Shown here: one piece after another, positions 1-64,000 of the stretch | How positions within the stretch are numbered: the stretch's first letter is position 1 | Layout: each line of letters opens with the position of its first letter | Source of the DNA: an uncultured Clostridia bacterium | GTDB lineage: Bacteria; Bacillota; Clostridia; TANB77; CAG-508 | Direction of reading: 5' to 3' | Assembly: GCA_948739805.1 (NCBI GenBank) | Contig: CAPYID010000004.1 | Coordinates: 1,658-65,657 of the forward strand | Length of the DNA stretch: 64,000 nt | Notes under the pieces: generated by a model | What the model saw: only the letters and a program-made list of their open reading frames with translations | What the model was told of the DNA's origin: nothing | The model's database searches: none | Translations under genes and position numbers: made by a program

Positions 1-345
1 AACTTTTGGCTGTGTAATAGTTTTGCTTTCTATTGTTTTTGTTGCTTCTTTGTTTACACTGTTTTTGTTGTTTTCACTTGTATTTGACTTTTTCACAATA
101 GGTGTTGTTATCTTTTCATTTTCTATACCTTGTGTCTTTGTTTCTTGGTTTTGTGTTGTTTCTGCTTGTGCTATTGTATTTTCTATTTGCTCTATAATAT
201 TTTCTGGTGTTTCTTCTACATTTTTATTTTCTTCTTGTGTGCTAGTAGTAAAATCTACTACTTTTTCTCTTTTTTCATTTACTGCTCCATAATAACTAAA
301 ACTAGAAATCATTGCGACTATAATAATTACAATAATCTTTCTCAT
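1..345 (-). CDS. Partial gene (its 3' end lies beyond the window start) for a membrane-anchored or secreted Thr/Glu/Asn/Lys-rich protein. The N-terminus reads MRKIIVIIIVAMISSFSYYGA, followed by a hydrophilic low-complexity region.
   Basis: There is an ATG at 345..343 (minus strand) with AAGGAGGA 7 nt upstream. The frame stays open to position 1. The N-terminal segment is hydrophobic. The gene is missing from the ORF track because no stop codon falls inside the window. Confidence 0.45.
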   Translation of the reverse strand, partial: MRKIIVIIIVAMISSFSYYGAVNEKREKVVDFTTSTQEENKNVEETPENIIEQIENTIAQAETTQNQETKTQGIENEKITTPIVKKSNTSENNKNSVNKEATKTIESKTITQPKV

Positions 346-781
346 AATTCATTCCTCCTTACTTGTTTTTATTTTAGTCGCATTTCCTATATAATGCAAA
401 GGTGCAATTTTTATTTTATTTAATATATATATTCTTTTCAGCTAGTAAAGAGTAAGTAATAAAAGGGGTTTGTAAGGGGGAATTATAAAAAAATACTCCC
501 ACAACTTTTGGGCATAATGCTAGTATAAAACCTTTTAAAGCTAAAAAATAAAGCATATTTCTATGCTTTACACTGGTTAAAAATTATTTATTTGATTTCT
601 TTTCCCCACACTCCATATTGCTAATTCTTTTTATAAATTTTTTTGATTTTTTCCCTTTTTGCTAAAATTTTTATTTCAATCATTTTTATAATTATTGATT
701 TTTAGGCTTTTTTTCTTCTTTTAGACCTAGCACTGAGACTACTTCCACGTGTGTGGTATGTTTATCAATGTAAGATGATCC

Positions 782-1021
782 CTATTTATGTTCTTTTATG
801 TATTCTACTACATCACCTACTGTTACAATTTTATCTGCATCTCCATCTGGAATTTCCATTTCAAATTCTTCTTCTATATTCATTACTAGTTCTACAATGT
901 CTAAAGAGTCTGCTGATAAATCATCTACAAATGTTGCTTCTTCTTTTACATTTTCTTCATCTACTCCTAATTGTTCAATTATTATTTTCTTTAATTTTTC
1001 AAAAATATCTTCTCTATTCAT
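782..1021 (-). CDS. acpP: Acyl carrier protein
   Basis: 79 aa. It has the DSLD phosphopantetheine-attachment motif ([15 protein letters not shown]) and the acidic helical ACP fold signature. Confidence 0.9.
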
Positions 1022-1048
1022 TTTTTTCTCCTTACATTTATAATTTTC

Positions 1049-1822
1049 CTATACACCCATGATATTATATCCACTATCTGCATATATAACTTGCCCTGTG
1101 ATAGCTTCTGACATTTCACTTAATAAAAATGTTGCAACGTTTCCAACTTGTATTGTTGTTACATTTCTATGTAATGGTGCTTTTTCTTCTACTACTGTTA
1201 AAATTGTTGAAAAGTCTTTTATTCCTTTTGCTGATAGTGTTTTAATAGGTCCTGCTGAAATAGCGTTTACTCTTATTCCTTCTTTTCCTAAATTTTCTGC
1301 TAGATATCTAACGCTTGCCTCTAATGCTGCTTTGGCAATTCCCATTACATTATACCCTTCTAATACTTTTGTAGAACCATGATATGTTAATGTTATTAGG
1401 TTTGCATTTTCGTTTAACATATCTATTTCTTTTGCTATTCTTGATACAAGTACAAATGAATAAGCACTTACATCAACTGCATGAGAATATCCTTCTTTAC
1501 TTGTATATATGAAATCATTGTGCAAGTCTTCAGTATTTGCATGTGCAATGGCATGTACTATACCATCTATTTTTCCATTTTCTTCTTTTATTTTGTTAAA
1601 TACTTCTTTTACTAATTCATCTTCTGATGCTCCATCTAATACATATGCTTTACTTCCTTCAAATTCTCCTATTAATTCTTCTATTTTTTCTTTGTTTTCT
1701 TCTCCCATATATGTAAATATTAATTTTGCCCCATTTTCATATGCTGATTTGGCAATTCCATATGCTATACTCCATTTATTTCTTATTCCCATAATTAATA
1801 TTTTTCTGTCTTTTAATAACAT
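1049..1822 (-). CDS. fabI: Enoyl-[ACP] reductase (NADH), FabI type
   Basis: 257 aa with strong similarity to E. coli FabI along its length: N-terminal GxxxxxSIAYGIA Rossmann motif, YNVMGxAKAALEA, and RVNAISAGPIKTLAxxGI. Confidence 0.85.
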   Translation of the reverse strand: MLLKDRKILIMGIRNKWSIAYGIAKSAYENGAKLIFTYMGEENKEKIEELIGEFEGSKAYVLDGASEDELVKEVFNKIKEENGKIDGIVHAIAHANTEDLHNDFIYTSKEGYSHAVDVSAYSFVLVSRIAKEIDMLNENANLITLTYHGSTKVLEGYNVMGIAKAALEASVRYLAENLGKEGIRVNAISAGPIKTLSAKGIKDFSTILTVVEEKAPLHRNVTTIQVGNVATFLLSEMSEAITGQVIYADSGYNIMGV

Positions 1823-1869
1823 CCTTTTTTCCTCCTATATTTTTAATAAGTCCTTTTACATTATAACTA

Positions 1870-2691
1870 TCAATGCTCACTTATGCAAATATATTGTCCC
1901 ATATTTCTAAATTTGTTATATCTGCTTTGAACAATATCTTCTGTATCTAATTTATTCATTTCTATTATAGTAGAATTTATTTCTTTTTTTAGATTGCTTG
2001 CTATTTTCTTAAAGTTTTCTTCATTGTCTTCTTTTGGCTCTTTTATTACTTTGTCAATTACTTTTAAATCATATAAATCTTTTGCTGTTAATTTCATTTT
2101 TTCTGCCGCTTCTTTATATCTTGAGGAATCTTTCCATAAGATACTACTATATCCTTCTGGAGAAAGAATAGAATAAATTGCATTTTCTAGCATAATAACT
2201 TTATTTGCAACTCCTATTGCTAATGCTCCTCCACTTGAACCTTCTCCTATGACTATTGCTATTATTGGCACTTTTAATTTTGCCATTTCAAACATGGATT
2301 TTGCTATTGCTTCTCCTTGTCCTCTTTCTTCTGCCCCAATTCCTGGATATGCTCCTTTTGTATCTATGAAAGTTATTACTGGTCTTTTAAATTTTTCTGC
2401 TTGCTTCATAAATCTTATTGCTTTTCTATAACTTTCAGGATTTGGCATTCCAAAGTTTCTTTCAATATTTTCTTTTGTTGTTCTTCCTTTTTGCTCTGCA
2501 ATTATTGTGAAATTTCTATCTCCCATTCTTCCTAATCCACAAACAATTGCTTTATCATCTTTGAAGTTCCTATCTCCATGTAATTCTATAAATTCATCAA
2601 ATATATTTTCTATATAGTCTAGTGCCGTTTTTCTTTTAGGATTTCTTGCTATCTCTACTCTTTCCCATGCAGTTGTCCTTTCATTCGCCAT
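1870..2691 (-). CDS. accA: Acetyl-CoA carboxylase carboxyltransferase alpha subunit
   Basis: 273 aa. AccA hallmarks present: RPVITFIDTKGAYPGIGAEERGQGEAIA and the GEGSSGGALA oxyanion region. Confidence 0.9.
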   Translation of the reverse strand: MANERTTAWERVEIARNPKRKTALDYIENIFDEFIELHGDRNFKDDKAIVCGLGRMGDRNFTIIAEQKGRTTKENIERNFGMPNPESYRKAIRFMKQAEKFKRPVITFIDTKGAYPGIGAEERGQGEAIAKSMFEMAKLKVPIIAIVIGEGSSGGALAIGVANKVIMLENAIYSILSPEGYSSILWKDSSRYKEAAEKMKLTAKDLYDLKVIDKVIKEPKEDNEENFKKIASNLKKEINSTIIEMNKLDTEDIVQSRYNKFRNMGQYICISEH

Positions 2692-2763
2692 TATTTATTT
2701 TCCCCTTTCCTATTTGCTTGGGTACCGTGCACTGTGCCGGTTCCAATCTAATTGCCATTATTT

Positions 2764-3600
2764 TCAACTATGAAATTTTATTAATTTATATAGTGTATCC
2801 TTTAAGTTTCTTCTTTCCACTATCTTATCTATAAATCCATGTTCTAATAAAAATTCCGCTGTTTGGAAACCTTCTGGTAATGATTCTCCTATTGTTTGTT
2901 CTATAACTCTCTGTCCTGCAAAGCCTATCATAGCTTTTGGTTCTGCTAAAATTATATCGCCAAGACTTGCAAATGATGCTGTAACTCCACCATAGGTTGG
3001 ATCTGTTAAAACTGATATATATAATAGTCCTGCTTCATCTAGTTTTGTAAGTGCTGCTGTTGTTTTTGCCATTTGCATTAAAGAGATTATACCTTCTTGC
3101 ATTCTTGCTCCACCTGATACAGAAAATATGATTAGTGGTAATTTTTGCTTTACTGCTTGTTCTATACTATATGTTATCTTTTCTCCTACTACAACTCCCA
3201 TACTTCCCATTAAAAATCCACTGTCCATTATGCATATTACTACTTTTTCTCCATTAATGTTTCCTGTTCCACAGCTTACTGCCTCTTCTAAACCAGTTTT
3301 TTCTCTTAGGCTTTTTAGTTTTTTAGGATAATCCTCTAATTCTAATGGATTTGTTGTTTCAATATTTAATTCAAATCTTTCATATGTTCCTTCATCTATT
3401 ATTAGTTCTAGCCTTTTTCCTATATGCATTCTAAAGTAATGTCCACAGTTAGGACATATGTTTAAATTTTCTCTAACTGTTTCTTTATATATAATTTCTT
3501 TGCAATTATCACATTTAATCCATTTACCTATTGGTATATCTATGTTGGCTTTTTTATTTTTAGCAGTGGTTTCTCTTTTCTTTATTTTATCGACTATCAT
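2764..3600 (-). CDS. accD: Acetyl-CoA carboxylase carboxyltransferase beta subunit
   Basis: 278 aa. N-terminal zinc ribbon CDNCx15CPNCGHY followed by a carboxyltransferase domain (SGGARMQEG). Confidence 0.9.
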   Translation of the reverse strand: MIVDKIKKRETTAKNKKANIDIPIGKWIKCDNCKEIIYKETVRENLNICPNCGHYFRMHIGKRLELIIDEGTYERFELNIETTNPLELEDYPKKLKSLREKTGLEEAVSCGTGNINGEKVVICIMDSGFLMGSMGVVVGEKITYSIEQAVKQKLPLIIFSVSGGARMQEGIISLMQMAKTTAALTKLDEAGLLYISVLTDPTYGGVTASFASLGDIILAEPKAMIGFAGQRVIEQTIGESLPEGFQTAEFLLEHGFIDKIVERRNLKDTLYKLIKFHS

Positions 3601-3631
3601 TGTTTTTCTCCTTATAAGATTTTAAATATAT

Positions 3632-4969
3632 TTAAAATTTTTCTTTGTCAATGAAAGATGTATCATAATTCCCTCTGATGAAATTGGGGTTTTTTATAAT
3701 ACTAAAAAGGAAGTCTCTATTAGTATCTACACCATCTATAACTAATTCCTCTAATGCTCTTTTCATTTTTGCTATTGCTTCATTTCTTGTGTTACCAAAT
3801 ACTATGATTTTTGCAATCATTGAATCATAATTAGGTGGAATTATATAACCATTATATATTGCGGTATCAATTCTTATGCCATTTCCTCCTGGTAAATTTA
3901 TTTCTTTTATTTGACCTGGACTTGGCATAAAATTTTTATTAGGATTTTCTGCATTTATTCTACATTCTATTGAATGTCCTCTAAATTCTATTTCTTTTTG
4001 TTTGAATTTTAGTTCTTCTCCTGCTACTATCCTTATTTGCTCTTTTACTATGTCTATTCCTGTTCTCATTTCTGTTATTGGATGTTCAACTTGTATTCTT
4101 GTATTCATTTCCATAAAGTAAAAATTTTTATCACTATCTACTAAAAATTCTACTGTTCCACAACTCGTATATCCTGCAATTTTTGCAGCTTTTACTGCTG
4201 CATTTCCCATTTTGTTTCTTAGCTTTTCGTCTACTACTGTTGATGGGGTTTCTTCAATTAGTTTTTGGTGTTTTCTTTGTATTGTACAGTCTCTTTCTCC
4301 TAAATGAACTACATTTCCATGTTCATCTGCTAATATTTGAATTTCTACATGTCTAGGATTTTTTATGAATTTCTCTATATAGATTTCATCATCGTTAAAG
4401 GAGATTTTTGCTTCTTGCTTTACTATATTATAGTTAGTTTCTAACTCATCTTTATTATTAGCAATTCTTATTCCTTTTCCTCCGCCTCCTGCTGCTGCTT
4501 TTAGCATAACTGGATAACCTATTTTTTCGGCAATTATTATTGCATCTTTTAATCCTTTTACACTTCCATCTGAGCCAGGTATAACTGGAACTCCAGCTTC
4601 TTTCATTAATTCTTTACTATTTGATTTATTTCCTAGTAAATCTATAACTTTAGAGTTAGGTCCTATAAATTTTATATTAGATTCTTCACATATTTTTGCA
4701 AATTGAGCATTTTCAGAGAGAAATCCAAATCCTGGATGAATACTGTCTGCTCCTGTTATATATGCCGATTCTATAATGTTTTTTATGTTTAGATAACTTT
4801 TTTGTGGCTCTGCTGGTCCTATACATATTGCTTCATCTGCTAGACGTGTATGTAAAGCATTTTTATCTGCTTCTGAGTATATTGCTACTGTTTTTATGTT
4901 CATTTCTTTACATGCCCTTATTATTCGTACTGCAATTTCTCCTCTGTTTGCAATTAATATTTTGTTCAT
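3632..4969 (-). CDS. accC: Biotin carboxylase
   Basis: 445 aa. ATP-grasp biotin carboxylase with MNKILIANRGEIAVRIIRAC N-terminus, GGGGKGIR and EMNTRIQVEHP motifs. Confidence 0.9.
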   Translation of the reverse strand: MNKILIANRGEIAVRIIRACKEMNIKTVAIYSEADKNALHTRLADEAICIGPAEPQKSYLNIKNIIESAYITGADSIHPGFGFLSENAQFAKICEESNIKFIGPNSKVIDLLGNKSNSKELMKEAGVPVIPGSDGSVKGLKDAIIIAEKIGYPVMLKAAAGGGGKGIRIANNKDELETNYNIVKQEAKISFNDDEIYIEKFIKNPRHVEIQILADEHGNVVHLGERDCTIQRKHQKLIEETPSTVVDEKLRNKMGNAAVKAAKIAGYTSCGTVEFLVDSDKNFYFMEMNTRIQVEHPITEMRTGIDIVKEQIRIVAGEELKFKQKEIEFRGHSIECRINAENPNKNFMPSPGQIKEINLPGGNGIRIDTAIYNGYIIPPNYDSMIAKIIVFGNTRNEAIAKMKRALEELVIDGVDTNRDFLFSIIKNPNFIRGNYDTSFIDKEKF

Positions 4970-5044
4970 TTTTGTTTTTCATCTCCTTTTATAAATTAGA
5001 TGTTAGAGATTAGATTTTCGGGTCATCCTCTGAAGGGCGGACGA

Positions 5045-5485
5045 CTACACAATGGCGAAGGTTAGTTCACCCTTAGCTACTATCTTATCTTCTACTGTTG
5101 CAATTGCTTCTCCTACTCCTATTGGTCCTTTTCTTTTTATTATTTTTACTTCTAGTTTTAGTCTATCTCCTGGTGTTACCATTTTTTTGAATTTCATTTT
5201 GTCAATTCCTCCAAATAATGCATTTTTTCCTTTGTTTTCTTCCATTGATAAAATCGCTATTGCTCCAGTTTGTGCTAGACTTTCTGCTATTAATACTCCT
5301 GGCATTATTGGGTTTCCTGGAAAGTGTCCTTTAAAATACCATTCGCTTTCGTCTACATTCTTATAACCAATAGCACTTTCTCCTGGAGTATATTCTTCTA
5401 TTTCATCTATCATTAAAAATGGTTCCCTTTGTGGGATTATTTTCTTTATTTCTTCTTTATTTAACATGTGTTTCTCCTTATACAT
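5045..5485 (-). CDS. fabZ: 3-hydroxyacyl-[ACP] dehydratase
   Basis: 146 aa hotdog-fold protein. HFPGNPIMPGVLIAESLAQ is the FabZ active-site region. Confidence 0.9.
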   Translation of the reverse strand: MYKEKHMLNKEEIKKIIPQREPFLMIDEIEEYTPGESAIGYKNVDESEWYFKGHFPGNPIMPGVLIAESLAQTGAIAILSMEENKGKNALFGGIDKMKFKKMVTPGDRLKLEVKIIKRKGPIGVGEAIATVEDKIVAKGELTFAIV

Positions 5486-5487
5486 TT

Positions 5488-5937
5488 TTATTTTATGACG
5501 AACAATGGTGTACCATACTCCACTGTATCTCCGTCTTTTACTAAAATTTCTGTTATTTTTCCAGAGAATTCTGATTCTATTTCATTCATTAATTTCATAG
5601 CCTCTATTATACATAGTGTTTCTCCTTTTGTAACTTCTTTTCCTATTTGTACATAAGAATCAGAGGTTGGAGATGGTTTTATGTAAAAGGTTCCAACCAT
5701 TGGAGATTTTACTATGTTACCTTGTATTTCTTCTGTGTTTATTTGTGTAGTTATTTCCTCGTTTGTTGTTTTAGTTTCTATTGATTTTGTTACATTTTGA
5801 GGGCAATTAATGTTTGCCTCTACATTTGTTTGTTTCTTCATACTGATTTTTGTTCCATCTGGGAATTCAATATCTATGTCTGTTAATTTTGAGTTTCCCA
5901 TGTCTTCCATTAATTGTTTTATTTTTTCATATTCCAT
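5488..5937 (-). CDS. accB: Biotin carboxyl carrier protein (BCCP)
   Basis: 149 aa. C-terminal biotinyl domain with the [10 protein letters not shown] biotinylation motif. Its stop abuts the fabZ start. Confidence 0.9.
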
Positions 5938-6123
5938 TTTTATTCCTCCATTAAATAATCTATTTTTTAGTATTACTTTGAATTTGGAAAAGAATCGTTA
6001 TTTGGCTAGGCGTTCAAGAAAGAAATACCGGAAGTGTACGTGTGTACGTTGAGGATTTTCTTTTGATGAACAACAACGCCAAATGGCGATTATTTTTCAT
6101 AATTTCTTATTATAATACTAGCA

Positions 6124-7329
6124 TTATGCCCACCGGAATCCTAAAGAATTTGACATTACAACATTTAATTTTTCTTTTATTGGTTCATTTGGTACTATGT
6201 CTAAATCACATTCTTCATCTTTTTCTTTATAGTTTATTGTTGGTGGTACTATTCCATTTTCTATTGCTTTTACACAGATTACTGCTTCTACTCCTCCTGC
6301 TGCTCCTAATAAATGCCCAATATTTCCTTTTGTTGAACTTACTTTTACTTTTTTACTTGCTTCTCCTAATGCTGTTTTTATTGCTAGTGTTTCTGTAGAA
6401 TCATTTAAATGTGTTGATGTTCCATGTGCATTTATATAATCAATATCTTCTGGTTTGATACCAGCATCTTCTATTGCTCTTATCATTGCTTTTGCTCCAC
6501 CTTCTCCATTTGGGTTAGGTGATGTTATGTGATATGCGTCTGTTGTGCTTCCAAATCCTATTACTTCTGCATATATTTTTGCTCCTCTTTTTTTAGCATG
6601 TTCTAATTCTTCAAGTACTACTATTCCTGCACCTTCTCCCATTACAAATCCGCTTCTTTCTTTGTCGAATGGAATACTTGCTCTGTTTTTATCTTCTGAT
6701 GTACACAATGCTTTCATGTTTTCAAATCCTGCTATTCCAATAGAACAGATTGAGGCTTCTGTTCCTCCTGCTATTATTACATCTTCATATCCCTGTTTTA
6801 TAGTTTTATATGCTTCTCCTATTGCATGTGTTGATGAAGCACATGCAGTTACTATTGAGATGGATTCTCCTTTGAAACCAAATTCTATTGCAATATTTCC
6901 TGCTGGCATGTTTGCTATTGCCATTGGAATGAACATTGGAGATACTCTATTGTTTCCTTTTACATAGTTTGTTTCACATTGTTCTTGTATTGTTTTTAAT
7001 CCTGCTATTCCTGAACTTACAAAAACGCCCACTCTTTCATAATTTGTATTTTCTTCTGTGATACCACTATTTTTTACTGCTTCTCTTGCTGCTATTACTG
7101 CAAATTGTGATGATTTATCAAATCTTTTTGCTTGTTTTTGCTCAAAGTATTCTAAAGGGTCATATTCTTTTATTTCTCCTGCTAGTTTTGTCTTGAAATT
7201 GTCTGTATCAAATAATGTGATTCTGTCAATACCACATTTTTTGTTTTCTATTCCTTTCCATGTTTCATTAACACTTTTTCCTATTGGAGTTATTGCTCCA
7301 AGTCCTGTAATTACAACTCTTTTTTCCAT
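6124..7329 (-). CDS. fabF: 3-oxoacyl-[ACP] synthase II
   Basis: 401 aa KAS II. Active-site Cys context ACASSTHAIGEA and His/His region NAHGTST...GHLLGAAG. Confidence 0.9.
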   Translation of the reverse strand: MEKRVVITGLGAITPIGKSVNETWKGIENKKCGIDRITLFDTDNFKTKLAGEIKEYDPLEYFEQKQAKRFDKSSQFAVIAAREAVKNSGITEENTNYERVGVFVSSGIAGLKTIQEQCETNYVKGNNRVSPMFIPMAIANMPAGNIAIEFGFKGESISIVTACASSTHAIGEAYKTIKQGYEDVIIAGGTEASICSIGIAGFENMKALCTSEDKNRASIPFDKERSGFVMGEGAGIVVLEELEHAKKRGAKIYAEVIGFGSTTDAYHITSPNPNGEGGAKAMIRAIEDAGIKPEDIDYINAHGTSTHLNDSTETLAIKTALGEASKKVKVSSTKGNIGHLLGAAGGVEAVICVKAIENGIVPPTINYKEKDEECDLDIVPNEPIKEKLNVVMSNSLGFRWA

Positions 7330-7409
7330 TTTTTTATTTTCCTTTCTATTGAATTTATTGTTAATTTATGATATATTAATATAAAAACCACAAGGAGGTA
7401 TTTGTAAGT

Positions 7410-7712
7410 ATGACAAATTTGGAAAACTTTGTTACCAACGCTTGGGCTCTACGGAATCATTATGAAAATGATAATGTTCCAAATTCAAAGTTAAAAGTTC
7501 ATATCCTTTCTCAAATAGTTAAGGAGATTTTTGAAGAAGGTAGTCTGCCTTCTCATTTAGTAATTGATGACGAATTTAAAGATGTCAGTGCCCTATTGGA
7601 TGCTTCTACATCAGTACTAAAAGATTTAAATCTTGAAATGTACAAACTATTAATATCTGCTAATTGTGATGTAGAAAAATCAATAAGTACAGTTTTATTT
7701 GAATTAAGTTAG
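7410..7712 (+). CDS. Hypothetical 100-aa protein encoded antisense inside the fab operon, between fabG and fabF
   Basis: Strong RBS AAGGAGGT 11 nt upstream of the ATG. The ORF is clean. A plus-strand stem-loop with a T-tract follows at 7722..7768. I do not recognise any domain. Confidence 0.5.
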   Translation: MTNLENFVTNAWALRNHYENDNVPNSKLKVHILSQIVKEIFEEGSLPSHLVIDDEFKDVSALLDASTSVLKDLNLEMYKLLISANCDVEKSISTVLFELS

Positions 7713-7721
7713 AGCTTATCT

Positions 7722-7768
7722 GAAGCCTTTATTCTGTGTACTATGCAGAATAGGGGCTTCTTTTTATT
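7722..7768 (+). terminator. Rho-independent terminator for the 7410..7712 ORF
   Basis: Imperfect 15-bp stem gaagcctttattctg...cagaataggggcttc followed by TTTTTATTA on the plus strand. The minus strand has no U-tract. Confidence 0.5.
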
Positions 7769-8534
7769 ACATAATCATTCCACCATCTACATTAATCACT
7801 TGCCCTGTAATATATGTACTATCTTCTCCTGCTAAAAATTTTACAAGATTTGCAACATCTTGTGTTGTTCCAATTCTTTTTAATGGGATAGATTTAGCAA
7901 TTTCTTCTTTTATTTCTTCTTTTAATACATCTGTCATTCCAGTTTCTATAAATCCTGGTGCTACTGCATTTACTAATATTCCTCTTGATGCCACCTCTTT
8001 TGCTAAACTTTTTGTGAATCCTATTATTCCTGCTTTTGACGCTGAATAGTTTGTTTGACCAGCATTTCCTGCTACTCCTACAACAGATGATATATTTATT
8101 ATTCTTCCTGAACGTGCTTTCATCATATGACTAATTACATTTTTAGTTACATTAAATGTTCCTACTAAGTTAGTATCTATTACGTCTTCAAAGTCTTCTT
8201 TTTTCATTCTCATTAATAGCGTATCTTTTGTAATTCCTGCATTGTTTACTAATACATCTATTTTTCCATATTCTTCTATGATTTCTTTTACAAATTTTTC
8301 ACAGTCTTCAAAATTTGATACATCTCCTTGTACTGTTAAACATTTTACCCCTTTTTCTTCTATTTGTTTTTTTGTTTCTTTTAATGCATCATTTTCTGTT
8401 CTATAATTTATTGCTATATCATAGCCATTTTGCGCTAAGGTTAAGGCTATCTGTTTTCCTATGCCTCTTGTGGCTCCTGTAATTAATGCGGTTTTGTTCA
8501 TTTCTTCCCTCCATTTTATTATTTTATAGTACAA
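7767..8534 (-). CDS. fabG: 3-oxoacyl-[ACP] reductase
   Basis: 255 aa SDR. TGATRGIGKQIAL Rossmann motif, NAG motif, and catalytic YSASKAG. Confidence 0.9.
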   Translation of the reverse strand: MYYKIIKWREEMNKTALITGATRGIGKQIALTLAQNGYDIAINYRTENDALKETKKQIEEKGVKCLTVQGDVSNFEDCEKFVKEIIEEYGKIDVLVNNAGITKDTLLMRMKKEDFEDVIDTNLVGTFNVTKNVISHMMKARSGRIINISSVVGVAGNAGQTNYSASKAGIIGFTKSLAKEVASRGILVNAVAPGFIETGMTDVLKEEIKEEIAKSIPLKRIGTTQDVANLVKFLAGEDSTYITGQVINVDGGMIM

Positions 8535-8717
8535 TATAGAAATAATTAATAATTAATCAATTCGAAAAATTATTTAAATGAAATTGAATTAGAAAATGTT
8601 AGAAATTAATTTATAGGGAATCTCGAGCGTGATGAGAGGGCGCTGTAAATTAATTTATTACATTTTATATGAAATTGAATTGTATAATTTTGAGAATTTA
8701 TTAATTCATTAATTATT

Positions 8718-9647
8718 TTATAGTAAATTCATAGTATTTTTTAAACTCTCTATGTTATTAATATTCAAAATTTTTATTTCTTTATCTGTTGGTGTTCTTT
8801 TTACAAAGCCTGATAGTGCTTTACCTGGTCCTATTTCTATAAATGTGTCTATTCCATTTTTTAGCATATTTTGTATTGTTTTTGAAAATCTTACTGGATT
8901 TATTATATGTTTTGCTAAGATGTCTTTTACATCGTCTGTATCTTTATATATTTCTCCATCTATGTTTTTTATGACTTGCGCTTTAAAATTGTTTATTGTT
9001 ATTTTTTCTAGTTCTTTTCTTAAAGCGTGTGAACTTTCTATTAATTTTTCGGTATGAAATGGACCTGCTGTTTTTAATGGTATTACTTTTTTGGCTCCCA
9101 TTTCTTTTGCTATATTTCCTGCTTCTTCTATTCCTTCTTTTTCCCCTGATATTGCAACTTGCCCTACACAGTTATAATTTGCTGGTACTACAAATCCTGA
9201 TTTTACTTTTTTACAGACATCTTCTACTTGTTCATCTGTTAGACCCATTATTGCTGACATTTGCCAATTTCCTTTTGGTAGAAGATTTTGCATGTATTCT
9301 CCCCTTTTTTGAACAAGTTTAACTCCTTCTTCAAATGATATTGCTCCTGAATTTATTATTGCTGTATATTCTCCAAGACTTAGTCCGGCTGACATTTCTG
9401 CTACTATATTATTGCTTTTTAGTATTTCTAAAATTGCTAAGCTCATTGTTAATATTGCAAGTTGTGTGTATTTTGTTTCATTTAGTTTTTCTTCTGGTCC
9501 TTCAAATGATATTTGGGCAATGTCTATGCCTGTCAGTTCTTGTACTTTGTTATATATTTTTTTTACTGCTTCATATTCTTCATATATGTCTTTTCCCATT
9601 CCTACATTCTGAGAGCCTTGACCTGGGAATAAAAATCCGATTTTCAT
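8718..9647 (-). CDS. fabD: Malonyl-CoA:ACP transacylase
   Basis: 309 aa. GQGSQ and the GLSLGEY active-site motif. Confidence 0.9.
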   Translation of the reverse strand: MKIGFLFPGQGSQNVGMGKDIYEEYEAVKKIYNKVQELTGIDIAQISFEGPEEKLNETKYTQLAILTMSLAILEILKSNNIVAEMSAGLSLGEYTAIINSGAISFEEGVKLVQKRGEYMQNLLPKGNWQMSAIMGLTDEQVEDVCKKVKSGFVVPANYNCVGQVAISGEKEGIEEAGNIAKEMGAKKVIPLKTAGPFHTEKLIESSHALRKELEKITINNFKAQVIKNIDGEIYKDTDDVKDILAKHIINPVRFSKTIQNMLKNGIDTFIEIGPGKALSGFVKRTPTDKEIKILNINNIESLKNTMNLL

Positions 9648-10226
9648 TTAATATTCAATCCTTTCATATAATTCTTTTTCAAATCTGTTACAGAATTCTG
9701 TGATAAATTCTTCTGTATTTATGTCTATGTTAAATTCCCTTTTTATTGATGTTGCTATATTTTCTATGTCTTTACTAAAGTTTTGTTTTTTAGTGTTTAT
9801 CCCAATTCCAACTACTAGATATTTTACATTTTCTGAAATTATTTTTGTTTCTGTTAAAATTCCACCTATCTTTTTGTTTCTATATATTATATCATTTGGT
9901 TCTTTTATTTCTAGTTTTAAGTTATATTGTTCTTCTATAATTTTATTTATTATTTTTGCTATTTCTATTGTTATTCCTTCTAATTTTTTTATATTACAAT
10001 CCATTTGTATGAAGAATGAAAATGCTATATTTCCTTTTTCGTCTGTATGCCATATTCTTCCATGAGTTCCTTTTCCTTTTGTTTGTATTTCTGCTATTAC
10101 TAATGTTCCATTTGTTATAGCTTTATTTTGTATTAATCTCCAGATTTCACTTTGGGTTGAGTCTATTTCTTTATAATAAATTATGTTTCTTCCTAAAAAA
10201 TTAGTTTTTAACTTTTTCAATTGCAT
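9648..10226 (-). CDS. birA: Biotin--protein ligase catalytic domain (group I BirA-like, no HTH domain; short at 192 aa)
   Basis: KGKGTHGRIWHT matches the GRGRxGRxW biotin-binding loop of the BPL family. Its TAA stop abuts the fabD ATG (TAAATG). It overlaps the upstream acyl-CoA synthetase gene by 26 nt. Confidence 0.55.
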   Translation of the reverse strand: MQLKKLKTNFLGRNIIYYKEIDSTQSEIWRLIQNKAITNGTLVIAEIQTKGKGTHGRIWHTDEKGNIAFSFFIQMDCNIKKLEGITIEIAKIINKIIEEQYNLKLEIKEPNDIIYRNKKIGGILTETKIISENVKYLVVGIGINTKKQNFSKDIENIATSIKREFNIDINTEEFITEFCNRFEKELYERIEY

Positions 10227-11919
10227 CTAAATTGTCCTGCCTTTTTATTTTATTTGTTGTTGTTTTTATTAGTGGTTCTTCTGTTAATATTATTCCTTTT
10301 ATTGCTTTGTATTTTGGCATTGTTTTGTTTATTTCCTTTATCTTGCTTGCTAAAACATCATGTATTTCTTCATCTGCTTCTACTTTGTAAACATCTTTTA
10401 TTATTTCTCTATTAAATACTATTTTTACATTTATTTTTATGTCATTTTTATCTTCTGATTGCTTTTTACCGAATACAAATGATTCTTCTACACCTTCTAT
10501 TTTGTTTACTAGGTTTTCCATTTCTTCTGGGAATATATTTTTACCATTTTTTAGCACTATTACACTTTTCTTTCTTCCGCAAATGTATATATACCCTTCT
10601 TCATCTATTCTAGCTAAGTCCCCTGTATAGAACCATTCATCCTTTATAGCTTCATTTGTTGCTTTTTTATTGTTAAAATATCCTAACATAATGCTTGGTC
10701 CTCTTACAATAAGCTCTCCTATACCTTCATCATTTGCATTTACTATTTTTGCTTCAACACTTGGTACTGTTTTTCCTATTGAACCTGTTTTATAATATTT
10801 ATTTGTTCCTATTGCTACAACTGGAGAGGTTTCTGTTAGACCATATCCTTGTACTATATTTATTCCAAGTAGTCTATATTTTTCTTCTATTTTTGGGTCT
10901 AAAGCTGCTGCTCCACTTATGAATAATTTTACTTTTCCACCAATCATATTATGTATTTCTTTAAATACTTCTTTTCTTTGTTCCATAGAAGCATTTTTAT
11001 ATTTTTCTTCGTTCTCTAATATTTCTTCTAGCTTCCCTTGTCTTTCTATTTGCTTTTTAATATTCATAAAGATTCTTTCATATATTGCTGGAACACATGC
11101 CATTACTGTTACATTATATTCTTTTAAGTTTTCTACTACATGCCTTAATCCATCACAAAATACTGTTTGAGCTCCTTTATATAGCGAAAATAAAAATCCT
11201 ACTGTACATTCAAATACATGATGTATAGGTAATATTGAAAGTAGGACGTCTTCTGATGTAACATCTATAATGCTTCCAATATCCATTAAGTTTGAACATA
11301 TATTTTTATGAGATAATGCTACTACTTTTGATTTTGATGTTGTTCCAGATGTAAATAGCATTATACTCATTTCTTCTGCATTTATCTCCGCATTAATGAA
11401 TTCTCTGTTTCCTTTGTCTATAAGGTTTTTGCCTGTTTCTATTAGCTCTTTTTGTGAGTAAATTCCCTCTGAGTGTGAATTTAAATCCATTGCTATTAGA
11501 TGTTTAAGTTTACTTTTATGACTATATCTTATCCTTTTTATGCTTTCTTCATATTTTTTTGAGTAAAAAATAGCTTCTATTTCTGACCTTTCTATTAATT
11601 CTTTTAATTCATTTTCTGGCAATGATTTATCTAATGGCACAACTATCCCAGTTCCACAAACTATTGATAAATATGCAATTTCCCATTCATACCTGTTTTC
11701 CCCAATTACGGCTATTCTTTTTCCTTTTAATCCCAAGTTTATTAGAGAGGTTCCTAGAGCATCTATCATTTCTCTTATTTCATTGTGTGTAAAAATTTCA
11801 TATTTTCCATTTTCTATTTTTATTTTATAGGCTGGCTTTTCTCCATATAATTTTTTAGTTTTATTTAACATATCTTTTAAATCTGTTATTTCTAAATGGT
11901 CGTATATTCGCTTATCCAT
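10201..11919 (-). CDS. Long-chain acyl-CoA synthetase (AMP-forming)
   Basis: 572 aa. AMP-binding motif LFTSGTTSKSKVVALSH, YGLTETSP, and a C-terminal ANL domain. Confidence 0.8.
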   Translation of the reverse strand: MDKRIYDHLEITDLKDMLNKTKKLYGEKPAYKIKIENGKYEIFTHNEIREMIDALGTSLINLGLKGKRIAVIGENRYEWEIAYLSIVCGTGIVVPLDKSLPENELKELIERSEIEAIFYSKKYEESIKRIRYSHKSKLKHLIAMDLNSHSEGIYSQKELIETGKNLIDKGNREFINAEINAEEMSIMLFTSGTTSKSKVVALSHKNICSNLMDIGSIIDVTSEDVLLSILPIHHVFECTVGFLFSLYKGAQTVFCDGLRHVVENLKEYNVTVMACVPAIYERIFMNIKKQIERQGKLEEILENEEKYKNASMEQRKEVFKEIHNMIGGKVKLFISGAAALDPKIEEKYRLLGINIVQGYGLTETSPVVAIGTNKYYKTGSIGKTVPSVEAKIVNANDEGIGELIVRGPSIMLGYFNNKKATNEAIKDEWFYTGDLARIDEEGYIYICGRKKSVIVLKNGKNIFPEEMENLVNKIEGVEESFVFGKKQSEDKNDIKINVKIVFNREIIKDVYKVEADEEIHDVLASKIKEINKTMPKYKAIKGIILTEEPLIKTTTNKIKRQDNLDAIEKVKN

Positions 11920-11985
11920 TTTTTATATATTTCCCTCCGTTGTATTAAAGTTATTTTTCATTTATTGAGTTTAAGTTTTCATATA

Positions 11986-13719
11986 TTAAGTCGGAAAAGA
12001 ATTATTAATGATTCTTTTCATCTCTTCTTGACGTTTAATTTTTTTAGTTGTAGTCTTAATCAATTCCTCACTACTTAAAATCATATTTTGAATATGTTTA
12101 TATCTAGGAAAAGTAGTATTTAATTTTTTTATTTCATCCCAAATAATTTTAAATAATTCATTTTCGGATTTATCTTTATATTTTTCTTGTGCAACTTCTT
12201 TACTATATACAATTTTTACTGATAATTTTACATCATTTTTATCATTTTCATCTGGTAAACCAAAAACAAAACATTCTTCTACTAATTCTATTCTATTTAT
12301 TAAAGTTTCTAGTTCTTCTGGAAAAACTTTTTTTCCATTTTTTAGAACTATCATATTTTTATTTCTACCTGTTATAATCAAATATCCTTTTTCATCTATA
12401 TAGCCTAAATCTCCTGTATAGAACCACCCATCTTTTAATACACTTTCTGTCTCTTCTGGCATTTCATAATATCCTAACATTACATTTGGTCCTTTTACTC
12501 TTATTTCTCCTATACCGTTTTCATCTTTGTTTGCAATTTCCATAGTTACATTAATCATTGGTAATCCTACTGAACCATTTTTCATGTGTTTATTATCTTC
12601 TGCTGCTATTACTGGTGATGTCTCTGTTAGACCATAGCCTTGTACTGTTTTTATTCCTAAGTTATTAAATCCTTTTGATATTTCTGGGTCTGCTGGTGCA
12701 CCTCCAGATATAACAAATCTTAATTCTCCTCCTAATGCTTCTATTACTGGTTTGAATAATTTTCTTCTTATGTCAATATGGAATTTTAGTAAAAAATTAC
12801 TTATTTTCATTGCGTTTTTTATTAATTTTGTTTTTCCTTGTTTTTCTATTTCCTTCATTATTGTTTTATATATTGCTTCTACTAATAAAGGTACTCCAAT
12901 GAATAAAGTTACTTTATATTCATTTAAATTTTGCTTAATATATCTTAACCCATCTGGAAATACAGTTTTCACTCCTGTTGCTAACATCATTAACATTCCT
13001 GTTGAACCAAATATATGATGGAATGGCAAAAATGCAATATTTGTATCTGTTTCCCTAATATCTTCTACACATTGCATTGCATATATATTTGAAGCTACAT
13101 TTCTTTGGGATATCATTACTGCTTTTGATTTTGATGTTGTTCCTGATGTAAATAATAATATATTCATTGCATTTTCATCTATTTGCACATTTATATAGTC
13201 TTTTTTTCCTTCCTGTAATAATTTATCTCCATCATTTATAAGTTTTTTTACAGATTCGAAGCCTTCTATTTCTCCCATACATATGTATTCTTTTAAGCAT
13301 GTTTTATTTTTTTCTTTTATTTCTAGCATTTTCTCTGTTAGTTTTTCATCAAAAATTATACATTCTGCTTTACTTCTAATTAATGAGTTTTCAAGTTCAT
13401 CATATTGTAAATCTTTGTCTAATGGTACAGATACTATTCCCCCAAGTAAATTTGACAAATGTGCTAATGCCCATTCATATCTGTTTTTTCCAATAACAGC
13501 TATCCTTTTTCCTTTAAACCCTTTTTCATAAAGCATTGTTCCTAATTTATTTATGTCTTCTAATAATCCTTTATATGAAATGTTTTCATAAGTTACTTCT
13601 TTGTTTTCTTGATGTTTTATTACAAATGCTGTTTTTTCATTGTATTTCTTAGCTGATTCATAAATTATCTCTTTTACACTTTTAAATTCTTTGGCTTCAA
13701 ATAATTTTCTATGTTCCAT
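11986..13719 (-). CDS. Long-chain acyl-CoA synthetase (AMP-forming), tandem paralogue of the preceding gene
   Basis: 577 aa. LFTSGTTSKSKAVMISQ and YGLTETSP motifs. Same architecture as the neighbouring gene. Confidence 0.8.
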   Translation of the reverse strand: MEHRKLFEAKEFKSVKEIIYESAKKYNEKTAFVIKHQENKEVTYENISYKGLLEDINKLGTMLYEKGFKGKRIAVIGKNRYEWALAHLSNLLGGIVSVPLDKDLQYDELENSLIRSKAECIIFDEKLTEKMLEIKEKNKTCLKEYICMGEIEGFESVKKLINDGDKLLQEGKKDYINVQIDENAMNILLFTSGTTSKSKAVMISQRNVASNIYAMQCVEDIRETDTNIAFLPFHHIFGSTGMLMMLATGVKTVFPDGLRYIKQNLNEYKVTLFIGVPLLVEAIYKTIMKEIEKQGKTKLIKNAMKISNFLLKFHIDIRRKLFKPVIEALGGELRFVISGGAPADPEISKGFNNLGIKTVQGYGLTETSPVIAAEDNKHMKNGSVGLPMINVTMEIANKDENGIGEIRVKGPNVMLGYYEMPEETESVLKDGWFYTGDLGYIDEKGYLIITGRNKNMIVLKNGKKVFPEELETLINRIELVEECFVFGLPDENDKNDVKLSVKIVYSKEVAQEKYKDKSENELFKIIWDEIKKLNTTFPRYKHIQNMILSSEELIKTTTKKIKRQEEMKRIINNSFPT

Positions 13720-13798
13720 ATTAACCCCAAACTTTCTATTTATTCTATTTATATCATAAAAAGATAAAATTTGAATTAGACTGGGTAGTCAGTCTAAT

Positions 13799-15826
13799 CT
13801 ATCTTTTTACTAATATTTTATCCGAATAACTTTTTTCTTTTACTATTCCACAAATTAGGTCTGCTGTTTTCTCTACTCCTAGAGTTTCACTATTTATTGA
13901 TATATCATAGTTTTCGTTATTACTCCATTCTTTTTCTGTATAGTGTTTATAATGGTTTGCTCTTAGTTTATTTACTTTTTGTATTTCTTTTTTTGCATTT
14001 TCAATTCCATAAATCTCTTTAACTCTTTTTATTTTATCTTTCATATCACTATATATAAATACTTTTATTACATCTTCTCTATCTTTTAATATGAAATCTG
14101 CACATCTACCTATAATTACACAAGATTCCTTTTCTGCAATTTGTTTTATTACTTCTGATTCTTTTATAAATAGTTCGTCTGAATAGTTTAATCCAAAGTA
14201 ATATCCATTGTTTAAATTTTCTAGTATTTCTCTTTTCTGTTCATGATTTTCTATATATTCTTCTGATAATCCAGTTTCTTCTGCTACTTTTTTTATGAAT
14301 TCTTTATCATATAATTTTATTCCTAGTTTGTCTGCAATTAATCTTCCTATATATCTTCCACCAGAGCCATATTCTCTTGATATTGTTATTACAATATGTT
14401 CTTCTAATTTTTTATCTGTACTTGTATCATCTTCTAGTGCATTACTTTTTGATGTTTCTTTACTTAAATTTTTTACCTCTAAAGCTATCAATACTACTGC
14501 AAGCACAAATGCTATTCCATCTGCTACAGGTCCTGAATATAGAACTCCCATAATTCCAAACATACTACTTAATATTATCATTGATGGTATTAAAAATGCA
14601 ATTTGTCTTGATAATGATAAAATTACACTTTTTACACTTTTTCCTATTGCTTGGAAGAATATTCCTGCTGGTATTTGTATTCCATTACAAATACATAGTA
14701 GTAAATATGTTCTAAATGATAAACATGCAAAGTCCATGTATAGTTCATCACCACTACCAAATATGGCAATTAATTTATCTGGTATTGCTTGGAACAGTAT
14801 AAATGCAATAGTACTTATTATTACACTTAATCCTAATACTAATTTTAATGTTTGTTTTACTCTATCAAATTTTCTTGCTCCATAATTGTATCCAAATATT
14901 GGTTGTGAACCTGCTGCAATTCCAATTATTATACTATTTAATATTTGACTTATTTTCATAACAATGCCTAAAACTGTTATTGGTATTTCTGAACCATATT
15001 TTGATTGTGCTCCATATTTTGCAAGTAAATTGTTTTCAAATGCCATAACAACTACAAAACTCATTTGTGTTACAAAACTACTTATTCCTAATGTTGATAT
15101 TCTTTTTAATACATTAAATTTAACTTTGAATGTTTCTTTTGTTAATGTTACTGATTTGAATTTTTTTATGTACATAATATTTAGTGCAAATGTTATGAAT
15201 TGACTTAATGCTGTTGCTATTGCTGCCCCTTCTATCCCCATTTTAAATGCAAATATGAAAATTGGGTCTAGTATAATGTTTATAACTGCACCTAGTACCA
15301 TAGATGTCATTGCATATTTAGGGTCTCCATCTGCTCTTATTATTGAGTTTAGTGTAGTTCCTATCATCATAAATGGTAACCCTATTGCTATTATTCTTCC
15401 ATATCCAATAGCATAGTCTCTTAATGCATCTGTACATCCAAACATATTTAATAATGGTGATAAAAATATTAATGTAAATAAGCAAAATATAATTGCTATT
15501 ATTATAGATGATGTAATTGCATTTCCTACACCTTTTCCTGCTTCGTCTTTTTTCTTTTCTCCCAATTTTAGACTTAAATAAGCTGATGCACCATCTCCAA
15601 TCATTAGAGAAAATGCTAAACATATCATTGTTAATGGGAATACTACATTTGTTGCTCCATTTGCTAAATAATCTACTCCCCAACCAATAAATATTTGGTC
15701 TACAATATTGTATAATGCATTTACTAATAGTGATATTATACAAGGGATTGAGAATTTTATAATTAATTTTTGTATTTTTTCACTTCCTAATATATTTTCT
15801 TCTTTTTCCAATTTTGTTTCCTCCAT
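13799..15826 (-). CDS. MATE-family efflux transporter fused to a C-terminal cytidylate-kinase-like (P-loop) domain
   Basis: 675 aa. About 450 aa of polytopic membrane protein with MATE-like repeats, then a soluble domain starting HIVITISREYGSGGRYIGRLIADKLG (a cytidylate_kin2-like P-loop). Confidence 0.7.
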   Translation of the reverse strand: MEETKLEKEENILGSEKIQKLIIKFSIPCIISLLVNALYNIVDQIFIGWGVDYLANGATNVVFPLTMICLAFSLMIGDGASAYLSLKLGEKKKDEAGKGVGNAITSSIIIAIIFCLFTLIFLSPLLNMFGCTDALRDYAIGYGRIIAIGLPFMMIGTTLNSIIRADGDPKYAMTSMVLGAVINIILDPIFIFAFKMGIEGAAIATALSQFITFALNIMYIKKFKSVTLTKETFKVKFNVLKRISTLGISSFVTQMSFVVVMAFENNLLAKYGAQSKYGSEIPITVLGIVMKISQILNSIIIGIAAGSQPIFGYNYGARKFDRVKQTLKLVLGLSVIISTIAFILFQAIPDKLIAIFGSGDELYMDFACLSFRTYLLLCICNGIQIPAGIFFQAIGKSVKSVILSLSRQIAFLIPSMIILSSMFGIMGVLYSGPVADGIAFVLAVVLIALEVKNLSKETSKSNALEDDTSTDKKLEEHIVITISREYGSGGRYIGRLIADKLGIKLYDKEFIKKVAEETGLSEEYIENHEQKREILENLNNGYYFGLNYSDELFIKESEVIKQIAEKESCVIIGRCADFILKDREDVIKVFIYSDMKDKIKRVKEIYGIENAKKEIQKVNKLRANHYKHYTEKEWSNNENYDISINSETLGVEKTADLICGIVKEKSYSDKILVKR

Positions 15827-15833
15827 TTTTTTA

Positions 15834-16967
15834 TTATTGTTGTTTTACTTTTCTTCCTAATCTGTCTCCTAGTCTACATAATAGTTCATTTGTAATTGTT
15901 TCTGCTTTGTTTGCAATTGTTTCTGCTGATATTTCTTTTTGCTCTCCTATTAGAGTAACTATATCCCCTTGATGAATTCCCTCTATTTTTGATACGTCTA
16001 TTATTAATTGATCCATACATATTCTTCCTATTATTTCTGCATATTCCCCATTTACCATTACTTTTACATTTTTGTTGCTTAAATTTCTAGGGAAGCCATC
16101 TGCATATCCTATTGAAACTGTAGCAATTTTTTTGTTAGTATTTGCTATAAATGTTCTTCCATAACTTACACTTTCTTGTTCTTCAATTTCTTTAATACTT
16201 GTTATTCTTGCTTTTAATGTTAGAACTGGTTTTAAGTTAAGTTTTATCTTTGGTTCATCTTCATTATAAATTCCATACATGATAATTCCTGGGCGCACAA
16301 AATCACAGTTTACATTCGTATAGTTTAATATTCCATAACTTGCTTGTATATGTATCTTTCCTGTATCATATCCTAAACTTTTTATTTTATCTATACATTT
16401 AAAGAAATTATTAATTTGCATATTTGTGAATTCTATATCATCTTTTTTTGTGCTATCTGATACACATAGATGACTAAATGTTCCTAATATTTCAGTGTTT
16501 TTCATTTTATATATATTTATTAGATTTTCTATATTTTTATAACTTTCTCCTATTCGGTTCATTCCTGTGTTTATTTTTATATGTACTTTTAATTTTTTTT
16601 CTAATTTCATTTGCTCTATCTTTTTTGCGTATTCATAGTCTACTATTGTTTGGATTAAGTCATATTTAATTATATTTTCTATTTCGTTTATGTCTGTATA
16701 ACCTAATATCAATATATTCCCTGTTATGTTATTTTTTCTTAATTTAATTCCTTCTGATAGTGTTGCCACTGCGAAATCCTCTATTCCTATTTCGTCTAGC
16801 TTTTTGGCTACTTCTATCATTCCATGCCCATATGCATTTGCTTTTACTATTGCCATTATTTTACATGTTTCTGGTATTACGCTTTTTATTTCTTTTATAT
16901 TGTTTTCTAAGTTTTCTAAATTTATTTCTATCCATGCTCTATCTCGCTTTGCAAGTTCTTCTTCCAT
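15834..16967 (-). CDS. alr: Alanine racemase
   Basis: 377 aa. PLP-lysine motif AIVKANAYGHG. No membrane domain, so it is not VanT-like. Confidence 0.85.
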   Translation of the reverse strand: MEEELAKRDRAWIEINLENLENNIKEIKSVIPETCKIMAIVKANAYGHGMIEVAKKLDEIGIEDFAVATLSEGIKLRKNNITGNILILGYTDINEIENIIKYDLIQTIVDYEYAKKIEQMKLEKKLKVHIKINTGMNRIGESYKNIENLINIYKMKNTEILGTFSHLCVSDSTKKDDIEFTNMQINNFFKCIDKIKSLGYDTGKIHIQASYGILNYTNVNCDFVRPGIIMYGIYNEDEPKIKLNLKPVLTLKARITSIKEIEEQESVSYGRTFIANTNKKIATVSIGYADGFPRNLSNKNVKVMVNGEYAEIIGRICMDQLIIDVSKIEGIHQGDIVTLIGEQKEISAETIANKAETITNELLCRLGDRLGRKVKQQ

Positions 16968-17039
16968 TTTTCTTACCTTCTTTTATTTTATATCTCTCTT
17001 GTCAAAGCACAGTGCACTGTGCCAATACATCGCTAATTT

Positions 17040-18086
17040 CTAGCTTCTAATTTCTAATTCAATTAATTTATCCAATAATTGTTCAAAGTTTATTCCTACT
17101 TGTTTCATCATACTAGGATATCTACTATGTGATGTAAATCCTGGTATAGTATTGATTTCGTTGAAATATATTTCTCCTTTTGGTGTTAAAAACATGTCTA
17201 CTCTTGCAAAGTCTTTACATTTTAATATTTTATATATTTTTTTTGCAGTTTCTTTTGCTTCGTCTGAAATACTTTTTTCTATTCTCGCTGGTACATGTAT
17301 TTTTGATGTTTTTAGTGTGTATTTTTCTGTGTAGTTGAAAAATCCTTTGCTTAATTCTATTTCGTCTATTTCCCCTACTGTTAATTCTTCATTTCCTAAT
17401 ATTGCACATCCTATTTCTATTCCTTCTATGTTCTCTTCTATTATTATTTCTGTGTCATATTTTAGTGCTTCTTTTATTGCTCCTTCTATTTCATTTTCGC
17501 TTTCTACTTTTGTTATTCCAAATGAAGAACCTGCTCTCATTGGTTTTACAAATAGCGGATATTTCAATTGTTTTAGCTTCTCTTCTATTTCTTTTTGCTT
17601 TGCTTTATCGTTTATAACTATACTTTTCGCTACTTTTATTCCATAACTTTCTACTAGTTTATGTGATAAGTGTTTGTCCATGCATAGACTAGATGAAAGT
17701 ATATCACATCCTATTAGTGGTATTCCTGATAGTGCAATAAGTCCTTGTACTGTTCCGTCTTCTCCATTTGAACCATGTAGCACTGGGAATATTGCGTCTA
17801 ATTTTATTAATCTATTATTGTTTTCTGTTTCTATTATTCCTTTATCTTCTGGATTTGTTGAGATAATAGCTTTTGTACATTTCCCTTCTTTTTCCCATAC
17901 ATTATTTTTTATTTTTTCTATTTCTCCCTCATATTTATACCAGTTTCCTTGTTTTGTTATTCCTATTAATGCTATATCGTATTTTTCTTTGTTTATGTTT
18001 GTTATTACACTGTATGCTGATTCTAATGATACATCATATTCTGGGCTTTTTCCTCCAAATATTATTCCTATTTTCTTTTTTTCCAT
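17040..18086 (-). CDS. ddl: D-alanine--D-alanine ligase
   Basis: 348 aa ATP-grasp protein. The N-terminus IGIIFGGKSPEYDVSLESA is typical of Ddl. Confidence 0.85.
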   Translation of the reverse strand: MEKKKIGIIFGGKSPEYDVSLESAYSVITNINKEKYDIALIGITKQGNWYKYEGEIEKIKNNVWEKEGKCTKAIISTNPEDKGIIETENNNRLIKLDAIFPVLHGSNGEDGTVQGLIALSGIPLIGCDILSSSLCMDKHLSHKLVESYGIKVAKSIVINDKAKQKEIEEKLKQLKYPLFVKPMRAGSSFGITKVESENEIEGAIKEALKYDTEIIIEENIEGIEIGCAILGNEELTVGEIDEIELSKGFFNYTEKYTLKTSKIHVPARIEKSISDEAKETAKKIYKILKCKDFARVDMFLTPKGEIYFNEINTIPGFTSHSRYPSMMKQVGINFEQLLDKLIELEIRS

Positions 18087-18181
18087 TTTCTGTTCATTCC
18101 TTTCTACGTTTTTGGTCTTATTATATAATTCTTGCTTATTGTAAGTATGTTACAAACGGTATACCTACAATAGTGTTACTA

Positions 18182-19411
18182 CTAATTCAAATACATAATG
18201 TCTACATCTACATTTGTATTTATTCCGTCTATTCTGGCAGTATCACACATTTGCCATATTGAATATTTTCCTTGGTAGTTAGTTTGGCTTGTGTAATGTG
18301 CTAACCATGTGTCATGTTTTGTTGGGTTCCATATTTTTTCTAAGTAGTTTTTACTGCTGTATAATAGTCCTTTGTATCCATTTTCTACTAGTGTGTCTAA
18401 AAATACATTTGCTGCTTTGTTTATTGTATAAAAACTCATTCCTGCTTTATTAAATGAGTTCCAACTTTCCCAGTCAAAGGCTATTGGTAATTCTATTTCA
18501 TATTGTTTTATTTGCTCTTTTACCCATTCTGCTTGTTCTTTTGCTTGTTTTATGTTTTTTGCATATGAGTAATAATATATCCCTACTGGTAATTCTACTC
18601 TTTTTGCTCCTTCTATATTTGCTATAAAATATGGATCTATTACGTTTTCTCCATCATAGTCTGTTTGATAGCCCATCCTTATTATTACAAATTCTGCTCC
18701 TGCATTTTTTACTTTTTCCCAGTCTATTTCTCCTTGCCATTTTGATACATCTATTCCTATTTTTGTTTTTTCGTTCTTGTAATTGTCTAAAATGTCGTTA
18801 AAGTAAATAGGCTCTTTTGGTGTTGGTGGTTGCGTTGGAGTTGTAGTTTGTTCTTCTATTACATGTAGTGTAAAGTCTTTTTTGGCTTGATTTCCACTTG
18901 AATCTGTTACAACATATGTTAATTTATAGTCTCCTACAGTGTTAAAGTCATATTCTCCTACAATTTCTCTTTTAGGATTATCGTCTATATCGTCTCCACT
19001 TATTAATACTTCTGTTAAGTTTTTATTAGAGCCTTTTTTTACTGTATATGATGCTCCACTAAATATTTTTGGTTCTGTTACATCTGTTGTTTTTATATTA
19101 AATGTGGCTGTTCTCTTTTTATTTTTTATGTTTATAAAATCAAATGATACTTGTATATCTCCTAATTTTTCTGTGTCTATTTTATAATCATTAATTAGTT
19201 CACCATTAAGATTTTCTAGGAAGTCTGATACTTTTGCTTCCTTTCCAAATTCTATTGTTAGGTTTTCTTTTAATGTTACTGCTTCTGCATCTATTCTTTT
19301 GTTTTCTTGTTCTTCATTATACATCCATATACAGAACCCTGTTATGCCAATTATGACTATTATTATTAAAATTATTATAATAGTTGATACTTTTTTCATA
19401 CTTAATTTCAT
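18182..19411 (-). CDS. Membrane-anchored GH25 muramidase (lysozyme) with an Ig-like domain
   Basis: 409 aa. N-terminal TM helix, a Big-like beta domain, and a C-terminal GH25 domain (GIDVSKWQGEIDWEKVKNAGAEFVIIRMGY). Confidence 0.75.
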   Translation of the reverse strand: MKLSMKKVSTIIIILIIIVIIGITGFCIWMYNEEQENKRIDAEAVTLKENLTIEFGKEAKVSDFLENLNGELINDYKIDTEKLGDIQVSFDFINIKNKKRTATFNIKTTDVTEPKIFSGASYTVKKGSNKNLTEVLISGDDIDDNPKREIVGEYDFNTVGDYKLTYVVTDSSGNQAKKDFTLHVIEEQTTTPTQPPTPKEPIYFNDILDNYKNEKTKIGIDVSKWQGEIDWEKVKNAGAEFVIIRMGYQTDYDGENVIDPYFIANIEGAKRVELPVGIYYYSYAKNIKQAKEQAEWVKEQIKQYEIELPIAFDWESWNSFNKAGMSFYTINKAANVFLDTLVENGYKGLLYSSKNYLEKIWNPTKHDTWLAHYTSQTNYQGKYSIWQMCDTARIDGINTNVDVDIMYLN

Positions 19412-19507
19412 TCCTTTCTAAGTCACAAACCTAAGTTGAAAAAGGAATTATTTGCCAATTATTTTTTCATCCTTCTTTAACTTTTTTACTGACTCTATAT
19501 AATTATA

Positions 19508-20473
19508 TTATTGTAATGCATTCTTTAATACCTCTAAGTTTCTATTCATTAATGTTACATATGTTTCTCCATTTTTATAGTCCTCATTCGATATTGAGTG
19601 TAATGTTTGCATTTGCATTGCTTTTGCTCCTGTTTCTTTTGAAATTATGTTTGCAACTTTTGAGTTTCCATTTTCTATGTATAATACTACTGGTATGTTT
19701 TCTTCTTTTATTAGATTAATTAAATATGTTAAAGTTTTTGTACTAGGTTCGGTTTCTGTACTACAGCCATTAAATGCTCCACTGGCTTTTAGTCCAAATT
19801 CTTCTAAAAAGTATCTTATTGGCATTCTGTCTCCAAATACTAGCCTTTTCCTTTTAGCATTTTCTACTATCTCCCATATATCTTCATCTAGTTTTTCTAT
19901 TTGCTTTTTGTAATTATTAACATTTTTTCTAAATATATCTTTTTCTTCATTATCAATTTCTTCTAATGCTAATTCTAAACTCTCTAACATTTTTAGGGCA
20001 TTTTTAGGCGATGTCCAAACATGTTCATCCCATGCTAATTCTTGATGTTCCTCATGTTCTTCTGCCCCATCTATATGTTCTTCTTTATATAATTCTACTG
20101 TATCCATTAGTTTTATTAATTTTGTATTTGATAAGTCCATTGTAGGTATAACTTGTTCTGTCCAGTTCTCCATTTCTCCACCATTATATACAAATAAGGC
20201 TGATTGTTGTATTGCTATTATTTGACTGGCTGTTGGTTCAAAGTTATGTGCGTCTACTCCTGAGTCTAATAAATATGTTATTTCTATATTGTTACTGCCT
20301 TTTGTTACTGCTTTTACAAAGTCATATCCCACAAAGGAAGTACAAACAACACTTATCTTATCTGTTGATTTCGTCTTAGAATTATTAGGTTTTATAAGAG
20401 CATAGATAAAAATAGCTACAATTATTACTAGAATAATTATACTTATTATTTTATTTAATTTTATTACTTTCAT
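19508..20473 (-). CDS. Orphan metal (zinc-type) ABC-transporter substrate-binding protein, ZnuA/AdcA family
   Basis: 321 aa cluster-9 SBP fold with an acidic/His-rich loop DGAEEHEEHQE. No permease or ATPase genes are adjacent. Confidence 0.7.
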   Translation of the reverse strand: MKVIKLNKIISIIILVIIVAIFIYALIKPNNSKTKSTDKISVVCTSFVGYDFVKAVTKGSNNIEITYLLDSGVDAHNFEPTASQIIAIQQSALFVYNGGEMENWTEQVIPTMDLSNTKLIKLMDTVELYKEEHIDGAEEHEEHQELAWDEHVWTSPKNALKMLESLELALEEIDNEEKDIFRKNVNNYKKQIEKLDEDIWEIVENAKRKRLVFGDRMPIRYFLEEFGLKASGAFNGCSTETEPSTKTLTYLINLIKEENIPVVLYIENGNSKVANIISKETGAKAMQMQTLHSISNEDYKNGETYVTLMNRNLEVLKNALQ

Positions 20474-20797
20474 ATTCTTAGCACCTTTTCTTTGTTTGCT
20501 ATTATATCACTTATTATTTTTTTTTTCTACCCTATTTTTGTGATTTTTTATAATTAGAGTTACTAGATAAATGTGCTAAGAATATAGATATATAAATATT
20601 TACGCAGTATCGAATTTGACTGGAATATATTTAAAAATTCTTTTGAAATATTATGAGGATTGTTCACGTCGAATGAAATGAGGACTAAGTGAAAGAGGCT
20701 CATAATATTTTATTAGAATTTGTTATATATGTAAGGCAACTGAGATATTAGTAAATATTTATATATCTATATTCTATAACTAATTAGTTATAGAAGA

Positions 20798-20833
20798 ATA
20801 AAATAAAGAGGCGATGCCTCTTTATTTTATTCT
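20798..20833 (-). terminator. Bidirectional rho-independent terminator
   Basis: Stem aaagaggc-gat-gcctcttt, flanked by an A-tract on one side and a T-tract on the other. Confidence 0.5.
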
Positions 20834-21468
20834 TCTGGTGTTCCTTCATCAATAATTCCTTTTATTGTTTCATATTGCTCTTTTACATTTTCAACACAGT
20901 GTATGTATATTCCATTTTTTCCTTGCATGTTGTTGTGTCTTCTAGTATTAGGATAACCTCCACTAGATGCATTTGTAAATATTTTTATTGTTCCTATATT
21001 AAATAATCTTTCAAATATGTTTTGATTCATTGTTACTTCTCTAACATATTTATATTTTAGTTCTTTTTCTTCTTTGTTTAAAAAACCATCTTTGTATTCT
21101 ACTTTTGTAGCATAAAAGTTATATTCTAAGTCGTCATATTGCATTTTTTCAAATGCTAGTTTTATGATGATATATAATGCCATAGCACCGATTGTTATTA
21201 AAAGTGTTATAGGATATATAGCCCATAATTCATATAAATCTGTAACCCAAAAGCATATTAATATCATATATAATATTGCTCTTCCAATAAAAGTTAACAT
21301 TTTGTATGGTATGTTAAATTTGGGTTTTACTTGAAATTTTATTTTGTTGTCCTCTTCAATTTTTTCTTTTGTTTCCTGTGCTCCTGCTCTTTCTGTTCCA
21401 CATTTAGGACAAAATTTAGCTGTATCACTTATTTCTGCTCCACAATTTTTACAAAACATAATTGCCAC
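20827..21468 (-). CDS. Zinc-ribbon / two-TM / bacterial PH (bPH_2, YdbT-like) domain membrane protein
   Basis: 213 aa. N-terminal CKNCGx11CPKCG, two hydrophobic helices, and a C-terminal YdbS/YdbT-like PH domain. Confidence 0.6.
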   Translation of the reverse strand: MAIMFCKNCGAEISDTAKFCPKCGTERAGAQETKEKIEEDNKIKFQVKPKFNIPYKMLTFIGRAILYMILICFWVTDLYELWAIYPITLLITIGAMALYIIIKLAFEKMQYDDLEYNFYATKVEYKDGFLNKEEKELKYKYVREVTMNQNIFERLFNIGTIKIFTNASSGGYPNTRRHNNMQGKNGIYIHCVENVKEQYETIKGIIDEGTPEE

Positions 21469-21473
21469 TCCTT

Positions 21474-22100
21474 TTATACATTAGTTATTTCTTTTACTTT
21501 TTTATAGATTTCTTGTACATTTTCTATATTTTTTATAAAAATGCCATTTCCAAAACCTGTTTCCGCATTAGTAAATAAGACTATATTTCCAATATTAAAG
21601 TATCTTTGGATAAATGTTTGACGCATTGTTATTTCTCTTATATATTTGTATTTTACCTCTTTTTCTGAAACATTTAAAAAGCTGTCTTTGTAAATTACTT
21701 TCGTTTTATAAAAATCATATGTATAATTTTTGTATTGCTTTTTATTAACTAATACTTGTATTCCCCAAATACTTCCAAATATTATAATTGTTATAAATGT
21801 AATTACCATACCTACTATAAAGTCTACACTTCCGAATATAAGTAATGTGATTGCAATTATAAAAATGTAAATTAATAATGATGGTAATGCCATGTATCCA
21901 AATTTGTAAGTTGGTTTTACTTGTAATTGTATTTCATTATCTACTATTTTTTTTGCTTCTTCTTTTGGTGTTTCTTTTGATTCTGAAATACGTGTACCAC
22001 AATTAGTACAGAATTCTGCTGTGTCTAGTAACTTTGTACCACATTTTTCGCAAAACATTTTATTTTCCTCCCCTTTATTTATATGTATTTTTGTATGCAT
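21474..22100 (-). CDS. Zinc-ribbon / two-TM / bPH-domain membrane protein, tandem paralogue
   Basis: 208 aa. CEKCGx11CTNCG and the same architecture as the neighbouring gene. Confidence 0.6.
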   Translation of the reverse strand: MHTKIHINKGEENKMFCEKCGTKLLDTAEFCTNCGTRISESKETPKEEAKKIVDNEIQLQVKPTYKFGYMALPSLLIYIFIIAITLLIFGSVDFIVGMVITFITIIIFGSIWGIQVLVNKKQYKNYTYDFYKTKVIYKDSFLNVSEKEVKYKYIREITMRQTFIQRYFNIGNIVLFTNAETGFGNGIFIKNIENVQEIYKKVKEITNV

Positions 22101-22233
22101 TTAGTATATTATATTTTGACGAATTTTGCAATACATTTTTACCTATTTTCTTGGCACAGGTGTAAAGTTTTCATATAGGGTACTCCTAAATATATTATTC
22201 ATTATTAACTATTCACTATTAGTTATTCATTAA

Positions 22234-22269
22234 GAGCTAAGGGACACGGTACCCCGTGCCCCTTAGCTC
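22234..22269 (-). terminator. GC-rich hairpin downstream of groEL, a candidate groESL terminator or 3' stabiliser
   Basis: Imperfect palindrome gagctaagggacacggta/ccccgtgccccttagctc. It is followed by a weak U-tract on the minus strand. Confidence 0.4.
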
Positions 22270-22306
22270 TCTTCCCAATTCTCATATGTTACTGCTCACT
22301 CCTCAA

Positions 22307-24023
<1,717 letters not shown>

Positions 24024-24040
24024 TAAGTAAATTGCTTGAA

Positions 24041-24070
24041 TGGCGGGCGATTGATAATCGCCCCTACATA
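24041..24070 (+). repeat. REP-like element, type 1, copy b (gcgggcgattgataatcgcccctacat)
   Basis: Perfect stem ggcgatt/aatcgcc plus CCCCTACAT. It lies in the groES-groEL spacer. Confidence 0.7.
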
Positions 24071-24090
24071 TATTTTTCTAATCTTATAAT

Positions 24091-24372
<282 letters not shown>

Positions 24373-24460
24373 TTAAAATTCCTCCTTTTTTATGTACCTT
24401 TTATTATATGATACAATTTTATATTTGATAATTTGGCACTCATATTTATTGACTGCTAGT

Positions 24461-24489
24461 ATAATATAACAAAAATTAGCACTTGTCAA
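24461..24489 (-). promoter_or_regulatory. Candidate sigma-A promoter of groESL, overlapping CIRCE
   Basis: Minus strand: -35 TTGACA (24489..24484), a 17-nt spacer, and -10 TATTAT (24466..24461). Confidence 0.5.
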
Positions 24490-24502
24490 TATAAAGTGCT
24501 AA
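24476..24502 (-). promoter_or_regulatory. CIRCE operator (HrcA binding site) upstream of groES
   Basis: TTAGCACTT-N9-AAGTGCTAA, compared with the consensus TTAGCACTC-N9-GAGTGCTAA. Confidence 0.75.
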
Positions 24503-24553
24503 TTTTTTTATAATTTATTTTGTTTTGTATTCCTAGACCATTACCATAACATA

Positions 24554-26530
24554 TTATCTTCCTCCTGTATCTTTTGCTGTTGCTGGTATTGAACTTTTAT
24601 GTCGGTATTCCTGTTTTTCTTCTATGTCTTCCCATGGTCTGTGCCCATTTTGCTTTTCTAAGTCTTTTTGATAACATTCAAACCTTTGCTCAAATTCCTT
24701 TTCTGGTAATCCTACAAATTTATTTGTTTCTTTGTCTGCAAAGTAAAACTTCTTGCCCACCTCTGGTAAATCTGCATATACATATAATACAGGTTCTTTA
24801 TTTTCATCATCTCTTTCATACACTCTATTTACTACACATCTATTGAAGTTTATATTACTTAATATTCCTCGTAATATACTTGCTGTTTCATTTTGGCATA
24901 TAGCAAATCCTGGGTAATATCCAGCAAGCAACATTAATTGTATTTCTACTGTTTTCTCTGCTGGAAATCCAGAAGCATCTATCATATTAGATATACTCAT
25001 AAACTTTTGTATTGGAAAATTCCCCTTTTCATCTGTCGCTCCTATACTTTTAAATATTTCTCTTACATTTCTTTTATCTAAACTTAAAGTAACACCATTT
25101 TCATTAATCTTGTGTGCTTCTGTATCTATCCCTTTTGATTCTATTTTATCATATTTTCTTATTTCTTCATAACTGTTGCAAAAGTTTTCAGGCAATCCAC
25201 CATATCTGTTAATTGATAAATTCCAAGTAGAATCTAAATATGTGTCTCCTTTAACTACTTCTCCATCTTTTTGAGGAAGTTCTATATTCTTAAGTTTTAA
25301 AAAAACATGCGTTCTATTTTTGATAACTTCAGCCTCAATTCCAATTTTGCTTAGAATGTATTTTTCAAGTTCTGATATTCCCCAACATACTCCTGTTTTT
25401 TTATTTGCTACTTTCCACATATTTTGCACTTCTTTGCTATTATATATTTCTGTATCCAGATATGGACAATAAGTTATGTTTTTACCCAATACATAATCTA
25501 CATATGCTACTCCTTGGATATTTGTCCACTCTGGATTTATTCCTTGCAATACCCAGTCAATCCACTTTTCAGCCTCTTTATATTCTTCTAGTGTAACAGT
25601 TGAAGCTCCTATATCATCTGATATTCCTATATTTGGACAAATTTCTGCTAATTCTTGAATTTTAACTCTTTCTTCATCTTTTAATTCTATTGGATTTACA
25701 TAAATTAGTTCGTCTAAGTCTTTATATATTTCTAAATCTTTGCTAAAATCAACTACAATTTTTCCATATTTAGCTCCTATCTCATGACTTAGTTTTAGTT
25801 TATATTCTGTTTCTTCTTGCGGAAAAATAGATTTGTCAAGTTTTTCTTTCTGTTTATCATCTAAAATAGTTAATATTCTCTTCTTTTCTTTATCAGTTAT
25901 GCCTCTTTTTACAAGCTCTGATACAATTTCTAATTGCACATCTTCGTTTGCTTCCATTATAATATCATAAATTGTTATACCTTTTTCATATAAAATTTTT
26001 CTGTATTCTATAAAAGTGTTTACTAATAAATCTACCTTTATACTACTAAGAATCTCTTTTATTGCTACTTTACTAAATTTACATTTTTCTTTAATTATAA
26101 TTGATATTATAGTATCTCCAGGACATGATTCTAAAATAATTCTTGTCATTTTTCTACTAATCTTATCTAAATATAAATTAATCATTTCTAATTTTATTTC
26201 ACTAGATTTTAGGCTATCAATAATTAATGTTATTACAATGCTATCTAAGTTTAATTCTTTTTCTATAAATTCTCTATCTAATAATAACTTTTGTTTATCT
26301 TCATCTCTTAATCTTATAAACAAACCTGCTATTTTCTCTCTGTTTTGTAGAATATTGCTTTTTTTAAGAAAGTCTATATTTCTTAAAATTTTCATCTCAT
26401 CTTCATATTTTAAAGATATAAGTGCTACATAAATTTCCTCAATTTCAAGTTTTGATATAAAGTCTGGATCTTTAAGCATAATTTCTAATTTTGTAGCACT
26501 ATCTGATTTCCAAAAATATTGTATATCCAT
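24554..26530 (-). CDS. Large cytoplasmic hypothetical protein with a C-terminal transglutaminase-like (Cys-His-Asp) core
   Basis: 658 aa with no signal peptide. The region GVCWGISE...RTHVFLKL...GDTYLDSTWN fits a transglutaminase-like cysteine-protease core. Good RBS GAGAGGA. Confidence 0.5.
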   Translation of the reverse strand: MDIQYFWKSDSATKLEIMLKDPDFISKLEIEEIYVALISLKYEDEMKILRNIDFLKKSNILQNREKIAGLFIRLRDEDKQKLLLDREFIEKELNLDSIVITLIIDSLKSSEIKLEMINLYLDKISRKMTRIILESCPGDTIISIIIKEKCKFSKVAIKEILSSIKVDLLVNTFIEYRKILYEKGITIYDIIMEANEDVQLEIVSELVKRGITDKEKKRILTILDDKQKEKLDKSIFPQEETEYKLKLSHEIGAKYGKIVVDFSKDLEIYKDLDELIYVNPIELKDEERVKIQELAEICPNIGISDDIGASTVTLEEYKEAEKWIDWVLQGINPEWTNIQGVAYVDYVLGKNITYCPYLDTEIYNSKEVQNMWKVANKKTGVCWGISELEKYILSKIGIEAEVIKNRTHVFLKLKNIELPQKDGEVVKGDTYLDSTWNLSINRYGGLPENFCNSYEEIRKYDKIESKGIDTEAHKINENGVTLSLDKRNVREIFKSIGATDEKGNFPIQKFMSISNMIDASGFPAEKTVEIQLMLLAGYYPGFAICQNETASILRGILSNINFNRCVVNRVYERDDENKEPVLYVYADLPEVGKKFYFADKETNKFVGLPEKEFEQRFECYQKDLEKQNGHRPWEDIEEKQEYRHKSSIPATAKDTGGR

Positions 26531-26572
26531 TTTTTCCTCTCTAGTTTATAATTGTGGTTTATTTCAATTTTT

Positions 26573-26794
26573 TTAATAATTTATTTTGTTTTGTATTCCT
26601 AGCCCATCACCATAACATATCATTGTTTCTACTTCTTTCTTCTTTGGCTTTGGTATATCTACTTTTAATGATTTGGTGAATTCTAATTTTTCTTTGCCTG
26701 TGTGTGTTTCAATAGGTGCTTGTATCATTTTATTATCACTTTTTTTGTTAAATACATTTTTCATAATTTCAAATATTTTTTTTATAAAGCTCAT
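26573..26794 (-). CDS. Small hypothetical protein (73 aa). Its last ~25 codons are homologous at the DNA level to the 3' end of the 658-aa gene.
   Basis: ORF ending ...ETMICYGDGLGIQNKINY. It lies 42 nt upstream of the 658-aa gene and is probably co-transcribed with it. Confidence 0.35.
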   Translation of the reverse strand: MSFIKKIFEIMKNVFNKKSDNKMIQAPIETHTGKEKLEFTKSLKVDIPKPKKKEVETMICYGDGLGIQNKINY

Positions 26795-26847
26795 ATTATC
26801 TTCCTCCTATGTTTTTTACGTCTAACCTCTAAGCTCTACTTTCTGGT

Positions 26848-28281
26848 TTAGTATTGCCTACCCCATACTACCATAATACTAGCATTGTCGCCACAGCATA
26901 CACATTTGTTTCCTAGTTTTTCTTGCTTAAATGGTATACATCTTGAGTGTGCTCCTGTTAGTTCTTTGATTTTGTTTTCGCATTCTTCTTTTCCACACCA
27001 CATTGTTTTTATGTATCCCTGCTTTTCTTCTATGTTTTTTACAAATTCATCTAAGTTCTCTGCTGTTGTCGTTCTTTCTTCTCTTATTTTTTTACATTCC
27101 TCATACATATTTTTTTGTATGTCTTCTAATGTTTCTTTTATTTTTTCACTTAGCTTTTCTAAGTCTACTGTTTCTTTTTCCAATGTGTCTCTTCTAACTA
27201 TAACACATACATTATTTTCTATGTCTCTTGGTCCTAGTTCTATTCTTATTGGCACTCCTCTTAGTTCCCAGTCATTAAATTTATATCCTGGTGTATAGTT
27301 TTCCCTTAAGTCTATTTCTGCTCTGAATTCTTGTTTTAATTTTTCATAAACTTCTGTTGTTTTTTCTACTACTCCTTCTTTTTTCATCATTACTGGTACT
27401 ACTACTACTTGTATTGGTGCAACTTTTGGTGGAAGCTTTAACCCACGGTTATCTCCATGCGCCATAATTGTAGCTCCTATTAATCTTGTACTTATTCCCC
27501 ATGATGTTTGATATGGATATTCGTCTTTTCCTTCTCTGTTTTGGAATTTTACATCATATGGTTTTGTAAAGTTTTGTCCAAAGTAATGTGATGTTCCTGC
27601 TTGAATGGCTCTTCCATCATGCATTAATGTTTCTACTGTGTATGTAGCTTCTGCTCCTGCAAATTTTTCTTTTTCTGTCTTTTTTCCTTTTAATACTGGT
27701 ATTGCAAGTATATTTTCTATTACTTCTGCATATATGTCTAACATTTGTAATGTTCTTTCTTCTGCTTCTTCTTTTGTTTCATGTATTGTATGTCCTTCTT
27801 GCCATAAGAATTCCCTAGAACGCAAGAATGGTCTTGTTTCTTTTTCCCATCTTAATACATTACACCATTGGTTATATACAAATGGCAAGTCTCTCCAAGA
27901 TTTTAACCATTTTGAGTATAAGTCGCAAAACATTGTTTCAGATGTTGGTCTTATGCACAATTTTTCGTCTAATTCTTTTCCTCCAGCTTCTGTAACTGTT
28001 GCTACTTCTGGTGCAAATCCTTCAACATGTTCTTTTTCTTTTTGTAATAATTTTTCTGGAATTAACACAGGAAAATATACATTTTTTACTCCATTTTTTT
28101 TGAACATTTCATCTGTGTATTTTTGTATATTTTCCCAAATTGCATATCCATATGGTTTGATTGCTATACATCCTTTTGTTCCTGTATAATCTGCTAAGTC
28201 TGCTTTTAATACTATGTCTGTATACCATTTTGCAAAGTCTTCTTCAATATTTGTTACCTCTTTTACAAATTCTTTATCCAT
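26848..28281 (-). CDS. proS: Prolyl-tRNA synthetase (archaeal/eukaryotic-like type, with a C-terminal zinc-binding domain)
   Basis: 477 aa class II aaRS. N-terminal YTDIVLKADLADYTGTKGCIAIKPYGYAIWENIQ and a C-terminal CxxC...CVCCG. Confidence 0.9.
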   Translation of the reverse strand: MDKEFVKEVTNIEEDFAKWYTDIVLKADLADYTGTKGCIAIKPYGYAIWENIQKYTDEMFKKNGVKNVYFPVLIPEKLLQKEKEHVEGFAPEVATVTEAGGKELDEKLCIRPTSETMFCDLYSKWLKSWRDLPFVYNQWCNVLRWEKETRPFLRSREFLWQEGHTIHETKEEAEERTLQMLDIYAEVIENILAIPVLKGKKTEKEKFAGAEATYTVETLMHDGRAIQAGTSHYFGQNFTKPYDVKFQNREGKDEYPYQTSWGISTRLIGATIMAHGDNRGLKLPPKVAPIQVVVVPVMMKKEGVVEKTTEVYEKLKQEFRAEIDLRENYTPGYKFNDWELRGVPIRIELGPRDIENNVCVIVRRDTLEKETVDLEKLSEKIKETLEDIQKNMYEECKKIREERTTTAENLDEFVKNIEEKQGYIKTMWCGKEECENKIKELTGAHSRCIPFKQEKLGNKCVCCGDNASIMVVWGRQY

Positions 28282-28326
28282 GTTTATTCTTCTCCTTTTA
28301 CATTATTTTTAAGAAATTTCTTCGAA

Positions 28327-28356
28327 GTGCGGGCGATTAATAATCGCCCCTGCACT
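28327..28356 (+). repeat. REP-like element, type 1, copy c (gtgcgggcgattaataatcgcccctgcac)
   Basis: Variant flank CCCCTGCAC. It lies between proS and scpB. Confidence 0.65.
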
Positions 28357-28366
28357 ATATTTTATA

Positions 28367-28951
28367 TTATTCGACATTACCTGCTTTCTCACTATTTTGG
28401 ATAATATCGTCTATTACGATTTGTTGGTTTTCGTCAATTTTGTATTTCGGCAGTTCTGGTAATTCGTCTAAACTTCTATATCCAAACATTCTTAAAAATT
28501 CATCTGTTGTTTTGTATGACATTGGTTTACCTAAAATTTCAACTTTTCCTGCTTCTTCAATCAAATTATATTCTAATAGTTTATATATCATTGCATCTGA
28601 TGATACACCTCTTATTGTTTCTATTTCTGCTCTTGTTATTTTAGGATTATATGCTATTATAGCTAAGACTTCTAGTGCTGCTTGCGAAAGTTTGGGCTTA
28701 ATTCTTTTATCAATTATAGGATTAATGTATTCATAATATTCTTTTTTAGTACACATTTGATATCCATCATTCACTCTAATAATTTCTATCCCTCTTGATA
28801 TGTCTTTATATTCTTTGTTCATATCATTAATTAGTTCTATTATATCTTTTTCATTAATTTCTACAACTAGTTCCAATTCTTTTATTTTTACAACTCTTCC
28901 TGCACAAAATAATATAGCTTCTATTATTCCTCTTATTTTGTCTATTTCCAT
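28367..28951 (-). CDS. scpB: Segregation and condensation protein B
   Basis: 194 aa. IEAILFCAGRVVKIKEL... tandem winged-helix ScpB pattern. Confidence 0.85.
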   Translation of the reverse strand: MEIDKIRGIIEAILFCAGRVVKIKELELVVEINEKDIIELINDMNKEYKDISRGIEIIRVNDGYQMCTKKEYYEYINPIIDKRIKPKLSQAALEVLAIIAYNPKITRAEIETIRGVSSDAMIYKLLEYNLIEEAGKVEILGKPMSYKTTDEFLRMFGYRSLDELPELPKYKIDENQQIVIDDIIQNSEKAGNVE

Positions 28952-29004
28952 ATTGGTTATGGTTTCCTTCCTTTATTATTAACTCTTGCCTTCTTAATGT
29001 GTAC

Positions 29005-29037
29005 AATTAACAATCGCCCCTACATTTTCTAATGTAG
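29005..29037 (+). repeat. REP-like element, truncated type 1, copy d (attaacaatcgcccctacattttctaatgtag)
   Basis: Half-stem plus CCCCTACAT, followed by the inverted partner aatgtag. It lies between scpB and the 151-aa gene. Confidence 0.55.
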
Positions 29038-29066
29038 CTTCTATGAATAGCAAAAATCGAATTTTT

Positions 29067-29522
29067 CTATTTTCTAAAAAGGTTTCTGATTTTTCCCCAT
29101 AAACTTTCCTTTTTTCTTACCTTTATATTTGATTTAGTAATAGTATATTTTTCAATTTCATTTATAATATACGCATTTCTATATCCTATTTTATCTTGTT
29201 CTTTTAATTCTGTAATTAATATATGTATATCTCCATTTAATTGCTCTAGTCTTTCTTTGTAACAGAAATTTTCACTATATGGGTTATATTTTCCTTCTAA
29301 TACTTTATTATTATCTATTTCATTATTATTTACTATTTCTTCTGTTTCAATTGCTGTTGATTGTGCAGTAGCTTCTGCCTTTTCTATCATACTTATTAAA
29401 CTTTTTATTTTCGCACTATATGATTTTGTTTTTACTTCATTTTTCACTGAAAAGCCTTTTTCAGTAAATGCATCTATTTTTTTGCATATCTTTTCTACTT
29501 TCTCGTATATTTCATTACTCAT
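29067..29522 (-). CDS. Hypothetical coiled-coil protein occupying the position where scpA usually lies
   Basis: 151 aa, charged and helical, with no ScpA similarity. Confidence 0.45.
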   Translation of the reverse strand: MSNEIYEKVEKICKKIDAFTEKGFSVKNEVKTKSYSAKIKSLISMIEKAEATAQSTAIETEEIVNNNEIDNNKVLEGKYNPYSENFCYKERLEQLNGDIHILITELKEQDKIGYRNAYIINEIEKYTITKSNIKVRKKESLWGKIRNLFRK

Positions 29523-29631
29523 CCCTAGTTCTCCATTTCATTATTTTAATATTTTAGGAAAGTTATCATGGTATGATAACTTTCTATAGAAGATAATTAT
29601 GCAAATTATTGAATTTGTTTTTTTATAATAT

Positions 29632-29763
29632 TTAATTCCCTAGTTTTGCTAATGTTTCTTGTAATATTTTTTTGCACTTTTTTAATGTTTTTTTATCTGT
29701 TTGTTTTAATTCCTCTTCTGTAAATTTTATATTATAGTCTTCAAATATAATTTCTTCCTCCAT
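29632..29763 (-). CDS. Possible small protein (43 aa)
   Basis: MEEEIIFEDYNIKFTEEELKQTDKKTLKKCKKILQETLAKLGN. RBS GGAAAGG sits 7 nt upstream. It is below the ORF-track size cut-off. Confidence 0.25.
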   Translation of the reverse strand: MEEEIIFEDYNIKFTEEELKQTDKKTLKKCKKILQETLAKLGN

Positions 29764-29903
29764 ATCTATAACCTTTCCTTTCCAGTTGCAGTCTTCATTT
29801 CACTTTATACTTTGCTTTATAAATAATACTATAACTTTTATTTTTTCAATACTTTATACCAGGAAAAGACACATCTCTGTGTCTTTTCCTTAATTTATAT
29901 TTT

Positions 29904-30317
29904 TTACATATTATATTCTTTTACTTTTTTGAATGCATATATTCCAGCGATTGTACATATTACCATTAATCCTATAATTATATTTTCATTTGTTCCTGTC
30001 TTAGGTAATGATTTGTTTGTATTTGTTGCTGTATTATTAGATAGACTATTTATTGGTGCTGTTATTGGTGTCGAATTTGTTGCTGTATTTGTTGGTGTTG
30101 CTGTGTTTCCCGCTGTATTTAATAAATCTGTTGGAGTATTGTTTGATTGTTGCAAATTACTTGTTTCATTTCCTTCTCCTAGTATTTCACCTATGCTCAT
30201 AGCTCCAACTCTACATGACTGAATTACTATTAAACTTAAAACTAATAATAAAATGAAAATCTTTACTACCTTATTTCTACTCATACCTTTTTCTCCTTTT
30301 CTTTTATTATATAACAC
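29904..30317 (-). CDS. Small LPXTG cell-wall-anchored surface protein
   Basis: 137 aa. Signal peptide, Thr/Asn-rich region, LPKTG, a hydrophobic stretch, then a basic tail. Confidence 0.7.
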   Translation of the reverse strand: MLYNKRKGEKGMSRNKVVKIFILLLVLSLIVIQSCRVGAMSIGEILGEGNETSNLQQSNNTPTDLLNTAGNTATPTNTATNSTPITAPINSLSNNTATNTNKSLPKTGTNENIIIGLMVICTIAGIYAFKKVKEYNM

Positions 30318-30391
30318 TTAATATTAGTTATACTATATTTTTATTTTTTTTGCAATAGTTTTTTTTGACTTTTTTAGTTTTTTTTTACATT

Positions 30392-31714
30392 TTAAAAATG
30401 TCTACCTGTTTTTGCAGTTTCTATTGCAATATTTTGATTCTTCGCTTTTATTCCTCTATCTTCTATATCATCTTCTATTAATAAATCTTCATCTGTTGTT
30501 TCCTCCAACTCTCTACTAAGCATATATGAAAGGATTATATATCTTATTGCAATTATTCCTAATGAGCAAATCATTAATATAGATAAAATTTCTTTTAAAT
30601 TACCAGCTATAATATTATTATTCCCATTATCTTTTTTATTATCACTATCATCTGTCATTCCAACTATTTCTTGTTGTTCTGTTTCATTTTTTAAATCTAT
30701 AATATATACAGAACTTTCTTCTCCTAATGTTACTGTAATTTTTATTACATTGTCTCCTTCTTTTAATTCTGTTGCTCCTTCAATGTCTATTTTTGCATCT
30801 GCTATATTGGCTGTTGCATCAATTTCCAATTGTTTCATGTTTTTCACATTTGTTGTATAAGAGTAAATTTCTGGATTAAATTCAGGATTTAGCTCTACAT
30901 CTTTTATTATTAATGTTGTTAATTTTGGTTTTGTCTCTTGTGTTATTGGTACATCTGGTATTTGTGCTTGGTCATCTATTACATTTGGCACTGTAGCATC
31001 ATCTGCTAATCTTATTATATTTACATTATATGTTTTTTTTGTTCCATTTTCAGCAGTTACATTTATTTGAAATTTATTTGTTTGTCCTGCTACTAATGAT
31101 TTGGTTCCTGTTCCACTTACAGTTGCTTTACTATGATTTTTGGTAGCACTTATTTTTATTGAATTTACTGATGATTCTGCTGTATAACTTATTGTGTTTT
31201 TTAATGATGAGCCTGAATATGTTTTTCCACCTACTGTTATTGATTTTAGTGTTGCATCACCTGATTTTGTAGTGTTTGGTTGGCTGGGCGTTGTTGGATT
31301 TGTTGGTGCTGTTGGGTTTGATGGTTGATTTGGTGCTGGTGTGTTGTTTGCACTTACTGTTATTATTACCGATTTTGGCGATGTTATTAAATTTAAGTCT
31401 GTGTCTGACACACTTACTGGCGTAACTGTTATTGTTGCTGTTCCTGCTGCTTTTGCTGTTAAAGTTATATTTTCACTACTTGATACCCATAATGACGATG
31501 TTCCTACTGCTACTACTCCTGGATTTGATGATGTTACATTAAATTTTCCTTCCGCATTTGTTGTTTTTATAGTTAATGTTGCTGTTTTACCAGGTGTTAA
31601 TGATTTTGATGATGCCGATACAGTGTAACTTCCAGCTGCGTAAACTATAGAGTGTAGTGAAATTAAAAATATTGTAATAGTTATTAAAATCAATATTTTT
31701 TTCCCTGTTTTCAT
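30392..31714 (-). CDS. Surface protein with Ig-like and cadherin-like beta-sandwich domains and a C-terminal TM anchor
   Basis: 440 aa. Signal peptide, a Big-like domain, a cadherin-like domain (LKSITVGG...YTAES...ATVSG...NVNIIR), and a TM segment near the C-terminus. Confidence 0.6.
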   Translation of the reverse strand: MKTGKKILILITITIFLISLHSIVYAAGSYTVSASSKSLTPGKTATLTIKTTNAEGKFNVTSSNPGVVAVGTSSLWVSSSENITLTAKAAGTATITVTPVSVSDTDLNLITSPKSVIITVSANNTPAPNQPSNPTAPTNPTTPSQPNTTKSGDATLKSITVGGKTYSGSSLKNTISYTAESSVNSIKISATKNHSKATVSGTGTKSLVAGQTNKFQINVTAENGTKKTYNVNIIRLADDATVPNVIDDQAQIPDVPITQETKPKLTTLIIKDVELNPEFNPEIYSYTTNVKNMKQLEIDATANIADAKIDIEGATELKEGDNVIKITVTLGEESSVYIIDLKNETEQQEIVGMTDDSDNKKDNGNNNIIAGNLKEILSILMICSLGIIAIRYIILSYMLSRELEETTDEDLLIEDDIEDRGIKAKNQNIAIETAKTGRHF

Positions 31715-31777
31715 TTTTTATATCCTTCCTTTCTTTAAGGTATAAACCTTTTTTACTTTTGTTTATTTTAAATTTAA

Positions 31778-42360: not shown

Positions 42361-42420
42361 TTTATCTCCTTTTAAATTTGTGTTTATGGGGATGATTATA
42401 TGTTTTAAAGTTGTAGAAGA

Positions 42421-42565
42421 ACCCTCAGTCACTGCGTGACAGCTCCCTTAGATAAGGGAGCCAAGGTGGTAGAGCAGATTCTTGTCTCCCTTACTCAAGG
42501 GAGGTGGCAACTGAAGGCTGACAGAGGGTTTTAGAAGGCATAGAAGTGGATTATTCATCCCTACA
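42421..42565. other. GC-rich (~50%) structured element between the upstream terminator and spoIIIAA. It may be a ncRNA, a leader structure, or a repeat-derived element.
   Basis: Nested perfect hairpins ctccctta-ga-taagggag and ctccctt-actca-agggag lie inside an outer pairing aaccctcagtc...gacagagggtt. The segment ends with ...catccctacaaccccc. Confidence 0.3.
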
Positions 42566-42585
42566 ACCCCCAATTTATAAAATTA

Positions 42586-42642
42586 AAAATAAAAACCCAG
42601 CATATACATATTAATATGTATATGCTGGGTTTTTATTTTTAG
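42586..42642 (-). terminator. Bidirectional rho-independent terminator downstream of the radical-SAM gene
   Basis: 17-bp perfect stem cccagcatatacatatt/aatatgtatatgctggg with an A-tract and a T-tract on either side. Confidence 0.65.
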
Positions 42643-43547
42643 AACTCCCAATTTGGTACATATTCTTCTTCGTGTTCTCCTAATTCCTGAATATATCCAT
42701 TTTCTAAGTCTAATTTATATAAATAATTTTCTATCTCTTTATATTCTTCTTTTGTTAATTTTCTGTTTAAGTCGCTTTGCATTGCTTTATATGTTGGAAA
42801 GTATTGTGCCATTACACTTACATAAACTTTATTTCCTAAATTAGTTTTTATCCATTTTAAAATTCTTTTTGAGTTTTCTATATGATTTGGAAGTACTAAA
42901 TGTCTTATTATAATCCCCTTTTTTATTATTCCTTTTTCATCTATCTTTGGACTTCCAACTTGTTTATACATCTCTTTTATGGCTTTTGTTGCTATTTCAA
43001 AATAATTTTTTACTTTTGAGTATTTTTCTCCTAGTTCATTATAATAATATTTTAAATCTGGTAAGTATATATCTATATATCCTTCTAATCTTTTTATGGT
43101 TTCTATATTTTCATACCCATTTGAGTTATATATTATTGGTATATTTAATCCCTTTTCCTTTGCAATTTTTATTGCTTCTATTATTTGATATGTATAGATT
43201 GTAGGCGATACTAAGTTTATATTATTTGCTCCATTTTCTTGTTGCTTTATAAATATATTTGCTAATTCCTCGATTGTTATCTCTTTGCCTCTTCCCTTTT
43301 GACTTATTTCATAGTTTTGACAAAATATACAGTTTAAATTGCAATTAGAAAAAAATACTGTTCCTGAGCCATTTTCTCCACTAATACATGGTTCTTCAAA
43401 TTTATGTAATGAATATAAAGCAATTTTGATTTTAGCTGTTCCATTGCATCTTCCTACTTTCTCTTTTCTATTAATATTACATTTATGTGGACATGTATTA
43501 CAATTTTCTAGTTCTTTTAACATTTCTAGTATATTATCCTTTCTCAA
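42639..43547 (-). CDS. Radical SAM protein (PflA/activating-enzyme-like) with an extra N-terminal Cys cluster
   Basis: 302 aa. CNLNCIFCQN (a CxxxCxxC motif) plus an N-terminal CNTCPHKCN...C cluster. Confidence 0.65.
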   Translation of the reverse strand: MRKDNILEMLKELENCNTCPHKCNINRKEKVGRCNGTAKIKIALYSLHKFEEPCISGENGSGTVFFSNCNLNCIFCQNYEISQKGRGKEITIEELANIFIKQQENGANNINLVSPTIYTYQIIEAIKIAKEKGLNIPIIYNSNGYENIETIKRLEGYIDIYLPDLKYYYNELGEKYSKVKNYFEIATKAIKEMYKQVGSPKIDEKGIIKKGIIIRHLVLPNHIENSKRILKWIKTNLGNKVYVSVMAQYFPTYKAMQSDLNRKLTKEEYKEIENYLYKLDLENGYIQELGEHEEEYVPNWEF

Positions 43548-43582
43548 TCTTTTATTTCGAAAAATTTTATTATTCCATAACA

Positions 43583-43606
43583 GACGTGCAATGCACGCCC
43601 CTACAT
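43583..43606 (+). repeat. REP-like element, type 3, copy f (gacgtgcaatgcacgcccctacat)
   Basis: Stem cgtgca/tgcacg plus CGCCCCTACAT. It lies between the radical-SAM gene and rpsR. Confidence 0.65.
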
Positions 43607-43681
43607 ATTGTCTAATATCTAACTTCTAATCTCTAAATTTCTAAAAAATATCCCCAAATTAATTTGGGGATATTTTTTCTA

Positions 43682-43960
43682 TTAATTTTGTGAATAAGGT
43701 AATAATGCTATTTGTCTGCATCTCTTTACTGCTAATGTTATGTCTCTTTGATGTTTTGCACAAGCACCTGTAGCTCTTCTTGGTAGTATTTTTCCTTTTT
43801 CATTTATGAATTTCTTTAATTGCTCTGGATTTTTATAATCTAAAACAAAGTTTTTATCACTACAAAGTACACATACTTTTTTTCTCATCCTTTTAAATTT
43901 AGGATTGAAGTCTTCATCATTGTTGTTATTATTTTTTCTATTATTTTTTTTGTCTGCCAT
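43682..43960 (-). CDS. rpsR: 30S ribosomal protein S18 with an Asn-rich N-terminal extension
   Basis: [33 protein letters not shown]. Confidence 0.9.
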
Positions 43961-43983
43961 TGTTCTTTCCCCCTATCTAATTC

Positions 43984-44415
43984 TTAAAATGGTAAATCAT
44001 CACTAGGTGTAACTTCAAAATCTGGATTTGGATTTGGGTTTGTAGCAGTGTTTCCAAATGTATCTTCAAAGTTTGAAGAAGTTCCTTCTGAATCTCTCTT
44101 TCCATCTGCAAAGTATGCTTCTTCTGCAACAACCTCAGTAACATAGTGTTTTTGACCTTGCTCATCATCCCATGTTCTTGTTTGTATTCTTCCTATAATT
44201 CCTACTTGTTGACCTTTTTTGAAATATTTACTACAAAATTCTGCGAGTTTACTCCATGCAACAATATTTATAAAGTCTGCTTGTCTTTCTTCTCCTTGTC
44301 TTACAAATCTTCTATTTATTGCTAGACTAAAACTTGCTACCATTGTATTGTTTGTTTGTGTATATCTTACCTCTGGATCTCTTGTTAATCTTCCCATTAA
44401 AATTACTTTGTTCAT
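43984..44415 (-). CDS. ssb: Single-stranded DNA-binding protein
   Basis: 143 aa. OB fold (MNKVILMGRLTRDPEVRYT) and the acidic tail ...DDLPF. Confidence 0.9.
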   Translation of the reverse strand: MNKVILMGRLTRDPEVRYTQTNNTMVASFSLAINRRFVRQGEERQADFINIVAWSKLAEFCSKYFKKGQQVGIIGRIQTRTWDDEQGQKHYVTEVVAEEAYFADGKRDSEGTSSNFEDTFGNTATNPNPNPDFEVTPSDDLPF

Positions 44416-44463
44416 ATTTAATTCCCTCTTTCTATCTCAGTTTTGGCTCCCTAGTTTTTATTT

Positions 44464-44748
44464 TTAATCTTCTAATTTTACAGTTATAAATTTTATAACT
44501 TCGTCTGTTATTCTGTAGTTTCTTTCTAATTCTGCTATTAGTTCTGGTTTTGCTTCGAAATTAAATACTACATAGTAACCTTCTGTGTTCTTTTTTACTT
44601 CATAGGCTAATTTTTTTCTTCCTACTTCTTGAACGTTTTCAACTTTTCCATCAGTATTAATCAAGTCTGTAAACCTAGCTATAAGAGATTTGATTCCCTC
44701 TTCTGTTACATCTTGACCAATAATGATAACACTTTCGTATTTATTCAT
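44464..44748 (-). CDS. rpsF: 30S ribosomal protein S6
   Basis: 94 aa. MNKYESVIII... Confidence 0.9.
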   Translation of the reverse strand: MNKYESVIIIGQDVTEEGIKSLIARFTDLINTDGKVENVQEVGRKKLAYEVKKNTEGYYVVFNFEAKPELIAELERNYRITDEVIKFITVKLED

Positions 44749-44891
44749 TATTTTTCACCTCCTTTTGGATATATATCCCATAATCTTGTTATGAGAAAGG
44801 ATGAAAAAAGTTTTTTCTCTTTTCAAACATTGCTTATTCTACCATATTTTACATATATTTTCAAGTGGTTTTTAGAAAATATTTTTTATTG

Positions 44892-46145
44892 TTATGTTAA
44901 CAGCCAATCTATCGCATTTATCTTTTTTATTCCATCATAGTCTACTTCTAAATCATCGTCTAATGTTATTATATATTTTGGGTAATTGTCGTTTATTTTT
45001 TTTAGTGGTGCTAACTCTCTTTCTAATGTTTTTTCATCTCTTACTGAAAATGCTACTTGGTAATATTCTATTCCTTCAAAGTTTTGTGCTACAAAGTCTA
45101 TTTCTAATTCATCTAATTTACCTATATATACTTTATATCCTCTTCTTAGTAATTCAAGATATATTATATTTTCTAAAATATGCCCCATGTCTTGACCGGC
45201 TTTTTTTCCTAATAAATAATATCTTAATCCAAGGTCTACTGTATAGTATTTTTCTTGCGTTTTTAAATATTCTTTTCCTTTTATATCATATCTATTTGCT
45301 TTATATAAAATATAACTATCTACTAATGCTTCTACATAGTTTGCAACTGTATTGTATGATGTTTGTCTTGCCATTGATGTTAAAGTATCACTTATTTTTT
45401 TTATACTACAACTACTTCCTATGTTGTTGAATAAGTATTTTATTATACTTTCTAATATATTTTTGTCTGTAATACCTTTTCTTGATATTACATCTTTATA
45501 GATTACTGTATTAAAAATACCTTCTAAGTATAGATTTATATTTTCTGGATCTGCCTTATATAGTTCTATTGATTGAGGAAATGAACTGTATCTTAGATAG
45601 TCTCTGAATTTTCTTGATAAATCTGTTTTATTTTCAAAAGCAGATATATATTCTTTAAATGATAATGGTAACATTTTAATTTCTATATATCTTCCTGAAA
45701 GTAATGTTGCAAGTTCAGATGATAACATATATGCATTAGAACCTGTTATATATATGTCTACATTTTTATTAATAAATAAGCCGTCTACAGTTTTTTCAAA
45801 TTCTGTAACATTTTGTATTTCATCTAGGAATATATATGTCATTTTCTCTTTTATTATTCTTTCTCGTATATATTGATATAACTTTTTTCTATCTGTTAAA
45901 TCTTCGAAATTTGGGTCTTCAAAATTTATTGAAATTATTTGATTTTCTTCTACTCCATTTTCTTTCAAGTATTTTTGAAATAGTTCCATTAAAGTAGATT
46001 TTCCACATCTTCTTATTCCTGTTACTACTTTTATTATTTGCTTATCTTTAAAATTTTTTAATATTTTTAAATAATTATCTCTTTCTATCATAGATTTTTC
46101 CTCCGAATATGTTTTTATTATACTTCTTTTATATATTATAGTCAA
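44892..46145 (-). CDS. AAA-family ATPase with a DUF4143-like C-terminal domain
   Basis: 417 aa. P-loop GIRRCGKSTL near the N-terminus. Confidence 0.65.
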   Translation of the reverse strand: MTIIYKRSIIKTYSEEKSMIERDNYLKILKNFKDKQIIKVVTGIRRCGKSTLMELFQKYLKENGVEENQIISINFEDPNFEDLTDRKKLYQYIRERIIKEKMTYIFLDEIQNVTEFEKTVDGLFINKNVDIYITGSNAYMLSSELATLLSGRYIEIKMLPLSFKEYISAFENKTDLSRKFRDYLRYSSFPQSIELYKADPENINLYLEGIFNTVIYKDVISRKGITDKNILESIIKYLFNNIGSSCSIKKISDTLTSMARQTSYNTVANYVEALVDSYILYKANRYDIKGKEYLKTQEKYYTVDLGLRYYLLGKKAGQDMGHILENIIYLELLRRGYKVYIGKLDELEIDFVAQNFEGIEYYQVAFSVRDEKTLERELAPLKKINDNYPKYIITLDDDLEVDYDGIKKINAIDWLLT

Positions 46146-46272
46146 GTTTTTTCAAAATATTGAAAAAACTTTGCATTTTTGCAAAGTTTTTAACATTTCA
46201 TATTTTGTTACTTTTTATATAAATGTTAGCAATATATTTTTGATGAATATAAATGTTTGAATTCTTATTTTA

Positions 46273-46298
46273 CGGACGCCCAAAGGGCGCCCCTACAT
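46273..46298 (+). repeat. REP-like element, type 2, copy g (cggacgcccaaagggcgcccctacat)
   Basis: The core is identical to copy a. It lies between the DUF4143 ATPase and mutS. Confidence 0.7.
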
Positions 46299-46348
46299 GT
46301 ATTATTCAGCATTAATTATTCACTATTAATTATTCATTAAAATACATA

Positions 46349-49015
46349 TTATGATGCTTGTTCTTTTAATTTGACTAATATGTTTAGTGCCTCTATTGGT
46401 GTTAGTTCTTCTACATTTATCTTGTCTATTTCATGTGCTATTTCTGCTATTTTATAGTTGTACATACTTAATTGTCCTGCTAGTTCGTCCTTTTTCTCTT
46501 TCTCCATTTTCTTTTGCCCTAGCATACTTTTTCTTTCTAGGCTTTTTAATATTTCATTTGCATTTTTTAGTACTTCCTTTGGTACTCCAGCAAGTTTTGC
46601 TACGTGTATTCCATAACTTTCGTCTGTTCCACCTTCTACTATTTTTCTTAAAAATATGATGTCTTCTCCTTTTTCTTTTACTGCTATTGAATAGTTTTTT
46701 ACTCCTTCTTGCTCGTTTTCTAGTTCTATTAGTTCATGGTAATGTGTTGCAAATAGTGTTTTTGCTCCACATTTTTCTGTGTCTGATATGTATTTTGCTA
46801 CTGCCCAGGCTATTGATAATCCATCATATGTTGATGTTCCTCTTCCTATTTCATCTAGTATTATTAGGCTGTTACTTGTTGCATCTTTTAAGATATTTGC
46901 GACCTCCATCATTTCTACCATAAAGGTACTTTCTCCCATACTTAAGTCATCTGATGCTCCAACCCTTGTAAAGATTTTATCTACTACACCTATTGTAGCT
47001 TTGTCTGCTGGTACAAAGCTCCCTATTTGTGCCATTAAGGTTATTAGTGCTACTTGCCTCATGTATGTTGATTTTCCTGCCATATTAGGTCCTGTAATTA
47101 TTGATAGTCTATCACTTGTTTTGTTTAAATAAGTATCGTTTCCTATAAAACTTCCTCTTGGTAACATTTTTTCTATTACTGGATGTCTTCCATTATTTAT
47201 TATTATTTCTGTTTCATTATTTACTTCTGGCATTGTATAGTTCATGTCTTCTGCTACTGTTGCAAATGATGTTAACACATCTAATGTTGCAATTATATTG
47301 GCGGATTTTTGTATTCTGTCTATTTGCGATGCAATTTTATTCCTTACTTCTATAAATAAATTGTATTCTAATTCTACTAATTTTTCTTCTGCACCTAATA
47401 TGTCTTCTTCTAATTTTTTAAGTTCTTCTGTTATATATCTTTCTCCTGTTGATAATGTTTGTTTTCTTGTGTAATTTTCTGGTACTAAGTTTAAGTATGA
47501 TTTTGTAACTTCTATATAATATCCGAAAACTTTGTTATAACTAATTCTTAGATTTTTTATTCCTGTTTTTTCTCTTTCTTTTGCTTCTAATTCTACTAGC
47601 CATTTTTTTCCATTAGTAGTAGCTTCTTTATATCTATCTGCTTCTTCATTATAGCCATTTTTAATTATGTTTCCTTCTTTTATTACTATTGGTGGGTCTT
47701 CTACTATTGCTTTTTCTATTAATCCATGAATTTCTTTTACTTCATCTAAATTTTCATATAAATTTTTTAACATTGGAGATTTTGTTGTGCTTAATATTTG
47801 TTTTATTTCTGGTATTTTTCCTAAAGAGTTTTTTAATGATACCATGTCTCTTGCATTTGCATTTCCATATGAGATTTTTCCTACAAGTCTTTCTATGTCA
47901 TATACTTTTTTTAGGTTTTCTCCTATATCTGATTTTAGAATTAAGTCTTCTTTTAGTTCCTTTACTGCTTCAAGTCTATTATGTATTTCTTCTATATCTA
48001 TTAAAGGGTCATTTACCCATCTTCTTAAATGTCTTCCTCCCATTGATGTTAATGTTCTATCTAATACCCAAAGCAAAGTTCCTTTTTTGCTTTTGTCTTT
48101 CATTCTTTCTGTTATTTCTAAATTTCTTCTTGCTGTAATGTCTAGTGCCATATATCTTGTTGTGTTATAAATTTTGATTGTATTTATATTTTCTATTTCC
48201 ATTTTTTGCATTTGAGTTATGTATGATATTAATGCATTTACTGCTGATACTACTAATAATTTATCTTTAAATTCTGTTATTTCATTTTCTTTCATGTCTA
48301 ATATTTGATGTTTGTTTTTTATTTTTTCTATGTCTACATCAAAGTATGTTTCGTCATATTTTGATATATAACATTTTTCGAATCTCTGAGAAATCTTAGA
48401 CATTTCCTCCATTGTAGAACTCATTAATTCATTTGTTACTATTTCTACTGGTGAATATCTTGCTGTTTCATCTAATAATTTTGCAAAGTTGTTGGTTTCT
48501 TTTATTTGTGTAGCATAAAAGTCTCCTGTTGATATATCACATACTGCTAGCCCATAGAATAAACCTTGTTTATATATTGACATTATGTAGTTATTTTTCT
48601 TTTCGTCTAATACTGTTTCATCTAATACTGTTCCTGGAGTTACTATTTTTACTACTCCCCTTTTTACCATTCCTTTGGTGTTTTTAGGATCTTCTAATTG
48701 TTCACATATTGCGACTTTATATCCTTTTTCTATTAATTTTGCTATATATACATTTGCAGCATGATAAGGTATTCCACACATTGGTGCTCTTTCTTCCATT
48801 CCACATTCTTTTCCTGTTAATGTAAGTTCTAATTCTCTTGATACTTCTATTGCATCATCAAAGAACATTTCGTAAAAGTCTCCTAATCTATAAAATAATA
48901 TACAGTCTTTGTATTCTTCTTTCATATTTATATAATGTTGCATCATAGGTGAGTATTCTGCCATCTCTCTTTTCCCCCATTTCGAACTATTTCTACATAT
49001 TTTGTATTTTACCAT
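46349..49015 (-). CDS. mutS: DNA mismatch repair protein MutS
   Basis: 888 aa. Mismatch-binding N-terminus (GDFYEMFFDDA), and an ABC ATPase with GPNMAGKST and DEIGRGTSTYDG. Confidence 0.95.
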   Translation of the reverse strand: MVKYKICRNSSKWGKREMAEYSPMMQHYINMKEEYKDCILFYRLGDFYEMFFDDAIEVSRELELTLTGKECGMEERAPMCGIPYHAANVYIAKLIEKGYKVAICEQLEDPKNTKGMVKRGVVKIVTPGTVLDETVLDEKKNNYIMSIYKQGLFYGLAVCDISTGDFYATQIKETNNFAKLLDETARYSPVEIVTNELMSSTMEEMSKISQRFEKCYISKYDETYFDVDIEKIKNKHQILDMKENEITEFKDKLLVVSAVNALISYITQMQKMEIENINTIKIYNTTRYMALDITARRNLEITERMKDKSKKGTLLWVLDRTLTSMGGRHLRRWVNDPLIDIEEIHNRLEAVKELKEDLILKSDIGENLKKVYDIERLVGKISYGNANARDMVSLKNSLGKIPEIKQILSTTKSPMLKNLYENLDEVKEIHGLIEKAIVEDPPIVIKEGNIIKNGYNEEADRYKEATTNGKKWLVELEAKEREKTGIKNLRISYNKVFGYYIEVTKSYLNLVPENYTRKQTLSTGERYITEELKKLEEDILGAEEKLVELEYNLFIEVRNKIASQIDRIQKSANIIATLDVLTSFATVAEDMNYTMPEVNNETEIIINNGRHPVIEKMLPRGSFIGNDTYLNKTSDRLSIITGPNMAGKSTYMRQVALITLMAQIGSFVPADKATIGVVDKIFTRVGASDDLSMGESTFMVEMMEVANILKDATSNSLIILDEIGRGTSTYDGLSIAWAVAKYISDTEKCGAKTLFATHYHELIELENEQEGVKNYSIAVKEKGEDIIFLRKIVEGGTDESYGIHVAKLAGVPKEVLKNANEILKSLERKSMLGQKKMEKEKKDELAGQLSMYNYKIAEIAHEIDKINVEELTPIEALNILVKLKEQAS

Positions 49016-49260
49016 AGATATTTTTTAATTTCAAGTTGCATTTTGTGCAACTATTTTGTGCCGATATTTTATGACACTATTATGTGCTACTAGAAGAAAT
49101 AAGAAAATTCAAAGATTTCTTTTTAATTTGTTCTCGCCCTCCCAAAGTTTTCGAATGTAAGTGGAAAATTTCAAGGGCTAGATATTTTGTATATTTTTAT
49201 TGCAAAAAAGTCGAATGTATTTTTATAAGTTTTAATATTCATTTTAAATTACTCCTATTT

Positions 49261-50496
49261 TTATATTAGAAGTCCTGCTTCCTGTCTTGCAAATTCTAAC
49301 TTTTCTAATCCATTTTGAACATATTTATTTTTCATCATGTATTTCCAAATTGTACCATTTAAGTAGTTTTCTATCATTACTAGTTCTATTCCTTTATCTA
49401 TTCCTATGTATTCTTTTGCAAACCATGGCTTTTCTTTTTCTAAGTTATATCCATCTTTAAATCCATATTTTCCCCATAGTTTAGGAAATGTATTATAATA
49501 ATATTCCATCGCTTTTATACTTTCTTCTGGAGTAAATACTATTGAACCTATTGCTCCACATGGAGTTATTGTTCCATCGTTTTCTATTTTTAGGTTAACA
49601 TCACAGGGTTTTGCACCAAAACTGCAGTATCCTTTTGGTCCAAGGCATGCTGTTAGTCCCCATGAGTTTTCTCCATATGTTTTAAATTTTCTTTTATTAT
49701 CTATACAGTACTTTCTATTAGCTTTTGTTGCTTTTATTGAGTTTTCAAACCAATCTATCAAGTCTTTGTCTTTTATATTTCTAAAATCTATCCATGCATG
49801 AGAAAACTGATATGTAAATAATGTTCCACAATGTGTATATATTATGTCTTCTATATCTTTATAGTTTGCTCTTTTTCTTTTAAAATCATTATACATACTT
49901 TTATCAATGGGAAATGTATCTGAACTTACTCCTAAAACATATAACATTAGTTGTTCTGCATACATATCCCAATGTCCCCAAAATCCCTTTTCTGGAGTAT
50001 ATCCCATATAAAAATAATTGGTTTCTTTATTTCTATACCATTCCCAGTTTACTCTTTTATATAAATTTTCTGCTTTTTCCTTTATTTGTTTTCCAAAGTA
50101 TTCCCCTGCTGTTAATGCTCCACATATAAAAATTGCTGTATCTATTATGGAAATTTCACAATTCCATTCCCTTTTACCTGTTTCCATGTTTACAAAATGA
50201 TAATAGAATCCATTTTTTCCTTCTAGATTATTTATAAAAGTGTCTAAAGTTCTATTTGCTCTATCATATGCTTTTTCATATTTTATCCATTTATGCTTTA
50301 CTCCAACGATTAATGCTGCTAATCCATATCCTACTGAAGCTATACTTGCTACATGGTTTGCTATTATTGTTTTATCTCTCGTTAATCCATATCCTTTGCT
50401 ATTTTTATTAGTATTTGTTTCATTAATAAAAAAATCAAAGCTTTTCTTAAGTTCTTTTAATATAAGTTTTTCTCCATAACATTTAACAAATCTCAT
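49261..50496 (-). CDS. Putative glucoamylase-family (six-hairpin glycosidase-like) protein
   Basis: 411 aa. I judged the family by overall resemblance to Glycoamylase-type (PF10091-like) proteins, with no motif-level confirmation. Confidence 0.4.
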   Translation of the reverse strand: MRFVKCYGEKLILKELKKSFDFFINETNTNKNSKGYGLTRDKTIIANHVASIASVGYGLAALIVGVKHKWIKYEKAYDRANRTLDTFINNLEGKNGFYYHFVNMETGKREWNCEISIIDTAIFICGALTAGEYFGKQIKEKAENLYKRVNWEWYRNKETNYFYMGYTPEKGFWGHWDMYAEQLMLYVLGVSSDTFPIDKSMYNDFKRKRANYKDIEDIIYTHCGTLFTYQFSHAWIDFRNIKDKDLIDWFENSIKATKANRKYCIDNKRKFKTYGENSWGLTACLGPKGYCSFGAKPCDVNLKIENDGTITPCGAIGSIVFTPEESIKAMEYYYNTFPKLWGKYGFKDGYNLEKEKPWFAKEYIGIDKGIELVMIENYLNGTIWKYMMKNKYVQNGLEKLEFARQEAGLLI

Positions 50497-50677
50497 ATAT
50501 ACAACACCTACTTACCAATATTATATAATAATAGTATCTATGTAGCAATGTTAGTTTATGGAAATTATTTTTTTCTTATTTTTTCTTCTTTTGTAATATT
50601 TCTTGTTTTTACCTAATATACATTAACAAATGAAGTTTATAGTACAAACATTTTGTATATAGTTTATGGAGGTTAAT

Positions 50678-52156
50678 ATGGAAAATTCAAATTTATATCA
50701 GGATATACAATCTAGAACTGATGGAGACATTTATGTAGGCGTTGTAGGTCCTGTTCGAACTGGTAAATCAACTTTTATAAAACGTTTTATGGATTTATTG
50801 GTTATTCCAAATATTGAAAATGAATATAAGAAAGAAAGGGCTAAAGATGAGTTACCTCAAAGCGCAGGCGGTAGAACTATTATGACTACAGAGCCAAAGT
50901 TTGTTCCTAATGAGGCTGTTCAAATTAATCTTGGTGATAATTTAAAATTTAAGGCTAGACTTGTTGATTGTGTTGGATATCTTGTTAATAATGCTATTGG
51001 ATATTTAGAAGATGATGTTCCTAGAATGGTAAAAACTCCTTGGTCTGATGAGGAAATTCCTTTCGAAAGAGCAGCTGAAATAGGTACTAAAAAGGTAATT
51101 GATGAACATTCTACTATTGGAATTTTAATTACTACTGATGGAAGTTTTTCTGATATCCCTAGGGAAGATTACATAGAAGCTGAGGAACGTGTTGTAAATG
51201 AATTAAAGGCTTTAAATAAACCTTTTGTGATAGTTCTAAATAGTGCTGAACCTTCTTCTGAGTATACTGCTCAACTTGCAGAGAAACTTGAAGAGAAATA
51301 TGGTGTTTCTGTATTACCTCTTAATTGCTCAGAATTAGATATTGAAGATATTAATAATATGTTTAGTAAAATTCTTTATGAATTCCCTATTGAACAGATT
51401 AATTTAAAACTTCCAAAATGGGTTAATACTCTTGACGATTCACATTGGTTAAAACAATCACTTTATTCTGATATCAAAACTTCTTTTAGTAATATTCGTG
51501 TTCTTAAAGAGGTAAAGCCTTGTGTTGATAATATTAGTTCTACAGATGTAATAAGTAATAGTGTATTACAAGAGATTAATCTTGGTAATGGTAATATAAA
51601 TATTTCTATTGAATTAAAAGATAATTTATTTTATCAAATTTTAAGTGATATGACAGGTGTGTCTATATCTGATGAAGGTGATCTGTTTTCAGTTCTTACT
51701 TCTTTTGCTCAGACTAAGAAAGAATATGATAAGATATCATATGCATTAGAGTCTGCAAAAGCTACAGGATATGGTATTGTAACACCTGGAATGGAAGATT
51801 TAATTTTAGATGAACCAGAAATGGTAAAACAAGGTTCTAAATTTGGTGTAAAATTAAAAGCTACTGCTCCGAGTCTGCATATTGTAAAGGCCAATATAGA
51901 GACTGAGGTTTCCCCTATTGTAGGTTCCGAAAAGCAATCAGAAGAATTAGTTAATTACCTACTTTCAGAATTTGAAAGTGATCCTCAAAAAATTTGGGAA
52001 TCTAATATTTTCGGAAAAAATTTGCATGAACTTGTAAATGAAGGTTTACAAAATAAATTGTCTCGAATGCCAGAAGATGCTCAAGGAAAATTACAAGAGA
52101 CGCTAGAACGTATTGTGAATGAAGGTAGTGGAGGATTAATATGTATTATATTATAA
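50678..52156 (+). CDS. spoIVA: Stage IV sporulation protein A (spore coat morphogenetic ATPase)
   Basis: MENSNLYQDIQSRTDGDIYVGVVGPVRTGKSTFIKRFMD (Walker A). About 492 aa. The start could be 50666 or 50678. Confidence 0.9.
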   Translation: MENSNLYQDIQSRTDGDIYVGVVGPVRTGKSTFIKRFMDLLVIPNIENEYKKERAKDELPQSAGGRTIMTTEPKFVPNEAVQINLGDNLKFKARLVDCVGYLVNNAIGYLEDDVPRMVKTPWSDEEIPFERAAEIGTKKVIDEHSTIGILITTDGSFSDIPREDYIEAEERVVNELKALNKPFVIVLNSAEPSSEYTAQLAEKLEEKYGVSVLPLNCSELDIEDINNMFSKILYEFPIEQINLKLPKWVNTLDDSHWLKQSLYSDIKTSFSNIRVLKEVKPCVDNISSTDVISNSVLQEINLGNGNINISIELKDNLFYQILSDMTGVSISDEGDLFSVLTSFAQTKKEYDKISYALESAKATGYGIVTPGMEDLILDEPEMVKQGSKFGVKLKATAPSLHIVKANIETEVSPIVGSEKQSEELVNYLLSEFESDPQKIWESNIFGKNLHELVNEGLQNKLSRMPEDAQGKLQETLERIVNEGSGGLICIIL

Positions 52157-52159
52157 AAA

Positions 52160-52196
52160 TGGGGCATTTCATGCCCCAAATTTTTTTATAATTATA
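52160..52196. terminator. Bidirectional terminator between the convergent spoIVA and collagen-like genes
   Basis: ggggcat-ttc-atgcccc, with an A-tract and a T-tract on either side. Confidence 0.6.
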
Positions 52197-52237
52197 AATA
52201 TCACTCAGAATAACTGGGGAATATTTATCAAATCTTT

Positions 52238-53206
52238 TTAAGATATCTCTATTCCAGCACTTGCATAACCAACTACTGTATTTAATAATGAGAGACCTGA
52301 AGATGTTGCAGAAAATACCATTAGTAAACGTGATTGTGCAGTAACTGGTATTGATAATCCTGTTGTTATTCCAGAACTTATATCACCAATAGATATTGTA
52401 CCAGTAAGTGAAGGTGTAAGATTAACAACTGCTCCTGGAATTGGAACAAATAAGTTATTAGGGGTACTTGATACATATAATTGGGCACGAATTGTTATAG
52501 ACGAACCAATAAGTGATAATGCAGCTGTAGTACTAAAGTAAGCACTTATTGAAGTAATTGTTCCTGCTCTTGGCATTGAAAATGCAAAGTTTGTTAGTGT
52601 TCCAGATGGATTAGTAAGGTCTATACTAGAACCTAAAACTGTTAAACCTGGTGCAGATGAACCAAATCCTATAAATGCTGGTATACCTGCTAATCCTCCT
52701 GCAATAGTAGTAAGTGAAATTGGTATTCCAGATGATAATGGAATAATACTAGTACTTCCATTTGCACCTGTTGCACCTGTTGCTCCTGTGGCTCCTGTTG
52801 GGCCTGTTGCTCCTGTTACTCCATCTGCTCCTGTGGCTCCTGTCGCTCCTGTTATTCCTGTAGCTCCTGTCGCTCCTGTAGCTCCTGTTGAGCCTGTTGC
52901 TCCATCTGCTCCTGTGGCTCCTGTTGGGCCTGTTACTCCATCTGCTCCTGTCGCTCCTGTAGCTCCTGTTGGACCTGTTGCTCCATCTGCTCCTGTCACT
53001 CCTGTAGCTCCTGTTGCTCCCTTGCACCCTCTAGGTCCTGTCGCTCCTGTTGCTCCTGTTGGATCTGTTACTCCAATAGGTTTACAACAGCATTCACAAT
53101 CATTATCCCATCCATTATTACAATCATCGTTACAGTCATTGTTACATTTACTTCTGAAGTCATCTTTTGAATTATTTATATTTAAGTTTTTAAAAAAACT
53201 CATAAA
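52238..53206 (-). CDS. BclA-like collagen-repeat (GxT) spore-surface/exosporium glycoprotein, with a Cys-rich N-terminal domain and a C-terminal beta domain
   Basis: About 37 GxT triplets ([13 protein letters not shown]...). N-terminal [21 protein letters not shown]. The likely true start is MSFFKN at 53206, with RBS AAAGGAGG 8 nt upstream. The longer track ORF starting at 53305 is probably an overextension. Confidence 0.7.
52738..53068. repeat. Tandem 9-bp-unit coding repeat (GxT collagen triplets)
   Basis: Repeated (a/c)cctgt(t/a)gc(t/a)cctgt units on the plus strand. Confidence 0.8.
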
Positions 53207-53276
53207 TATTCCTCCTTTACTATAAGAGTAATAATAATTACTCTTTAAATAGTATATGACTGTAAATGTAAAATTG

Positions 53277-54359
53277 TTATTCTTGAATATTTGTTTTGTT
53301 TTCAAAATAACGCTTATTATATAGAAAAGAATTAGAAAAAGGTTTTATCTCTCCTGCTTTATTATTATAATAAATAGCTTTTTCTACATCTCCCATTTTA
53401 TCATAGCAAACACATAATTGAATATAAGGAATATAACCACTATAATCTTCATTATAGAACCCACCATTATTAAGATTAGGTTTAACAGCAATGGCTAATT
53501 TGTACCAAAAAATAGCATTTTCTAATTGTTGTTTTTCTAAAAAATAATTGCCTAATTTACAAGATACTTCTGGTCTAGGTTTATCAAATTCAAAACTTCT
53601 AAATAAAGATAGCAGTGCATTATTTTCATCATTTAATTGTGTATAACAGTTTGATAAATCAATACATGCACTGATACAATTTTCACTCCATCCTTGTTTA
53701 GAGTTTAAGAAATTATTAAAAATCTCAATTGATTTTTCATATTGCTTATGATAATATAATTCTCTAGCATAGTAAAATTGTTGTCTTGCGTCAAGTGTAA
53801 TTCCTTCTTCTATCATTTTATTAAATATTTTTAAATTTCTAGATTTATCACTGGCATGTAGCTTTTTGTGTGATATTGCAATATCTGAATATATTACATT
53901 ACCATAAGGGGAAATAACCTCATGTATTGGACTTATCCATTGATAATTCTTTTTTCTTGATAATAGTCTTTCTCTATAATACGTAAGAGTTGGATTGTTT
54001 TTTTCATCGAATGCAACATTATATTTCATCATGACTATATCTACTGAAGTATCTAATGTCTTTTTTAATTCTCTTAATTCTAATAGGTCTTTTTCTAATA
54101 TGATATCATCAGCATCTAACCACATAATATAATCTTTTGTGGCTTTTGAAAATGAATAGTTTCTTGCCTTTGCAAAATCGTCTACCCACTCAAAATTGTA
54201 TATTTTATTTGTATATTCCTTTGCAATTTCTACTGTAGAATCAGTAGAACCTGTATCAACTATTATAATTTCATCCACTACTTCTTTTACACATTCTAAA
54301 CAGCGACCTATAACATCTTCTTCATTTTTAACAATCATACATAAGCTTATTTCAACCAT
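53277..54359 (-). CDS. Family-2 glycosyltransferase with C-terminal TPR repeats. It is a candidate glycosyltransferase for the adjacent collagen-like spore protein.
   Basis: 360 aa. N-terminal GT-A domain ([17 protein letters not shown]...[12 protein letters not shown]...DADD) and TPR-like repeats. Confidence 0.7.
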
Positions 54360-54497
54360 AAAAATCCCCTATCAAATAATTTATTTTGCTAAAACTAGTA
54401 TACAATACATAAGTTTTATTCTATATTTTATGAAGGATTTTAAGTTTTTGTTAAAATTTTATAACTTTAATTTTGTCTTTATAAAAGTTCATTTATA

Positions 54498-57134
54498 TTA
54501 TCTTCTTACTCTTGATAATCCGTTAAAATCAATTGGTATTTCTACATTATTTTTAAATCTTATTTTGTTAATCCATTTTTGCATTTCTATTATTGGTAAA
54601 GGTAGAAGTGATATTAGTATTGTATATATCCATTGTGTTTGATTTAATGTGACTAGACTAAATATGTTTGCAAAATATGGTATTATTACTACTATTACTT
54701 GTAATATTGTTCCTAGTATAAAGCTTCCTATTAAAAATTTATTATTCAAAGCTCCTTTTTTTAGTATTGAACCTTCTGATTTTATGTTAAAACTATGTAC
54801 TAACTCTAATAATCCTAATGACACAAATGCCATCGTTCTTGCTACATCTATTCCATATAGATTATTTCCAAGTGAGAATATAAATAAGTCTAATACCCCT
54901 AACATTATTCCTTCTGTAATGATTTTACTCCATAGCCCATCTGCAAATATACTCTTTTTTGAGTTTCTTGGTTTTCTTTCCATTATTCCCTTTTCTTCTT
55001 TTTCTAGTCCTAAGGCTATTGCTGGTAATGAGTCTGTTACTAAGTTTATCCATAATAACTGTATTGCAAGTAATGGTGATTGTAACCCCAATAGCAGTCC
55101 AATGAATATTGTTGTTATTTCTCCAATGTTTGTTGCTATTAAAAAGTGTATGGCTTTTTTTATATTATCAAATATATTTCTTCCTTGTCTTATAGCTTGG
55201 ACTATTGTTACAAAGTTATCATCCATTAGTACCATGTCTGAGGCGTTTTTGGCTACATCTGTACCTCCTTTTCCCATTGCAATTCCTATGTCTGCATTTT
55301 TTAGTGCTGGACTATCGTTTACTCCATCCCCTGTCATTGCTACTACTGCTCCTGTTTTTTGCCATGCTTTTACTATTCGTACTTTATGTTCTGGCGTTAC
55401 TCTTGCAAATACTGAATATGAGGCTATGTTTCTTGTTAATTCGTTGTCTGATATATTGTCTAGTTCTGCACCTGTAATTGCCATATCTCCCATTTCTAAA
55501 ATTCCTAGTTCTTTTGCTATTGCTTTTGCTGTTGCTATATGGTCTCCTGTTATCATTACAGTTTTTATTCCTGCCTTTTTACAGGTCTTTACTGCTTCTT
55601 TTACTCCTTGTCTCGGTGGATCTATCATTCCTATTAACCCAACAAATATTAAATTTTCTTCTAGGTTTGTTACATCTTTTCTCATAAATTCAAATTCTCT
55701 ATACCCAACTGCTATTACTCTTAAAGCATCGTTTGCTAATTGCGTATTTTGATCTTGTATTTTTCTTTTTTCTTCTTCACTTAGTCTCTCTATTTTTCCA
55801 TTTTTATAAATTCTATCACATTTGTTTATCATTACATCTGGTGCACCTTTTGTGATACTTCTATATCCATTTTCTAGTCTATGTACAGTTGTCATTAATT
55901 TTCTATTTGAATCAAATGGTATTTCACTTATTCTTTTCATTTTGTCATATAATTCTTTTTTATTTATTCCTTTTATTAATGCATTGTTTACAATGGCAAC
56001 TTCTGTTGGCTCACCTATTGCTTCTTTCTCGTCTTTTATATCACAGTCTGTACACATACAGCCTAGTTTTAACAATAATTCTTCATCATCTGATATTGTT
56101 TTTACTACAGTCATTTTATTTTGTGTTAATGTTCCTGTTTTATCAGAACATATTACATTGCTACATCCTAATGTTTCAACAGCTGGTAGTTTCCTTATTA
56201 TGCTATTTTTTCTTGCCATTTTTGTAACTCCTATTGATAACATTATTGTAACAATTGCAGGAAGTCCCTCTGGAATTGCTGCTACCGCTAAACCTACTGA
56301 TGTCATAAACATTTCTATAGGTTCTATCTTTTTTAATATTCCTATTACATATATAATAGCACATATTACTAGACATACTATTCCTAAAGTTTTTCCAACT
56401 TCTGATAGTTTCTTTTGTATTGGTGTTTCTGGTGCTTCTTCTTCATTTATCATGTTTGCAATTTTACCAATTTTAGTGTTCATTCCTGTGTCTGTTACTA
56501 TTGCTTTTCCATGTCCAGAAACTACAATACTTGCCATAAATCCCATATTTTTCATATCTCCTAATGGGATTTTTTCTTCTAGTATTTGTGCTTCACTTTT
56601 TTCAACTGGTTCTGTTTCTCCTGTTAAACTTGATTCTTCTATTTTTAAGTTAAATCCTTCTATTATTCTACAGTCTGCTGGGACATAGTTTCCCGCTTCT
56701 AATTCTATAATATCTCCTGGTACTAATTCTTCTGCATTTATCTCTTGAATTTTTCCTTCCCTTATTGCTTTTGCAATTTGTGGTGTTAATTTTTTTAGAC
56801 TTTCTATGGATTTTTCTGCTCTTGCTTCTTGAACTAGTCCCATTATAGCATTTAATATTACTATTGCTATGATTATTATAGAGTCTACATAGTCATTTTC
56901 GCCTTGCATATATGACGTGAATGCCGAAATAATTGAGGCTATTATTAAAATTATTATCATGAAATCATTAAATTGTTTTATAAATTTTATTGCTATATTT
57001 TCTTTCTTTTTCTCTTGTAGTTTATTTGCTCCATATTTTTCTTTTCTGATTGTTATCTCATTATCTGCTAGTCCCATTTTTGTGCTTGTCTGTAATCTAC
57101 TTACAACTTCTTCTGTTTTTAACATGTGCCACAT
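54498..57134 (-). CDS. P-type ATPase, calcium-transporting (P2A/P2B-like)
   Basis: 878 aa. DKTGTLT phosphorylation motif, TGES, GDGVNDSPAL, and ten TM helices. Confidence 0.9.
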   Translation of the reverse strand: MWHMLKTEEVVSRLQTSTKMGLADNEITIRKEKYGANKLQEKKKENIAIKFIKQFNDFMIIILIIASIISAFTSYMQGENDYVDSIIIIAIVILNAIMGLVQEARAEKSIESLKKLTPQIAKAIREGKIQEINAEELVPGDIIELEAGNYVPADCRIIEGFNLKIEESSLTGETEPVEKSEAQILEEKIPLGDMKNMGFMASIVVSGHGKAIVTDTGMNTKIGKIANMINEEEAPETPIQKKLSEVGKTLGIVCLVICAIIYVIGILKKIEPIEMFMTSVGLAVAAIPEGLPAIVTIMLSIGVTKMARKNSIIRKLPAVETLGCSNVICSDKTGTLTQNKMTVVKTISDDEELLLKLGCMCTDCDIKDEKEAIGEPTEVAIVNNALIKGINKKELYDKMKRISEIPFDSNRKLMTTVHRLENGYRSITKGAPDVMINKCDRIYKNGKIERLSEEEKRKIQDQNTQLANDALRVIAVGYREFEFMRKDVTNLEENLIFVGLIGMIDPPRQGVKEAVKTCKKAGIKTVMITGDHIATAKAIAKELGILEMGDMAITGAELDNISDNELTRNIASYSVFARVTPEHKVRIVKAWQKTGAVVAMTGDGVNDSPALKNADIGIAMGKGGTDVAKNASDMVLMDDNFVTIVQAIRQGRNIFDNIKKAIHFLIATNIGEITTIFIGLLLGLQSPLLAIQLLWINLVTDSLPAIALGLEKEEKGIMERKPRNSKKSIFADGLWSKIITEGIMLGVLDLFIFSLGNNLYGIDVARTMAFVSLGLLELVHSFNIKSEGSILKKGALNNKFLIGSFILGTILQVIVVIIPYFANIFSLVTLNQTQWIYTILISLLPLPIIEMQKWINKIRFKNNVEIPIDFNGLSRVRR

Positions 57135-57218
57135 AAAAACACCTTTCCTTCCTTAGATTTTCTTCTCTATAATATCTATGAAGGAATTTAGTGTTTTATT
57201 CATATTTTATATATTATT

Positions 57219-57572
57219 CTATAATAATTGTTTCCAATTGTCCTCTTTAAATCCAATTAAAATACCTTTATCTGATACTAATATGGGTCTTTTTATAAGC
57301 ATTCCATCACTCGCTAATAATTCTATCTTTTTTTTATCATTCATAGTATCTAATTTTTCTTTTAAATTTAATTCTTTATATTTTAGTCCACTTGTGTTAA
57401 ACCATTTTTTTATTTCATGTCCACTCTTTTTTATCCATTCATTTAATTCTTCTACTTTTGGTATTTCTTCAACAATATTTCTTTCCATAAAGCCAATATT
57501 GTTTTCTTCTAACCATTTCTTTGCTCTTTTACAAGTAGAACATTTTGGATATTCTATAAATATATTTTTCAT
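57219..57572 (-). CDS. Spx/ArsC-family protein (YusI/YffB-like)
   Basis: 117 aa. N-terminal CxxC in YPKCSTCKRAKKWLEENNI. Confidence 0.6.
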   Translation of the reverse strand: MKNIFIEYPKCSTCKRAKKWLEENNIGFMERNIVEEIPKVEELNEWIKKSGHEIKKWFNTSGLKYKELNLKEKLDTMNDKKKIELLASDGMLIKRPILVSDKGILIGFKEDNWKQLL

Positions 57573-57608
57573 CTTTTATTCCTCCTCATATATATGTTTG
57601 TCACATTT

Positions 57609-57862
57609 TTAGATTTTAACATTATTCATCTTACCATTCCACTCATCTAAAAATTCTTGAACAAAATTTCTCATAACTTCTGTTCTTTGTTTTCCTATTT
57701 CTTTTGCAGTTTTTGTATTCATATTATCTGCAAGTTTAAATAATTTATGATAAAAATGATCTTCATTGTTCTTTCTAAATGCCCTATGTCATGCCCACTT
57801 GATTCTTTTGAAAATAATTCTGATATTATCGGTCTTAATTTTTCTATATATTCTTCTAACAT
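57609..57862 (-). pseudogene. Decayed HD-domain phosphohydrolase (YpgQ/YedJ-like): the N-terminal 47 codons, a frameshift, and a short C-terminal remnant
   Basis: RBS AGGGAGGA, then ATG...MLEEYIEKLRPIISELFSKESSGHDIGHLERTMKI, then a stop. A second frame continues ...EFLDEWNGKMNNVKI*. About 100 internal codons are missing relative to this ~200-aa family. Confidence 0.4.
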
Positions 57863-57936
57863 TTTTATCCTCCCTCTTTATTTTGTTTACATTATATAAT
57901 ATAAATACAATATTTTCAAATTTTGGGTTGTTGGTA

Positions 57937-57990
57937 GGATTATATGTTTTAAAAATTATGCAAGATTATAATTTTAAAACATATAATCCT
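57937..57990. repeat. Perfect 19-bp inverted repeat with a 16-bp spacer
   Basis: aggattatatgttttaaaa-N16-ttttaaaacatataatcct, followed by ccctacaaac. Confidence 0.7.
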
Positions 57991-58089
57991 CCCTACAAAC
58001 ACAAATTTACCTCTATCCTGTTTTGCATTTAACATATATTTTTTTAATGAATATTATATTAATATATGGTTTAAAATGAGGTGTTATAT

Positions 58090-58545
58090 ATGTTTTCAAA
58101 TTTTTTTTATGATGCTAAAGCAATAATAAAAGGCGGTAAAGATTACCCTAGAATTAAGGGTATGGTATATTTTAAGGAAACTAAAGAGGGTGTTTTACTG
58201 ACTGCTAAAATTCATGGATTACCACAGTCTAAGATTAAATGCACTGGTAGATTTTTTGGTTTTCATATACACAGTGGTAATTCTTGTACTGGTACTAAAG
58301 AAGATGAATTTGCAAATAGTGGTACACACTATAATCCTAATGATTGCCCTCACCCATTTCATGCTGGTGATTTACCTCCTCTAATTGAAAATAACGGTTA
58401 TGCATATATGACTGTTTTAATAAATAAGTTTAAAATTGATGATATTATTGGTAAGGTTTTAATTATTCATGATTCTCCTGATGATTTTAATAGTCAACCT
58501 AGTGGAAATTCAGGGAAAAAGATTGCATGTGGTAAAATAACTTGA
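58090..58545 (+). CDS. Cu/Zn superoxide dismutase-family protein (SodC-like), apparently without a signal peptide
   Basis: FHIHSGNSCTG...HYNPNDCPHPFHAGDLPPL...ACGKI. RBS GAGGTG 6 nt before the ATG at 58090. The track starts at a GTG at 58081. Confidence 0.65.
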   Translation: MFSNFFYDAKAIIKGGKDYPRIKGMVYFKETKEGVLLTAKIHGLPQSKIKCTGRFFGFHIHSGNSCTGTKEDEFANSGTHYNPNDCPHPFHAGDLPPLIENNGYAYMTVLINKFKIDDIIGKVLIIHDSPDDFNSQPSGNSGKKIACGKIT

Positions 58546-58607
58546 TTTTTCTCGCATTTTATGTTATCCTATTTTTGAATTTTTAATTTATAATAGGAGG
58601 TAAATTT

Positions 58608-59597
58608 ATGATTAAAATAGCATTTTTCGATACTAAAGACTATGATAAAACTTTATTTAACAAATACAATAAGGACTATAATTATGATATTACTTATTTT
58701 GAATCAAAATTAAATTCTGAAACTGTACCACTAGCAAAAGGATTTGATGTTATTTGTATTTTCGTTAATGACAAAGTAGATAAGGGTACTTTAGATAAAT
58801 TGAATGAATATGGAATAAAACTTATTGCATTAAGATGTGCTGGCTTTAATAATGTTGATTTAGATAATCTGGGGAACATTAGAGTTGTACGTGTTCCTCA
58901 ATATTCACCATATGCTGTTGCTGAACATGCAACTGCATTACTTTTAAACATTAATAGAAAAATTTATAAATCCTATCAACGTGTAAAAAAATATAATTTT
59001 TCTTTAGATGGATTACTAGGTTTCGATTTACATGGAAAAACTGTTGGAGTAATTGGTACTGGTAAAATCGGAAAAGTATTTATGCAAATTATGAAAGGTT
59101 TTGGCACAAATATTATTGCTTATGATATATTTAAGGATGAAAAAGCAGCTTCTGAAATCGGTTTTGAATATGTCAGCCTTAATGAATTATGTGAAAAATC
59201 TGACATTATATCTTTACATTGTCCATCAACTCCAGAAACACAGAATATTATCAATAAAAATTCTTTATCTAAAATGAAGGATGGTGTAATAATAATTAAC
59301 TGTGGAAGAGGCGATTTAATTAAAACAGATGATTTAATTGATTATCTTTCTATTGGAAAAATTGGTGGAGTTGGATTAGATGTTTATGAAAATGAAGGAG
59401 ATTATTTCCTAAAAGATATGTCTAACTCATATATAAGAGATAAAAATTTATCTTTATTAATTTCAATGCCTAATGTTCTTATAACTTCTCATCAAGCTTT
59501 CTTTACTTCTGAAGCACTAAATAAAATTGCTAGTGATACTTGTCAAAATATTAATGATATTTTTAATAATGGAACTTGTATTAATGAGATTAAATAA
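58608..59597 (+). CDS. ldhA: D-isomer-specific 2-hydroxyacid dehydrogenase (D-lactate dehydrogenase-like)
   Basis: 329 aa. GVIGTGKIGKVF NAD-binding motif, and a catalytic His in the C-terminal region. Confidence 0.8.
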   Translation: MIKIAFFDTKDYDKTLFNKYNKDYNYDITYFESKLNSETVPLAKGFDVICIFVNDKVDKGTLDKLNEYGIKLIALRCAGFNNVDLDNLGNIRVVRVPQYSPYAVAEHATALLLNINRKIYKSYQRVKKYNFSLDGLLGFDLHGKTVGVIGTGKIGKVFMQIMKGFGTNIIAYDIFKDEKAASEIGFEYVSLNELCEKSDIISLHCPSTPETQNIINKNSLSKMKDGVIIINCGRGDLIKTDDLIDYLSIGKIGGVGLDVYENEGDYFLKDMSNSYIRDKNLSLLISMPNVLITSHQAFFTSEALNKIASDTCQNINDIFNNGTCINEIK

Positions 59598-59654
59598 ATG
59601 TCTTTATTATTATTGAAGCACTTTTTATTTTACTCTTTTATATAATAATTAAAT

Positions 59655-59695
59655 ATACGAAGGGGCACGGTTTACCGTGCCCTAGATTTATTCGC
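59655..59695. terminator. Bidirectional terminator between convergent genes
   Basis: ggggcacgg-ttta-ccgtgccc, flanked by A/T tracts. Confidence 0.6.
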
Positions 59696-59699
59696 AATG

Positions 59700-62600
59700 T
59701 TATTTTATTTTTTCTAGTCCTATTATTACTGATTTTATTTGTGCAATATCAGTTACTGTAATTTCTCCATCATAATTCATGTCTGCTGCCTTTAATTCTG
59801 CTCCTGTTAATAATTCTTTTTCGATATAGTGTAGTTTTACTTTTGCTAAGTCTGTAATTGTAATCTCTCCATCTCCATTTATGTCTCCTGTTACTACTAA
59901 TGTATATTCTATGTCTCCTACTTTTAATTTTGTACCTGTTTTTATAATACTACTATCTTTTAATGGCTTTCCATCTTTATCCATAAATGTTAGTTCTTGG
60001 TCAGTTTCTACATTCTTCTTGAAAGTACTGATTGTTGTTTTTTGTGTAATCTTTGAAATGTAGTCTTCTTCTATTTTATAGATTTCTGATGTAATTCCTT
60101 CTTCTGAATCATCTGGTTCTTCATCTTTATTTATCCAGTCGACTTTGGCAACTGCTGTTGCTTTGTTTCCTGCAAGGTCTTCAAATTCAAATGTAAATTC
60201 TCCATTTTCTGTAAATATATATTCTCTACTAGTTCCATTGTTTGTAACTATTATTTGTTCACTTTCATTTACTAGTTTTGCTACTACTTTGTTTGCAGGT
60301 TCTTTTGTACTATAGCTAATTTCTGCTGTTGGTGCAGTTTTATCTATCCAGCTTACTTTTGCTTTGTGTTTTTTTACATCCCAATTATTACTGTCTGAAG
60401 AATCTTTATATTCAAATTCAAATTCTCCATTTTCTGTAAATGTGTATTGTTTGCTTTTGTTGTTATTAACCATTTCAACTTCTACAGTTTTACCTTCTGT
60501 ATCAATTATATATGGCTTAATAGTTGCTATAACATCTGTATTGGTTAATTTTGTAATATTATATGTAATATCACTTGCTATAATTGTTGTATCATTTTCT
60601 ATATAATCTGCTTTTATGCTTTTATATGCTATATTACTTGCTTTATCAAGCATTTTAAATTCATATTCTCCACTTTCTTCAAATGTATATTCTAATGGAT
60701 TTGTCATGGCTTGTTGTAATTGTCTTAAAGTTTCTTTTTCTGAATCAGTTATTGTTACACTATTACCTTCATTATCAAAGTATTCTTCTCCACTAACTGC
60801 TCCATTTTCCATTGTTGTTACATAATTTCCAACTGAAGAAACTTTACCTGTTGTATTTTTATATGTGATTTTTTTGATAACTCCATTTTCATCTACCTCA
60901 ACTACTTTAAATACATTGTTTGATGAATCTAAATATGAGATATTTTTAACTTTTCCATTTTCAACTTCAATAAAGTTTATCTTTTTATTGTCTTTATCTA
61001 ATAAGTATACATCTTCGCTAATTCCATCTAATAAAATAACTAATTTTTTATGGTCATCTATATCATAATCTATATCTGCTGATGGAATGTCTTTATCTAT
61101 CCAATTTACTTTTGCTACAGCTGAACCTGTATTTCCTTTTTCGTCTTCAAATTCAAATGTAAATTCTCCATTTTCAGTAAATATATATGTGTCTTTTCCA
61201 TCATTGTTTGTAATTGTTATTTTGGTACTTGGATTTACAAGTCTCGCTACTACTCTTCCACTTGTTGGTTCTGTAGTGCTATATGCAATTCCTGCTGTAG
61301 GATGAGGATTTTTTGTTATGTCTTGAAAGAAGTTAAATGCTCTTGCAGTAAACCAATTACCATTAGAGGCACGGTCTGCTACTATTTTGACATATTGAAC
61401 TTCTTTTTGTTGTTCTATTTCAAAACTTTTTGTGTTTTTAATAGCATCTTCATTTGTATTTGCTTGGTTAGTATATGTTAGATTTTTTAGATTTTTTAGT
61501 TCTTCCCAATTTTCTCCATCCATGCTACCATAAATAGTACCATCTAAGATTTTTCCATTTCCTCCACCACCAGGTACATATTCTACTGCTGATAGATAAA
61601 CTGATTGATCTAATTTAATAATAATGTAACGTTCTGTGTCTGATCCATTCCATGCTGAGTGCCAATTAGTATTATAGTTTGCATCTATGGCATTTCTTGC
61701 ATGTCTTCCTTGAGCAGTAGCTTCACTAGAAACTCCCTCTATTGTTAAGTGAGATACTGGTATATATTTTCTTGTTTCTGGTTGATTGTCTTTAGTAAAA
61801 TTATATGTTGCTACTGGACTTGTTAATTGTGTTCCTGTTGCACTTTGTCTTATTTGTATAGTTTTATCTCCTGTTAAATCTGGAGAACTTACACTATATA
61901 AAGTCCATTTATCTTTTTCTGAATAACGCCATTCAATACCTAAGTTAACTCCTACTATACGATTTTCTAAGTCACTAGCAAATAAGGTTGCTGGAATTGC
62001 TCCTTCTGTAATGTCTATTTTATATAGGTTTTCTTCATCATAGTTTACTCCAACTATATGAACATATATATCATTTTCAGCTGTAATACTACTTATTTGT
62101 TGTGGTGTTAACTGTAATTTATGTTCTTCTTCTGCAGTAAATGAAACTTCGTTCCAAGTTTGTTTTCCGTCTAAGCTATAATCCCAACGAACTCCATTTC
62201 CATCAAAACGACTTGATAATACAATTTTTCCTGCATCTGCTCCATCGAATGAAAATGTAGCAATTGTTTTATCTAGCTTTCCTAATAGATAGTTTGCTTC
62301 TGTTCTTGTAACTGATGGTTGAAGTACTTCAGTTGAAGTATTAGGAAGTTTACTTCCTTCTGTTAAAATTCTTGTTTGTAAAAGTGTAAATCTATATATA
62401 TTTTCTACACTTGTTAATTTTGGTTTTATTAAATTTGTTAAATGTTGCATTGGTAATGGGAAACATTTTAACTTTTCTGCTAATTCTTCTGCTAAATTAT
62501 AATAATCGTTTTCTGTTTTGTTTTCACTTGCATTGTATACATTAATTAAACCAACCCACGCATCAATGTTTATAGGTTGTATTTGTAAAGCTTTCCTATA

Positions 62601-64000: not shown

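Follow-up and report, generated by a model that had tools for sequence, protein, structure and literature searches.

A single open reading frame (ORF) in the DNA analyzed here, a 64,000-nucleotide stretch from an uncultured Clostridia bacterium (hereafter the window), runs from a membrane transporter of the MATE family directly into a domain named after cytidylate kinase. The locus raises the question of whether these two parts truly make up one protein, whether the second part is a kinase, and what such a domain may do on an efflux pump. An earlier note, made from the sequence alone, had described the gene as an uncommon fusion in which a nucleotide-kinase-like module would regulate the pump or couple it to nucleotide status.

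An intact MATE transporter with a soluble C-terminal domain

The gene and its main parts are as follows.

13799..15826 (including the stop codon), minus strand: fusion gene, MATE domain plus linker plus PF13189 domain (ORF listing, Pfam, NCBIfam)
14471..15781, minus strand: MATE (DinF/MepA-type) membrane domain, aa 16-452, about 12 transmembrane (TM) segments (PRK09575 alignment, TIGR00797, hydropathy, AF2, 4lz6)
15698..15700, minus strand: codon for D43 in TM1, equivalent to DinF-BH D40 (alignment to 4lz6/5c6o)
14393..14470, minus strand: charged, variable linker, aa 453-478 (about 26 aa), probably disordered (pLDDT, identity)
13847..14392, minus strand: PF13189 (Cytidylate_kin2) domain, NMP-kinase-type fold, predicted cytoplasmic, aa 479-660

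The ORF, whose coordinates were reverified, begins with ATG and encodes 675 amino acids with no internal stop codon. The Pfam search that the earlier note had proposed finds both expected domains above their cut-offs: MatE (PF01554) occurs in two stretches (E = 2.7e-36; 125 bits, cut-off 24.9), and Cytidylate_kin2 (PF13189) covers aa 479-647 (E = 1e-52; 179 bits, gathering cut-off 28). The single-ORF fusion that the note described therefore stands. A fusion protein 100% identical to that of the window is encoded in an independent uncultured Clostridiaceae MAG (L028), and further MAGs carry copies at 90-97% identity. No second copy of either domain was found elsewhere in the window.

The transporter half belongs to the MATE family by curated thresholds, by its roughly 12 TM segments in an N-in/C-in arrangement, and by an aspartate in TM1. 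The NCBIfam model TIGR00797 (matE) scores 182.4 bits against a cut-off of 147.4, and the NCBIfam PRK09575 alignment spans aa 16-452. As the equivalog models (VmrA-like PRK09575, MepA, and others) all fall under their cut-offs, no specific named pump is assigned. Hydropathy analysis reveals about 12 hydrophobic segments in the region of aa 20-450 and none beyond aa 465, and an AF2 model generated from a 42-sequence alignment (mean pLDDT, 82.4; pTM, 0.63) has a helical membrane part with pLDDT mostly between 83 and 95.

The closest solved relative of the MATE half is DinF-BH (Bacillus halodurans BH2163; PDB 4lz6 and 5c6o), a proton-coupled multidrug exporter of the DinF subfamily, which aligns to aa 10-448 of the window protein with an E value of 4.4e-75. 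The two proteins are alike in having full MATE length and about 12 TM segments, and they have the cytoplasmic-loop motif QPIxGYNYGA in common. D43 of the window protein, invariant in 42 sequences, corresponds to D40 of DinF-BH, with Asp in this column in 4lz6 and 5c6o and Asn in the variant entry 5c6n; we take residue 40 of DinF-BH to be its protonation (proton-coupling) site. Given the DinF-BH match and the alignment of D43 with D40, the MATE half of the window protein looks functional, and it is predicted to carry out cation-coupled export of organic substrates, as the MATE family does.

The difference lies at the C terminus. Whereas DinF-BH stops shortly past TM12, the window protein goes on into the linker (about 26 aa) and then a soluble domain (about 200 aa), and the 15 solved MATE sequences that were matched (440-499 aa) are all too short to hold an extra domain. 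In solved structures both termini of MATE proteins are cytoplasmic. For the window protein, an N-in/C-in topology places 30 Lys and Arg residues inside versus 6 outside; this positive-inside count, together with the lack of any hydrophobic segment after aa 465, places the PF13189 domain in the cytoplasm, the location that the earlier note had singled out for confirmation.

Distribution of the fusion and of its second domain

To judge how unusual this architecture is, the window protein was compared with 5.8 billion proteins, yielding at least 8000 candidates at E ≤ 1e-10. All 120 clusters listed have both Pfam domains in one protein (660-698 aa, 75-93% identity). A scan of one genome per species covers 43 loci, all of them in MAGs of uncultured gut Clostridia or Bacillota, with broken alignments at L035-L037 and only 40% identity to the window protein at L039-L041. 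A search with the L040 protein lists a further 120 clusters, every one fused (659-689 aa), with carriers among Roseburia, Lachnospiraceae, Oscillospiraceae, and Anaerotignum. The fused relatives form two clades with 40% identity between them, and 240 of the 240 listed clusters, drawn from ENA, NCBI, JGI, and Logan, are fused. Where public sources name these proteins, the name is "MATE family efflux transporter", and the fused protein of Anaerotignum has a RefSeq record (WP_290717219.1).

The description of the architecture as uncommon is therefore not borne out: the fusion is common among gut Clostridia, where it makes up two deep clades, and split, operon-coupled forms exist as well. Within this large family the gene of the window is unexceptional, and the architecture is already in public databases with its accessory domain undescribed. 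The earlier note had also asked whether orthologues are fused or split; the listed clusters are uniformly fused, and split forms are seen at two loci. At L041, the ORFs for a 487-aa MATE protein and a 200-aa PF13189 protein overlap by 32 nt, and the latter belongs to a cluster of 98 members. At L044, the end of the gene for a 475-aa MATE protein, 44% identical to the window's MATE half, overlaps a 204-aa PF13189 gene by ATGA; an AGGAGG ribosome-binding site precedes the PF13189 gene, the product of which is present on 24 contigs read.

A comparison within and between the fused clades separates the two domains from the linker that joins them. Inside the window's clade, identity is 81% for the MATE half and 79% for the PF13189 domain versus 49% for the linker, and between the two clades the respective values are 45%, 36%, and 12%. 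As both domains are conserved and the linker drifts, both are under purifying selection, with the linker serving as a free tether. In the AF2 model, pLDDT falls below 50 across linker aa 457-471, and no confident interface is found between the MATE and PF13189 domains at a pTM of 0.63.

For the PF13189 domain itself, an exhaustive phmmer search was performed with aa 471-675 as the query against 1.84 billion cluster representatives (50% clustering). Matches number 10,081 representatives at E ≤ 1e-3 and 3,561 at E ≤ 1e-10. The domain is normally a stand-alone protein, as had been stated from the sequence alone: 105 of the best 150 representatives are free-standing proteins of 190-220 aa. A Pfam scan of longer representatives distinguishes three fusion groups, with MatE, MFS_1, and DUF6198/YitT-like partners. 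The MatE fusions identified by Pfam are P0429 at full length (653 aa) and the fragments P0364, P0368, P0381, and P0399; five more (P0361, P0363, P0369, P0375, and P0419; 661-671 aa) are assigned to MatE by length and by 10-14 N-terminal TM segments, without a Pfam scan. The MFS_1 fusions are P0417 (607 aa) and P0469; the MFS fusion cluster has 35 members on contigs of up to 600 kb, and JGI names it "MFS family arabinose efflux permease/cytidylate kinase". Seven full-length proteins (431-442 aa) plus fragments make up the DUF6198/YitT-like fusions; the DUF6198 fusion cluster has 6 members.

In every such fusion, the membrane part is N-terminal and the PF13189 domain is C-terminal. Other N-terminally extended representatives have TM-like segments in nearly all cases, several of them ending in the MATE TM12 motif YAGPxAD, and among the extended proteins examined, none has PF13189 fused to a soluble enzyme. 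Of the eight free-standing members sampled, six lack a transporter neighbor, which indicates that the PF13189 family is not exclusively transporter linked. A crude NJ tree keeps the two fused clades and the free-standing group apart, with the split forms that lie next to a MATE gene nested in the free-standing group.

The PF13189 domain and its lost catalytic residues

Conservation in the domain is concentrated in three elements.

14345..14377, minus strand: degenerate P-loop REYGSGGRYIG, aa 484-494 (register from the 1kag profile match and the Cmk hhalign alignment)
14096..14122, minus strand: CVIIGRCAD motif, aa 569-577, with near-invariant C569, G573, R574, and D577
13925..13963, minus strand: RANHYKHYTEKEW, aa 622-634, at the position of a LID-like helix, with near-invariant R622 and W634

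The window's domain has the NMP-kinase core fold, and its membership in PF13189 is supported by the gathering threshold and by the fold of 3hdt and 3fdi. These two structural genomics entries (3hdt, a "putative kinase" from Clostridium symbiosum, and 3fdi, from Eubacterium ventriosum) are soluble, stand-alone PF13189 proteins of about 200 aa, unlike the window's domain, which is tethered to a transporter. The window protein carries the complete signature R-[EQ]-x-G-S-G-G ... C-x3-G-R-x2-D ... R-x3-Y ... W, which is near-invariant across 120 representatives, with R574, R622, C569, and W634 among its near-invariant residues.

The register of the P-loop comes from two alignments that are individually weak yet place it identically. 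When a PF13189-domain profile was compared with PDB sequences, GAGKSTIG of shikimate kinase 1kag aligned to GsgGkqiG (weak, E = 0.23), a register anchored by the IG..LA..L...FYD match that follows; shikimate kinase was the only kinase detected in this search, weakly, and genuine CMP kinases were not. An hhalign comparison with Escherichia coli Cmk, used as corroboration only, sets ITIDGPSGAGKGT against ITISREYGSGGRY (weak, E = 0.11). R574 is aligned with the "GR" arginine of the NMP site of Cmk.

In this register, the position of the Walker A lysine is occupied by G490, which is invariant in 42 fused sequences and found in 115 of 120 diverse representatives. Where Walker A has Ser/Thr, the window protein has R491 and Y492 and the family as a whole R/K/H and Y/Q/E, and the invariant R484 and E485 stand where Walker A has its first G-x. 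Position 491 is R in most members and H, K, or L in others, H or L accounting for about 13% among the free-standing representatives; because it varies in this way, it offers no strict substitute for the Walker A lysine.

These features bear on what the domain may be called. The GSGGRYIG stretch pointed out in the earlier note is located at aa 487-494, and its label of a P-loop, kinase-like domain is apt for the NMP-kinase-type fold and this loop; it does not extend to a canonical Walker A motif, GxxxxGK[ST], which the domain lacks, having G490 for lysine. Cmk proteins (Staphylococcus aureus 2h92 and Thermus thermophilus 3akc) are 11-19% identical to the domain and have GxxxxGK[ST] in contrast to the RExGSGG[R/K/H] of PF13189. 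The archaeal (d)CMP kinase model TIGR02173 (NCBIfam) gives 33.5 bits, far from its cut-off of 102.1. As both this model and the Walker A motif fail, we reject an identity as cytidylate kinase (Cmk, EC 2.7.4.25). Judged from these sequence features, the name "cytidylate kinase-like" is a statement about fold, not activity. A kinase role, or a coupling to nucleotide status as the note had suggested, cannot be assumed from the name when the Walker A lysine is missing and the (d)CMP kinase cut-off is not reached.

Candidate roles of the tethered domain

We propose that the fusion may be a DinF-type MATE transporter with a tethered ligand-binding regulatory module, effectively a pseudokinase, that tunes export, a proposal we regard as evenly poised. 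In this reading, the cytoplasmic C terminus of a proton-coupled exporter of the DinF subfamily continues after TM12 into the PF13189 domain, from which it is separated by about 26 flexible linker residues. The domain keeps an anion-binding glycine loop, R574 of the NMP site, and R622 of the LID-like helix and has lost the Walker A Lys and Ser/Thr normally required for phosphotransfer. It would bind a phosphorylated small molecule of the cytoplasm, with a nucleotide as the most plausible candidate, and may then contact the cytoplasmic face of the transporter, so that export is switched or tuned (we infer that a ligand binds, what it is, and that transport is affected).

Several lines of evidence are consistent with this proposal. 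The fusion is intact and widespread, the MATE half looks functional, and the PF13189 domain is cytoplasmic. The occurrence of the module on three unrelated membrane families and as a translationally coupled subunit, as is seen for portable regulatory domains, argues for regulation, as does the conservation of both halves while the linker drifts. That the residues for phosphotransfer are lost and the glycine loop and substrate-site arginines are kept points to ligand binding. Against it count the missing transporter neighbors of most sampled free-standing members, the lack of a confident interdomain interface in the AF2 model, and the weakness of the two alignments behind the P-loop register. 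Of what the earlier note had suggested, regulation of the pump is the best reading, and a coupling to nucleotide status cannot be assumed.

C-terminal cytoplasmic sensor domains are established on other secondary transporters and channels, with STAS on SulP/SLC26, CBS on CLC, MgtE, and OpuA, and RCK/TrkA-C on K+ transporters. The layout is the same: after the membrane transport domain comes a soluble one, which is also found free-standing and recurs on unrelated transporters. The P-loop NMP-kinase-like fold of PF13189 differs from the STAS, CBS, and RCK folds, and the regulatory likeness would be one of functional analogy. To our knowledge, no such domain has been described for MATE transporters.

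The main rival to the regulatory reading is that the PF13189 domain is an active, noncanonical small-molecule kinase, which would phosphorylate the pump substrate or a toxic compound before export in a "modify-and-expel" form of resistance or secretion. Drug-modifying kinases have the same fold, and the conserved R484, R574, R622, and C569 could equally be a noncanonical active site. However, the Walker A lysine and the Mg-binding Ser/Thr are both missing, and some 13% of free-standing representatives have H or L at position 491. The domain also occurs on three transporter families that probably have different substrates, for which a common signal is easier to envisage than a common substrate. 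On balance, we consider an active kinase unlikely.

It is also conceivable, if distinctly improbable, that the domain has no ligand-dependent role and serves a structural one in the dimerization, folding, stability, or localization of the membrane protein. Both crystal entries, 3hdt and 3fdi, contain two chains, and the flexible tether with no fixed interface predicted by AF2 would suit such a function. The strongest conservation, however, falls on classical ligand-site elements of the fold (P-loop, GR motif, LID-like helix) and is not scattered across a surface, and most PF13189 members are free-standing, soluble, and without a transporter neighbor.

A different kind of role is suggested by the surroundings of the gene in the window, where all genes from about 10.2 to 19.4 kb lie on the minus strand. 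The features next to the fusion gene are the following.

17040..18086, minus strand: VanG-type D-Ala-D-Ser ligase (NF000091, 554.9 bits against a cut-off of 495)
15834..16967, minus strand: VanT-G-type serine/alanine racemase, catalytic part only (NF033131, 535.4 bits against a cut-off of 460)
13774..13799, minus strand: terminator-like hairpin directly after the fusion stop codon (consensus match only)

The stop codon of the racemase gene is 7 nt upstream of the start of the fusion gene, and the two genes are probably cotranscribed. The hairpin is the sole terminator-like site in positions 9800-19800, a count no higher than in shuffled sequence, and a promoter scan of this AT-rich DNA gives fewer matches than in shuffles. 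Downstream of the fusion gene are two paralogous AMP-binding acyl-CoA-ligase-like genes and fatty acid synthesis genes; further upstream are genes for a GH25 muramidase, ZnuA, two Zn-ribbon/bPH proteins, and GroEL. As there is no vanR/S/XY/Y/W, we reject the presence of a complete van resistance cluster upstream.

With this arrangement, the fusion protein could serve the VanG/VanT-like D-Ala-D-Ser pathway by moving serine, D-serine, or a peptidoglycan precursor, replacing the membrane domain missing from VanT. Its gene directly follows a catalytic-only racemase gene that itself follows the ligase gene, both enzymes pass curated NCBIfam cut-offs, and the first terminator-like site comes after the fusion gene. 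A closer look at relatives makes this very unlikely. The Alr/Ddl/acyl-CoA ligase neighborhood is kept only in relatives of at least 83% identity, both van-like genes are already gone from L006, at 83% identity, and some 30 orthologues that are 67-76% identical lie next to different genes. ORF clustering finds no conserved operon partner across 42 loci, with the best neighbor cluster present in 11 loci only. We conclude that the van-like neighborhood, being kept only at such high identity, is lineage specific and not informative about function. Moreover, MATE proteins export organic cations and drugs, and we know of none that carries serine.

Lastly, an artifact of a frameshift, missed stop, or chimeric assembly, the outcome by which the earlier note would have been overturned, is effectively refuted: even with split versions at L041 and L044 and the broken alignments at L035-L037, the frame is uninterrupted in the window, in the identical L028, and in all 240 listed clusters, the linker has no Met and so no internal ATG start, and more than 40 independent assemblies speak against a stop or frameshift at the junction.

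Returning to the regulatory reading, its value is that of a hypothesis for the family rather than for the locus of the window. Work on MATE pumps has treated them as bare 12-helix antiporters under transcriptional control, and a conserved cytoplasmic domain tethered to the pump, as many abundant gut Clostridia have it, would suggest that efflux is controlled directly by a ligand. Our literature searches on PF13189, Cytidylate_kin2, 3hdt/3fdi, and MATE fusions found nothing functional and no paper that describes the MATE-PF13189 architecture. As a tentative extension, which we hold to be possible rather than probable, PF13189 might be an unrecognized, widespread pseudokinase sensor of a nucleotide signal that gates MATE, MFS, and YitT-like transporters, either fused to them or encoded in the same operon. 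If so, it would be the first described posttranslational regulatory domain of MATE efflux pumps. If the regulatory alternative is wrong, the window protein is a common multidomain MATE protein that is adequately, if incompletely, annotated.

In a 2026 gut microbiome atlas, the cytidylate-kinase-like family ranks with the top gut-enriched families in both abundance and expression, the latter taken from metatranscriptomes, and is filed under nucleotide metabolism (PMC13601570). This interpretation rests purely on the family name. The absence of the catalytic lysine and the fact that all identifiable fusion partners among the extended proteins examined are membrane transport proteins provide a testable alternative to that annotation. 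Also in favor of the regulatory reading, in Fusobacterium nucleatum the free-standing PF13189 member RS03620 lies two genes from the RND efflux permease RS03610, and both appear in one list of induced genes (PMC9848294).

Partners and neighbours of PF13189 outside the MATE fusion

Among the cluster representatives from an exhaustive phmmer search with residues 471-675 of the fusion protein, the PF13189 domain is also joined to other membrane proteins. An architecture of ~435 aa, in which a DUF6198/YitT-like membrane domain is combined with PF13189, recurs in P0385, P0395, P0398, P0427, P0439, P0463, and P0484, all of which lie outside the window, and P0417 is an MFS-PF13189 fusion of 607 aa. 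Neither of these architectures was described in the literature searched.

Loci sampled around free-standing PF13189 genes were also inspected. In L046 to L051, a NUDIX hydrolase is located 62 nt upstream of the PF13189 gene (L046 3556-4609), and in L055 (795-4568) the gene is found beside a nucleoside hydrolase and a 5'-nucleotidase. The nucleotide-handling neighbours of some free-standing PF13189 genes hint weakly that the ligand is nucleotide-related. At L041, where the MATE and PF13189 ORFs form a split pair, a further gene lies immediately upstream:

L041 186-1574, same strand as the split pair: second, unfused MATE gene, 462 aa

Genes flanking the fusion gene

A pair of genes lies on either side of the fusion gene:

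Window 10201-13719, minus strand: AMP-binding, acyl-CoA-ligase-like paralogues (572 aa and 577 aa) arranged in tandem
Window 15834-18086, minus strand: orphan pair, a D-Ala-D-Ser ligase of VanG type with a VanT-G-type racemase that has the catalytic part only

The acyl-CoA-ligase-like pair directly follows the fusion gene and is in turn followed by BPL/LplA-, FabD-, FabG-, and FabF-like genes. Its top models are long-chain fatty-acid-CoA ligases, with every score below the cut-off. In some relatives at 75% identity (L013 and L017), one of the two genes still adjoins the fusion gene.

Both members of the upstream pair pass NCBIfam curated resistance-gene models, the ligase scoring 554.9 against a cut-off of 495 and the racemase 535.4 against 460. 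The pair is surrounded by housekeeping genes, and no vanR/S, vanXY, vanY, or vanW was found near it. It could represent the normal cell-wall pathway of the lineage, in which case D-Ala-D-Ser termini would imply intrinsic low affinity for vancomycin, or else a remnant van cassette. Its presence varies among close relatives: L006, whose fusion gene is 83% identical, lacks racemase and ligase and has a GH25 gene directly upstream of the fusion gene, while L002 retains the racemase, with no match for ligase or GH25 in its flank. Comparison of these loci with the window suggests a two-gene indel.

Other ORFs and interrupted alignments

Two further features were recorded in the window:

Window 24554-26530, minus strand: ORF of 658 aa, for which Pfam gave no hit at E<=1e-5
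Window 20827-22100, minus strand: tandem pair of ~210-aa proteins, both of which carry a zinc-ribbon at the N-terminus together with a bacterial PH (bPH_2) domain

When the fusion protein was aligned by tblastn to three MAG loci carrying homologues (L035, L036, and L037), the alignments were interrupted at ~aa 265-330, around locus position 6800-6950, with match lengths not divisible by three. These breaks are probably assembly frameshifts or pseudogenes.

Follow-up and report, generated by a model that had tools for sequence, protein, structure and literature searches.

Change of gene order by tandem duplication-random loss (TDRL) is best known from animal mitochondrial genomes. The locus described here, which lies in the 64-kb stretch of DNA that we analysed (the window), resembles those cases: a block would have been duplicated and each gene then lost from one of the copies, leaving relics at the predicted places, here seven codons of one big gene and the Shine-Dalgarno sequence (SD), ATG and tail of one small gene. 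It differs from them in that the setting is a bacterial chromosome and the unit a two-gene module. We regard the finding itself as an ordinary evolutionary scar. Recognizing it averts three wrong annotations, those of a truncated enzyme, a recoded gene and a RiPP precursor sharing its tail with a protease, and it offers what appears to be a clean bacterial case of gene-order change by duplication and reciprocal loss in which both relics can still be read.

The big gene of the module encodes a transglutaminase-like protein of 658 aa, and the small gene a protein of 73 aa. A comparable pairing is that of vasohibin and SVBP, a eukaryotic transglutaminase-like tubulin carboxypeptidase with an obligate partner of 66 aa; neither has sequence similarity to the proteins of the window. 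SVBP is a single long helix, whereas the conserved part of the window's partner is an extended C-terminal motif, and any likeness would be functional only. LapG (PDB 4FGO), one of the bacterial transglutaminase-like cysteine proteinases, is a small calcium-dependent protease of the periplasm whose substrate is the adhesin LapA. Unlike LapG, the window enzyme is devoid of a signal peptide or membrane segment, contains long helical-repeat and C-terminal domains, and comes together with a small partner protein. The transglutaminase-like domain-containing protein TglA of S. pyogenes (PDB 9CRN) has 361 aa as against 658 and is only 14% identical, which gives no link at the sequence level, and a literature search on TglA and 9CRN returned nothing relevant.

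Direct repeats and the end of the enzyme gene

The features of the locus are as follows (L numbers denote loci of relatives).

24433..24507, minus strand: groES control region, directly past the relic (promoter scan, inverted repeat I3)
24503..24552, minus strand: probable relic of the ancestral downstream small gene (repeat D3, translations, blastn gap, tblastn)
24550..24575, minus strand: repeat R1 copy B, comprising the end of the big gene, a T and the ATG of the presumably dead small gene (repeat D7, translation PATAKDTGGR-stop)
24554..26530, minus strand: big gene, type I, 658 aa (translation, homologues, structure model)
26531..26565, minus strand: junction segment and big-gene ribosome-binding site (aligned locally with L011 3900-4012 and L007 2920-3028)
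26566..26623, minus strand: repeat R2 copy A, comprising the last 16 codons of orf73, its stop and the AAAAAAATT microhomology (repeat D3; blastn end points 26566-26569)
26573..26794, minus strand: orf73, the intact small partner gene, here upstream of the big gene (ORF list, homologues)
26792..26817, minus strand: repeat R1 copy A, AAAAAACATAGGAGGAAGATAAT+ATG (repeat D7, repeat search)
26818..26847, minus strand: probable remnant of the type-II intergenic region between proS and the module (alignment to L096, L099 and L091)

A repeat search pairs 24503-24557 with 26569-26623 (D3, 55 nt, 93% identity, no gaps), and a 27-nt core pattern occurs exactly twice in the 64 kb against 0.00 expected from shuffles. 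The near-identical stretches of about 55 bp that an earlier, sequence-only reading had picked out are thus real, as are the C-terminus that it gave for the 73-aa ORF (...MICYGDGLGIQNKINY, then stop) and the copy past the 658-aa gene in a different frame, which translates as KIICYGNGLGIQNKINY. Two details of that reading change. The repeat itself contains no 2-nt indel; the offset between the frames reflects a deletion of 176 nt relative to an intact small gene, and it amounts to two nucleotides because 176 mod 3 is 2. The weaker similarity said to extend about 25 bp upstream was aligned with the purine-rich interior of the ORF, an alignment that MAFFT reproduces at roughly 57% identity by our own count, but homology to the interior is not borne out. 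What lies there is an additional repeat (D7, 24550-24575 against 26792-26817, 88% identity) that consists of the SD and ATG of the 73-aa ORF, recurring where the 658-aa gene ends. One copy provides the SD and start of orf73, and the other, at 24550-24575, also supplies the last codons of the big gene, among which GGA GGA AGA TAA is the small gene's ancestral SD. Rfam gave zero matches over 24000-28800 at E<=1, so the repeat does not correspond to a known RNA.

Relatives show what these pieces belong to. The order proS-big-small-groES is found in L007-L012, L091-L101 and L095, with the small ATG 1 nt past the big stop, and big-then-small is the order at nearly all loci with downstream sequence among 80 GTDB species loci (gut Clostridia MAGs); a few, which stop at the end of a contig or whose small ORF is truncated, show no small gene downstream. 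The small genes at these ~80 loci encode 68-108 aa, mostly 72-74, and either overlap the big gene or follow it at a spacing of 1-88 nt. The big gene and the 73-aa gene are a conserved two-gene module, in which, among relatives, the last codons of the big gene contain the SD of the small one. The window lineage is derived, with an intact small gene upstream and a degenerate copy downstream.

The degenerate copy joins an ATG, out of frame, to the last 16 codons of a small gene, with 176 nt of internal sequence gone; blastn shows the interior to be missing relative to L007, L095, L011 and L091, and tblastn recovers 68% over 22 aa at 24575-24510. From its own ATG it reads ATG TTA TGG TAA (MLW-stop). 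In the tail frame the stop codon is lost and translation would run through as KKISTLY-stop, and the near-invariant GDG has undergone a D to N change at a position where 74/75 natural sequences keep D. Decay cannot reach the left part of the copy, because the big gene uses it for its own last codons. Directly beyond lies the groES control region, with a promoter at 24489-24461 (TTGACA-17-TATTAT, 11/12 matches in the promoter scan) and two inverted repeats, 24471-24507 and 24433-24459, which we take to be CIRCE-like from the consensus TTAGCACTC-N9-GAGTGCTAA. We conclude with considerable confidence that the shared 3' end is what is left of a dead small partner gene, an evolutionary scar with no coding role.

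Origin of the small-big order

In blastn comparisons the locus looks like a mosaic. Positions 28299-26818 are contiguous with L091, 26817-26566 correspond to the end of the big gene plus the small gene of relatives, 26540-24550 to their big gene, and 24557-24050 to the small-gene tail and groES with the small-gene interior missing. Big genes of two types, I and II, share 54% amino acid identity. The big gene of the window matches type I at 93.7/90.9% identity and type II at about 74%; for the upstream copy the identities are 94.0/93.7% with type-II loci and 89.3-90.5% with type I. The intergenic stretch up to the left deletion junction, which falls directly past ...GGTTAGAC(AAT)GTA, is near-identical to type II, with 1-3 mismatches. 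R1 copy A reads KNIGGR-stop, apparently the last seven codons of a deleted type-II big gene, and its 33-nt local alignment to the big-gene 3' ends of L096 and L099 has one mismatch. On the other side of the small gene, segment 26531..26565 is a shortened form of the type-I region upstream of the big gene; over 25 nt its alignment to such regions needs gaps, and L011 likewise has AAAAAAATT at the equivalent position before its big gene. The type assignment of the 252-nt copy (15 against 24-27 mismatches, and a 22-nt flank) is suggestive rather than decisive, and the relic itself is untypeable.

These observations are well accommodated by a history in which two big-small modules once stood in tandem and the window lineage kept the wreck of both. 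The left module, of type II as in L091, L096 and L099, would have lost its big gene from just upstream of the ribosome-binding site to the last seven codons, while its small gene survived with SD and ATG as the 73-aa ORF. The right module, of type I as in L095 and L007, would have kept its big gene and lost 176 internal nt of its small gene between two imperfect purine-rich repeats ending in ATATG, so that SD and ATG came to adjoin the last ~50 nt out of frame. The modules may have been joined at the 9-nt AAAAAAATT, which follows the small gene and also stands ~55 nt before type-I big genes, either by unequal crossing-over or by homology-facilitated illegitimate recombination anchored in groES. 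In sum, tandem duplication and reciprocal loss would have turned the order big-small into small-big. Since the two copies seem to be divergent alleles, the duplication may stem from recombination with another strain's DNA instead of having occurred inside a single genome, a further difference from TDRL.

Relics of both lost copies stand at the places that this history predicts, and the ancestral order is present in outgroups. Other species do have tandem arrangements: L047 has big-small-big-small, and L083 and L035 have big-small-big. A full bigII-small-bigI-small tandem was not found in any genome of the window's genus. Overall, we think it very probable that a partner gene was relocated through tandem modules, reciprocal loss and an order swap. 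The repeats, the ancestral gene order, the limits of the deletions, the decayed state of the relic and its recurrence across independent assemblies are observed directly, with the tandem intermediate, the order of events and the mixed type-II and type-I ancestry as the inferred parts of this history.

A simpler course would start from a type-I locus that never had a second big gene: a 252-nt cassette, comprising the small gene and its SD, would have been copied from the downstream to the upstream side, and the original would then have decayed. This would save one event, and the copied unit would be exactly SD, gene and 9 nt. We nevertheless consider it unlikely, as the stretch from proS to the copy is type-II intergenic sequence and not the repeat array of the type-I proS tail, the seven codons before the copy are the type-II KNIGGR-stop and not the locus's own KDTGGR-stop, and the copy is nearer to type-II small genes.

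Very improbable, in our judgement, is a mobile cassette carrying the big gene, with the repeats as attL/attR-like or target-site duplications. The direct repeats do surround a 2-kb segment and the contexts of the module do differ among species, but between the repeats the big gene stands alone, without a recombinase or transposase, and in repeat-free relatives the same proS-groES slot is occupied by the big gene. Moreover, the two repeats match at 93% and 88% identity and are pieces of a single gene that an internal deletion has drawn together, and searches for phage or PHROG matches gave none.

The sequence-only reading had offered three explanations of its own. According to the first, the 658-aa gene lost a C-terminal CYGxGLGIQNKINY tail by frameshift, a copy of which the 73-aa ORF preserves. 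Tail-like sequence indeed lies right past the stop in another frame, yet this explanation is refuted to the point of being scarcely credible: 20 database and ~70 MAG-encoded big homologues, all that were examined, end at the same position (...SSGxxxxxxxER), and among them we looked in vain for any protein ending in a CYGxGLGIQ tail. In relatives the tail is part of a separate gene starting 1 nt past the stop, and the AF2 model renders the last 20 residues of the big protein as a disordered end.

Equally hard to credit is a programmed frameshift or other recoding event at the end of the 658-aa gene that appends the tail (IICYGNGLGIQNKINYKKISTLY) in this strain. Between AAG (24560) and TGA the tail frame offers 25 open codons, and apparently genuine +1 recoding exists elsewhere in the family. 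The resulting peptide would, however, have N for the D of 74/75 natural sequences and a non-native KKISTLY that upsets the constant distance of 6 residues to the C-terminus; no CGG or other conserved shift site exists where the 658-aa gene ends, the candidate recoding site of the family being ~100 nt further upstream and absent from the window's gene; and an intact small gene exists anyway. The suggestion that the frameshift is used thus finds no support, given that the tail belongs in orthologues to a separate gene with its own SD and ATG and that the local copy is degenerate.

The third explanation, that the 73-aa ORF is a duplicated 3' fragment, has its polarity reversed: the ORF is intact, and the fragment is the piece past the 658-aa gene. 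The ORF was to count as a degenerate duplicate if orthologues of the big protein ended without the tail and the ORF had no conserved homologues; the orthologues do end so, but the small-gene family comprises 567 database clusters in a profile search and occurs in ~80 species.

Repeats of 26-55 nt can mislead short-read assemblers, but we give practically no weight to an assembly or sequencing artefact, because seven assemblies share the scar, namely the window and six contigs from other samples and two assemblers' collections (ENA, Logan) that have an identical scar and the upstream copy, are 99.65-99.69% identical to the window over 4.25 kb and differ from it at 13-15 other positions.

The enzyme and its small partner

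The lasting value of the locus lies in a pairing of enzyme and small partner, without a Pfam, NCBIfam, PADLOC or PHROG match, in ~80 species-level genomes of gut Clostridia. The big-gene family has 441 enzyme representatives at 50% identity. The 658-aa protein opens with helical repeats at its N-terminus, followed by a Cys-His-Asp core of the transglutaminase fold, one helical domain, one beta domain and the disordered tail. Homologues share C382 and H408 without exception, and conservation of D433 is at least 90%. In the AF2 model a helix begins at 382 and strands at 409-419 and 425-432 are followed by D433, so that the conserved Cys starts a helix and His and Asp lie on the strands that come next. 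The core fold is shared with solved transglutaminase-like members. The Cys-His-Asp core agrees with what had been read from the sequence, and so does the absence of a signal peptide; neither this protein nor orf73 has a signal peptide, transmembrane segment or hydrophobic N-terminus.

Profile matches are faint. PF01841 (Transglut_core) scores 12 bits against the 658-aa protein (E=0.26), below the cut-off of 23, and this is all that Pfam and NCBIfam returned for the two proteins; among 21 homologues, 9 match PF01841 at E<0.1, the best at 2.3e-4. Searches of the PDB with the 658-aa protein, the family profile and a ~420-aa subfamily profile found nothing significant, and Foldseek against the PDB gave matches at E>0.03 only, mostly helical repeats and menin. 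As to anti-phage defence and phage families, the module had no match in PADLOC, PHROGs or a tblastn search of 50,697 phage records, and a literature search gave no lead on it. Its genomic context varies between species. Neighbourhood clustering of the 80 loci found no conserved third gene, with non-partner ORF clusters of at least 90 aa common to at most 5 loci, and a functional linkage to groES or proS was rejected, being confined to this genus.

The close homologues of orf73 (n=9) are every one 73 aa long. The best-conserved portion of the small protein is its C-terminal 20 residues, where G, D, G, L, G, I and C are nearly invariant, and the middle is variable. The motif E-T-[LPM]-x-C-x-G-D-G-L-G-I-[QK] ends 6 residues from the C-terminus. 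The N-terminus forms a predicted amphipathic helix (hydrophobic moment 0.66, p=0.006), and the structure model has helices at 3-16 and 33-43 with the remainder extended. Q68 was set aside as a transglutaminase acyl donor, as 13/75 sequences have K, N, R or S instead.

Transglutaminase-like proteases had suggested RiPP processing to the earlier reader. A short gene does adjoin the enzyme gene in ~80 species, and a small co-transcribed partner was rightly thought worth a look. The RiPP framing itself is not supported: in place of a conserved leader and a variable core, the C-terminal 20 residues are the most conserved, and no co-located tailoring, transporter or immunity genes recur across the 80 loci.

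We infer that the enzyme is a cytoplasmic protein of the Cys-His-Asp transglutaminase fold and that its most likely role is to bind or process the partner's extended C-terminal segment, C-x-GDGLGI, which lies at a fixed distance from the C-terminus. More broadly, and at somewhat less than even odds, the module may be a previously undescribed two-component system of gut Clostridia in which a ~74-aa partner, through its C-x-G-D-G-L-G-I segment, is either the target of the enzyme or what completes it, and in which about a quarter of the species need a programmed +1 frameshift at CGG for a full-length enzyme.

A candidate frameshift site in other species

In 20 other species the big gene contains a candidate +1 programmed frameshift at the very rare codon CGG, which in L037 and L080 stands in AAA-CGG-ACT-TAG. 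Few conserved chromosomal +1 recoding sites are known in bacteria. Programmed +1 frameshifting at a slow A-site codon occurs in prfB (RF2) and Ty3. A slow A-site codon is likewise involved in the +1 frameshift of influenza PA-X, at UCC_UUU_CGU (PMC3498833). The candidate sites differ from those of prfB, Ty3 and PA-X in having no conserved slippery P-site codon or upstream SD-like stimulator. The shift site is absent from the window's gene, and the 64-kb window holds no tRNA genes. If the tentative two-component reading holds, the shift might also bring ribosomes to the overlapping ATGA start of the partner. At each site a single extra nucleotide makes a frame-0 CGG exactly where the frame must move +1, and the candidate is sharply defined, at a near-unassigned codon used 0.25 times per 1000 codons in these genomes.

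Gene order and repeats behind the large gene

All genes around the repeat site lie on the minus strand, in the following order.

26848-28281 (-), proS, first in order
26573-26794 (-), 73-aa ORF (the small gene), after proS
24554-26530 (-), 658-aa ORF (the big gene), after the 73-aa ORF
24489-24461 (-), sigma-A-type promoter TTGACA-17-TATTAT with two CIRCE-like inverted repeats, between the 658-aa ORF and groES
24091-24372 (-), groES, after the promoter
22307-23938 (-), groEL, after groES

A direct-repeat search recovered the similarity that the sequence-only reading had noticed between the 3’ ends of the 658-aa gene and the 73-aa ORF. The two copies of this repeat, D3 (24503-24557 and 26569-26623), are 93% identical over 55 nt with no gaps, and a 27-nt core of theirs has exactly two occurrences in the window, where shuffles give an expectation of 0.00. 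The copy 3’ of the big gene translates as KIICYGNGLGIQNKINYKKISTLY*, as had been read, except that N replaces the D of the GDG motif and the stop codon is gone. A second direct repeat, D7, which the sequence-only reading had missed, pairs ACAGGAGGAAGATAATATG (24550-24575), at the extreme end of the 658-aa gene, with ATAGGAGGAAGATAATATG (26792-26817), before the 73-aa ORF, where it constitutes the Shine-Dalgarno (SD) sequence and start codon of that ORF. Together, D3 and D7 therefore show that 3’ of the big gene the SD and ATG of the small gene are joined directly to the small gene’s last ~50 nt. The D3 copies differ in frame because this relic has a 176-nt internal deletion (176 mod 3 = 2); the 2-nt indel proposed earlier is absent. 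Weaker similarity reported further upstream proved to be false homology by synteny, as MAFFT aligns two purine-rich stretches, one from the big-gene end and one from the ORF interior.

An identical scar and upstream copy recur in six contigs from other samples (99.65-99.69% identity to the window across 4.25 kb), which rules out an error of sequencing or assembly. Insertion of a mobile element was rejected as the source of the repeats, as the segment between them holds the resident big gene only. The left part of the relic is unable to decay because it encodes the big protein’s last residues, and the last dozen bases of its right part overlap a CIRCE arm and the stretch just upstream of the groES -35 hexamer; the remaining relic sequence has simply not been eroded so far. 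The two CIRCE-like inverted repeats bracket the groES promoter (24433-24507), one overlapping the -35 (TTAGCACTT-N9-AAGTGCTAA) and the other 3’ of the -10 (CTAGCAGTC-N9-GAGTGCCAA).

Ancestral order and a proposed mosaic history of the locus

In all contigs carrying close homologues, the order is proS - big - small - groES, with the big stop codon 1 nt from the small ATG (GGA GGA AGA TAA T ATG). Scanning the GTDB species representatives yielded 121 stretches that encode relatives; 80 loci were retained, all from MAGs of uncultured gut Clostridia. In nearly all 80, the ORF 3’ of the big gene is small (68-108 aa, mostly 72-74) and shares the architecture of the 73-aa ORF; its start overlaps the big stop by 4 nt (ATGA) or lies up to 88 nt downstream. 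The order big then small, nearly universal across relatives, is therefore ancestral, and the window lineage is the exception. The earlier suggestion that the 73-aa ORF is a duplicated fragment was thus right in kind and reversed in direction. Loss of a C-terminal tail by the big gene is rejected: a word-indexed search found only 20 non-identical homologues, which all stop at the same place (...SSGxxxxxxxER), with the tail in none. Use of a frameshift in the window fails as well, as the relic reads MLW* from its own ATG and its tail carries the D-to-N change without a stop. The 73-aa ORF has nine close homologues, each of 73 aa, with ICYGDGLGIQ invariant.

Comparison with relatives by blastn divides the window into four blocks.

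Blocks of the window, by blastn
Block 1: proS and 30 nt of intergenic DNA
Block 2, 26817-26566: last ~22 nt of a big gene, the small gene and AAAAAAATT
Block 3, 26540-24550: the big gene
Block 4, 24557-24050: small-gene tail and groES, small-gene interior absent

The genus has two locus types. Type I (loci L095, L007 and L011 from related genomes) has tandem copies of the proS 3’ end in front of a big gene of 658-660 aa, and type II (L091, L096, L099) has a big gene of 515-518 aa, whose protein lacks the first ~150 residues and is only 54% identical to that of the window. The window’s big gene is type I, with 93.7% nucleotide identity to L095 versus about 74% to type II. All window sequence left of it is suggestive of type II. 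The proS-small intergenic stretch nearly matches L096/L099 (1-3 mismatches) up to ...GGTTAGAC; the seven codons before the small gene are the type-II KNIGGR*, versus the strain’s own KDTGGR*; and the small gene shares 94% identity with type II, as opposed to 89-90.5% with type I. Homology right of the upstream copy stops in AAAAAAATT, a 9-mer that recurs in L011, ~55 nt before its type-I big gene.

The simplest history would involve three steps, wherein a type-II and a type-I module (big plus small gene) came to lie in tandem with a junction at AAAAAAATT, the type-II big gene was deleted, and a stretch of 176 nt between two imperfect repeats ending in ATATG dropped out of the type-I small gene. 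The junction could have arisen by unequal crossing-over or by groES-anchored homology-facilitated illegitimate recombination. We infer both the mosaic origin and the order of events from short segments. Tandem modules, the intermediate required by this history, occur in other species. The arrangement is big-small-big-small in L047 (1865-6371) and big-small-big in L083 (3785-8251), where the second big gene lacks a small gene, and in L035 (1082-5812), where it lies at the contig end.

Strains whose big proteins are 54% identical and differ by ~150 N-terminal residues (24554-26530 vs L096 2443-3999; L091, L099) are otherwise close, with proS and groES 92-95% identical, and the last ~140 residues of the divergent alleles are far more similar than the remainder. 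The big-gene locus thus looks hypervariable or mosaic. The type-I proS-to-big intergenic region is a tandem array (L011 3591-3877; L007 2560-2910; L095 80-290), which in L011 consists of 3.3 copies of an 86-nt unit with 95% matches. The last ~30 nt of proS and a hairpin, AAAATTTGC-GAA-GCAAATTTT, are present in every unit. With this array, which the window lacks, the locus offers a second instance in which gene 3’ ends are duplicated. Big genes split beside an intact small gene in L095 (294-2272, 411+213 aa) and L091 (2452-3999, 38+452 aa) may reflect pseudogenisation or further recoding.

A putative enzyme and its small partner

The enzyme family numbers 441 representatives at 50% identity among 1.84 billion proteins, and its transglutaminase-like relationship is barely detected by sequence methods alone. 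The structure model of the big protein (pLDDT 85.9, pTM 0.76) opens with helical repeats over ~230 residues; a small linker domain leads into an alpha/beta core, after which come helical and beta domains and, last, a disordered 20-residue tail. In the homologue alignment C382 and H408 are invariant and D433 nearly so; the model places them at a helix N-terminus and on the next two strands. The conserved C-terminal GGR or EEGEER is best explained as the small gene’s SD embedded in coding sequence. One 681-aa homologue (P0004) has a 45-residue insertion (alignment A2 columns 401-445) that looks like an internal duplication of the adjacent segment, …DFNRNLEIYRGLD… resembling …DFNKDLEIYRGLD….

The small protein has no globular fold (model pTM 0.23). 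Its N-terminus forms an amphipathic helix (hydrophobic moment 0.66, p=0.006); in the model another, short helix follows, and the C-terminal part is extended. The motif E-T-[LPM]-x-C-x-G-D-G-L-G-I-[QK]-x-K-[ILVM] has its C in 73/75 sequences and its three G in 75/75. Total length ranges from 61 to 119 aa across the 75 distinct sequences (loci L011-L101), yet in 74 of them exactly 6 residues separate the end of GDGLGI from the C-terminus, a spacing that is strongly constrained. A small-protein profile matched 567 database clusters, all ‘hypothetical’ or unnamed and without Pfam domains.

Neither protein has a membrane segment, the neighbourhoods of the 80 loci held no conserved third gene, and searches for defence, phage and RNA families gave no match. 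Linkage of the module to proS/groES is confined to this genus. We conclude that the two genes encode a dedicated enzyme-partner pair, in which the partner’s extended C-terminal segment is the most likely ligand of the putative active site. The partner may be cleaved, be cross-linked or serve as a subunit; SVBP, which acts as a subunit for vasohibin, is a candidate analogue of the last role. The proposed RiPP pathway finds support neither in the conservation pattern nor in the neighbourhood.

A candidate +1 frameshift in other species

In 20 species loci (L025, L029, L031, L037, L041, L044, L052-L057, L061, L062, L077, L080, L082, L085, L088, L089), the conserved C-terminus of the big gene can be reached only by a +1 shift, for example at about 5690-5760 in L037. 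FECY and PW are separated by 46 nt in 20/20 shift loci versus 45 nt in nearly all in-frame loci. The extra base is a C in every shift locus, directly 5’ of an invariant Gly codon, and so creates a frame-0 CGG. These genomes hardly use this codon, which occurs at 0.25 per 1000 codons in non-shift loci and once in 16,498 codons in the window; 20 of the 29 CGG codons in shift loci are at the shift site. Read in frame 0, the codon 5’ of CGG gives residues like those of the family (K, N, E, G); the +1-frame codon there gives N, S, I or V, which places the shift at X|C|GGA. In the 19/20 loci parsed, the +1 continuation is 32 codons long and its terminal TGA overlaps the small gene’s ATG. With 31% synonymous differences, against 14% and 18% for the two alternative frames, this continuation shows coding selection. 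The shift loci are down to 52% identical to one another and do not form a single clade in a rough NJ tree. The site is a candidate for programmed +1 frameshifting at a hungry codon, with logic comparable to that of prfB, Ty3 or influenza PA-X (PMC3498833). The window’s big gene lacks the shift site.

Elsewhere in the window (28.6% G+C), three copies of a G+C-rich palindrome of 19 nt, GGGCGATTRATAATCGCCC, lie at 24045-24063, 28331-28349 and 40525-40543, against a chance expectation of 0. Two of them, in the groES-groEL and scpB-proS intergenic regions, have about 64 nt of similar flanks in common; the palindrome looks like a REP-like or terminator-like repeat element. Adjacent paralogues of 213 and 208 aa (20827-21468 and 21474-22100) both start with a zinc-ribbon CxxC...CxxC; in identical contigs, both are annotated with a bPH_2 domain.

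Follow-up and report, generated by a model that had tools for sequence, protein, structure and literature searches.

The spoIIIAA upstream region

Within the 64-kb window, by which we mean the whole stretch of DNA analysed (~27% GC overall, with the majority of genes on the minus strand), a GC-rich element separates a radical-SAM gene from spoIIIAA. The initial annotation placed this element upstream of spoIIIAA, which is correct because the genes lie on the minus strand, and its naming of the two flanking genes agrees with the Pfam domains Radical_SAM and Spore_III_AA assigned on identical metagenome contigs. The island of ~50% GC that it described between the radical-SAM terminator and spoIIIAA is likewise present, GC fractions being 0.46–0.50 across positions 42400–42549 and 0.13–0.34 in the flanks. 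Two perfect hairpins stand exactly as they had been written, CTCCCTTAGATAAGGGAG at 42443–42460 and CTCCCTTACTCAAGGGAG at 42486–42503, and the gapped hairpin pattern was matched in none of 100 shuffles. The outer helix drawn around them holds in part: the pairing of AACCCTC (42420–42426) with GAGGGTT (42524–42530) is the portion conserved across the family, whereas the proposed 'GTC...GAC' extension consists of parts of two local hairpins, P2 (42428–42440) and P6 (~42506–42522).

The extent first assigned to the element (42421–42565) was too narrow, as the repeat unit occupies 42374–42576 and is an imperfect palindrome throughout its 203 nt (Table 1). Its left half aligns over the full length to the reverse complement of its right half, the element matches its own reverse strand with an E-value of 2.5e-7 (nhmmer), and BLAST alignments to copies in other genomes reach into positions 42577–42588. 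Folding is stronger than in shuffled sequences, with z = -3.8 on each strand as RNA and z = -4.35 for 42374–42576 as single-stranded DNA. The gene-side end of the element lies 4 nt from the spoIIIAA ribosome-binding site and the terminator at 42589–42636 lies outside the repeat, so that non-repeat DNA between the terminator and the ATG amounts to only 12 nt (42577–42588) plus 13 nt (42361–42373).

Comparison with known RNAs returned no family for the element. The initial annotation had found no likeness to tRNA or tmRNA, and ARAGORN agreed, reporting neither; tRNA or tmRNA identity was rejected on this ground, although part of the central loop resembles GGTAGAGCA. Rfam at gathering thresholds gave no match in the whole window and no family overlapping the element in 15 carrier loci. 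When the threshold was relaxed to E ≤10 over 42200–42800, the element itself drew chance-level matches only, and the terminator hairpin alone gave spurious microRNA-like matches; Clostridiales-2 scored 12.7 bits vs a threshold of 58.6.

Table 1. Features of the spoIIIAA upstream region and the related shell copy, in window coordinates.
Feature	Position	Strand	Remarks
Complete mosaic palindromic repeat (core inside outer 'shell')	42374..42576	.	203 nt
Core, inverted doublet of two-hairpin units, five-way junction	42420..42530	+	Consensus structure; covariance model R1
P1, 5' half AACCCTC	42420..42426	+	Pairs with GAGGGTT at 42524–42530
P2 hairpin GTCAC-TGC-GTGAC	42428..42440	+	Sequence variable in the family, pairing kept
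P3 hairpin GCTCCCTT-AGAT-AAGGGAGC	42442..42461	+	First hairpin of the initial annotation
P4, CAAG/CTTG stem round 15-nt central loop GTGGTAGAGCAGATT	42462..42484	+	Consensus structure
P5 hairpin TCTCCCTT-ACTC-AAGGGAGG	42485..42504	+	Second hairpin of the initial annotation
P6 hairpin	42506..42522	+	Family consensus GGCAGCC-GAA-GGCTGAC
Left shell arm AAATTTGTGTTT-ATGGGGATGATTATATGTTTTAAAG-TTGTAGAAG	42374..42419	+	92% identity to 58008–57973 over 36 nt
-10-like box CATATAAT, candidate promoter element	42395..42402	-	Read from sequence; in left shell arm
Right shell arm TTAGAAGGCATAGAAGTGGATTATTCATCCCTACAACCCCCAATTT	42531..42576	+	Minus strand reads ...TTGTAGGGATGAATAATCC, with GTAGGG head
Second shell copy without core: AAATTTGTGTTTGTAGGGAGGATTATATGTTTTAAAA, 16-nt centre, inverted partner	57918..58008	-	
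spoIIIAA start codon and GGAG ribosome-binding site	42360–42358, 42369–42366	-	PF19568 Spore_III_AA
Bidirectional intrinsic terminator of the radical-SAM gene, 20-bp	42589..42636	.	Kept in relatives

Core and shell

A family consensus was derived from 22 in-register doublets, and its RNAalifold structure consists of the outer stem P1 enclosing P2, P3, P4, P5 and P6. The repeat unit is ~50 nt long, AACCCTC[A/T]GTCA...CTCCCTTnnnTAAGGGAGnCAAG, and the element is its inverted duplication. Unit A comprises AACCCTC, a variable hairpin, GCTCCCTTnnnnAAGGGAGC and CAAG; unit B comprises a different variable hairpin together with CCTCCC...GGGAGG. Since the two arms of the doublet consistently differ in type (A and B), the doublet forms an oriented heterodimer; in the window, the canonical A-to-B direction is that of the plus strand, antisense to spoIIIAA. 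Taken as one strand, the core folds either into the five-way junction or into one long hairpin.

Pairing is retained throughout the family. P1 is paired in ~90% of cells across 146 sequences, P3 in 96% and P5 in 98%; compensatory changes occur at all five pairs of P2 (5/5), in 6/8 pairs of P3 and in 7/8 of P5. The central loop of P4 is the source of the asymmetry of the element and is almost unchanged at locus L020 (GTGGTAGAGTAGATT). The window copy departs from the family at two points, the closing pair of P5 being a T-G wobble (family form CCTCCCTT-loop-AAGGGAGG) and P6 being partly decayed (GGCAACTGAAGGCTGAC). In the model-fitted alignment as a whole, 93.8% of cells are paired, compensatory change is seen at 26 of the 36 pairs and covariation reaches a score of 0.257 vs 0.03–0.07 with partners slid, absolute values that lean high given an alignment fitted to the structure and including both strands of palindromic copies. 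Replacement of entire stems is visible in the raw sequence, from GTCAC/GTGAC through GGCAC/GTGCC to GTCGCA/TGCGAC. The covariation analysis envisaged by the initial annotation thus returned a strong signal among copies, but one that marks a structured repeat and no locus-specific RNA. The asymmetry of G-T vs A-C mismatches, which bears on the strand that folds, was set aside, as choosing the best-scoring strand biases such a test. A covariance model built from 18 doublets (R1) recovered the window core at 42411–42537 on the plus strand with 132.3 bits (E 1.2e-37) and on the minus strand with 73.9 bits; the top-scoring copies reach 149 bits, compared with 132 bits for the window core.

Around the core lies a second module. 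The window copy carries this shell on both sides, and the left-arm module also flanks cores at loci L014, L021, L035, L071, L097, L099 and L107. Many copies have additional conserved flanks, AAATTTGTGTTTGT-ATAAG on one side and TTAGAAG-ACAAAAATATAAATCATCCCCAC-AAACCCAAATTT on the other. Copies at L111, L061, L101 and L081 consist of the core only, and the window holds a shell without a core (Table 1); core and shell are therefore separable modules, and the window element is a core within a shell. On the minus strand the right shell arm reads GTAGGG-ATGAATAATCC, a head resembling that of a separate window repeat family, GTAGGGGCG-hairpin, whose minus-strand heads lie at 46296, 43604, 40547, 29023, 24067 and 24006. 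The suggestion that the element might be a complex member of a repeat family was accordingly essentially right: it is a mosaic, the outer module of which shares its GTAGGG head with the other repeats of the window. Whether the GGGAGGATTATATG shell arm might be what is left of a transposase gene, namely its ribosome-binding site and start, was also considered and rejected; at L095 the GGGAGGATTATATG arm is followed by an ORF of only 21 codons and then by an unrelated 701-aa gene.

Copies in other genomes and the same site in relatives

To survey the family, one GTDB genome per species was scanned with a pattern of 19 specified bases (CTCCCTTNNNTAAGGGAGNCAAG), for which ~4 chance matches are expected (an estimate from collection size). 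More than 105 eight-kb blocks matched. Among the matches listed, the blocks contain at least 143 units, concentrated in at least ~17 uncultured Clostridia MAGs of 26–33% GC (at least 30 units in CATKWX, 23 in CANOPV, 18 in CARPYP, 14 in JAAWHY and 11 in CALXRW), and the five singletons in high-GC genomes approximate the chance expectation of ~4. A search of ~870 kb around copies with R1 returned 224 + 37 strand-hits, the best 150 of which represent at least 84 distinct places. No second core copy was detected in the 64-kb window by BLAST, nhmmer or R1; the window thus has one core copy in 64 kb, and multi-copy status is shown in other species. IMG/VR gave no matches, and carriage by phage was rejected as an explanation. 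Between the window and the carrier MAGs, the element is 82–91% identical and shared genes are 68–80% identical in nucleotides; this excess over genes indicates either strong constraint or transfer between lineages.

The copies keep strictly to the spaces between genes. None of the 81 distinct copies examined overlaps an ORF; 35 lie between co-directional, 10 between convergent and 8 between divergent genes, with the remaining 28 at block edges. Some begin at a stop codon or end ~20–30 nt before the next start codon. Relative to co-directional neighbours, 12 copies share the orientation of the genes and 5 oppose it, and the neighbours are unrelated housekeeping genes, e.g. purC, rlmN, murG, ftsW and folT (read from ORF translations); neither the fixed orientation nor the functional gene class looked for in a gene-specific cis-regulatory RNA was found among them. 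Single units exist alongside dimers, which may be joined tail to tail or head to head. Among the matches listed there are 27 +/- pairs at distances of 37–127 nt and 4 -/+ pairs at 89–140 nt, head-to-tail arrangements are rare and same-strand pairs appear only at 191 nt or more.

Relatives were ranked by SpoIIIAA protein search and their contigs compared at the spoIIIA locus. The exact SpoIIIAA protein is encoded on eight metagenome contigs, and the three examined carry the element with 1–2 substitutions. Relatives have in common the gene order rpsF-ssb-rpsR-(radical SAM)-spoIIIAA...AH, and the element is absent upstream of spoIIIAA in L004, L005, L007, L009 and L118. In L005 (85% SpoIIIAA identity) and L007 (84%), the 121 and 132 nt between the genes comprise the terminator and an AT-rich stretch, and L004 (87%), L009 (80%) and L118 (87%) bear unrelated, GC-richer palindromic inserts at the spoIIIAA site, that of L118 being a GTAGGGGC-hairpin. 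The contigs of the closest relatives, L116 (92%) and L117 (89%), end ~50 nt upstream of spoIIIAA within other GC-rich, repeat-like sequence. R1 detected no core copy in L004–L010 and L116–L118, and no second core copy was found in ~100 kb of the relatives' loci. Because the site is empty or otherwise filled in relatives, the element is an insertion specific to its lineage, at a position where inserts of this kind have been taken up repeatedly, the comparison of filled with empty sites being made across intergenic DNA too diverged to define exact insertion boundaries. The two functional readings put forward initially, that of a leader for the sporulation operon and that of a separate small RNA, are contradicted by the relatives that lack the element at this site and by the near-identical copies among unrelated genes, housekeeping genes included, in many other genomes. 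The initial annotation had also described what would identify a mere repeat; dispersed copies and a lack of conservation at the locus were indeed observed, whereas covariation among copies, expected to be missing, is strong.

Evidence for a mobilising enzyme was sought in the same sequences. At the boundaries of 30 copies, no target-site duplication was found on either strand, in AT-rich flanks that could mask 1–2 nt. The 8-kb blocks around copies (~870 kb) yielded no ORF enclosed by a +/- unit pair, the genes between copies being housekeeping genes, and neither a multi-copy transposase ORF nor a full-length parent with the ends of the core. A transposase between or beside copies was rejected as a candidate, since the only multi-copy protein family in the blocks is not a transposase; judged by eye, its N-terminal sequence resembles that of pilin-type surface proteins and its C-terminus is of FGE-sulfatase type. 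One Y1_Tnp was recovered from the ~870 kb by six-frame searching with phmmer and jackhmmer, at 1780–2436 of L020 in MAG CARPYP01 (PF01797, E 6e-11). This gene is flanked by GTAGGGGCAC...GTGCCC REPs (GTAGGGGCACATTGCATGTGCCC repeats) and has no flanking core units. Three GTAGGGGCACATTGCATGTGCCC repeats interrupt it in frame, as in the REP-inserted tnpAREP that constitutes subclass 2.4 of Quentin et al. (PMC6006769). These observations establish the GTAGGGGC family as a genuine REP/RAYT system of this clade but provide no link between the core and its enzyme: the sole RAYT found belongs to another REP family. The head-plus-hairpin family of the L020 REPs is present in the window too.

Nature of the element and expression of spoIIIA

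Taken together, the element very probably belongs, as one copy, to a family of non-autonomous palindromic repeats that lie between genes and are of REP/REPIN/BIME or MITE type. It is selfish or mobile-type DNA and neither a spoIIIA-specific device nor a sporulation-specific regulatory RNA, because copies of this small palindrome are dispersed between unrelated genes of many uncultured gut Clostridia. In the window lineage, the repeat has inserted in the gap that separates the radical-SAM terminator from the ribosome-binding site of spoIIIAA.

Position and structure had invited a different reading, in which the spoIIIA operon is governed by a cis-acting leader, riboswitch or attenuator that responds to a sporulation signal: the highly structured element immediately precedes spoIIIAA and follows a strong terminator. 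This is scarcely credible, given that the same site lacks the element in relatives with 80–87% identical SpoIIIAA, that near-identical copies stand beside unrelated genes in every context and both orientations, that a palindromic sequence has no strand identity and that Rfam offers no match. The alternative pairings are a plain consequence of inverted duplication, and conservation at the locus, on which such a leader would itself depend, has already been refuted. The structure could instead belong to a multi-copy family of ncRNA genes (trans-acting sRNAs, or catalytic or scaffold RNAs) with a functional five-way junction, for which the very strong covariation, a cross-genus identity of 82–91% exceeding the 68–80% of coding genes, the ornate junction and a core of ~50% GC in genomes of 26–31% GC would speak. 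We regard this as very unlikely, as both strands fold equally well, copies abut stop codons or ribosome-binding sites with 0–30 nt to spare, singletons and head-to-head or tail-to-tail dimers occur as in REPs, copies are fused in mosaics with other palindromic modules and their orientation to neighbouring genes is inconsistent.

Correia/NEMIS elements of Neisseria, bcr1 of the Bacillus cereus group and RUP and BOX of pneumococcus are MITEs with structured interiors; they are non-coding, intergenic, 100–200 nt long and bounded by terminal inverted repeats, are often co-transcribed with their neighbours and can create promoters or processing sites. The family described here resembles these structured MITEs in length, terminal inverted repeats, lack of coding capacity and intergenic location, and differs from them in that no target-site duplication or parent IS was found around the copies and in that half-units and head-to-head dimers occur. 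A DDE-type MITE is possible on account of the clean terminal inverted repeats, which are perfect over 7 bp (AACCCTC/GAGGGTT) in nearly all copies and are joined by outer repeats AAATTTGKGTTT / AAACMCAAATTT in shell-bearing copies; a size of 110–200 nt, an intergenic location and the absence of coding capacity also suit an insertion sequence with an internal deletion, mobilised by a DDE transposase through recognition of such ends. Such an origin is nevertheless unlikely, for the 30 copies inspected lack a target-site duplication, neither a full-length parent nor a multi-copy transposase ORF was found in the ~870 kb around copies, a classical MITE would not be expected to yield half-elements or head-to-head dimers, and stems kept by compensatory change are not needed by a DDE enzyme.

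REP, REPIN and BIME sequences are extragenic multi-copy palindromes that form inverted doublets with a GT[AG]G/CGTC foot tag, GTAG repeats being accompanied by a flanked RAYT (PMC6006769, PMC3733652, PMC5581495), and a REP is defined by GT[AG]G located 0–2 nt 5' of the hairpin foot and a basal stem of 7–20 fully paired nt (PMC6006769). The present family shares with them short, GC-richer intergenic palindromes in tens of copies per genome, a mosaic association with other motifs, compensatory stems and no target duplication; it forms inverted doublets of two unit types with head-to-tail arrangements rare, like the Y and Z units of BIMEs, and, as for REP/REPIN, a RAYT with canonical GTAG REPs exists in one carrier genome. 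It differs in that its unit combines two neighbouring hairpins with a 7-nt half of the terminal stem, whereas a REP is a single hairpin, and in that the core consensus, aAGAACCCTCnG-hairpin, has no GTAG or GTGG at its foot; the window copy has GTAGGG in its outer shell arm alone, where a 4-bp stem follows. Moreover, no RAYT flanked by core units was found in the ~870 kb around copies, and the core is conserved across genera, unlike REPs, which usually co-diverge with their RAYT. The element thus works like a REPIN/BIME and is not to be filed as a canonical REP.

CGTC-tagged repeats provide a further comparison, their units having one 8–9 bp stem that starts with A-T pairs, a 4–5 nt loop and a CCA tail (PMC3733652), with a tag that sometimes degenerates to CCTC (Di Nocera et al. 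2013, PMC3733652). As in these repeats, dimers predominate and no dedicated transposase is identifiable, and the unit here starts with AACCCTC; the single 8–9 bp stem, the 4–5 nt loop and the CCA tail are not seen. The core unit carries neither a GT[AG]G nor a CGTC tag and its clean 7-bp terminal inverted repeat is more MITE-like, observations that run counter to a REP-type assignment. The REP survey of Di Nocera et al. makes no mention of Firmicutes (PMC3733652), Quentin et al. mention Clostridia only for the IS200-like subclass 1.1 (PMC6006769), and the occurrence of Group 1 RAYTs in Clostridia is the sole note on the group in Bertels et al. (PMC5581495). A limited literature search returned no description of this repeat family, and an earlier description is possible. 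The family appears to be an undescribed REP/BIME-like one in uncultured gut Clostridia, a group scarce in the REP surveys consulted, whose catalogues contain no Firmicutes families, and it is distinguished by a two-hairpin unit, a five-way-junction doublet, the lack of a canonical tag and no visible transposase.

Spread of the family may have proceeded through single-stranded DNA hairpin intermediates, with an HUH/Y1-type enzyme (RAYT or IS200-like) acting in trans. We propose this route tentatively, because stems are kept by compensatory change, target-site duplications are lacking, dimer statistics are REP-like and a RAYT with canonical GTAG REPs is present in a carrier genome. Alternatively, the very strong covariation and the cross-genus identity, which is higher than for coding genes, could reflect selection for a cellular function. 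A host-domesticated module of this kind, serving as a nucleoid-protein or gyrase site, an mRNA stabiliser or an RNase site and not currently mobile, would fit the high cross-genus conservation, the preserved stems, the strictly intergenic placement, often inside operons, and the precedents among REPs and BIMEs, some of them in E. coli (PMC6006769, PMC3733652). By analogy with these precedents such a role is conceivable but rather unlikely, since presence at a given locus is lineage-specific; it also overlaps with the mobile-repeat explanation more than it competes with it. The same excess of identity over coding genes and the pervasive compensatory changes are why we keep open the further reading, to which we attach a low probability, that the core represents an undescribed class of structured element under direct selection in gut Clostridia, either a new mobile element or a domesticated module. 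The mobile form could be hairpin-dependent, move without a RAYT-type tag or flanking transposase and possibly pass between genera. The domesticated form could rewire or insulate neighbouring operons, including the essential spoIIIA, by means of outward -10-like boxes and strong stems, in which case the spoIIIA promoter would be repeat-borne.

Locally, the element probably has an effect that is neutral to mildly modulatory. For annotation, the false lead of a sporulation riboswitch or sRNA is removed, and comparable GC-rich islands in these genomes should be treated as repeats and masked ahead of ncRNA searches. The locus itself is of interest in that expression of the SpoIIIA-SpoIIQ channel operon in the window lineage has to start within repeat DNA or pass through it; in sister lineages, other palindromic elements have settled at this intergenic site. 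With so little non-repeat DNA between terminator and start codon, any dedicated spoIIIAA promoter must overlap the element. A promoter scan did not flag CATATAAT, no convincing -35 match to it was found, and inspection by eye of the window and relatives for a sigma-E promoter revealed no convincing -35/-10 pair alignable across lineages. A repeat-borne spoIIIAA promoter, most plausibly at CATATAAT in the left shell arm, has in our judgement a chance somewhat below even, argued from geometry and the -10-like box only; alternatively, the element may be transcribed as a structured 5' leader of spoIIIAA. The CATATAAT box (42402–42395) faces spoIIIAA 34 nt upstream of the ATG, and other copies have equivalent TATAAT-like boxes in this shell module.

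Sites occupied by the core repeat and by unrelated palindromes

Directly upstream of the spoIIIAA ribosome-binding site, each sister lineage carries a different GC-rich palindromic insert, and this lineage-by-lineage difference marks the position as an insertion hot spot. The contig breaks of two relatives (L116 and L117) fall at this insert site; assemblies tend to break at repeats. Elsewhere, a copy of the core, the dispersed palindromic repeat, lies upstream of each member of a paralogous family (roughly 415–440 aa, with a prepilin-like N-terminus) in MAG CALXRW01, where the rest of the upstream region is also conserved, so that the core was either co-duplicated with the promoter region of the family or inserted there early. 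In a further carrier block (L048), a core copy is located ~75 nt 5' of a THF riboswitch that is followed by an ECF-transporter S-component gene, indicating that core repeats are able to sit just 5' of genuine riboswitch leaders.

Features of the window, the relatives' spoIIIA contigs and the carrier MAGs (contigs and blocks designated L)
Feature	Location	Strand	Remarks
GC-rich palindromic inserts upstream of spoIIIAA	L004 9800-10000; L009 1380-1540; L118 9925-9965; L116 1-52; L117 1-48		
Paralogous protein family	L027 5762-7036; L072 2600-3931; L083 2452-3721; L115 2787-4034		MAG CALXRW01
Core copy and THF riboswitch	L048 917-1043 and 1120-1217		Riboswitch: Rfam RF01831, 61.9 bits
RAYT-type Y1 transposase	L020 1780-2436	minus	PF01797; MAG CARPYP01 (MGBC114284)
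REP-like unit heads	window 46296, 43604, 40547, 29023, 24067, 24006	minus	
REP-like repeats	window 24022-24085, 28308-28371, 40502-40565, 43569-43606, 46261-46298		Plus-strand spans
spoIIIAB, apparently split	window 40890-41406; L004 11112-11622; also L116, L117, L118	minus (window)	
Shell-only copy	window 57918-58008	minus	Outer palindromic module
ORF with collagen-like repeats	window 52238-53305	minus	

A REP-invaded transposase and the REP-like units of the window

In one carrier MAG, a GTAGGGGCACATTGCATGTGCCC repetitive extragenic palindrome (REP) sits 5' of the start of a REP-associated Y1 transposase (RAYT) gene, the interior of which holds three further in-frame GTAGGGGCACATTGCATGTGCCC copies, the last close to the 3' end; these code for GAHCMCP-like peptides and lengthen the protein to 218 aa. 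This organization agrees with subclass 2.4, 'REP inserted in tnpAREP' (Quentin et al. 2018, PMC6006769).

The window also holds a second family, distinct from the core, of canonical REP-like units, in which ATGTAGGGGCG precedes a GC-rich hairpin; the stem of this hairpin differs in sequence from copy to copy. Every copy in the window is intergenic and oriented along transcription; one lies in the gap between spoIIIAC and spoIIIAD, and the positions of two others suggest that they fall between groES and groEL.

Additional coding features

The apparent spoIIIAB halves are ORFs of 119 aa and ~54 aa, and in relatives each of them matches PF09548. The L009 contig carries one undivided gene of 169 aa. 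A frameshift or a programmed event could explain the two-ORF state, as could a lineage-specific split of the gene.

The shell, the outer module that encloses the core upstream of spoIIIAA, also occurs as a shell-only copy, with a ribosome-binding site ~45 nt downstream; the next ORF, of ~53 codons from an ATG at 57861, looks, by eye, like a truncated HD-domain gene. Finally, the ORF with collagen-like repeats resembles a BclA-type protein of the exosporium or spore surface, its 9-nt tandem array (52712-53106) coding for ~40 collagen-like G-x-T triplets.
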